This document shows, piece by piece, positions 1-32,000 of a DNA stretch of 32,000 nucleotides; position 1 is the first letter of the stretch; the number at the start of each line of letters is the position of its first letter. Source of the stretch: Dickeya solani IPO 2222 (lineage in GTDB: Bacteria; Pseudomonadota; Gammaproteobacteria; Enterobacterales; Enterobacteriaceae); NCBI RefSeq assembly GCF_001644705.1, contig NZ_CP015137.1, positions 2,700,001 to 2,732,000 of the forward strand. The letters are read 5' to 3'. The notes beneath the pieces were generated by a model. It was not told the origin of the DNA and made no database searches. It saw only the letters and a program-made list of their open reading frames with translations. Made by a program: the position numbers and the translations under genes.

Positions 1-355
1 TCAGCGCGGGCAGCAGCCGGTGGTGATCCGCCAACCATTGCAGCGATGCGTTGGCGTAGATGATGTCCTGCGGCGCATCCGGCCGCCAACCGGCGATGTC
101 CGTCTCCTGAAACGTGCAGCCCGGCAGGCGTTGCCGCGCCTGTTGTAGCATGGCGCTTGAGTTGTCCACGCCGGTGACCCGCGCCTGCGGCCACGCCTGA
201 TGCAGCAGCTCGGTACTGTTGCCGGGGCCACAGCCCAGATCGGTGATGGCAATGGGAGCGGGATGGGAAATGCGGGATAACAGTTCAAGGGCGGGGCGGG
301 TACGTTCGCCGGCAAAGCGCAGGTAAAGCTCGGGGTTCCAGTCTTGCATAGCCAT
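1..355 (-). CDS. tam: trans-aconitate 2-methyltransferase, N-terminal ~118 codons; the gene runs off the left edge of the window
   Basis: Hand translation of the minus strand from the ATG at 355 gives [92 protein letters not shown]...[21 protein letters not shown]. This matches E. coli Tam as I recall it, including DWNPxLYLxF, the SAM-binding [10 protein letters not shown] and ANASLQWL. The ORF track omits it because no stop lies in the window; the listed 1..402 ORF is a different frame. Confidence 0.8.
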
Positions 356-481
356 ATCCTCTGCAGGGTGGTGCGATGGGTAAAGCCGAGGAGTAGCAGC
401 ATAAGAAGTTAGGGCGGTTTTTTCCATCCGCCATCGGGAAAAGCAGCACAATCGGTCCCTGGTTGCGCTGCGAAGCGCCGG

Positions 482-754
482 TTACCCCAACTGTTGCTGG
501 AACTGCTGCCACTGGTTCTGCAACCCATCAATGTTCTGCTGTTCCCAGTCGCTGTCGTAGGACGAGGTCTTCAGGTAGTGACTGAAACTGTCGAACCAGC
601 CGTCAACGTTGCCGCCGCTTGCCAGCGCGAAGATTTGCTGGCGTTTGACCTGCAAATCGCTGGTGCCGGTGTTGTATTTCTGTAGCTGGCTTTGCGCCCA
701 CACCGCGCGAGCGGTGTCTCCCACTTCAATGCCAATGCGGTATTCCCCTTCCAT
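482..754 (-). CDS. hypothetical protein (90 codons), or the C-terminal half of a frameshifted ~160-aa gene
   Basis: ORF-track ORF MEGEYRIGIEVGDTARAVWAQ...QNQWQQFQQQLG. Its ATG shares one base with the stop of the upstream ORF (TGATG at 752-756). I recognise no family. Confidence 0.45.
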   Translation of the reverse strand: MEGEYRIGIEVGDTARAVWAQSQLQKYNTGTSDLQVKRQQIFALASGGNVDGWFDSFSHYLKTSSYDSDWEQQNIDGLQNQWQQFQQQLG

Positions 755-963
755 CAGCGCCTTGCCGATGGTGTCTTCATCGGTGTGGCGTGGTGCCAGC
801 GGGCCAGCGTTTCTTCAGACACCTTGATGCTGGCGGGGAATTCAATGGTTTTTCCGGTCAGGGGATCGATTTTCGTCGCATCGGTGCTTTGCGCGGCGTC
901 GGATGGCGTGGTGTTCTGGGGTTGAGAACTGCTATAACCCGTATTGGTAACAGACAGACTCAT
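754..963 (-). CDS. hypothetical protein (69 codons), or the N-terminal half of a frameshifted gene
   Basis: ORF MSLSVTNTGYSSSQPQNTTPSDAAQSTDATKIDPLTGKTIEFPASIKVSEETLARWHHA... has an S/T/Q-rich N-terminus. It is transcribed the same way as the 482..754 ORF and adjoins it. I recognise no family. Confidence 0.4.
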   Translation of the reverse strand: MSLSVTNTGYSSSQPQNTTPSDAAQSTDATKIDPLTGKTIEFPASIKVSEETLARWHHATPMKTPSARR

Positions 964-1072
964 ACTCTCTCCTTAACTATGATAAGCGTTAGCCTGTCTG
1001 TTATCGGTAAGTGTAAAAGAGATCTTTACAAATGTTTCAGAATGTTATTATCAGGCGACGTACCTACATGCG

Positions 1073-1135
1073 CTGTTTGCGTTATCACCGAGGGTGTTTA
1101 CGTTATGGTCGATCGTGTTTACGTTATGATTGATT
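1073..1135. repeat. three tandem imperfect 21-bp direct repeats (core TGTTTRCGTTAT)
   Basis: The copies are ctgtttgcgttatcaccgagg (1073-1093), gtgtttacgttatggtcgatc (1094-1114) and gtgtttacgttatgattgatt (1115-1135). Copies 2 and 3 match at 18/21. The array lies in the non-coding gap between the minus-strand small ORF (start 963) and prfC (start 1396). Confidence 0.85.
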
Positions 1136-1395
1136 GTGCCGGGCTGGCAAATCGGGGAAAATGGACGGCTTATTTATGTCTGTCGCTACTTATGCCTGTC
1201 ACTTAAGCCTGTGTGGGGGAAAACGCGTGTAAAAGTGCTTAATGGAATCTCTCAGCCATGCGGCCGCGCTTACTGCGTGTGCTGATGGCTTAACTGATTG
1301 GCATTAGACAGCTTGATGTCTGTATTTTCCGCTTTGCCTGATGCGGCGTGCGATGCGCGTGTCGGGCGGCTAACTATTAAAGAAGCCTGAATAAC

Positions 1396-2985
1396 ATGTC
1401 TCCAAGTGAATACGCACGCGAAGTCTCGAAACGTCGGACATTCGCCATTATCTCTCACCCCGACGCCGGTAAAACCACCATTACGGAAAAGGTGCTGCTG
1501 TTCGGACAGGCGATTCAGGTCGCCGGTACGGTGAAAGGACGCGGCTCCAGCCAGCACGCCAAATCCGACTGGATGGAGATGGAAAAGCAGCGTGGTATCT
1601 CGATTACCACCTCGGTGATGCAGTTTCCTTACCATGAATGCCTGGTCAACCTGCTGGATACGCCGGGGCACGAAGACTTTTCCGAAGACACCTACCGTAC
1701 GCTGACCGCCGTCGACTGCTGCCTGATGGTGATCGACGCCGCCAAGGGCGTTGAGGATCGGACCCGCAAGCTGATGGAAGTCACCCGTCTGCGCGACACG
1801 CCGATCCTGACCTTTATGAACAAGCTCGACCGCGATATCCGCGACCCGATGGAAGTGCTGGACGAAGTGGAAAGGGAGCTGCACATCGCCTGTGCGCCGA
1901 TTACCTGGCCGATCGGCTGCGGTAAGCTGTTCAAGGGCGTGTACCACCTCTACAAGGATGAAACCTATCTTTATCAGAGTGGTATGGGACACACCATTCA
2001 GGCCGTGCGCATCGTTAAAGGGCTGGATAATCCGGAGCTGGATCAGGCGGTGGGCGAGGATCTGGCCGCGCAGTTGCGCGATGAGCTGGAACTGGTAAAA
2101 GGCGCGTCCCACGAGTTTGAACAGGAAGCGTTCCTGAACGGCGAACTGACGCCGGTATTCTTCGGCACCGCGCTGGGCAACTTTGGCGTGGACCATATGC
2201 TGGACGGGCTGGTAGCATGGGCGCCCGCGCCGATGCCGCGTAAGACCGACGCGCGCGTGGTCAGCGCCGACGAAGAGAAGTTCAGCGGCTTTGTGTTCAA
2301 GATTCAGGCCAATATGGACCCGAAACACCGCGACCGCGTGGCGTTCATGCGCGTGGTGTCCGGCCGGTACGATAAAGGCATGAAACTGCGTCAGGTGCGC
2401 ACCGGTAAAGACGTGGTGATCTCCGACGCGCTGACCTTCATGGCGGGCGACCGTTCCCACGTGGAAGAAGCTTACCCAGGCGACATCATCGGTTTGCACA
2501 ACCACGGCACGATCCAGATCGGCGATACCTTTACCCAGGGTGAAGAGCTGAAATTCACCGGTATTCCTAACTTTGCGCCGGAACTGTTTCGTCGTATCCG
2601 CCTGCGTGACCCGCTCAGACAGAAACAACTGCTGAAAGGGCTGGTGCAGCTGTCCGAAGAGGGCGCGGTGCAGGTGTTCCGTCCGCTGATCAATAACGAT
2701 CTGATCGTGGGTGCGGTCGGGGTGTTGCAGTTTGACGTGGTGGTGGCGCGCCTGAAATCCGAATACAACGTGGAAGCGGTGTACGAGTCGGTGAACGTTT
2801 CTACGGCCCGTTGGGTCGAGTGCGACGACGTGAAGAAATTTGAAGAGTTCAAGCGCAAGAACGAACAGTATCTGGCGCTTGATGGCGGCGACAATCTGGC
2901 ATACGTGGCGCCGACCATGGTTAACCTCAATCTCGCGCAGGAACGCTATCCTGACGTGAAGTTCCATAAAACCCGCGAGCATTAA
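1396..2985 (+). CDS. prfC: peptide chain release factor 3 (translational GTPase)
   Basis: The 529-aa ORF begins [41 protein letters not shown] and carries G-domain motifs AHPDAGKT-like, DTPGHEDF and NKLD. It is full length and collinear with enterobacterial RF3. Confidence 0.98.
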
Positions 2986-3324
2986 TCGCCGGTTTACCGC
3001 CCACTCTGTCCGGGGTGGGCTGCTTGCCTATCATTCCTTAGCGATCAACACATTGTCGCTGCTTCCCGGACGATTTTTCCGCCACGGACAAATCTGAAAT
3101 CACCGCCTGCCGGCCGCTCTGCGCTGGGCTTTTCACTCTCATTGGCTATAGTTAACCGTGTGTTACGGCTTTGGTTCATTTAACTATCATTAGCCTGTGT
3201 AGTGGTTTGTTCTGTTGATTTTATGCGTTTAATTAACGCGATAATCTGACGAATCATGGCAGATCGATCTGGGCTGATGGGTAAACCTGTTGTGAAACAG
3301 GCAATAACGATAAGGAAGGTATCG

Positions 3325-3945
3325 ATGAAAAAGACCAAATTTGCATTTTCGCTGGCGACGGTGGTTCTGGGAACGGTGCTGGCGGGTGGTCAGGCGCTGG
3401 CTGACCAGGAAACGCTGGCGCAGCAGGCGCAGCGTATCGCCGATACCGCAGGTAAAAAAATCGATAGTTCCGTACAGCAGGCCGCGGGCTATATGGATGA
3501 CAGCACCCTCACCGCCAGAGTGAAAAGCGCGCTGCTGAAAGATGAAACGCTCGACAGCAATGACATTTCCGTTTCCACCCGCGATGGCGTGGTGACGCTC
3601 AGCGGCTTTATCAGCAGCCAGCAGATGGCGACCGGCGCGGTGAAAATCGCTGCTCAGACCGAAGGGGTCAAGTCGGTCAGTGATAAATTGCAGGTGAAGG
3701 ATAACAGCGGCGTGCAGTCGGTCGGCGCGTATGCCGACGACACCCTCACCACCAGCACCATCAAGGCCAAACTGCTGGCGGATGACATTGTCCCCTCCCG
3801 CCACATTAAGGTAGAAACCCACGATGGCGTAGTGCTACTGACCGGTCAGGTGACGAATCGGGAGCAGGCCGATCGGGCGGAAGCTATCGCCAAAAACGTA
3901 AGCGGCGTCAAAAACGTCAAGAACGAGCTGACGGTGAAATCCTGA
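3325..3945 (+). CDS. osmY: periplasmic osmotically inducible protein OsmY (two BON domains)
   Basis: An internal ATG at 3325 follows aaggaagg. It gives [26 protein letters not shown] (signal peptide), then [14 protein letters not shown]...VVTLSGF and [31 protein letters not shown]...[18 protein letters not shown], matching E. coli OsmY. The prfC-osmY-ytjA synteny is the same as in E. coli. Confidence 0.93.
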
Positions 3946-4064
3946 TGCGCCTCGCCGCCGTTATTCCCTTTATGACTGACCGTGGACGTCGCCCGGCGTA
4001 CGCTGCCCGGTTCAGGGGCGTACTGGCGGCGGCATCCTCGCCTTTTCGCACGCAGGGAGGTCTG

Positions 4065-4226
4065 ATGTTTCGCTGGGGCATTATTTTTCTCATTATCGCC
4101 GTGATCGCCGCCGCGCTCGGGTTTGGCAGTCTGGCCGGTACGGCTGCGATGGCCGCCAAAATCGTGTTTGTGGTTGGGATTATCCTGTTCCTGCTCAGTT
4201 TGTTTATGGGGCGACGCCGGCCATAG
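4065..4226 (+). CDS. ytjA: small membrane protein YtjA (DUF1328 family)
   Basis: An ATG at 4065 follows gggagg. The product [53 protein letters not shown] is almost identical to E. coli YtjA as I recall it. The longer 3945 start in the track is an upstream extension. Confidence 0.85.
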
Positions 4227-4322
4227 CTTGTCTGACGCCGAAGCCATACGGTTGTCATATTTCTCCGCCACACTGTCCATGCTGTTTTTTTGTCCGACTT
4301 TTGTGCTGTTCTGGGGGTCATC

Positions 4323-4514
4323 ATGATGAATCTGGATGTCGCCATCGGCAGATGGAAGCAGTGGAAAGGGTGTCTGTGGGAACTGTGGGCCGAGTGCTTT
4401 GACAGCGACGGTGCCTGGGTGTCGGGAAATCACGGTTTTCTGGCCGGTGTGATGCAGGAATATTACGGAAAAGAGCAGGACAAGGTATCCTCGGAGCATG
4501 ACAGTCTGCACTGA
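4323..4514 (+). CDS. CsbD/YjbJ-like general stress protein (63 aa)
   Basis: MMNLDVAIGRWKQWKGCLWELWAECFDSDGAWVSGNHGFLAGVMQEYYGKEQDKVSSEHD follows the CsbD pattern (G.WKQ.KG...W......D......G....L.G..QE.YG...D). The ATG at 4323 is preceded by ggggg. Confidence 0.65.
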   Translation: MMNLDVAIGRWKQWKGCLWELWAECFDSDGAWVSGNHGFLAGVMQEYYGKEQDKVSSEHDSLH

Positions 4515-4524
4515 GGGATAACCA

Positions 4525-5397
4525 TTGCCCACCCACTCTTTGTCCGATGACTTATCCGATGGCGCGATGGCGGCCGGGGAGGCCGATCGCGCGCAGACGG
4601 CGAACGTCGGGTTTATCGATACCCATTGCCACTTTGATTTTCCCCTGTTCGCTGAAAATGACGCCGGCAGCCTGGCGCAGGCGGCGCAGGCGGGTGTCCA
4701 CCGTCTGATTGTGCCGGCCGTGGCCGCCGAACATTTTGAGCGGGTGCTGGAACTCAGCCAGCGCTGGCCTGCCCTGTACGCCGCGCTGGGGCTGCACCCG
4801 CTGTATATCGCCGGGCATCAGGACGCCCATCTGGCCGAGCTGGCGTCCCTGCTGGCGCGGCCACATCCCCGTCTGGTAGCGGTCGGGGAGATCGGCCTGG
4901 ATCTTTACATGCCGGAACCGCAATTTGAACGGCAAAAAGCGTTTCTGGGCGCGCAGCTTAAGCTGGCGGCCCAGCGCGATCTGCCGGTTATCCTCCATTC
5001 CCGCCGCAGTCACGATCAGCTGGCGCAAATACTGCGCCGTTACCCGGTTCCCTGTACCGGCGTGGTGCACGGTTTTGCCGGCAGCTACGATCAGGCCATG
5101 ACCTTTATCCGCCTTGGTTACTACATCGGCGTGGGCGGCACCATTACCTATCCGCGTGCCAACAAGACCCGCCAGGCGATTGCGCGCCTGCCGCTCGACC
5201 GGCTGTTGCTGGAGACCGATGCGCCGGATATGCCGGTGTACGGGTTTCAGGGGCAACCGAATCGCCCGGAGCGTATTACTGCCGTGTTCGACACGCTGTG
5301 CGAATTACGCCCGGAATGGCCGCAGGTCATTGCGGGCGCCATTCTCGCCAACACTCTGCGGCTATTTCCGGGGTTGCAGTCGCCGGAGCCTCATTAA
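4525..5397 (+). CDS. yjjV: TatD-family metal-dependent hydrolase (YjjV-like)
   Basis: FIDTHCHFDFP, VAVGEIGLDL, LPVILHSRR, GVVHGFAGS, GVGGTITYPRANKTR, LLLETDAPDMP and FQGQPNRPE are collinear with E. coli YjjV. The start is uncertain: TTG 4525 has GAGGGA 6-7 nt upstream, and the in-frame ATG at 4567 is the alternative. Confidence 0.85.
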   Translation: MPTHSLSDDLSDGAMAAGEADRAQTANVGFIDTHCHFDFPLFAENDAGSLAQAAQAGVHRLIVPAVAAEHFERVLELSQRWPALYAALGLHPLYIAGHQDAHLAELASLLARPHPRLVAVGEIGLDLYMPEPQFERQKAFLGAQLKLAAQRDLPVILHSRRSHDQLAQILRRYPVPCTGVVHGFAGSYDQAMTFIRLGYYIGVGGTITYPRANKTRQAIARLPLDRLLLETDAPDMPVYGFQGQPNRPERITAVFDTLCELRPEWPQVIAGAILANTLRLFPGLQSPEPH

Positions 5398-5660
5398 TCC
5401 GCCTGATGTTGCCGCCACCGGTGCGGTCTCCGACATACCGCTGGCGCTTAACGTCGGGCCATAATACTGGCGTTTATTGCATCAATTGCTTTACTTTACG
5501 TTATCATTGGCGGCATCGGCAGGTACTTTGTCCAACCTGATGAGCGCCAGCATTGCCGATTTCTTTCTGGCGCTGGGTGCTGGCATAACGGTGGTCGGTG
5601 TTTCGCCGGATGCGTTCACGTTCAGTTGGCGATACATCGTCTTATTTACCGGAGAGCTTG

Positions 5661-6419
5661 ATGGCGAACGGCTTACATCTGGTTGCAGAGTGCAGTGACA
5701 TGCTTTCTTCATTTATCAAAAATATCGAGTGGTTGACCGTCCGCCAGGCCGGGAATGACACCGCTTATCCTGGGCATTGCGCGCGCTGTTATTTCGACCT
5801 GTCGGCGTACCGCGATGATCTGTTTTTCCGGGCTGGTATTGCCGTCCCGGCGGAAATTACGCGCTCGGTGCCGAAACGCCGGGCAGAGTACCTGGCGGGG
5901 CGTTATCTGGCCAAAACGGTGTTGTCCCGGCTGGGGGTGAATGGCTATGTACTGACTAGCGCGGCCGATCGCTCGCCGCAGTGGCCGGAGCGGATCGCCG
6001 GATCGCTCAGCCACAACATTGACAGCGTGCTGTGCGCCGCACATCAATGCCGCCACGACGCGTCTTGCGTTGGGCTGGATATCGAAACCCGGATGAACGC
6101 CGAGCGCGCCAATAACTTGTGGCCCGGCATCGCCGATGAGATTGAGTATGACTGGCTGCATTCCCACCATCCCATCAGTTTCGCCAGTATGCTGACGCTG
6201 AGTTTTTCCGCCAAAGAAAGCCTGTACAAAGCATTGTATCCACAGGTAAAACGTTACTTCGATTTTCTGGATGTCCGCATGGTCGGGCTGGATACCGTAC
6301 AGCAGACCTTCACACTGCAGTTGCTGACCGACCTGTCGCCAGGCTATCTGGCGGGGCGTCGTTTCTCGGGAACCTACCAATTGCGGGAAAGCGATATCAC
6401 CACGTTTCTGTTTGACTGA
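5661..6419 (+). CDS. 4'-phosphopantetheinyl transferase, EntD/Sfp-type
   Basis: Motifs KRRAEYLAGRYLAK, GSLSH, GLDIE and FSAKESLYKA are typical of EntD-like PPTases. The start is uncertain: ATG 5661 follows ggagag, with ATG 5700 as the alternative. Confidence 0.8.
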   Translation: MANGLHLVAECSDMLSSFIKNIEWLTVRQAGNDTAYPGHCARCYFDLSAYRDDLFFRAGIAVPAEITRSVPKRRAEYLAGRYLAKTVLSRLGVNGYVLTSAADRSPQWPERIAGSLSHNIDSVLCAAHQCRHDASCVGLDIETRMNAERANNLWPGIADEIEYDWLHSHHPISFASMLTLSFSAKESLYKALYPQVKRYFDFLDVRMVGLDTVQQTFTLQLLTDLSPGYLAGRRFSGTYQLRESDITTFLFD

Positions 6420-6460
6420 ACAGGATGCCATTGACGTCACGACAACAAGGAGCGACACAC

Positions 6461-7225
6461 ATGAAGATGACCGGCAACACGATACTGATTACCGGCGGCG
6501 GCTCGGGCATCGGGCTGGGGCTGGCGGCGGCGTTTCACCAGCGGGGCAACCAGGTGATCATCGCCGGGCGGCGCGAGGCGACGTTGCGGCAGGCGGCGGC
6601 CGACTTTCCCGGTATGGCCTGGCGGGTACTGGATCAGCGCGATCCCGCCGCCATCAGCGCCTTTGTCGGGCAACTGACGCTGGATTATCCGGCGCTCAAT
6701 GTGCTGATTAATAACGCCGGTATTCAGCGACGCGAAGACCTGACCCAGCCGGATCCGCAACTGATTGACGATACGGTATCGACCAACCTGCTGGGGCCGC
6801 TGTGGCTAACCGGCGTATTGATCCCGCATCTGCTGCGCCAGCCGCACGCGGCGGTACTGAACGTGACGTCGGAGCTGGCGTTTCTGCCGCAGGCGATGAC
6901 CCCAACCTATTGCGCCAGCAAAGCGGCGCTGCATGCCTACACCGACGCGCTGCGCTGCCAGTTGCGCCAGACGTCGGTACAGGTCATCGAGATTATTCCA
7001 CCCTGGGTGCAGACCGGATTGCAGGGCGAATGGGGCTATGATCCGCGCGCCATGCCGTTGCCGGACTTTATTGAAGAAACGCTGGCTTTGCTGTCGCAAC
7101 AGCCGGAGGCCGACGAGATTGTGGTGGAGCGCGCCCGCGCGCTGCGATTTGCCGAGCGGGAGGGGGCTTACGCCGAGCGTTTTCGGGCGTTCAACGTTGA
7201 CCCGGAAACGGAAATCGACGATTAA
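6461..7225 (+). CDS. short-chain dehydrogenase/reductase (DltE/COG3967-like SDR)
   Basis: The ATG at 6461 sits 8 nt after aaggag. The product has TGGGSGIGLGLA (Rossmann TGxxxGIG), NNAG and YCASKAALHAY (the catalytic YxxxK). Confidence 0.85.
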   Translation: MKMTGNTILITGGGSGIGLGLAAAFHQRGNQVIIAGRREATLRQAAADFPGMAWRVLDQRDPAAISAFVGQLTLDYPALNVLINNAGIQRREDLTQPDPQLIDDTVSTNLLGPLWLTGVLIPHLLRQPHAAVLNVTSELAFLPQAMTPTYCASKAALHAYTDALRCQLRQTSVQVIEIIPPWVQTGLQGEWGYDPRAMPLPDFIEETLALLSQQPEADEIVVERARALRFAEREGAYAERFRAFNVDPETEIDD

Positions 7226-7498
7226 AAACGTACCCGGTTTGTGTTTCTCCGTCCTGGCGACATATTGTCTGGCTTGTTTTCCGGATGAAAACTGTGTCTG
7301 GATGTAATATTTCATGTTTTATGATGTGTTTTGGTTTGTGCAACCGCCTCAATTTTAGGCTGTTGGTGCGGACTATTTCTCCATGTTTTTATAATGGTTT
7401 TTATTTTATCATTGTAGATCAATAAATTGTGTTTACGGTTTTCCTCTGCATCCTTTGCCGCAATGCGCTTCTTCCGATTTTATTCCCGCTGTATTCAT

Positions 7499-7525
7499 TA
7501 ATCCCCTGCGTTAACATGCCGATAA
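7499..7525 (+). promoter_or_regulatory. candidate FliA (sigma28) promoter for the chemoreceptor gene
   Basis: A perfect -10 element GCCGATAA lies at 7518-7525. Exactly 11 nt upstream is taatcccc, which matches only the TAA of the -35 consensus TAAAGTTT. The element is about 55 nt upstream of the MCP start. Confidence 0.5.
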
Positions 7526-7579
7526 CTAATGTAATGTTTTGTATAGATTTAGCATAAACGTGCCCTCTTAAAGGAAAAA

Positions 7580-9301
7580 ATGATGAATACAACCGCTCAG
7601 TCTCCTTCGTCGCCCGGTGTGAGTTTCTGGCACCACTGGCGGCTGATGCCGATGTTCAGTTCGATCATCGGCGTCATTCTGATCCTGTTCGCGTTGGCGA
7701 TAGGGTTTTCGGTCCATTTTTTGATGCGCAGCAACAACTCTCTCAATGACGTGACGGCGGAAATCCAGGTCCGTTTGGGGGTTTCCAACAGTTCCAACCA
7801 CCTGCGTACCGCCCGGCTGATGTTGATTCAGGCCGCCGCCGCCGCCAAGGATGGCGATAAAGACACCGCCAGCAGCAGTATCCAGCAGGCGGAAGGGCGT
7901 TTGAAACAGTCGGCGGACAGCTTTGCCGCCTACCAGAACCGTGAAGTAAAAACCCCCGCCGACCTGGCGCTGGATGACGCGCTGCAGCAGCGCTACAACG
8001 ACTACGTCAACAATGGCGTCAGGCCGATGCTGGATGCGGTGAAAGCCGGTCGTTACGACGATGTGGTCGCCACCGAATGGAAACAGACCCGTAAGCTTGA
8101 CCTGGCCTACAACGAGGTGTTGCTGAAAGTGGTGGCGATCCGCACCCAGCGGGCGGAAGCGCTCAACAGCGAAGCGCAGCAAGAGTCAGTGTTGGGCTAT
8201 AGCGTGATGGCCGTCAGCTTTGTGGTGGCGGTGCTGGTGTCGTTGTTTACCTACCTGTGCCTGCGCCGGGTGATTATCAAACCGATGCGCTCGCTGGTTG
8301 AACGTATCGAACACATCGCCTCCGGCGATCTCACCATGCCGATGGCGCAGTGGGGGCGCGGCGAAGTCGGCCAACTGGGGCAGTATTTGCAGAACATGCA
8401 GCAGTCGCTGGCGCGAACCGTCAGCAACGTGCGTCACGGGGTGGAGGCCATTTATCAGGGCATTACCGAAATTTCCGCCGGTAACAGCGACCTCTCTTCC
8501 CGCACCGAAGAACAGGCGTCGGCGCTGGAACAGACCGCCTCCAGCATGGAAGAGTTGACCTCCACCGTGCGCCATAACGCCGACAACGCCAACCATGCCA
8601 GCCAGCTGTCTGGCAATGCTTCCGGCAAGGCGCGGCAGGGCGGTGAACTGGTGGATAGCGTGGTGAAAACCATGGGCAATATTCACCAGAGCTCGAAGAA
8701 GATTTCCGAAATCACCAACATCATCAACGGCATCGCCTTCCAGACCAACATCCTGGCGCTCAACGCCGCGGTGGAAGCCGCGCGCGCCGGCGAGCAAGGG
8801 CGTGGTTTTGCGGTAGTGGCGGGCGAGGTGCGTTCGCTGGCGCAGCGCAGTGCTCAGGCCGCCAAAGAGATCGAAGGGCTGATCAACGAATCGGTGGCGC
8901 TGGTGGAAACCGGCTCCGGTCAGGTCAGCCGCGCCGGGGAAACCATGCAGGATATCGTCAACGCCGTGACCAGCGTGACGGATATCATGGCGGAAATTTC
9001 GGTGGCGTCGCAGGAACAGAGCAAAGGTATCGATCAGGTCGGGCAGGCGATTAACTCTATCGATAATGTCACCCAGCAGAACGCCGCGTTGGTGGAACAG
9101 GCAACTGCCGCCGCCACGTCGCTGGCCGAACAGGCCGCCGGGTTGAACGAAGCGGTGTCGGCGTTCCGCATCGATGGCGCGGAACGTCGTCCGGCCATCA
9201 GTATCGCGGCCCGTTCGGCTTCTCCGCACGCGGCGTTGCCCAAAGCGCTCCCCGGCGCGAAAAAGGCCAAAAGCAGCAACGACGGCTGGGAAACCTTTTG
9301 A
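7580..9301 (+). CDS. methyl-accepting chemotaxis protein, Tar/Tsr-like (4-helix-bundle sensor, HAMP, signalling domain, C-terminal GWETF tether)
   Basis: The 573-aa ORF has two TM segments flanking a ~160-aa periplasmic domain. It has the highly conserved hairpin IINGIAFQTNILALNAAVEAARAGEQGRGFAVVAGEVRSLAQRSA, and EEQ/QEQ methylation-site-like motifs. The C-terminal NDGWETF resembles the NWETF CheR/CheB docking pentapeptide. Confidence 0.95.
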   Translation: MMNTTAQSPSSPGVSFWHHWRLMPMFSSIIGVILILFALAIGFSVHFLMRSNNSLNDVTAEIQVRLGVSNSSNHLRTARLMLIQAAAAAKDGDKDTASSSIQQAEGRLKQSADSFAAYQNREVKTPADLALDDALQQRYNDYVNNGVRPMLDAVKAGRYDDVVATEWKQTRKLDLAYNEVLLKVVAIRTQRAEALNSEAQQESVLGYSVMAVSFVVAVLVSLFTYLCLRRVIIKPMRSLVERIEHIASGDLTMPMAQWGRGEVGQLGQYLQNMQQSLARTVSNVRHGVEAIYQGITEISAGNSDLSSRTEEQASALEQTASSMEELTSTVRHNADNANHASQLSGNASGKARQGGELVDSVVKTMGNIHQSSKKISEITNIINGIAFQTNILALNAAVEAARAGEQGRGFAVVAGEVRSLAQRSAQAAKEIEGLINESVALVETGSGQVSRAGETMQDIVNAVTSVTDIMAEISVASQEQSKGIDQVGQAINSIDNVTQQNAALVEQATAAATSLAEQAAGLNEAVSAFRIDGAERRPAISIAARSASPHAALPKALPGAKKAKSSNDGWETF

Positions 9302-9370
9302 GTCTGGCGGCGACTACGCCGACTGATGAATAACGCCCGTCAGTGAACGGGGAATAAATAAACGGGGAAA

Positions 9371-9403
9371 AAAACGGGTGGCCTGCTGGTTGCCCGTTTT
9401 TTT
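9371..9403 (+). terminator. rho-independent terminator after the MCP gene, possibly bidirectional
   Basis: The stem aaaacgggt (9371-9379) pairs with gcccgtttt (9392-9400). It is followed by a T-run to 9403 and preceded by an A-run. Confidence 0.7.
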
Positions 9404-9414
9404 ATGCCTTACGT

Positions 9415-9636
9415 TTAGTAAAACGTCGGGCGGCCGGTGAAGTGCCCGACCCAGCCGGACGGATTGGTAAAAATGCGAATGGCGGTAAAATCAGGAAACT
9501 CGCCGCTATCGAACCAGTGCGGGGTATTGGCGGGCACCCGCAGCAGGTCGCCGGCCTGACAGGTGAGGCGATACACCTGTTCGCCCGCCGGGACGAAAAA
9601 GGTGCCGCTGCCGCGCACAAAGAAACGCACTTCAAT
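9415..9636 (-). pseudogene. mtnD: 3' remnant of acireductone dioxygenase (methionine salvage MtnD/ARD cupin); N-terminal ~100 codons missing
   Basis: The translation (I)EVRFFVRGSGTFFVPAGEQVYRLTCQAGDLLRVPANTPHWFDSGEFPDFTAIRIFTNPSGWVGHFTG matches the C-terminal half of Klebsiella-type MtnD (EVRFF...ISVPAxTPHWFDMG..P.FTAIRIF.NPEGW.A.FTG). An in-frame TAG at 9637-9639 sits immediately upstream, and beyond it the sequence turns unrelated and AT-rich. Confidence 0.75.
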
Positions 9637-9833
9637 CTACCTTTGCTTAACCGTATGGGAGAGATTGGCGATATCAGGTTTTTGGGGCAGGTTTCTGCGT
9701 TCATTTCGGTTGAGTATATTTGGGAGCGTTCTCTGGCGGCTCCCGCCGAATAATTTATTTTTTGAAACGTTATTAATATAGGCTGTTATTTATTTTCTAT
9801 TTTATTATTCATTTTGATTTGATTAAGAATAAA

Positions 9834-9858
9834 GCAGGGAAGGAAAATACTTCCCTGC
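9834..9858 (-). terminator. rho-independent terminator of the FlhE-like gene
   Basis: A perfect 9-bp stem, gcagggaag (9834-9842) with cttccctgc (9850-9858), encloses a 7-nt loop. On the minus strand it is followed by tttattctt. It lies 12 nt past the stop at 9870. Confidence 0.7.
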
Positions 9859-9869
9859 GGTCTGAATAT

Positions 9870-10292
9870 TTATTGCCAGTTTACGATGACTTGTGCCTGC
9901 TGGCCGGAAACCGGTACCGTTCCGCCACTGCCTACGCGCATGGCGAAGAAGAACGGCTGTGCCGGGCTTTTGCCTTTAAATACTTCGGTTGACATTCTTC
10001 TTGTGCGGGAGACATCAACACAATTGCTGGTGCTGCCCTGACACAGATAAACGCTCAGGCCTTGCGGATATCCCGCCACATTCCATGTCCAGCTGACGTA
10101 GGTAATCGCCCCGTTGGCTGGCGGATTGCCCTTAACCGGGACATCAGCGGTTTCGAGGAAATTACGGGCGTACACGCTGGGCAGTACCACGCTGGATGTG
10201 TAGCTGCCTGCCGCGATGGCCGCCTGAGAAAGTGAGGCCGCCAAAAGTGCGCCGCCCAGAGCGAGGCGTGTGAAAACTGATTTCCGTTTCAT
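9870..10292 (-). CDS. exported FlhE-like protein (140 aa), not in a flagellar operon
   Basis: An internal ATG at 10292 gives the signal peptide MKRKSVFTRLALGGALLAASLSQAAIA. The mature part, ...ITYVSWTWNVAGYPQGLSVYLCQGSTSNCVDVS...FFFAMRVGSGGTVPVSGQQAQVIVNWQ, follows the FlhE pattern as I recall it from E. coli (..LVAWRYELNGPTPAGLRVRLCSQSRCVELDG...VWEVPGGG...SNQVIVNYR). Confidence 0.65.
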   Translation of the reverse strand: MKRKSVFTRLALGGALLAASLSQAAIAAGSYTSSVVLPSVYARNFLETADVPVKGNPPANGAITYVSWTWNVAGYPQGLSVYLCQGSTSNCVDVSRTRRMSTEVFKGKSPAQPFFFAMRVGSGGTVPVSGQQAQVIVNWQ

Positions 10293-10849
10293 ATAAATAA
10301 CTCTCAATATGAGATGAATTGACCGACAGAACAATAGGTCGTGCCTGTCCATGCTGGCTATTTTATGGCTCAACCAGACCATGGCCGAGCGTTTTTCCGG
10401 CAGTGCAAATAATACCTGCCGATAATAGATGGTTATTTTCTGTCGACGAACACCACTCCCCAGAGGTGAGAATAGGAATGGCAGCCGCTACGTTCTAATA
10501 ATTAGTCTTTGATGTCAATTTTATATTGTTCAATCGTGTTTTAGATATGAGGATGAAAATGACGTAAATAATTTTACTGATATTTATTTCTGGTGATGGG
10601 TAAATAGAATGAAAAAATATCTGGCGCAGTCGGGGAACAACGCCGCAGAAAGCCTGACGGCCGGGTTGGGGAGCTGGAGAAAATTATGATGTGCCGGTAG
10701 CGCTTGCGCCGCTGCCCATTCGTCACGTGCTTTCACCGGGGTCTATTCTTCAATAAAAAATAGTTTATTCTTAAATAATAAGGTCGCGATGGCCTGATGA
10801 CGTTGTGAATGCCTGGCGATAGGCATTGACTCCATTTAAGGAACGAAAA

Positions 10850-11467
10850 ATGACACTCACTGAACAAGCCCGGGTCTTTGCCACCGCAGCACATGCCGCC
10901 TGCGAACAGAAACGGAAATATACCGGCGAACCCTATATTGTCCATCCGGCGGCGGTGGTCGCGCTGTTGATGCAGATTGACCCGTCGCCGGAGATGATTG
11001 CCGCCGCCTGGCTGCACGATACGGTGGAAGATACCGCCGTGACGCTGGAGCAGGTGGCCGAATTGTTTGGCGCACAGGTCGCACGTTATGTGGAGATGCT
11101 GACCGATGTGCGCACCCGGCAAACCGGCGGTGAGCGCATTCACCGCAAGAATGCCAATTTGCTGCACAGCGCTGTCGCCAGCCCGGAGGCGCAAAGCATC
11201 AAGCTGTGTGATCTGATTGATAATAGCCGCAATGTACTGGAGCACGACCCGCTGTTTGCCCGCCCGTACATGGTGGAGATGCGCCGCTTGTTAGCGGTGC
11301 TGACGCAGGGCGACCCGAGGCTGTATGCCGTCGCGACCCGTCAGTGCGAGCATAATATTCTCGCTATTCACCGCACACAGGGCGATGAGGACTGGTATCA
11401 GCAATTATGGCTGCAGTACGAGGCCCATCTGCCGCTGAGCACGGTGCTGGCGCGAGCATGCGGATAG
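10850..11467 (+). CDS. stand-alone HD-domain protein of the RelA/SpoT hydrolase type (small alarmone hydrolase-like)
   Basis: The ATG at 10850 sits 6 nt after aaggaa. The product has KYTGEPYIVHPAAVVALL and AAAWLHDTVEDT, the HD (p)ppGpp-hydrolase signature, in 205 aa with no synthetase or regulatory domains. Confidence 0.75.
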   Translation: MTLTEQARVFATAAHAACEQKRKYTGEPYIVHPAAVVALLMQIDPSPEMIAAAWLHDTVEDTAVTLEQVAELFGAQVARYVEMLTDVRTRQTGGERIHRKNANLLHSAVASPEAQSIKLCDLIDNSRNVLEHDPLFARPYMVEMRRLLAVLTQGDPRLYAVATRQCEHNILAIHRTQGDEDWYQQLWLQYEAHLPLSTVLARACG

Positions 11468-11637
11468 CGTCTGGGATATTCACCGGTTAATTATCCCCAT
11501 ACCCGTCACAGTAAAAAAACTGACTGCCAGCCAGAAATCACCGCCGGTTGAGTCAGAATGACTCCATCGGCCATCAGATTAATTCCCGTTTTTTTATCGA
11601 TTAACAGTCGTCGGAATATACCCGGAAGCGGGTGGAA

Positions 11638-11659
11638 ATGACGCCAGGCGTCATTTTTT
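11638..11659 (+). terminator. hairpin plus T-run, an orphan rho-independent terminator candidate
   Basis: aatgacgcc-a-ggcgtcatt is followed by tttttt. It lies ~170 nt downstream of the HD gene stop, so it may end a long 3' UTR or a separate short transcript. Confidence 0.45.
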
Positions 11660-11926
11660 CAAGGCGTTATTTTTATTCTTTGGAGGAATTAGTCGTCCAC
11701 CGCCTTATATTAATTTCACTATAACTCATGATGAAATGTGATTCGCTGTCGCCTTTCCCGCCTCCTATGATGAATGGACGCAATCTGTTCCCTTTATTGT
11801 CGGCGGACGGGAGGAAATATGGGGTTATGTCACGGGTCAGAACGGTTGATTGCCGGGGCTGTCGCCTCTGACGGCGGGGCGATGCGCGCTTGCCGTTGGA
11901 TACGGACATGAGGTGAGGTGCGCCTG

Positions 11927-13087
11927 ATGACGGAGATCCCACGGCATATTATTGAGCAGGCTATCGAATGGCGGCGTGACTTTCATGCTCATCCGGAAAT
12001 CGGCCTGCACGAGCACCGCACCTCGGCACGGGTAGCCGAACTGCTGGCGTCCTTCGGGCTGGAGGTGCATCAGGGGATGGCGCAGACCGGTGTCGTCGGG
12101 ACATTACGCTACGGCGCCGGGCCGGCCATCGGCCTGCGGGCGGACATGGACGCGCTGCCGATTCAGGAACTGAACCGGTTCTCACACCGTTCTCGTTCCG
12201 AGGGCTGCATGCACGCCTGCGGACACGATGGCCATACTGCGATGCTGCTGGCGGCAGCGCGCTATCTGAGCGAGACCCGCCGGTTTCGCGGTACGGTGCA
12301 TTTTGTGTTTCAGCCGGCGGAGGAGAACGCCGGCGGCGGCAACATGATGGTGCGGGAAGGGTTGTTCGAGCGTTTCCCGATGCAGGCGATCTATGCGTTG
12401 CACAACTGGCCGGGTCTGGCGGCGGGCGAGGTGGCGGTCACCCCCGGTCCGATGATGGCCTCGCAGGATAGCTTCCACATTATTCTGACCGGCGTGGGAT
12501 GCCACGCGGCGATGCCGGAACGCGGCGCCGATCCGATCGTGGCCGCCGCCCAGCTGATTATGGCGTTGCAGACCATTACCGCCCGCCGGTTGTCGCCGCT
12601 GGAACAGGCGGTGATCAGTATCACCCGCATCGAAGGCGGAGAGGCCGTCAACGCCATTCCGGGTCAGGTCACGCTGGCGGGCACGCTACGTTGTCTGACG
12701 GCGGACACGCGCGAGCGGGCGCGGCAACTGATTGGCGACTATGTGCAGGCGGTGCCGCAGCCGATGGGAGTACAAAGCGAGTTGCGCTGGCGGCATGGCT
12801 ATCCGGTAACGCAGAACCAGCCCGCCGCGGCCGAGACGGTGCGTGAGGCGGCGATCGCGGCGCTGGGCGCAGCGCGGGTGCACTGGAATCAGCCTCCCTC
12901 AATGGCGGCGGAAGATTTCTCTTACCTGCTACAGGCCTGCCCCGGCGCTTATTTCTGGCTGGGCGCGGACGGCGCATCGCCATCGGCTTCGCTGCACAAT
13001 GCAGAATACGATTTTAACGATGAGATTATCGCCAACGGCGTTCAGGTATGGGTGGAACTGGTGCAACGGTCGTTGCGTGCAAGTTAG
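11927..13087 (+). CDS. M20-family amidohydrolase (hippurate hydrolase / N-acyl-amino-acid amidohydrolase-like)
   Basis: The ATG at 11927 sits 8 nt after aggtgagg. The product has WRRDFHAHPEIGLHE, GLRADMDALPI, MHACGHDGHTAMLL, FQPAEE and HN..YDFND, typical of the peptidase M20D subfamily. Confidence 0.9.
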   Translation: MTEIPRHIIEQAIEWRRDFHAHPEIGLHEHRTSARVAELLASFGLEVHQGMAQTGVVGTLRYGAGPAIGLRADMDALPIQELNRFSHRSRSEGCMHACGHDGHTAMLLAAARYLSETRRFRGTVHFVFQPAEENAGGGNMMVREGLFERFPMQAIYALHNWPGLAAGEVAVTPGPMMASQDSFHIILTGVGCHAAMPERGADPIVAAAQLIMALQTITARRLSPLEQAVISITRIEGGEAVNAIPGQVTLAGTLRCLTADTRERARQLIGDYVQAVPQPMGVQSELRWRHGYPVTQNQPAAAETVREAAIAALGAARVHWNQPPSMAAEDFSYLLQACPGAYFWLGADGASPSASLHNAEYDFNDEIIANGVQVWVELVQRSLRAS

Positions 13088-13123
13088 GCCGATTGATAAC
13101 GACGATACGACCGACCCTGATGC

Positions 13124-13366
13124 TTAACGACCGATACTTCTCAACTGGGTGCAAAACGGGCAGGTGCAACCGCTGACCGATGTGGCATCGCAGATACCCA
13201 ATTGACCGGCTTGCTGGCCGGTAGCGACATGACCGTTGCTGAACGCCGTTTCCACCTGCGCCAGCTTCATGGCGTCATTCGGGTTGATCGGCGCCAGTTT
13301 GGCCTGAAACGCCGACGCGTTGGCCGCCGCGAACGAGAGAAAAACCAGCGACATCCTGAGTTTCAT
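13124..13366 (-). CDS. small exported protein (80 aa precursor) with a C-terminal 4-Cys cluster; function unknown
   Basis: An internal ATG at 13366 gives a Sec-type signal MKLRMSLVFLSFAAANA|SAF. The mature ~62 aa ends GHVATGQQAGQLGICDATSVSGCTCPFCTQLRSIGR (C-x8-C-x-C-x2-C plus His). I recognise no family. The longer 13423 start in the track runs through the tandem repeat. Confidence 0.55.
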   Translation of the reverse strand: MKLRMSLVFLSFAAANASAFQAKLAPINPNDAMKLAQVETAFSNGHVATGQQAGQLGICDATSVSGCTCPFCTQLRSIGR

Positions 13367-13383
13367 GACAGACCGCCTGTAGG

Positions 13384-13434
13384 TTGCAAAGTAAATCATG
13401 TTGCAAAGTAAATCATGTTGCAAAATAAATCATG
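13384..13434. repeat. 17-bp tandem direct repeat x3 (ttgcaaagtaaatcatg)
   Basis: The copies are at 13384-13400 and 13401-13417 (identical) and 13418-13434 (one g>a change), followed by a partial ttgcgaagg. The array lies 18-68 nt upstream of the small exported protein's start codon. Confidence 0.9.
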
Positions 13435-13456
13435 TTGCGAAGGAATAATGACGGCT

Positions 13457-13471
13457 TGTTATAACATAACC
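13457..13471. promoter_or_regulatory. Zur-box-like (Fur-family) operator, copy 2
   Basis: TGTTATAACATAACc shares 14 nt with the palindrome at 13588-13606. Compare the enterobacterial Zur core as I recall it, TGTTATA-W-TATAACA. Confidence 0.45.
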
Positions 13472-13560
13472 TTTCCTGCTGCGCATCCCTCGTTCTCATC
13501 CTGAAATCGTACAGTTTGTAAGCGTTCATGACGGCCATGAGACCGTATTCGGCGACAGGT

Positions 13561-13589
13561 TTGACAGCGTTTTTGGGTTTCTTTATTGT
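13561..13589 (+). promoter_or_regulatory. sigma70 promoter candidate for the ABC importer operon
   Basis: A perfect -35 TTGACA (13561-13566) is followed by a 17-nt spacer and the -10 TATTGT (13584-13589). The -10 overlaps the 18-bp palindrome, so a bound repressor would occlude it. Confidence 0.55.
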
Positions 13590-13606
13590 TATGTTATAAC
13601 ATAACA
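13588..13606. promoter_or_regulatory. Zur-box-like operator, copy 1 (perfect 18-bp palindrome)
   Basis: GTTATGTTATAACATAAC (13588-13605) equals its own reverse complement. The embedded 15-mer TGTTATAACATAACA (13592-13606) differs from the recalled Zur core TGTTATAWTATAACA at one position. It lies 27 nt upstream of the ATPase ATG. Confidence 0.5.
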
Positions 13607-13632
13607 TTTTAAATCTCGGGAGTCGCTCTCGA

Positions 13633-14448
13633 ATGTGGCAGGCCAGGCCGCCCTTACTGCGGGTAGAACATCTGAACGTGGCGCATTCCGCCGGTCAGCC
13701 CTTGCTTACCGATATTCATTTTGCGGTCGGGAGCGGGGAATGTCTGGCGATTGTCGGCCCCAACGGCAGCGGCAAATCTACGCTGTTGCGCGCGTTGCTG
13801 CATGACCCGCCGCCGGCAAGCGGCTGTGTCTGGCTGGGTGATAAACCGCTGGCGCAGCTGTCCCGGTCACAACGGGCGCGGCGTATCGCGCTGATGAGCC
13901 AGCATGACTCCCCCAGCCTCGCGTTAACGGTGGAGGAGTACGTGTCGCTTGGCTGCCTGCCGCATGCCGATGCGCTGCCGTTGTCGGCACAACAGTCCAC
14001 GGTGGCGCAGGTGCTGGATGAAACCGGCTTGTCATCATTACGGCAGCGCAGCCTGGCGGCGTTGTCCGGCGGGGAACGCCAGCGGGCGTTTCTGGCGCGC
14101 GCGCTGGCGCAGCGTCCGGATCTGCTGCTGCTGGACGAACCGACCAACCATCTGGACCCGCTCGGGCGGGCGGCGTTGCTGGCGCTGGTGCGACAGCGCG
14201 GCATCGCCGTGGTGGCGGTATTGCACGATTTATCGCTGGTGGAGCCGTTCGCCGATCGGGTGTTGGTGCTGTGTCAGGGCCGACAGAGGTGTTGGGATGT
14301 GCCGTCCCGGGCGCTCGCCAGCGATTGTGTCTACCCGGTGTTCGGCATTCGCAGCTTCACGGTTCCCCATCCGGAAACCGGCCTGCCGTTTCGCTTGTTT
14401 GACGCGCCCGCAGGCGCGTGTGGATTTATTACCAGAGGAAGTCTATGA
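13633..14448 (+). CDS. ABC transporter ATP-binding protein (FepC/FhuC/BtuD-like)
   Basis: It has Walker A GPNGSGKST, the signature LSGGERQR, Walker B LLLLDEPTNHLD and the H-loop VLHD. Its stop overlaps the next start (ATGA at 14445-14448). Confidence 0.9.
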   Translation: MWQARPPLLRVEHLNVAHSAGQPLLTDIHFAVGSGECLAIVGPNGSGKSTLLRALLHDPPPASGCVWLGDKPLAQLSRSQRARRIALMSQHDSPSLALTVEEYVSLGCLPHADALPLSAQQSTVAQVLDETGLSSLRQRSLAALSGGERQRAFLARALAQRPDLLLLDEPTNHLDPLGRAALLALVRQRGIAVVAVLHDLSLVEPFADRVLVLCQGRQRCWDVPSRALASDCVYPVFGIRSFTVPHPETGLPFRLFDAPAGACGFITRGSL

Positions 14449-15437
14449 AAATATCATGCGGCGGCGCGTCGCTAGTTAACGGTTCAGTCGCGTTGATGGG
14501 CCTGTTGTTGGGATTCAGCGCCGCCACGGCGCAGGCGTCGGGGTTCCCGGTGACGGTACAGAGTTGCGGCAAGCCGCTGACCTTCACCCAGGCGCCGCAG
14601 CGCGCCATCATCAACGATCTCAATATGTCCGAAATGGCGTTCGCACTGCATCTGCAACCGCGGATCGTCGGCCTGACCGGCATCAGCGGCTGGTACAAGA
14701 TGACGCCGGAATTTCGCCGGCAAATGGGGACGATTCCGGAGCTGTCGCCGAAATACCCGTCGCTGGAAACCCTGCTGGGCGCCAGTCCGGATTTCTTCTT
14801 CGCCGGCTGGAACTACGGCATGAAAGTGGGCGGCGACGTCACGCCGGATACACTGGCGAAATACGGCGTCAAAACGCTGGTGCTGAGCGAAAGCTGTATT
14901 TTCGAAGACCAGCATCGTCCGCGCGCCAGCATGGATTTGCTGTACGACGACGAACTGACGCTGGGAAAAATTTTCGGCCGCGAGGAGCAGGCGCAGGCGC
15001 TGGTAGATCAGTGGAAGGCACGGCTGGCGGCCTTGCCTAAACCACCGTCGGGTCAGGCGCCGCTCAAGGTATTCGTCTATGACTCCGGCGAGGATAAACC
15101 CTTTACCAGCGGCGTTTACGCCATGCCGACCGCCATTATCGACGCCGCGGGCGGCCGCAATGTGATGGACGGCATGGCGGCAAGCTGGGCCACCACCTCC
15201 TGGGAAACGGTGTCGGCGGCGGAACCGGATCTGATCATTCTGCTGGATTATCAGAACGGCGGTGGCGCGACGGCGTTGCAGCATTTTCTGGAGGCCCATC
15301 CGCTGATGAAACACACCCCGGCAGTGGCGCATCAGCGTTACCTGAAGCTGCAATACGCCGAGCTGACGCCGGGGCCGGCCAATATCGCCGCGATTGAAAA
15401 GCTCGCGCACGCGCTCTACCCGGCTGCGGCCCGATGA
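14445..15437 (+). CDS. periplasmic substrate-binding protein (siderophore/cobalamin-type, Peripla_BP_2-like)
   Basis: The ATG at 14445 follows agagga. The signal peptide is MKISCGGASLVNGSVALMGLLLGFSAATAQA. The product has the length and layout of FecB/BtuF-class binding proteins, and sits between a FepC-like ATPase and a FecCD permease with ATGA overlaps on both sides. Confidence 0.85.
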   Translation: MKISCGGASLVNGSVALMGLLLGFSAATAQASGFPVTVQSCGKPLTFTQAPQRAIINDLNMSEMAFALHLQPRIVGLTGISGWYKMTPEFRRQMGTIPELSPKYPSLETLLGASPDFFFAGWNYGMKVGGDVTPDTLAKYGVKTLVLSESCIFEDQHRPRASMDLLYDDELTLGKIFGREEQAQALVDQWKARLAALPKPPSGQAPLKVFVYDSGEDKPFTSGVYAMPTAIIDAAGGRNVMDGMAASWATTSWETVSAAEPDLIILLDYQNGGGATALQHFLEAHPLMKHTPAVAHQRYLKLQYAELTPGPANIAAIEKLAHALYPAAAR

Positions 15438-16432
15438 AGGCGCGCCGTCATTATGCGTTGATCTGCCTGCTGATAGTAACCCTGCTGCTGGCGATGATGC
15501 TGTTCAGCACCGCGGTGGGCGCGGTCCGTATTCCGCTGACGCAGGTGCTGGCGGCGCTGACGCCGGATCACGGCGACGCGCCGGACAGCGTGCGCCGCAT
15601 CGTGCTGGAACTGCGCCTGCCGCGCACTCTGCTGGCGGCGATCACCGGCGCCGGGCTGGCGATGGTCGGCGCACTGTTGCAAACCACCACCCGCAACGAT
15701 CTGGCGGATCCGTTTCTGTTCGGCTTGTCCTCCGGCGCGTCGGCGGGCGCGGTGCTGGTGATCACCCGTTTTGGCGAGTGGTTCGGCGCGTTCACGCTGC
15801 CGGTCGCGGCGTTTGGCGGCGGCATTTGCTCGGCACTGGCGGTGATGCTGCTGTTTTTCCTGCGACAGGGGCGGCAGGCCGAGCATTTGGTGATCTGCGG
15901 GTTGGCTATTTCGTTTCTGTTTGGCGCGCTCACCAGTTATCTGGCGTTCTCCGGCGACCAGCGCGCCGCCAGTTCGGTGCTGTTCTGGTCGCTGGGCGGG
16001 CTGGGGCTGGCGCGCTGGGAAAATCTGCCGGTGGCGTTAAGCAGCCTGGCGTTGCTGGTTGGGTTAGTGTTGGTACGCTGGCGGGCACTGGATAGCCTGT
16101 TGGCCGGGGAGCAGACGGCGGCGTCGCTGGGGGTTCACGTCAACCGGTTGCGGGTCGACGTGTTTCTGTGTTGCGCGCTGGCGACGGCATTGCTGGTGTC
16201 GCTGACCGGCGTGATTGGGTTTGTCGGGCTGATGGTGCCCCACCTGTGCCGCCCGCTGGCCGGTGCGCGCCATCGGCGACTGATCCCGCTGTGCGGCTTG
16301 CTGGGGGCGGCGCTGCTGTGCGGCGGCGATACCCTCAGCCGGGTGCTGCTGCCGTCGCAGGAACTGCCGGTGGGGATTGTTACCGCCGGGTTGGGGGGCG
16401 TCTTCGTGATTGCCCTGCTGGCCAAACGTTAG
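15434..16432 (+). CDS. ABC transporter permease, FecCD/BtuC family
   Basis: The 332-aa polytopic membrane protein carries [38 protein letters not shown], the G(V)[10 protein letters not shown] motif and [19 protein letters not shown], all typical of the FecCD family. Confidence 0.9.
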
Positions 16433-16536
16433 GTATTACTTATCGATTTGATAAAGATAACGCATTAGCGACATACGTCACATTTTTGTACCTTACATCT
16501 CAAGCCAAACACATTCGAACACATGAGGAAACTGAG

Positions 16537-17100
16537 ATGTCCGTTATCAATACTAAAGTTAAACCGTTTAAAAACCAGGCCTTTAAAGATGGTCAGTTCA
16601 TCGAAGTGACCGAGAAAAGCATCGAAGGCAAATGGAGCGTGTTCTTCTTCTATCCGGCTGACTTTACGTTTGTCTGCCCGACCGAACTGGGCGACGTAGC
16701 GGATTACTACGACGAGTTCCAGAAAATCGGCGTAGACATCTACTCTGTGTCCACCGATACCCACTTTACTCACAAAGCCTGGCACAGCAGCTCCGACACC
16801 ATCGCCAAAATCAAATACGCGATGCTCGGCGACCCGACCGGCCAGCTGACCCGTAACTTCGAAAACCTGCGTGAAGACCAGGGTCTGGCTGACCGCGGCA
16901 CCTTCATCGTTGACCCGGAAGGCATCATCCAGGCAGTGGAAATCACGGCGGAAGGCATCGGCCGCGACGCGTCCGACCTGCTGCGCAAAGTGAAAGCCGC
17001 TCAGTACGTGGCGTCTCACCCAGGTGAAGTGTGCCCAGCTAAATGGAAAGAAGGCGATGCTACGCTGGCGCCGTCTCTGGACCTGGTTGGCAAAATCTAA
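16537..17100 (+). CDS. ahpC: alkyl hydroperoxide reductase, peroxiredoxin subunit C
   Basis: The ATG at 16537 follows gaggaa. [51 protein letters not shown]...[27 protein letters not shown] is near-identical to E. coli AhpC, with both catalytic Cys present. Confidence 0.98.
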
Positions 17101-17125
17101 GTCTGACTCTCCCTCTGATGTCTTT

Positions 17126-17151
17126 ATCGGGTGCGTTGCACCCGATTTTTT
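17126..17151 (+). terminator. intercistronic hairpin/attenuator between ahpC and ahpF
   Basis: atcgggtgc-gtt-gcacccgat forms a perfect 9-bp stem followed by tttttt. The arrangement is comparable to the partial terminator between ahpC and ahpF in E. coli. Confidence 0.7.
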
Positions 17152-17173
17152 ACGCCAACGCCAAGGATAATCT

Positions 17174-18736
17174 ATGCTCGACAATAACATGCAGCTCCAG
17201 TTGAAAGCCTATCTGGAAAAATTAACCAAACCTGTTGAGTTAGTGGCGACGCTGGACGACTCAGCCAAATCCGCTGAAGTTCGGGAACTGCTGACCGAAA
17301 TCGCCGGATTGTCCGACAAAGTCAGTTTCTTTGAAAATAACGATCTGCCGGTGCGTAAGCCTTCGTTCCTGATAACCAATCCGGGGTCGGCCAACGGGCC
17401 GCGCTTTGCCGGTGCGCCGATGGGGCACGAATTTACCTCGCTGGTGCTGGCGTTGCTGCAAACCGGTGGTCACCCGTCGAAAGAAGCGAAAGAATTACTC
17501 GATCAAATCCGCTGTCTGGACGGTAAGTTCCACTTTGAAACCTATTACTCGCTGACCTGCCACAACTGCCCTGATGTGGTGCAGGCGCTGAATTTAATGT
17601 CCGTTCTGAACCCGAACGTCACCCACACCGCGATTGACGGCGGCGTGTTTCAGGATGAGATCAAAGACCGCAATATCATGGGTGTGCCCACGGTATTCCT
17701 CAACGGCGAACATTTCAGCCAGGGCCGCATGAGCCTGGGCGAAATCGTCGGCAAGGTAGACACCGGCGCCAACGCCCGCGTGGTCGACAAACTGAACAGC
17801 CGCCCGGTGTATGACGTGCTGATCGTCGGCAGTGGCCCTGCGGGGGCGGCCGCGGCCGTGTACGCGGCCCGTAAGGGGATCCGCACCGGTCTGGTGGGCG
17901 AGCGTTTCGGCGGCCAGATTCTGGATACCGTCGATATCGAAAACTACATTTCGGTGCCGAAGACCGAAGGCGCCAAACTGGCGACCGCGCTGAAAACCCA
18001 CGTGGACGACTACGATGTCGACGTTATCGATCTGCAGAGCGCGCAAAAACTGATTCCGGCTTCCGAACCGGGTCAGCCGCACCAGATTGAAACCGTCTCC
18101 GGCGCGGTGCTGAAATCCCGCAGCATCATCATTGCTACCGGCGCGCGCTGGCGCAACATGAACGTGCCGGGCGAAGATCAGTACCGCACCCGCGGCGTGA
18201 CCTATTGCCCGCACTGCGACGGCCCGCTGTTCAAAGGTAAGCACGTGGCGGTGATCGGCGGCGGCAACTCCGGCGTGGAAGCGGCTATCGACCTGGCGGG
18301 CGTGGTGAAACACGTTACCCTGCTGGAGTTCGCGCCGGAACTGAAAGCGGATTCAGTGTTGCAGGACAAACTGCGCAGCCTGCCGAACGTGGACGTGATC
18401 GTGAACGCTCAGACTACCGAAGTCTTGGGCGACGGCCAGAAAGTTACCGGCCTGCAGTACAAGGATCGCGCTACTGACAGCGTTCACAAGCTGGCGCTGG
18501 AAGGGATTTTCGTACAGATCGGCCTGCTGCCCAACACCGGCTGGCTGGAAGGCGCGGTTGACCGCAACCGCATTGGTGAAATCGAGATCGATGCCCGCTG
18601 CGAAACCAGCGTGAAAGGCGTATTTGCGGCGGGCGACTGCACCACCGTACCTTACAAGCAGATCATCATCGCCACCGGCGAAGGGGCCAAGGCTTCCCTG
18701 AGCGCGTTTGATTATTTGATCAGAACCCAGGCGTGA
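17174..18736 (+). CDS. ahpF: alkyl hydroperoxide reductase, flavoprotein subunit F
   Basis: [33 protein letters not shown]..., [29 protein letters not shown] and CPHCDGPLF are collinear with E. coli AhpF over 520 aa. Confidence 0.98.
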
Positions 18737-18831
18737 TCTGTGTAAGCCTGAACCCTATTCCATCCTGTGGCCTGACCGGCCACTTTCGGGCTGTTACCCT
18801 CATGCATTAACCTGATCTTTCAGGCAACCCG

Positions 18832-18864
18832 ACCCCCTTCAGCTGGTCTGACGGGGGTTTTTTT
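18832..18864 (+). terminator. rho-independent terminator after ahpF
   Basis: The stem accccc(t)tcag pairs with ctga(c)gggggt and is followed by a 7-T run (18858-18864). Confidence 0.75.
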
Positions 18865-18876
18865 ATGGATAGCCTA

Positions 18877-19707
18877 TCAGGCGGTCAGCGGCACGGTGGT
18901 GACCGGCTGGCCGACTTTCAACTGGGTATCGAACGCGAACATGTCGTTGAAGACGCAGAATTCCGGCACGCCCAGTTCCAGCACTGGCACCTGCTGTTGC
19001 AAATAACGCAGGCACGCCTGCTGGGCTGCCAGATACGCTGCCGACTCCTCTTCCGTCATCCAGCGCACCAGATAGGCCAGTGTGACGTGAAAGCTATAGG
19101 TATCGTGGTCCGGCGCGCGGATCGCCAGCCGTTCAGACAACCGATCCCGCAGGGTGCGCAACTTGCGTTCTTCGTTATCATCCATCGGCGTCAGGCGCAG
19201 CGTGGCGCCGGAATCCTGTCGGGCGTTGAAATCGGTGATGCGCAGTTTAAACGGCAGCGTGGCCTGCAGATCGAATCCCGCTAGCTTGCGCGCCAGATGG
19301 TCGGTGCAGACCTGCATGGGCGCGTCGGTCGGCAGGTCGGCCGGCCAGAACGGTAATCTGCGTTTGGATTCGGTCACGCCTTCAAACACCGTCATGTGGT
19401 AACTGGAGGGCGGGGTGAAGGTCAGGCAGGGGCCGAAATCCTGTTGTTTGAGCGTATCACGCACCGCCGTGAAGGCATTCGACGCGGTGGAACCCAGCGG
19501 GATGTGGGAAATAATGGTGTTGCCGGGGAAGCGTCTGACGCTACCGTCGGGATTGAATTTTCCGCCGATATCGCGCGGCGTGGGCACCAGAGAACCGGAT
19601 GGGCGCATGGTGCTGAACGTGTCGTCGGCTCTGGCGTTGGCGAATAACGACATACCGTAAGCCAGCAACGGCAGTTGTAAGACGAAGCGGCGGCGTAACG
19701 GGTTCAT
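18877..19707 (-). CDS. exported 2H-phosphoesterase-superfamily protein (DUF1868-like) with a twin-arginine signal
   Basis: The N-terminus MNPLRRRFVLQLPLLAYGMSLFANARA fits the RRxF(V/L) Tat motif, a hydrophobic core and an AxA site. Two H-x-T-x motifs (SYHMTVFEG and SFHVTLAYL) lie about 120 aa apart, the hallmark of 2H (LigT-like) phosphoesterases. A strong SD gggaggag precedes the ATG at 19707. Confidence 0.75.
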   Translation of the reverse strand: MNPLRRRFVLQLPLLAYGMSLFANARADDTFSTMRPSGSLVPTPRDIGGKFNPDGSVRRFPGNTIISHIPLGSTASNAFTAVRDTLKQQDFGPCLTFTPPSSYHMTVFEGVTESKRRLPFWPADLPTDAPMQVCTDHLARKLAGFDLQATLPFKLRITDFNARQDSGATLRLTPMDDNEERKLRTLRDRLSERLAIRAPDHDTYSFHVTLAYLVRWMTEEESAAYLAAQQACLRYLQQQVPVLELGVPEFCVFNDMFAFDTQLKVGQPVTTVPLTA

Positions 19708-19720
19708 GACTCCTCCCTGT

Positions 19721-19752
19721 GGTTGACGATGGATATGGTTGACGATGGATAT
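19721..19752. repeat. perfect 16-bp tandem duplication (ggttgacgatggatat x2)
   Basis: Identical copies occupy 19721-19736 and 19737-19752. The repeat starts 14 nt upstream of the start codon of the minus-strand 2H phosphoesterase gene. Confidence 0.9.
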
Positions 19753-19959
19753 CGCGGTGGAAAGATATGCTGTCCGCCTAGGTTAGGCGTACTTTGATGA
19801 CGGGTAAATTTCACTCAGTCATGAAGTTGTAAGCGGATCTTAATCGCGCCGGGCCTGACATGTTGCTGTCATCGGTCAGTGACAGGATGGGCTTCTGGCT
19901 TCATCACGCTTGTTGACGCCAATTTCTTCATTGACTTCACCGCACCAGGAAAACCGATT

Positions 19960-20640
19960 ATGCGCCCTCAACCGCCATCGCCGGTGCTCAGCCCGGAACC
20001 CCGCCTTGCCAGTGATGTAAAAGCCCACCATATCGAATTGGGCCGCTGGACGGAAGTGGCTGAACGTACCGTGCTCAACCATGTTTCGCTGGGTGATTAC
20101 AGCTACATCATGAATGACTGTGACCTGATGTTTACCCGCATCGGCAAATTTACGTCGATCGCCTCGCATGTGCGCGTCAATCCCAGCAACCACCCGTGGT
20201 GGCGGCCGACGCTGCATCATTTCACCTATCGTCCCGGTAAATACCGTCTGAGCGATAATCCGGCGGCGGTGGACGAAGAGGTTTTCACCTGGCGCCAGCA
20301 GGATAACGTGGTGATCGGCCATGATGTCTGGATCGGCCACGGCGCGATCGTGCTGCCGGGCGTGACCATCGGCAACGGCGCCATTGTCGGCGCGGGCAGC
20401 ATCGTGACCAAATCGGTGCCGGCCTGGACGGTGGTGGTCGGCAACCCGGCGCGGGTGCTGCGTCCGCGCTTTGAAGACCCGGCGGTAGCAGAAAAGCTGG
20501 AGCAGTTGAGTTGGTGGGATTGGCCGGACGAGAAGATCCGCGATCATCTGCACCTGTTCCAGCAGGATGTGACCGCGTTCGTCGACTATTTCTATCACGA
20601 CGCGTCGTTCCCGACTCAATCTGATCAACTGCCGCGGTAG
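19960..20640 (+). CDS. hexapeptide-repeat acetyltransferase of the XAT class (Vat/CatB-like)
   Basis: The ATG is at 19960. Left-handed beta-helix repeats ([31 protein letters not shown]) are followed by [14 protein letters not shown] and [11 protein letters not shown], which resembles the WWNW..EKI tail of streptogramin/chloramphenicol XAT enzymes. Its 3' end overlaps the convergent hpxT gene by 16 nt. Confidence 0.75.
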
Positions 20641-20957
20641 GTAGACCACGACCAGGGCGAAATCAGAAACGGCAGGTGGTAATGCCCGGCGTCGCCGAGC
20701 CGCATGTCAATCTGCGCGCTCACGTACAGCGCTTCCCGGTTACTGGTGGCAAACCAACGGCCGATATCGGCCGTCAGGCGGTAGTGACCGGCGGGCAGCG
20801 GGTCGGGAGTGAAGCTGGCGATGCGGCCGTCATCGTTGGTGTGATGCCGCGCCACCGGTTGCCAGCTGTCGTGCACTCGCCGCTCCAGCAGCACGAGGAC
20901 GCCCGCCGCCGGCTGGCCCAGCGCAGTATCCAGAATGTGGGTGCTAAGCGTACTCAT
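20625..20957 (-). CDS. hpxT: 5-hydroxyisourate hydrolase (transthyretin-like)
   Basis: [20 protein letters not shown]...[19 protein letters not shown] has the HILD start and the C-terminal YRGS tetrapeptide diagnostic of HIU hydrolases. Its start overlaps the upstream gene's stop by 4 nt. Confidence 0.9.
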
Positions 20958-21454
20958 TCGCCGATTGTTCCTTCCAGTCTGAGCAGGGTAATCTGGCGTA
21001 ACTGTTCCAGCGCTTCCGCCGTTTCCTGCTGAGGGGTGTTTTGCAGCCGGCGATGCAGAATTTGCAGAATTTCTTCGCCGCTGCGGCCTTTAGCACGAAT
21101 CAGAAACACCCGGCCAAAGTGGGATTCGTAACGGGCGTTGCCTGCCCGCAGTGCATTAGTCAGCGTGTTATCGTTCGTGCGCACCGCCGCCTGTTCCTGA
21201 CGGGACAAGCCAGCTTCCGGCGTTGGGCTGTGCGCCGGCTCGCCGATGCGCGGGTGCGTGCGCAGTGCCTGAGCCAGCTCTTCTTCCTGCCAGCCCCGAG
21301 TAGCCTGTAATCCGGCCGCCAGCAACGCCGCGCGGTTGCCGTAGGGGCGGCCGGCGGTGACCTGTTTTGCCCAGCCGGGCAGGGCCACGCACGGTGTTAG
21401 CAGCGCCACCGCTTCGCTGACATTGAGCAGATTAAACTGTTCTAACGTGATCAT
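20954..21454 (-). CDS. hpxQ: OHCU decarboxylase (2-oxo-4-hydroxy-4-carboxy-5-ureidoimidazoline decarboxylase)
   Basis: HPRIGE, YESHFGRVFLIRAKGRSGEEIL and the 166-aa length match the UraD/HpxQ family. The SD aaggag sits 5 nt before the ATG at 21454. Confidence 0.88.
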   Translation of the reverse strand: MITLEQFNLLNVSEAVALLTPCVALPGWAKQVTAGRPYGNRAALLAAGLQATRGWQEEELAQALRTHPRIGEPAHSPTPEAGLSRQEQAAVRTNDNTLTNALRAGNARYESHFGRVFLIRAKGRSGEEILQILHRRLQNTPQQETAEALEQLRQITLLRLEGTIGE

Positions 21455-21539
21455 CGTCGCTCCTTGTTCGGTTGTATTGACGCAATACGACGTGAATTCC
21501 CTGTTGTCACGCCGGTTTCGTAGGATAGGATTTTGTCAT

Positions 21540-21555
21540 TGCAACTAGCATGCCA
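21540..21555 (-). promoter_or_regulatory. sigma54 (-24/-12) promoter upstream of hpxQ-hpxT
   Basis: The minus strand reads TGGCATGCTAGTTGCA(A). GG and GC have exactly the consensus spacing (TGGCAC-N5-TTGCA). The element lies about 85 nt upstream of the hpxQ ATG. Confidence 0.6.
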
Positions 21556-21629
21556 GCTATAACCTGACCGGCAGATCAGAAACCGGTGTAGCCCGCGGCA
21601 TACAACCGGTTCACGGTAGCGCAACGCAC

Positions 21630-21646
21630 TGCACTGTAGTGGTGCA
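21630..21646. promoter_or_regulatory. NtrC-type enhancer site candidate
   Basis: TGCACTGTAGTGGTGCA compares with the consensus TGCACCA-N3-TGGTGCA: the right half is perfect and the left half matches 5/7. It is centred about 85 nt upstream of the sigma54 -24 element. Confidence 0.45.
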
Positions 21647-21699
21647 ATCAGGGGTGTGGTGCCATTGTGGGGCAATCGGTCTGATGCACCTGAACGGCA

Positions 21700-22653
21700 T
21701 TACGTCGGAGAAGAGGAGTGCCGCCCGGTTGTCTCCGCTTCCAGTTGTTCAATTTCCAGTTGTTCAATCGCCTGGGTAAAGTGAGTAATCACTAATTGTG
21801 CAGCGCGCGACAACTGGCGGCTGGGAGCAACGCACAGCGCCAGCGTCAGCGGCCGCACCGCCTGATGGGAGAAGGGCACGAACGCCAGCGACCCCTCGTG
21901 CACTTCGCTATACACATCCAGCAGGCTCAGCACGCCGACTCCCACGCCCTGACGCACCAGCGATTTCATCACCCGCAGGTCGTTGCACACCATGTTTTGC
22001 GCCGGGGTCAGGTTATGCCGGTGGTACAACCCTTCGGTACGTTCATGCACCATTAGCGGTGCGGCGGGTAGGAGTTGTCGGTCGGCGGCGAGCTGACTGA
22101 CAGTGAGCGCCCGCTCACTAGCCAGCGGATGGTCAGGGCGCATCACTGCGCCGATGGGGATTTCGGCGAACGCGCGCACTTCAATACCCCGGCTTTCCAG
22201 CGGGTCGAGCAGCAGGCCGATGTCCACCTCCGCTTCCGCTACCAGCCCGTTAATAATGTGGCTTTCATGGGTATGAATATCGAAGGTCAGGTGAGGATAC
22301 TGGCGGCTTATCGTCGCTAAGGCCTGTATCAGCGGCCCGTCGCTCAACGCGGCGATCATCGCCACCGACACATGGCCGCGCCGCAGCCCCTGCAGGTCGT
22401 CGAAGCGTTGGCGAGTGAGCGCGTACTCCTTTTTCCAGCGACACAGGTCGCTGTAAAGCAATTCGCCGGCGGTGGTCAGCCGCAGCCCGGCGGGCAACCG
22501 TTCAAATAGCTGCGTTTCCATCATCGCTTCCGCCAGCAGAATCTGCCGGTTGATGGCGGAACTGGAGACGTGCAGCACCTCAGCCGCCTTGCGCAGGCTG
22601 CCGCTGCGGGCGACCGCCATAAAATAGTGGGAAAAGCGGGAAAAAGGGTCCAT
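21700..22653 (-). CDS. hpxR: LysR-family transcriptional regulator (HpxR-like)
   Basis: The internal ATG at 22653 follows aggtga. The N-terminal wHTH is FSHYFMAVARSGSLRKAAEVLHVSSSAINRQILLAEAMMETQLFERLPAGLRLT and the protein is 317 aa. It is divergent from the Rieske oxygenase gene. The 443-aa version in the track is an upstream extension that crosses the divergent promoter. Confidence 0.85.
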   Translation of the reverse strand: MDPFSRFSHYFMAVARSGSLRKAAEVLHVSSSAINRQILLAEAMMETQLFERLPAGLRLTTAGELLYSDLCRWKKEYALTRQRFDDLQGLRRGHVSVAMIAALSDGPLIQALATISRQYPHLTFDIHTHESHIINGLVAEAEVDIGLLLDPLESRGIEVRAFAEIPIGAVMRPDHPLASERALTVSQLAADRQLLPAAPLMVHERTEGLYHRHNLTPAQNMVCNDLRVMKSLVRQGVGVGVLSLLDVYSEVHEGSLAFVPFSHQAVRPLTLALCVAPSRQLSRAAQLVITHFTQAIEQLEIEQLEAETTGRHSSSPT

Positions 22654-22789
22654 CGGCTTCACCTGTACGAATTTTTGCAGCGAAGATGTTAAAAATCTAT
22701 TATGGACTGCAACACTTCTTGTTATCCACAATATCTTCACCTGATGATTTTTCCGGCTATACGCAGCCGACGGCACGAAAGGTGATGCG

Positions 22790-23824
22790 ATGACATATCC
22801 CCTGACCCCCCCTGCGCACAGTTCCTTCGAGGTGGATGACTGGATCCGTCTGGCGCGCTGCTGGCACCCGGTGGCGGTGGCGAGCGACGTCGGCCCGGCG
22901 CCGACGCAGGTTACGCTGCTGGATGAGCAACTGGTGGTGTACCGAATCGGTGACGAGATCGTGGCGGCGCGTGACATTTGCCCGCACCGCGGCGTGCCGC
23001 TCAGTATGGGATCGCCTGACGGCGAGGGCATTGTTTGCCCCTACCACGGCCTGCGCTTCGGCGCCGGCGGGCGCTGCAATCGCGTGCCGGCCAGCCCGGA
23101 TCAGCCGATTCCCGCCAAACTGCACCTGAATACCTTCGCGGCGCGCGAGCAGTATGGGCTGGTGTGGGTGTGTCTGGCGCCGCCGGACGGCATGGTGCCG
23201 GAACTGCCGACGATGCCGCACTGGCATGACGCCGGTTTCCAGCAGATTGTCTGCCCGTCGTTTGATATCGCCGGATTTGCCGGTCGCCAGATTGAAGGCT
23301 TTCTTGATGTAGCCCACTTTGCCTGGGTGCATACCGACACCTTCGCCGACCCGGATAATCAACAGGTTCCCGATTATCAACCGGTGGAAACGCCGTATGG
23401 TTTCAGCGTGGATTACGTCAGTTCGGTGTCCAATTTTGCCCGCGGTTCCGAGAGGCAGGCGCCGGAAGGGTTCGTCTGGCTGCGCCATTTCGAGATGTTC
23501 CTGCCGTTTACCGCCACACTCACCATCCATTTCCCCGATGACGGCCGGTTGGTGATCATGAATGCCGCGTCGCCGGTATCGGCGCGGCAAACCCGCCTGT
23601 TTGTGCCGATCGCCCGCAATTTCGATCTGCACATTCCGGTGGAGGACGTGCACGCCTTCAACCTGCGGGTGTTCGAGGAGGATCGGGCGATGGTGGAAAG
23701 CCAGCGACCGGAGCATCTGCCGCTGGACCTGACGCTGGAAGCGCACATTCCGGCGGATCGCAGTTCGATCGCCTACCGTCGCGGCCTGAAAAAACAGGGC
23801 TACGGCGAGTTCTTTCTGGCGTGA
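22790..23824 (+). CDS. hpxD: Rieske [2Fe-2S] non-haem-iron oxygenase subunit (HpxD-like hypoxanthine/xanthine hydroxylase component)
   Basis: It has the Rieske motif CPHRGVPLS...CPYHGLRF and a VanA/phthalate-class catalytic domain (344 aa). It sits beside hpxR, hpxE, hpxO, hpxQ and hpxT, as in the Klebsiella hpx system. Confidence 0.8.
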   Translation: MTYPLTPPAHSSFEVDDWIRLARCWHPVAVASDVGPAPTQVTLLDEQLVVYRIGDEIVAARDICPHRGVPLSMGSPDGEGIVCPYHGLRFGAGGRCNRVPASPDQPIPAKLHLNTFAAREQYGLVWVCLAPPDGMVPELPTMPHWHDAGFQQIVCPSFDIAGFAGRQIEGFLDVAHFAWVHTDTFADPDNQQVPDYQPVETPYGFSVDYVSSVSNFARGSERQAPEGFVWLRHFEMFLPFTATLTIHFPDDGRLVIMNAASPVSARQTRLFVPIARNFDLHIPVEDVHAFNLRVFEEDRAMVESQRPEHLPLDLTLEAHIPADRSSIAYRRGLKKQGYGEFFLA

Positions 23825-23841
23825 GTACGGGAGGAAAGACG

Positions 23842-24846
23842 ATGAAAACGTCGAGCGGGATCAACGCGTCGGGCGAGGTAAAAAACCTGACCGTGATTGT
23901 CGACGCCCTGTCCCGTCAGGGCGAGGGCAACGTGGCGCTGCGGCTGGTCGCGCCCGATGAACAGCCATTGCCCGCCTTCGAGGCGGGCGCGCATATCGAT
24001 GTGCATCTGCCGGGCGGCACGGTGCGCCCCTATTCGCTGGCGGGCGACCCGGCGGATCGCAGTCACTACCTGTTGTGCGTGCGGCACGATGCGGCGTCGC
24101 GCGGCGGGTCCCGTTATGTACACACTGCGTTGCGGGTGGGACAGACGCTGGCGATCTCCCCGCCGCGCAACGCATTTGCGCTGGTGCCGGCCTGCGGCTA
24201 TCTGCTGCTGGCGGGCGGGATCGGCATTACGCCGTTGCTGGCGATGGCGCATGCGCTGGAGCAGGCCGGTCAGCCGTTCGAACTGCACTATTTTGTTCGT
24301 CACCGGCGCGAACTGGCGTTTCGTGAGCAGCTTGGTCGGGGGTTCCGCCACGGCCGTTGTCAGATCTGGTGCGCCGACGAAGGGCACAGCCCGCGCCGCC
24401 GTCTGCCCGGCAGCCTGTACGACGGCGCTGAGGGCCGACGCCTGTATCTGTGCGGGCCGGCCGGGTTTATGACCCATGTAACGAACGAGGCGCTGGCTCA
24501 CCAATGGTCAGCGTCCGCCATTCACACCGAAGCGTTTTGCGCTCCGGCGCAGGCTCAGCCTGATGACGCCGACGGGCAGGCGTTTACCGTCGAACTGGCG
24601 TCCTGCGGCCGTACTTTCACCGTGCCGCCGGAGAAAACCATTGCCAGCGTCCTGCTGGAGCATGATGTGGCGGTGCCGCTGTCGTGCGAGATGGGCATCT
24701 GCGGCGCTTGCCTGACGCCGGTGCGCGACGGCATGCCGGATCACCGCGACAGCGTGCAGTCGGAGGCGGAAAAAAGCGCGCCGCAACAACAGATTGCGCT
24801 GTGCTGTTCCCGCAGCCGATCGGCACATCTGGTGATTGAATTGTAG
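23842..24846 (+). CDS. hpxE: flavin reductase / plant-type [2Fe-2S] ferredoxin fusion (HpxE-like, phthalate dioxygenase reductase family)
   Basis: The ATG at 23842 follows gggagga. The product has RPYSLAG (flavin-binding RxYS), GGIGITPLLAM (NAD-binding) and the C-terminal CEMGICGAC...C ferredoxin motif. Confidence 0.8.
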   Translation: MKTSSGINASGEVKNLTVIVDALSRQGEGNVALRLVAPDEQPLPAFEAGAHIDVHLPGGTVRPYSLAGDPADRSHYLLCVRHDAASRGGSRYVHTALRVGQTLAISPPRNAFALVPACGYLLLAGGIGITPLLAMAHALEQAGQPFELHYFVRHRRELAFREQLGRGFRHGRCQIWCADEGHSPRRRLPGSLYDGAEGRRLYLCGPAGFMTHVTNEALAHQWSASAIHTEAFCAPAQAQPDDADGQAFTVELASCGRTFTVPPEKTIASVLLEHDVAVPLSCEMGICGACLTPVRDGMPDHRDSVQSEAEKSAPQQQIALCCSRSRSAHLVIEL

Positions 24847-24912
24847 CGGTTGAAGGGCAGCGATTGACTGCCGCGGGCGGTGTGCCAACCGCGATCGTAA
24901 GGAGTAACGCGA

Positions 24913-26064
24913 ATGAAAGCGCTGGTGATGGGAGCCGGAATCGGCGGGTTGTGCGCGGCGGCGGCGCTGAAAAAAGCAGGCATCGATTGCGAGGTGTTCG
25001 AAGCGGTCACTGAAATTAAACCGGTGGGGGCGGCGATTTCGGTGTGGCCGAACGGCGTGAAGTGCATGCGGGCGCTCGGCATGGGCGACATTCTGGACCG
25101 CGGCGGCGGCCCTATGCACGACATGGCCTATCAGGACGGGCGACGGGGCGACACGCTGACCCGCTTTAGTTTACAGCCGCTGGTCGATCAGGTGGGGGAA
25201 CGCCCCTGTCCGGTGGCGCGTGCCGAATTACAGGGGCAAATGTTGGATCACTGGGGGCGCGACCGGGTTCAGTTCGGCAAGCGCGTTTGTCAGGTGGAAG
25301 AACAGGACGGCACGGTCCGCGCGACCTTTACCGATGGCACGGTGGCGCAGGGCGACCTGTTGATTGCCGCCGACGGCGCTCATTCGGCGGTGCGGCCGTA
25401 TGTGCTGGGGCATACGCCCGCGCGGCGTTACGCCGGCTACGTCAACTGGAACGGACTGGTGGCGATCGACGAAAGCATCGCGCCGGCCTGCCAGTGGACT
25501 ACTTTTGTCGGCGAAGGTAAACGGGTGTCGCTGATGCCGGTGGCGAACGGGCGGTTCTATTTCTTCTTTGATGTGCCGTTGCCCGCCGGGCTGGCGGAAG
25601 ATCGCCACAGCGCCCGTGAGGATCTGCAGCGCTATTTCGACGGCTGGTGTGCGCCGGTACAACGGCTGATCGCACAGCTTGCACCCGACGCCATCAACCG
25701 GATTGAGATCCACGACATGGACCCGGTTGAACGACTGGTACGCGGCCGGGTGGCGTTGCTGGGTGACGCCGGGCACAGCACCACGCCGGATATCGGGCAG
25801 GGCGGTTGCGCGGCGATGGAAGATGCGGTGGTGCTGGGGCAGGCATTGGCGGGGCATCATCCGATAGAGGCGGCGCTGCAGCAGTACCAACAGCAACGCC
25901 TCGAACGCGTACGCGATCTGGTGCTCAAAGCGCGCAAACGTTGCGACATTACCCACGGCGCCGTGTGGGAACAGACGCAGGCGTGGTACCAGGAACTGCG
26001 TCAGGAAACCGGCGATCGCATTATCGCCGGGTTACGCGACACTATATTGGGTGGCCCGCTTTAG
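24913..26064 (+). CDS. hpxO: FAD-dependent urate hydroxylase
   Basis: The SD aaggag precedes the start. MKALVMGAGIGGL, AISVWPNGVKCM, RYAGYVNWNGLV, WTTFVGEGKRVSLMPV, GRFYFFFDVPLPAGLAEDR, LLGDAGHSTTPDIGQGGCAAMEDAVVLG and LVLKARKRCDITHG closely match Klebsiella HpxO as I recall it. Confidence 0.9.
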   Translation: MKALVMGAGIGGLCAAAALKKAGIDCEVFEAVTEIKPVGAAISVWPNGVKCMRALGMGDILDRGGGPMHDMAYQDGRRGDTLTRFSLQPLVDQVGERPCPVARAELQGQMLDHWGRDRVQFGKRVCQVEEQDGTVRATFTDGTVAQGDLLIAADGAHSAVRPYVLGHTPARRYAGYVNWNGLVAIDESIAPACQWTTFVGEGKRVSLMPVANGRFYFFFDVPLPAGLAEDRHSAREDLQRYFDGWCAPVQRLIAQLAPDAINRIEIHDMDPVERLVRGRVALLGDAGHSTTPDIGQGGCAAMEDAVVLGQALAGHHPIEAALQQYQQQRLERVRDLVLKARKRCDITHGAVWEQTQAWYQELRQETGDRIIAGLRDTILGGPL

Positions 26065-26110
26065 GCGGCCCGCTGGGGTAGACCGGGCCAGGCAGGAAAG
26101 CATCATCGGT

Positions 26111-28468
26111 TCAGGCGTGCGCCGCGGTGCCGGCGACTGGCGCCTGACGCAGCAGCCGCAGGCCATTGCCCACTACCAGCAGGCTGGCGCCGACATCGGC
26201 GAACACCGCCATCCACATGGTGCCCATACCCAGCAAGGTGAGCGTCAGGAACAGCGCCTTGATGCCGAGCGCCAGCACGATGTTCTGGATCAGGATGGCG
26301 CGGGTGGCTTTGGAAATGCGCACAAATTCCGGGATCTTGCGCAAGTCGTCGTTCATCAGCGCCACATCGGCGGTTTCAATCGCGCTGTCGGTGCCCATCG
26401 CTCCCATGGCGAAACCGATATCCGCGCGCGCCAGCGCCGGGGTGTCGTTGATGCCGTCGCCCACCATGCCGATCACGCCCTGCGATGACAGCCGTTCAAT
26501 CTGCGACAGCTTGTCTTCCGGCAACAGGTTGCCGCGCGCTTCATCAATTCCCACATCGCGGGCGATAGCCTGCGCCACGTGCTGGTTGTCGCCGGTGAGC
26601 ATCAGGGTTTTAATGCCGGCCTGATGCAGCGCGTTGATCGCTTCCTGACTGGAAGGTTTCACCGTGTCGGCCACCGTCATCAGCGCCAGAATCTGCCGCT
26701 CGTCGCCCAGAATGATCGCGGTGTTGCCCGCCTGCTCCAGTGCGGTCAGCCGCTCGCTAATGTCGGTGGTCGCGTCGCCCAGCCACAGTCTGGCCAGCCG
26801 CTGGTTGCCGAGGAAATAGCGCTGTCCCTGTAAGGTGCCGATGACGCCCTGTCCGGCGACGGCGCTGAAATCGTCGACGTCGATCAACGGCGTGCCGGCT
26901 TGTTGCGCCGCTCTCGCCACCGCCTGCGATACCGGGTGGTCGGAACGGCTGGCCAGGCTGGCGGCCAGTTGTCGGCAGCGGGCGTCGTCAACGTCGGCGA
27001 CCGGTTCAAAGCCGGTCTGTACCGGTTTGCCGTGGGTCAGGGTGCCAGTCTTGTCCAGCGCCAGCCAGGAGAGGGCGTGGCCTTTTTCCAGAAACACCCC
27101 GCCTTTGATCAGAATGCCGCGCCGCGCCGCCGCCGCCAGCCCGCTGACGATGGTCACCGGGGTGGAAATCACCAGCGCGCACGGACAGGCGATCACCAAC
27201 AGCACCAACGCTTTGTAGGTCCAGTCCAGCCAGTCGCCATCGGCGAACAGCGGCGGCAGCACCGCCACCAGCAGCGCCCCCAGAAACACCAGCGGGGTGT
27301 AGATACGGGCAAACCGGTCGACAAACCGCTGCGTCGGCGCTTTGGTTCCCTGCGCCTGTTCCACCGCGTGAATGATGCGCGCCAGCGTGGTGTTGGCCGC
27401 CGCTGCCGTCACCCGATATTCAAACGAGCCGCTTTCATTGATGGTGCCGGCAAACACGCTGTCGCCGACACGTTTATCCACCGGCAGGCTTTCCCCGGTA
27501 ATCGGCGCCTGATTGACGGCGGAGTGGCCGCTGGTGATTTCGCCATCCAGCGCGATACGTTCGCCGGGGCGCACCCGCACGATGCTGCCCGACGTAACGG
27601 TTTTGGCTTCCACTTCGCGCCAGTCGCCATCCGGCTGCTGTACGGTGGCGGTGTCCGGCGCCAGATTCATCAGCCCGGCGATGGCGTTGCGGGCGCGATC
27701 CAGCGAGCGCGCCTCAATGTGCTCGGCGAGGGTAAACAGCACCATCACCATCGCCGCTTCCGGCCATTGTTGCAGGATAAGCGCGCCGGTTACCGCGATG
27801 CTCATCAGCGCGTTGATGTTCAGGTTGCCGGTACGAAGGGCAATCCAGCCTTTGCGGTAGGTGGTCAGCCCGCTGGCCGCCACGGCGAGAATCGCCAGCA
27901 CCGCGGCCCACCACTCGGGCAGACCGGTCCATTCCACGGCTTCCGCGGCGGCGGCGGCCACCACCGCCAGCCCCAGCGGCCACCAGGATTTTTTCGGCTC
28001 CGGCGGCAGGGGCGTACGGTCGTTTTCGGTGCGGGCTTCGGGCTCAAAACCTAACGAGCGGATCGCGGCCAGCACCTTGTCCAGCGCGTCGTAGCGGTGG
28101 GTGACGGTCATCACCCGTTGCATCAGGTTGAACTCCAGCGCGCTCACTTCCGGCAGGGTGTCGAGTTTTTTGCGCAGCATCGTTTCTTCGGTCGGGCAGT
28201 CCATCTGCATGATGCGGATCGGCGTGCGTTGCTGGTCGCCGGTGCGCTCTGCACCCGTCAGCGCGGAGGTCGGCTGGGGCGGCGCCGAATTGTCGCAGCA
28301 ATGATTGGCGCACGATTGCCCGCTTTGCTGAGCGAGCGCGGCATTGGGCGCCGTCTGGCCCAGCCCGGCGTGCCCCTGCTGGTGTGGCCGGAACAGGGCC
28401 TTGCCCGGTTTTTCCAGCGCAACGGGCTGGAACTGACGGCGAGAAGTGGGTAAATGTTTCTCTGACAT
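26111..28468 (-). CDS. zntA: heavy-metal (Zn/Cd/Pb) translocating P1B-type ATPase, ZntA/CadA-like
   Basis: The 785-aa protein has an N-terminal Cys-rich stretch (SCANHCCDNS), an HMA domain with MDCPTEE, the TM CPC motif, DKTGTLT, and GDGINDTPAL followed by MGAMGTD. The SD aggaa precedes the ATG at 28468. Confidence 0.95.
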   Translation of the reverse strand: MSEKHLPTSRRQFQPVALEKPGKALFRPHQQGHAGLGQTAPNAALAQQSGQSCANHCCDNSAPPQPTSALTGAERTGDQQRTPIRIMQMDCPTEETMLRKKLDTLPEVSALEFNLMQRVMTVTHRYDALDKVLAAIRSLGFEPEARTENDRTPLPPEPKKSWWPLGLAVVAAAAAEAVEWTGLPEWWAAVLAILAVAASGLTTYRKGWIALRTGNLNINALMSIAVTGALILQQWPEAAMVMVLFTLAEHIEARSLDRARNAIAGLMNLAPDTATVQQPDGDWREVEAKTVTSGSIVRVRPGERIALDGEITSGHSAVNQAPITGESLPVDKRVGDSVFAGTINESGSFEYRVTAAAANTTLARIIHAVEQAQGTKAPTQRFVDRFARIYTPLVFLGALLVAVLPPLFADGDWLDWTYKALVLLVIACPCALVISTPVTIVSGLAAAARRGILIKGGVFLEKGHALSWLALDKTGTLTHGKPVQTGFEPVADVDDARCRQLAASLASRSDHPVSQAVARAAQQAGTPLIDVDDFSAVAGQGVIGTLQGQRYFLGNQRLARLWLGDATTDISERLTALEQAGNTAIILGDERQILALMTVADTVKPSSQEAINALHQAGIKTLMLTGDNQHVAQAIARDVGIDEARGNLLPEDKLSQIERLSSQGVIGMVGDGINDTPALARADIGFAMGAMGTDSAIETADVALMNDDLRKIPEFVRISKATRAILIQNIVLALGIKALFLTLTLLGMGTMWMAVFADVGASLLVVGNGLRLLRQAPVAGTAAHA

Positions 28469-28496
28469 GGTTGATTCCTGTTCGGGGTTTTGCTGT

Positions 28497-28527
28497 AGTA
28501 AAAACCCTGTAGCAACTACAGGGTCAA
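28497..28527 (-). promoter_or_regulatory. MerR-type promoter/operator of the ATPase gene
   Basis: A perfect inverted repeat ACCCTGTAG-caa-CTACAGGGT (28504-28524) lies between the minus-strand -35 TTGACC (28527-28522) and the -10 TTTACT (28502-28497). The 19-bp spacer is the over-long spacing characteristic of MerR-family activation, and the repeat resembles the CadR/ZntR operator. Confidence 0.8.
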
Positions 28528-28538
28528 GGGGGAATTAC

Positions 28539-28970
28539 ATGAAAATCGGCGATCTGGCGAAAGCGACCAACACCACACCGGAAACCATTCGTTTTTATGA
28601 GAAGAAAGGGCTATTGCCCGAACCGGAACGAACCGAAGGGAACTACCGTCACTATTATCAGTTTCATGTTGATCGGCTGCGGTTTATCCGCAACTGCCGC
28701 TCGCTGGACATGAACCATGATGAGATCCGCGCCCTGATTGCGCTAAGCGAGCAACCGGCCGCCAGCTGCGAGGGGGTGAACCTGTTGCTGAATGAACATC
28801 TGGGACACGTGGAGGCGCGCATCGCCGAGTTGCAGCAACTGAAAGCGCAACTGATGCACATCAGCCAACGCTGCCAGGTCACGCAGACGGTGGACGGTTG
28901 CGGCATCCTGCACGGTTTGTCGGCGTTGGAACTGGAGGAAAGCGGCAGCGGTCATACGCATTTGGGGTGA
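28539..28970 (+). CDS. cadR: MerR-family Cd(II)/Pb(II)/Zn(II)-responsive regulator, CadR-like
   Basis: The ATG is at 28539. MKIGDLAKATNTTPETIRFYEKKGLLPEPERTEGNYRHYYQFHVDRLRFIRNCRSLDM closely follows the P. putida CadR pattern. Metal-binding Cys are at SC..., ...RC and ...GC, and the tail is His-rich (GSGHTHLG). Confidence 0.9.
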   Translation: MKIGDLAKATNTTPETIRFYEKKGLLPEPERTEGNYRHYYQFHVDRLRFIRNCRSLDMNHDEIRALIALSEQPAASCEGVNLLLNEHLGHVEARIAELQQLKAQLMHISQRCQVTQTVDGCGILHGLSALELEESGSGHTHLG

Positions 28971-28999
28971 GCGTATCTGCTGCGCGTGCGTTGGCCGGG

Positions 29000-30022
29000 C
29001 TAGGCCGACTCCCGCTCGATAAGCTGAAAGCCGATGTCGACAATGGCGTCGTTGTGCGCATCCCCGGCGATGCTGTCCGCCAGTAAAGTCGCCGCCCGGC
29101 GGCCCATCTCCCGTCTGTCGATACCGACCGTGGTGAGGGCGGGCCGGTTGCTGGCGGCAAAATCCAGATCGCCGAACCCCATCACCGCCAGATCCTGCGG
29201 AACACGCAGGCCGCGGCTTTCCGCTTCCATGATCGCGCCCTGCGCCAGCGTGTCCGAGCTGCAGACGACCACATCAGGTTGGTTCTGCTCAAGCAACTGG
29301 CTTACCCCCTGCCGGCCAAATGCCAGTGTGGCCGGCAGGGGCGCGTCGATGCAGGCCGGCTGGGGAACGCCGTAGCCGGACAGCGCTTCGCACAAACCGG
29401 TTTTGCGCCGCGCGGCGCGCGGGTCCGCCGTCCAGATCAGGCCTGGGCGCTGATACCCTTTACGGCGGATATACTCTGCGATCGCCAGCCCGACTTTTTC
29501 ATGTGAAAACCCCACCAGCATATCCAGCGGCGTTGGCGTGAGATCCCAGATTTCCACCACGGGAACCGCGGCATTCAAAATGATTTTTTTGAGCGCAGGC
29601 GAGTGATGGATTCCGGTCAGCACTACGCCGTCAGGACGGCGCGACAGCAGCGTCGCCACCAGTTCTTCCTCGGCCTGCTGCGTGTATCCCGCTACACAAA
29701 GCAGCATGTGATACCCGCGTCGCGCCAGTTCATCGCTGATGGCCTGAATGGTATCGACAAACATGTTGTTATTGATTTGCGGCACCACAACGGCAATCAG
29801 TTTACTGCGTCGGGAAGCCAGCCCGCCTGCCAGTGCGTTAGGAATATACCCAGTGGCGCGCACCGCTTCCTGCACCTTTTCAATGGTTTTGGCGCGCACC
29901 AGCGTGGGGGTGTTGAGCGCACGGCTGACCGTCATGGAAGAGAGCCCCGCCGTCCGGGCGACGTCATCCAGCGTTGGCGCGCGCGCGGCGGCGGCATGTC
30001 GCGTTGTTTTTTTGGTACTCAC
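29000..30022 (-). CDS. LacI-family transcriptional repressor (GntR/IdnR-like subgroup)
   Basis: The start is GTG at 30022. The HTH is TLDDVARTAGLSSMTVSRALN and YIPNALAGGLASRRSKLIAVVVP leads into a periplasmic-binding-protein-like sugar-binding core. Confidence 0.9.
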   Translation of the reverse strand: MSTKKTTRHAAAARAPTLDDVARTAGLSSMTVSRALNTPTLVRAKTIEKVQEAVRATGYIPNALAGGLASRRSKLIAVVVPQINNNMFVDTIQAISDELARRGYHMLLCVAGYTQQAEEELVATLLSRRPDGVVLTGIHHSPALKKIILNAAVPVVEIWDLTPTPLDMLVGFSHEKVGLAIAEYIRRKGYQRPGLIWTADPRAARRKTGLCEALSGYGVPQPACIDAPLPATLAFGRQGVSQLLEQNQPDVVVCSSDTLAQGAIMEAESRGLRVPQDLAVMGFGDLDFAASNRPALTTVGIDRREMGRRAATLLADSIAGDAHNDAIVDIGFQLIERESA

Positions 30023-30264
30023 CGTGAGCCTGGCCCTTGTGTCATCTGGTGGCGTCCGTTTCGTGGATTATTGGTGAAGCCGGATCTTTTTTCCAGCATG
30101 GCGCGGCGGTGCGCGCGTGGTGAACTCTGCATCTGATATTACGCGGAAAGGCTTCATGTTGGCGCTATCATTTTATTGTGCAACTCGCCAAAAATATCCG
30201 GATTGTGATCGTTTGTACAAAATAGATTCAATGTAATGGTGCTTTATCGGTATCTTCGTTATTT

Positions 30265-30280
30265 ATGTTAGCGCAAACAT
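30265..30280. promoter_or_regulatory. LacI-family operator candidate
   Basis: ATGTTAGCGCAAACAT is a 16-bp near-palindrome (14/16 symmetric) of the TGTTAnCGnTAACA type used by GntR-like LacI repressors. It lies 23 nt upstream of the dehydratase ATG. Confidence 0.5.
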
Positions 30281-30302
30281 TTTACCTGATGAGGGCCATG
30301 CT

Positions 30303-31502
30303 ATGTCGTTAAGCGCAAATTCAGATGCCGTTTCCTATGCCAGCGTTACCGGCGCCAAAACCGCGGCGGAAACCGGTGACCGTATTGAGTGGGTTAAATT
30401 GTCGCTGGCGTTGCTGCCGCTGGCTACGCCGGTGAGCGACGCCAAAGTACTGACCGGGCGCCAGAAACCCCTGACCGAAGTGGCGATTATTATTGCGGAA
30501 ATTCGCTCCCGTGATGGGTTTGAAGGCGTGGGCTTCAGTTACTCCAAGCGTGCGGGCGGTCAGGGGATTTACGCGCATGCGAAAGAGATTGCCGATAATC
30601 TGCTGGGGGAAGACCCGAACGATATCGATAAAATCTACAGCAAACTGCTGTGGGCCGGCGCCTCGGTGGGGCGCAGCGGCATGGCCGTGCAGGCCATCTC
30701 TCCTTTCGACATTGCGCTCTGGGATATGAAGGCCAGGCGTGCGGGGTTGCCGCTGGCGAAATTACTGGGTGCGCACCGGGATTCGGTCCAATGCTACAAC
30801 ACCTCCGGCGGCTTTTTGCATACCCCGCTGGAGCAGGTGTTGAAGAACGTCGCTTTCTCGCGGGAAAACGGTATTGGCGGCATCAAACTGAAAGTCGGAC
30901 AGCCCAACACTGCGGAGGATATTCGCCGTCTGACCGCGGTCCGCGAGGCGCTGGGCGAAGATTTCCCGTTAATGGTGGACGCCAACCAGCAGTGGGACCG
31001 GGAAACCGCGATCCGCATGGGGCGCAAAATGGAAGCCTTTAATCTGATTTGGATCGAAGAGCCGCTGGACGCCTACGATGTGGAAGGTCACGCGCAGCTG
31101 GCTGCCGCTCTCGACACGCCGATTGCCACCGGAGAAATGCTCACCAGTTTCCGGGAGCATGAACAGTTGATTCTGGGCAATGCCAGCGATGTTGTGCAGC
31201 CGGATGCGCCGCGCGTGGGTGGGATTTCACCGTTCCTGAAGATCATGGATTTGGCGGCCAAACACGGCCGCAAACTGGCGCCGCATTTTGCCATGGAGGT
31301 GCATTTGCATCTGGCCGCCGCTTACCCGCTGGAACCCTGGCTGGAGCATTTTGAATGGCTCAACCCACTGTTTAACGAGCAGCTTGAACTGCGCGACGGG
31401 CGCATGTGGGTGTCGGATCGTCATGGTCTGGGCTTTACCCTGAGCGAGCAGGCCCGTAAGTGGACGCAACTGAGCTGTGAATGTAGCAAATACGCCGGGT
31501 AG
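30303..31502 (+). CDS. enolase-superfamily (mandelate racemase subgroup) acid-sugar dehydratase, L-talarate/galactarate dehydratase-like
   Basis: The 399-aa product has IKLKVG, MVDANQQWD, IWIEEPL, IATGE, DVVQPD and APHF, the metal ligands and catalytic residues of the MR subgroup. Over most of its length it is close to the Salmonella talarate/galactarate dehydratase sequence as I recall it. Confidence 0.8.
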   Translation: MSLSANSDAVSYASVTGAKTAAETGDRIEWVKLSLALLPLATPVSDAKVLTGRQKPLTEVAIIIAEIRSRDGFEGVGFSYSKRAGGQGIYAHAKEIADNLLGEDPNDIDKIYSKLLWAGASVGRSGMAVQAISPFDIALWDMKARRAGLPLAKLLGAHRDSVQCYNTSGGFLHTPLEQVLKNVAFSRENGIGGIKLKVGQPNTAEDIRRLTAVREALGEDFPLMVDANQQWDRETAIRMGRKMEAFNLIWIEEPLDAYDVEGHAQLAAALDTPIATGEMLTSFREHEQLILGNASDVVQPDAPRVGGISPFLKIMDLAAKHGRKLAPHFAMEVHLHLAAAYPLEPWLEHFEWLNPLFNEQLELRDGRMWVSDRHGLGFTLSEQARKWTQLSCECSKYAG

Positions 31503-32000
31503 CGCCTGGCACCGCTGTTCTTGGCGTGTGCAATGGTTCATGGCGTTTGTAATGGTCAGTGACGTTTGCAGTTGCCGTGACGTTTGATGTGTCGCCCTGG
31601 TCATAGTACAAGCAACCGGGGCGGCAGACGAACGGCTGTCTCCGCCTGATTGACGAAATTTTATTCTTTATCAGTTAAATTAAAATAATTACCAATCATG
31701 AATATTTAAAATATTAATAATTTTAAAAGGAACTATTCCATATAAAGTATTACCGTAAAAACTTATATTTTGTAAATTAATAATTATTGTGGGAGGTGCT
31801 GATAATTTGTGCAGTTTGCTAAAATTTTTTTTGAGATTCTTCTGATTGTCATTTTAAATTTTTTTTATGTGATATATTATCCGGCACGGAGAGACGTCAA
31901 TAACAAAAACCTAATGGATTATGATTAAAAAGTGTCTAGTAATCAGATAAAGATTTCCTATGGGAATGACTTTTTTGTTATTAAATTGGTGGACTTTTTA

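Follow-up and report, generated by a model that had tools for sequence, protein, structure and literature searches.

A predicted Zur-controlled divergent region in Dickeya solani: a FecCD-type ABC importer and an undescribed family of small exported cysteine-motif proteins

Gene content of the locus

The window analyzed here is a stretch of 32,000 nucleotides of the Dickeya solani IPO 2222 genome (NZ_CP015137.1, positions 2,700,001 to 2,732,000), and all coordinates below are positions within it. Three consecutive genes on the forward strand encode an ABC importer, namely an ATP-binding subunit (13633..14448; PF00005, E = 1.7e-33), which in NCBIfam matches heme, FecE and FhuC-type ATPases, all under the cut-offs, a periplasmic substrate-binding protein of the Peripla_BP_2 family, class III/cluster A-II (14445..15437; PF01497, 5e-18), with 4mlz as the nearest solved structure, and a permease of the FecCD family (15434..16432; PF01032, E = 3e-88). 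As stated in the original prediction, both gene junctions overlap as ATGA, and the combination of PF01032, PF01497 and PF00005 in one operon identifies a type II (FecCD/BtuCD-type) importer. The binding protein matches PF01497 only, in agreement with the earlier view that this is not a ZnuABC system; a ZnuABC-type assignment was rejected given that no PF01297 match was found and that the ABC-3 score (17.3 bits) is below the 20.1 cut-off. The importer is widespread: besides soft-rot pathogens, it occurs in Serratia and Pantoea, and 557 Klebsiella plasmids carry it.

Divergently from this operon, on the reverse strand, lies a gene for an 80-residue exported protein (13124..13366), recognized as an open reading frame from its translation and orthologs. 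The adjacent M20 amidohydrolase gene, for which the original prediction had left open a coincidental presence, is either missing from other Dickeya or has another gene in its place, and its proximity is coincidental.

The divergent control region

The intergenic region contains, as originally noticed, a perfect 18-bp palindrome, GTTATGTTATAACATAAC (13588-13605), which is identical to the core of the Zur operator of Escherichia coli ykgM (L31p). The extended 20-mer TGTTATGTTATAACATAACA (box 1; 13587..13606, no strand), delineated by pattern match, ykgM identity, a position weight matrix (PWM) and conservation, fits the structure-based two-dimer Zur pattern TGWNAYRWTATAWYRTNWCA (Gilston et al.) at 20 of 20 positions, with 0 mismatches. 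The best register is thus the palindrome itself rather than the offset 15-mer that had been compared with the Zur core. When up to 3 mismatches to TGWNAYRWTATAWYRTNWCA are allowed, the whole window contains 5 matches (0.29 expected), four of them inside the divergent intergenic region.

The reported second copy facing the small gene is present as well. This weaker box 2 (CGGCTTGTTA/TAACATAACC; 13452..13471, no strand) shares with box 1 the 14 nt TGTTATAACATAAC, at 13457-13470, and fits the 18-bp skeleton RxxxYRxxR*YxxYRxxxY, with 4 mismatches to the 20-mer when read by eye. Scoring with a Zur PWM, a check proposed along with the original prediction, gave 39.6 for box 1 and only 9.9 bits for box 2, the outer left quarter of which is off consensus. 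On the strand of the small gene, inspection of box 2 reveals an extended -10-like element, TGTTATAAC. A sigma-70-type promoter-like site for the ABC operon, TTGACA-17-TATTGT (13561..13589, forward strand; 10 of 12 matches), is the sole such match in 13000-13800, with 0.5 expected, and box 1 overlaps both its -10, as had been claimed, and the predicted start region.

Two further features occupy this region. The first, which the original prediction does not mention, lies in the leader of the small gene: between box 2 and the start codon of the small gene there are three copies and a partial copy of a 17-bp tandem repeat, GTTGCAAAGTAAATCAT (13383..13445, no strand), the copy number of which depends on the species, being 3 in the window and D. 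dianthicola but 1 in D. undicola and D. fangzhongdai; the D. zeae group has another repeat in its place. Comparison of intergenic regions also revealed a conserved block between the two boxes (13506..13534, no strand), which is kept in nearly all Dickeya loci, with the exception of L095 and L096, and in Musicola.

Conservation of the operators and expression evidence

A matching box is located upstream of the ATPase gene or at the head of the operon in 34 non-Dickeya loci that span Klebsiella, Serratia, Pantoea, Pectobacterium, Brenneria, Ewingella, Aeromonas and Vibrio, and more than 30 species of enterobacteria, in addition to Aeromonas and Vibrio, keep box 1 at its position before the orthologous operon. 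Across 720 kb of enterobacterial flanks, nearly all PWM matches above 8 bits are such operators or their 5-bp shadow. Box 2 is conserved in Musicola and in most of the Dickeya loci examined, even in genomes with no ABC operon at this locus; it is missing from L095 and L096 and sub-threshold in L092. In some genomes, the importer operon is found in the company of other genes of the Zur regulon, sharing one operon with folE2 and a gamma-carbonic-anhydrase-like gene (L004) or neighboring zigA (L091) or znuA-cobW (L066).

In microarray experiments, the D. dadantii genes ABF-0018571-73 and their orthologs in P. atrosepticum were co-repressed with ykgM, ykgO and znuABC under oxygen limitation, a condition in which many iron genes shifted as well (PMC3349551). 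ABF-0018571-73 adjoins ahpC, as does the operon in the window. That 2012 study also mentions a D. dadantii ABC system with a zinc-transporting annotation (PMC3349551), which is probably the orthologous operon. Given the operator identity, the presence of the box across species and this co-variation in microarrays, the predicted control of the importer by Zur is well supported. It is also largely anticipated by known FecCD-type importers under Zur, such as PA2911-2914 of Pseudomonas aeruginosa (PMC11481552) and the yersinopine cluster (PMC7438024), so that the original description of these genes as unusual for a Zur regulon seems overstated; the importer is a zinc-starvation gene of an expected kind.

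A family of small exported proteins

The product of the small gene has a signal peptide ending in ANASA, followed by a mature chain of about 61 residues that starts with FQAK and carries the C-terminal motif G-x-C-x7-GC-x-C-x2-C-x2-LR. The cysteine spacing is hereby corrected from C-x8 to C-x7-C-x-C-x2-C, and the histidine previously included in the cluster is not conserved across the family. Orthologs are present in Dickeya and Musicola, and the family as a whole comprises approximately 25 clusters at 50% identity, all from Enterobacterales. Their common layout starts with a signal peptide, continues with about 35-40 residues of variable sequence and ends in a Cys-rich 22-mer that is conserved; the first cysteine is missing in two members. 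With dN/dS of 0.05-0.3 and every indel a multiple of 3, the gene is real and under purifying selection, as the original prediction of a conserved, exported Cys-motif protein implied. No match was detected in Pfam, NCBIfam or PDB, and AlphaFold models are unreliable (pLDDT 51 and 59). The protein founds an undescribed, unannotated family of Enterobacterales, encoded behind Zur-like sites in many enterobacteria.

The small gene and the importer had been predicted to form one functional module, which the comparison of genomes does not support. In Pectobacterium, the small gene lies apart from the importer and still has its own Zur-like box; Musicola and D. dianthicola retain the gene together with the box at a locus from which the importer is absent. 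Elsewhere, the small gene adjoins other Zur-regulon genes, its frequent neighbors including cobW/zigA, a dksA paralog, aztD and genes for outer-membrane uptake; a gene for a TonB-dependent receptor is also among its neighbors. The Zur-like sites before the small gene score 25.2 bits in Pectobacterium, 22.5 in Musicola, 18.4 in Dryocola, 15.2 in L104, 13.3 in D. dianthicola, 13.0 in S. plymuthica and 9.6 in Pluralibacter; no convincing box precedes it in Erwinia (2.3 bits) or Gibbsiella (no match). Since its own Zur-like box is kept when the gene is unlinked or the importer is absent at the locus, the small gene is best described as an autonomous candidate member of the Zur regulon and not as a dedicated partner of the importer.

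Substrate of the importer and alternative explanations

The orthologs in alpha- and beta-proteobacteria, with binding proteins 60-63% identical to that of Dickeya, are preceded by cobalamin riboswitches (17 of the 21 orthologous loci scanned), and in Rhodoferax the operon comes after cobB-cobO; there is no such riboswitch in the window. The association with riboswitches points to cobalt, zinc or a metal chelate as the substrate. The binding protein is nevertheless almost invariant, with 97 columns at least 97% identical over 81 alpha-, beta- and gamma-proteobacterial loci, and its conserved pocket residues are mainly Trp and Tyr, with one His, so that an organic ligand, a corrinoid included, would fit as well as a metal chelate. 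Two known systems add to the hint: PA2911-2914, which is under Zur, has an effect on cobalt content (PMC11481552), and CbtJKL of Sinorhizobium, which belongs to the same superfamily and is riboswitch-controlled, is a cobalt importer (PMC7689651).

The same riboswitches, the Rhodoferax gene order, the conserved aromatic residues and weak BtuF and BtuC matches could instead indicate import of a corrinoid (vitamin B12 or cobinamide), with Zur acting in Enterobacterales as a zinc-sparing switch to B12-dependent metabolism. We regard this as unlikely: BtuFCD is already present in Enterobacterales; an assignment to BtuFCD was rejected on scores far from the cut-offs (29 versus 234 bits for BtuF, 187 versus 334 for BtuC and 112 versus 281 for BtuD); gamma- and some beta-proteobacterial operons are embedded among znuA, cobW/zigA, folE2 and the gamma-carbonic-anhydrase-like gene; and CbtJKL, for all its riboswitch control, carries cobalt and not B12 (PMC7689651). 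Far less probable still is that the palindromes serve another regulator of the Fur family (Fur, Mur or Nur) and that the operon encodes a standard importer of iron siderophores, as the family annotation 'iron complex transport' and an extra Fur-like box at the orthologous loci of Klebsiella and Raoultella might imply. The best Fur-consensus match in the intergenic region of the window has 8/19 mismatches, which is background level, and box 1 has the very sequence of a Zur operator known from experiments, including the central TATA that separates Zur from Fur sites (PMC4219657).

For the small protein, the alternative is a Sec-exported pre-pro-peptide, the disulfide-bonded C-terminal part of which would be secreted as a signal, a toxin or an antimicrobial peptide and would bind no metal, Zur simply providing a low-zinc (host or plant) cue. 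The family layout is compatible with this and resembles that of heat-stable enterotoxin precursors, and the gene persists where the importer is missing at the locus. Moreover, oxidation to disulfides is the usual fate of cysteines that reach the periplasm by export, a point against zinc binding through thiolates. However, genes for metal uptake or zinc sparing recur in the neighborhood of the gene (cobW, aztD, TonB-dependent receptor, ABC importers), three-Cys members cannot pair all their cysteines, and the mature N-terminus (F20) is invariant, which implies that the whole mature chain matters. On balance, such a peptide seems rather unlikely.

Proposed mechanism and significance

The explanation that we favor, and consider reasonably probable as a whole, is a divergent Zur-repressed control region serving a metal importer and an independent small protein of the envelope. 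Under zinc sufficiency, Zn-Zur, probably as a dimer of dimers, would bind box 1 and thereby mask the importer promoter at its -10 and start region, and would also bind the weaker box 2, which coincides with the extended -10-like promoter of the small gene; zinc shortage would derepress the operon and the small gene alike. The most likely substrate of the importer is a divalent metal, either Zn(II) or, as its surrogate, Co(II), which would probably arrive in complex with a small organic ligand. After export via Sec, the product of the small gene would most likely act in the cell envelope when zinc is scarce, using its conserved C-terminal Cys motif either as an accessory that binds metal or as a peptide that is processed and secreted, in both cases independently of this importer.

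A bolder joint reading, to which we give only limited credence, combines a ribosomally made, Sec-exported, thiol-based metal scavenger with an importer family that is a dual-use system for cobalt and zinc or their chelates. The small protein, based on a CxCxxC knot, may then be a 'peptide zincophore' or a Zn/Co chaperone of the periplasm, and may represent a previously unrecognised part of the enterobacterial zinc-starvation response that feeds any envelope importer of the host; the importer family may be controlled by a cobalamin riboswitch, by Zur or, apparently in Phyllobacteriaceae, by both, depending on the lineage.

Zinc withholding by hosts, including plants, limits bacterial growth, and Znu-independent zinc uptake is poorly understood beyond a few pathogens. 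The alternation of Zur and cobalamin riboswitches in the regulation of the importer provides a concrete, testable link between the cobalt and zinc economies. If it binds metal, the small protein, the family of which has been missed by Pfam and NCBIfam, would be an unusual participant in zinc homeostasis, cysteine-based and either periplasmic or secreted.

Comparison with known systems

PA2911-PA2914 of P. aeruginosa, which comprises a TonB-dependent receptor, an ATPase, a binding protein and a FecCD-type permease and has been linked to pyochelin-cobalt import (PMC11481552), resembles the Dickeya importer in being a siderophore/B12-type ABC importer under Zur with the same implied role in zinc starvation. 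In contrast, the Dickeya operon includes no TonB-dependent receptor, and none flanks it in the window; no P. aeruginosa locus is among the best 80 genome matches (at least 60% identity). Dickeya is not known as a pyochelin producer. CbtJKL of Sinorhizobium similarly combines Peripla_BP_2 and FecCD components and is riboswitch-controlled, like the orthologs of the Dickeya operon in alpha- and beta-proteobacteria. The binding protein of the CbtJ-type riboswitch-led locus of S. fredii is only about 29% identical to that of Dickeya, and the gene order there is binding protein, permease, ATPase as opposed to ATPase, binding protein, permease; with the window also devoid of a riboswitch, identity with the cobalt importer was rejected. 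Opine zincophore importers of the yersinopine type are also FecCD/Peripla_BP_2 systems that acquire zinc under Zur (PMC7438024); a cnt system was discarded because the flanking genes scanned in the window and in L015, L017 and L030 are unrelated, with no biosynthesis genes like cntL (nicotianamine-synthase-like) or cntM (opine dehydrogenase) and no EamA export genes beside the operon.

Bufferins share with the small protein a Sec signal peptide ahead of a short core that contains Cys, which in bufferins acts on periplasmic metals, but they are RiPP precursors that MNIO enzymes modify. Neither an MNIO (DUF692) gene nor a partner gene was found in about 12 contexts (the window and loci from L084-L104), nor was there a DUF2282 match, and an MNIO-modified RiPP was accordingly rejected. 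The zinc chaperones ZinT, AztD and ZrgA/PA4063, which work in the periplasm and belong to Zur regulons, are, like the small protein, exported Zur-linked accessories encoded beside uptake systems; they are larger, folded and use His/Asp/Glu ligands, whereas the small protein has about 61 residues, is apparently poorly structured, carries CxCxxC and shows no sequence similarity to them. Finally, the regulatory counterpart is the ykgM/L31p operator (PMC4219657), which has the same 18-bp inverted repeat, the same 20/20 fit to the two-dimer pattern and the same overlap with a promoter; there it controls ribosomal-protein paralogs, whereas the Dickeya boxes are predicted to control an ABC importer and, through the weaker second copy, a small exported protein.

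Organization of the locus and its control region

The importer operon on the forward strand consists of genes for an ABC ATPase (13633-14448), a Peripla_BP_2 binding protein (14445-15437) and a FecCD permease (15434-16432), with an ATGA overlap at both junctions and with ahpC and ahpF located 3' of it. Divergent from this operon, and separated from the ATPase gene by a 266-bp control region, is a small gene on the reverse strand (13124-13366; ORF of 80 codons and its translation) which encodes an exported protein with a cysteine motif. The control region contains a perfect 18-bp palindrome (13588-13605), which is the core of a candidate Zur operator before the importer (box 1, 13587-13606), a second palindrome copy with 14 nt in common with the first (13457-13470), within a weaker candidate before the small gene (box 2, 13452-13471), and the sole sigma-70-like site in the area, TTGACA-17-TATTGT (13561-13589). 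The palindromes and the promoter are confirmed as originally described; missing from that description was a 17-bp tandem repeat in three copies (13383-13445) in the leader of the small gene, just 5' of it. Three copies of the repeat are also found in D. dianthicola and one in D. undicola and D. fangzhongdai; in the D. zeae group this leader carries another short repeat. Every repeat unit contains an ATG; that of the last unit shares the reading frame of the small ORF, but this upstream start lacks conservation.

Several other features of this neighborhood were observed. The block ATCGTACAGTTTGTAAGCGTTCATGACGG at 13506-13534, between the two Zur boxes, is kept in Musicola and in nearly all Dickeya loci (except L095 and L096), including genomes that lack the importer at this locus, and may bind a further regulator or serve as a promoter element. 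A heavy-metal P-type ATPase of the ZntA/CadA type, which scores above the subfamily cut-off and under the ZntA equivalog cut-off, is encoded about 10 kb from the candidate Zur locus (26111-28468, reverse strand). The adjacent M20 amidohydrolase gene, suggested previously as a possible partner, is a coincidental neighbor: in other Dickeya the position holds an acetyltransferase or nothing.

Probable Zur control of the importer

The crystal structure of the Zur-DNA complex defined the two-dimer Zur box of E. coli, TGWNAYRWTATAWYRTNWCA, with the 18-bp skeleton RxxxYRxxR*YxxYRxxxY (Gilston et al., PMC4219657). Box 1, TGTTATGTTATAACATAACA, fits this pattern at 20 of 20 positions. With up to three mismatches allowed, the pattern has five matches in the window against 0.29 expected, and four of these lie inside this intergenic region, corresponding either to box 2 or to box 1 in shifted registers. 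The Dickeya box sequence is also present, as detected by blastn, in most of 5,426 E. coli genomes, directly 5' of ykgM-ykgO; the 18-bp core of the ykgM operator, GGTTATGTTATAACATAACAGG, is identical to the Dickeya palindrome. On a 24-nt position weight matrix built from 31 non-Dickeya sites, box 1 scores 39.6 bits. The identification of the palindrome as a Zur-type site is thus borne out, and the original observation as a whole is confirmed; the offset 15-mer aligned in that prediction to TGTTATA-W-TATAACA with one mismatch is a valid alignment that represents only a secondary register. A Fur box was considered and rejected, the best match to the Fur consensus in the region having 8 mismatches in 19 positions, which is background. 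We also observe a Zur box, TGATATGTTATAACATATCA, 5' of a TonB-dependent receptor/DUF4198 gene pair on E. coli plasmids (locus L083, 3001-3028, pDETEC55).

A scan with the binding protein, using one genome per species, yielded at least 572 loci, of which the best 80 were kept. Among these, every locus showing all three genes has them in the order ATPase, binding protein, permease, and a box with at most two mismatches is located no more than 160 nt 5' of the ATPase start codon in 34 non-Dickeya loci, from Klebsiella, Raoultella, Shimwellia, Ewingella, Serratia, Pantoea, Samsonia, Budvicia, Brenneria, Pectobacterium, Buttiauxella, Entomohabitans, Superficieibacter, Aeromonas and Vibrio. The form of the box varies, being palindromic in some loci and the classical TGTTATA(A/T)TATAACA in others. 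Since the sampled loci contain true operators, all matrix matches in 720 kb of enterobacterial flanks were enumerated explicitly; those above 8 bits are almost all importer operators, their 5-bp shadows or operators of neighboring zinc genes.

In some loci, the box is located farther 5' and the importer is fused to, or lies beside, classic Zur-regulon genes. For example, in Cedecea/Enterobacter-type loci the box is followed by folE2, a gamma-carbonic-anhydrase-like gene and the importer (the product ending in LRNEF, encoded 5' of the ATPase and considered as a TonB-dependent receptor, is actually this hexapeptide-repeat protein); the Dryocola importer locus additionally includes cobW and aztD, and in a Comamonadaceae genome znuA-cobW is fused to the importer on its 5' side. 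In PLSDB, the importer is also found on plasmids of Klebsiella (557) and of E. coli (22). In the K. pneumoniae plasmid p205880-1 (L091, 6140-10592), the binding protein is 70% identical to that of Dickeya and zigA lies directly 3' of the importer.

Zur control of the importer is very probable and was largely anticipated. Published expression data show that a zinc link had already been suspected. The D. dadantii 3937 genes ABF-0018571, -72 and -73 encode the permease, binding protein and ATPase (Babujee et al., PMC3349551), and their numbering beside ahpC (ABF-0018570) indicates the same synteny as in the window. Expression of these genes falls 6-8-fold, and that of the P. atrosepticum orthologs 23-118-fold, alongside ykgM, ykgO and znuABC (PMC3349551); because the condition was oxygen limitation, this pattern is co-variation and not proof.

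The chromosomal importer copies of Klebsiella and Raoultella contain a Fur-box-like site (3-4 mismatches in 19 positions) about 60 nt 3' of the Zur box (L003 5063, L005 5060, L006 5094, L008 5061, L011 5086, L012 5035), which suggests dual control by zinc and iron; the Dickeya control region, in contrast, has no such site. A more distant copy in the Serratia proteamaculans/quinivorans/grimesii group (L046-L053; binding protein 62-66% identical) directly follows another gene and lacks a Zur box 5' of its ATPase gene, with only weak matrix matches of 8-13 bits about 1.3 kb 5'; this copy may be a differently regulated paralog. At 77% identity to that of Dickeya, the binding protein P0027, assigned to Liberibacter crescens, is unexpectedly close for a reduced-genome alphaproteobacterium; horizontal transfer or misassignment could explain this.

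Genomic independence of the small gene from the importer

The proposal that the importer and the small protein form a single capture-and-import module is not supported, since the small gene is unlinked in Pectobacterium, is retained in Musicola and D. dianthicola in the absence of an importer at this locus, and has varied neighbors elsewhere. In Pectobacterium, it follows amn, far from the importer, with CGTTATGTTATAACAAAC located 42 nt 5' of its start codon. Musicola and D. dianthicola have kept box 2 along with the small gene (22.5 and 13.3 bits, respectively). The D. dianthicola deletion left a scar (L101, 1112-1503) that joins the final ~60 nt of the permease gene to the region just 5' of the small gene, the ATPase and binding-protein genes, most of the permease gene and box 1 having been lost. 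The small gene is found between a dksA paralog and cobW in Pluralibacter, between a TonB-dependent receptor gene and cobW in Gibbsiella, after cobW in locus L104, divergent from an SBP_bac_5 ABC system in S. plymuthica, beside a KdgM porin gene and aztD in Dryocola, and, in two Pantoea, in the same divergent arrangement with the importer that Dickeya shows.

Zur-like sites precede the small gene in about 8 of 10 independent contexts; the site in Erwinia is marginal, and in Gibbsiella (L089) no match to the Zur matrix is found 5' of the gene. The Gibbsiella locus has a long inverted repeat, GTAGTAATGCTT-N5-AAGCATTACTAC (~3850-3880), in the region shared with the divergent receptor gene. Box 2 of the window reaches 9.9 bits and contains, on the strand of the small gene, TGTTATAAC, which reads as an extended -10-like element, so that Zur bound at box 2 would block initiation of the small gene. 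The small gene is itself likely to be under Zur control.

An undescribed family of small exported proteins

The small ORF is a conserved, real gene, with pairwise dN/dS of 0.05-0.3 among Dickeya, Musicola and Pectobacterium and with every indel a multiple of three. Close relatives are found only in Dickeya and Musicola. When 1.84 billion representative proteins were searched with a profile, only ~25 clusters emerged, two of which, consisting of long repetitive proteins, were left out. The named members are all from Enterobacterales (Pectobacterium, Gibbsiella, Pluralibacter, Erwinia, Serratia plymuthica/inhibens, Pantoea and Klebsiella sp.), and each is annotated as 'hypothetical protein'. No variation is seen in the Ala-Phe pair of the signal-peptidase site (mature N-terminus FQAK) or at G66, C67, C69 and C72, and almost none at C59, L75 and R76. 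The C-terminal cysteine cluster noted previously is present, with the spacing C-x7-C-x-C-x2-C; the histidine reported with it is not conserved. Profile searches of Pfam, NCBIfam and PDB detected no relative (top match, a TRIM32 RING fragment, E = 0.35), and AlphaFold2 models (pLDDT 51 with 7 sequences, 59 with 25) were too poor for a fold search. The small protein represents an undescribed family and is the more interesting part of the locus.

Given its genomic company, a role of the small protein in the envelope, in metal capture or hand-over, is favored. A bufferin-type RiPP was rejected because no modifying enzyme is encoded beside the gene in the window or in loci L084-L104. Cysteines of exported proteins are normally oxidized to disulfides, and the first cysteine is missing in two family members; both points argue against zinc-thiolate coordination and leave room for the alternative that the small protein is a secreted peptide unrelated to metals.

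Substrate of the importer and comparison with known systems

As predicted, the importer is not of the ZnuABC type: Pfam and NCBIfam searches gave no match above cut-off to ZnuABC, BtuFCD or any NCBIfam equivalog, and the closest solved structures to the binding protein are structural-genomics binding proteins whose ligand is not known. A cobalamin riboswitch is located 5' of the importer, on the same strand, in 17 of 21 scanned loci from alpha- and beta-proteobacteria, the binding proteins of which are 60-63% identical to that of Dickeya; a DUF1636 gene in Mesorhizobium and cobB-cobO in Rhodoferax lie between the riboswitch and the importer. Over 81 of 81 aligned sequences, the binding protein has 97 columns at least 97% identical, including two Cys, eight Trp/Tyr and one His, so the ligand is probably the same everywhere. 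A ligand wanted for B12 synthesis and also under zinc starvation would most simply be cobalt, or a chelate of cobalt or zinc; transport of a corrinoid instead is a live, if rather improbable, alternative. In the Phyllobacteriaceae/Rhizobiales orthologs L059, L062, L065 and L075, the riboswitch is accompanied by an alpha-proteobacterial Zur-like palindrome (e.g., AAATGTTATAACATTAC) about 200 nt farther 3', at 60-75 nt from the start of the ATPase gene (in L059, 4685-4898 and 5105-5122, respectively), which may mark a second, zinc-responsive promoter bypassing the riboswitch.

No cntL/cntM-like zincophore biosynthesis genes were detected beside the importer in the flanks scanned (the window, L015, L017 and L030); opine zincophores are also served by FecCD-type importers (PMC7438024). 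Two known systems are precedents for a cobalt-related ligand. The riboswitch-led CbtJKL system of Sinorhizobium was first thought to be a B12 transporter and proved to be a cobalt importer (PMC7689651). Orthology with it was rejected, as the S. fredii counterpart shares only ~29% identity with the Dickeya binding protein; the gene order differs as well. In P. aeruginosa, the Zur-regulated PA2911-2914 system has been linked to pyochelin-cobalt import, with cobalt easing the demand for zinc (PMC11481552).
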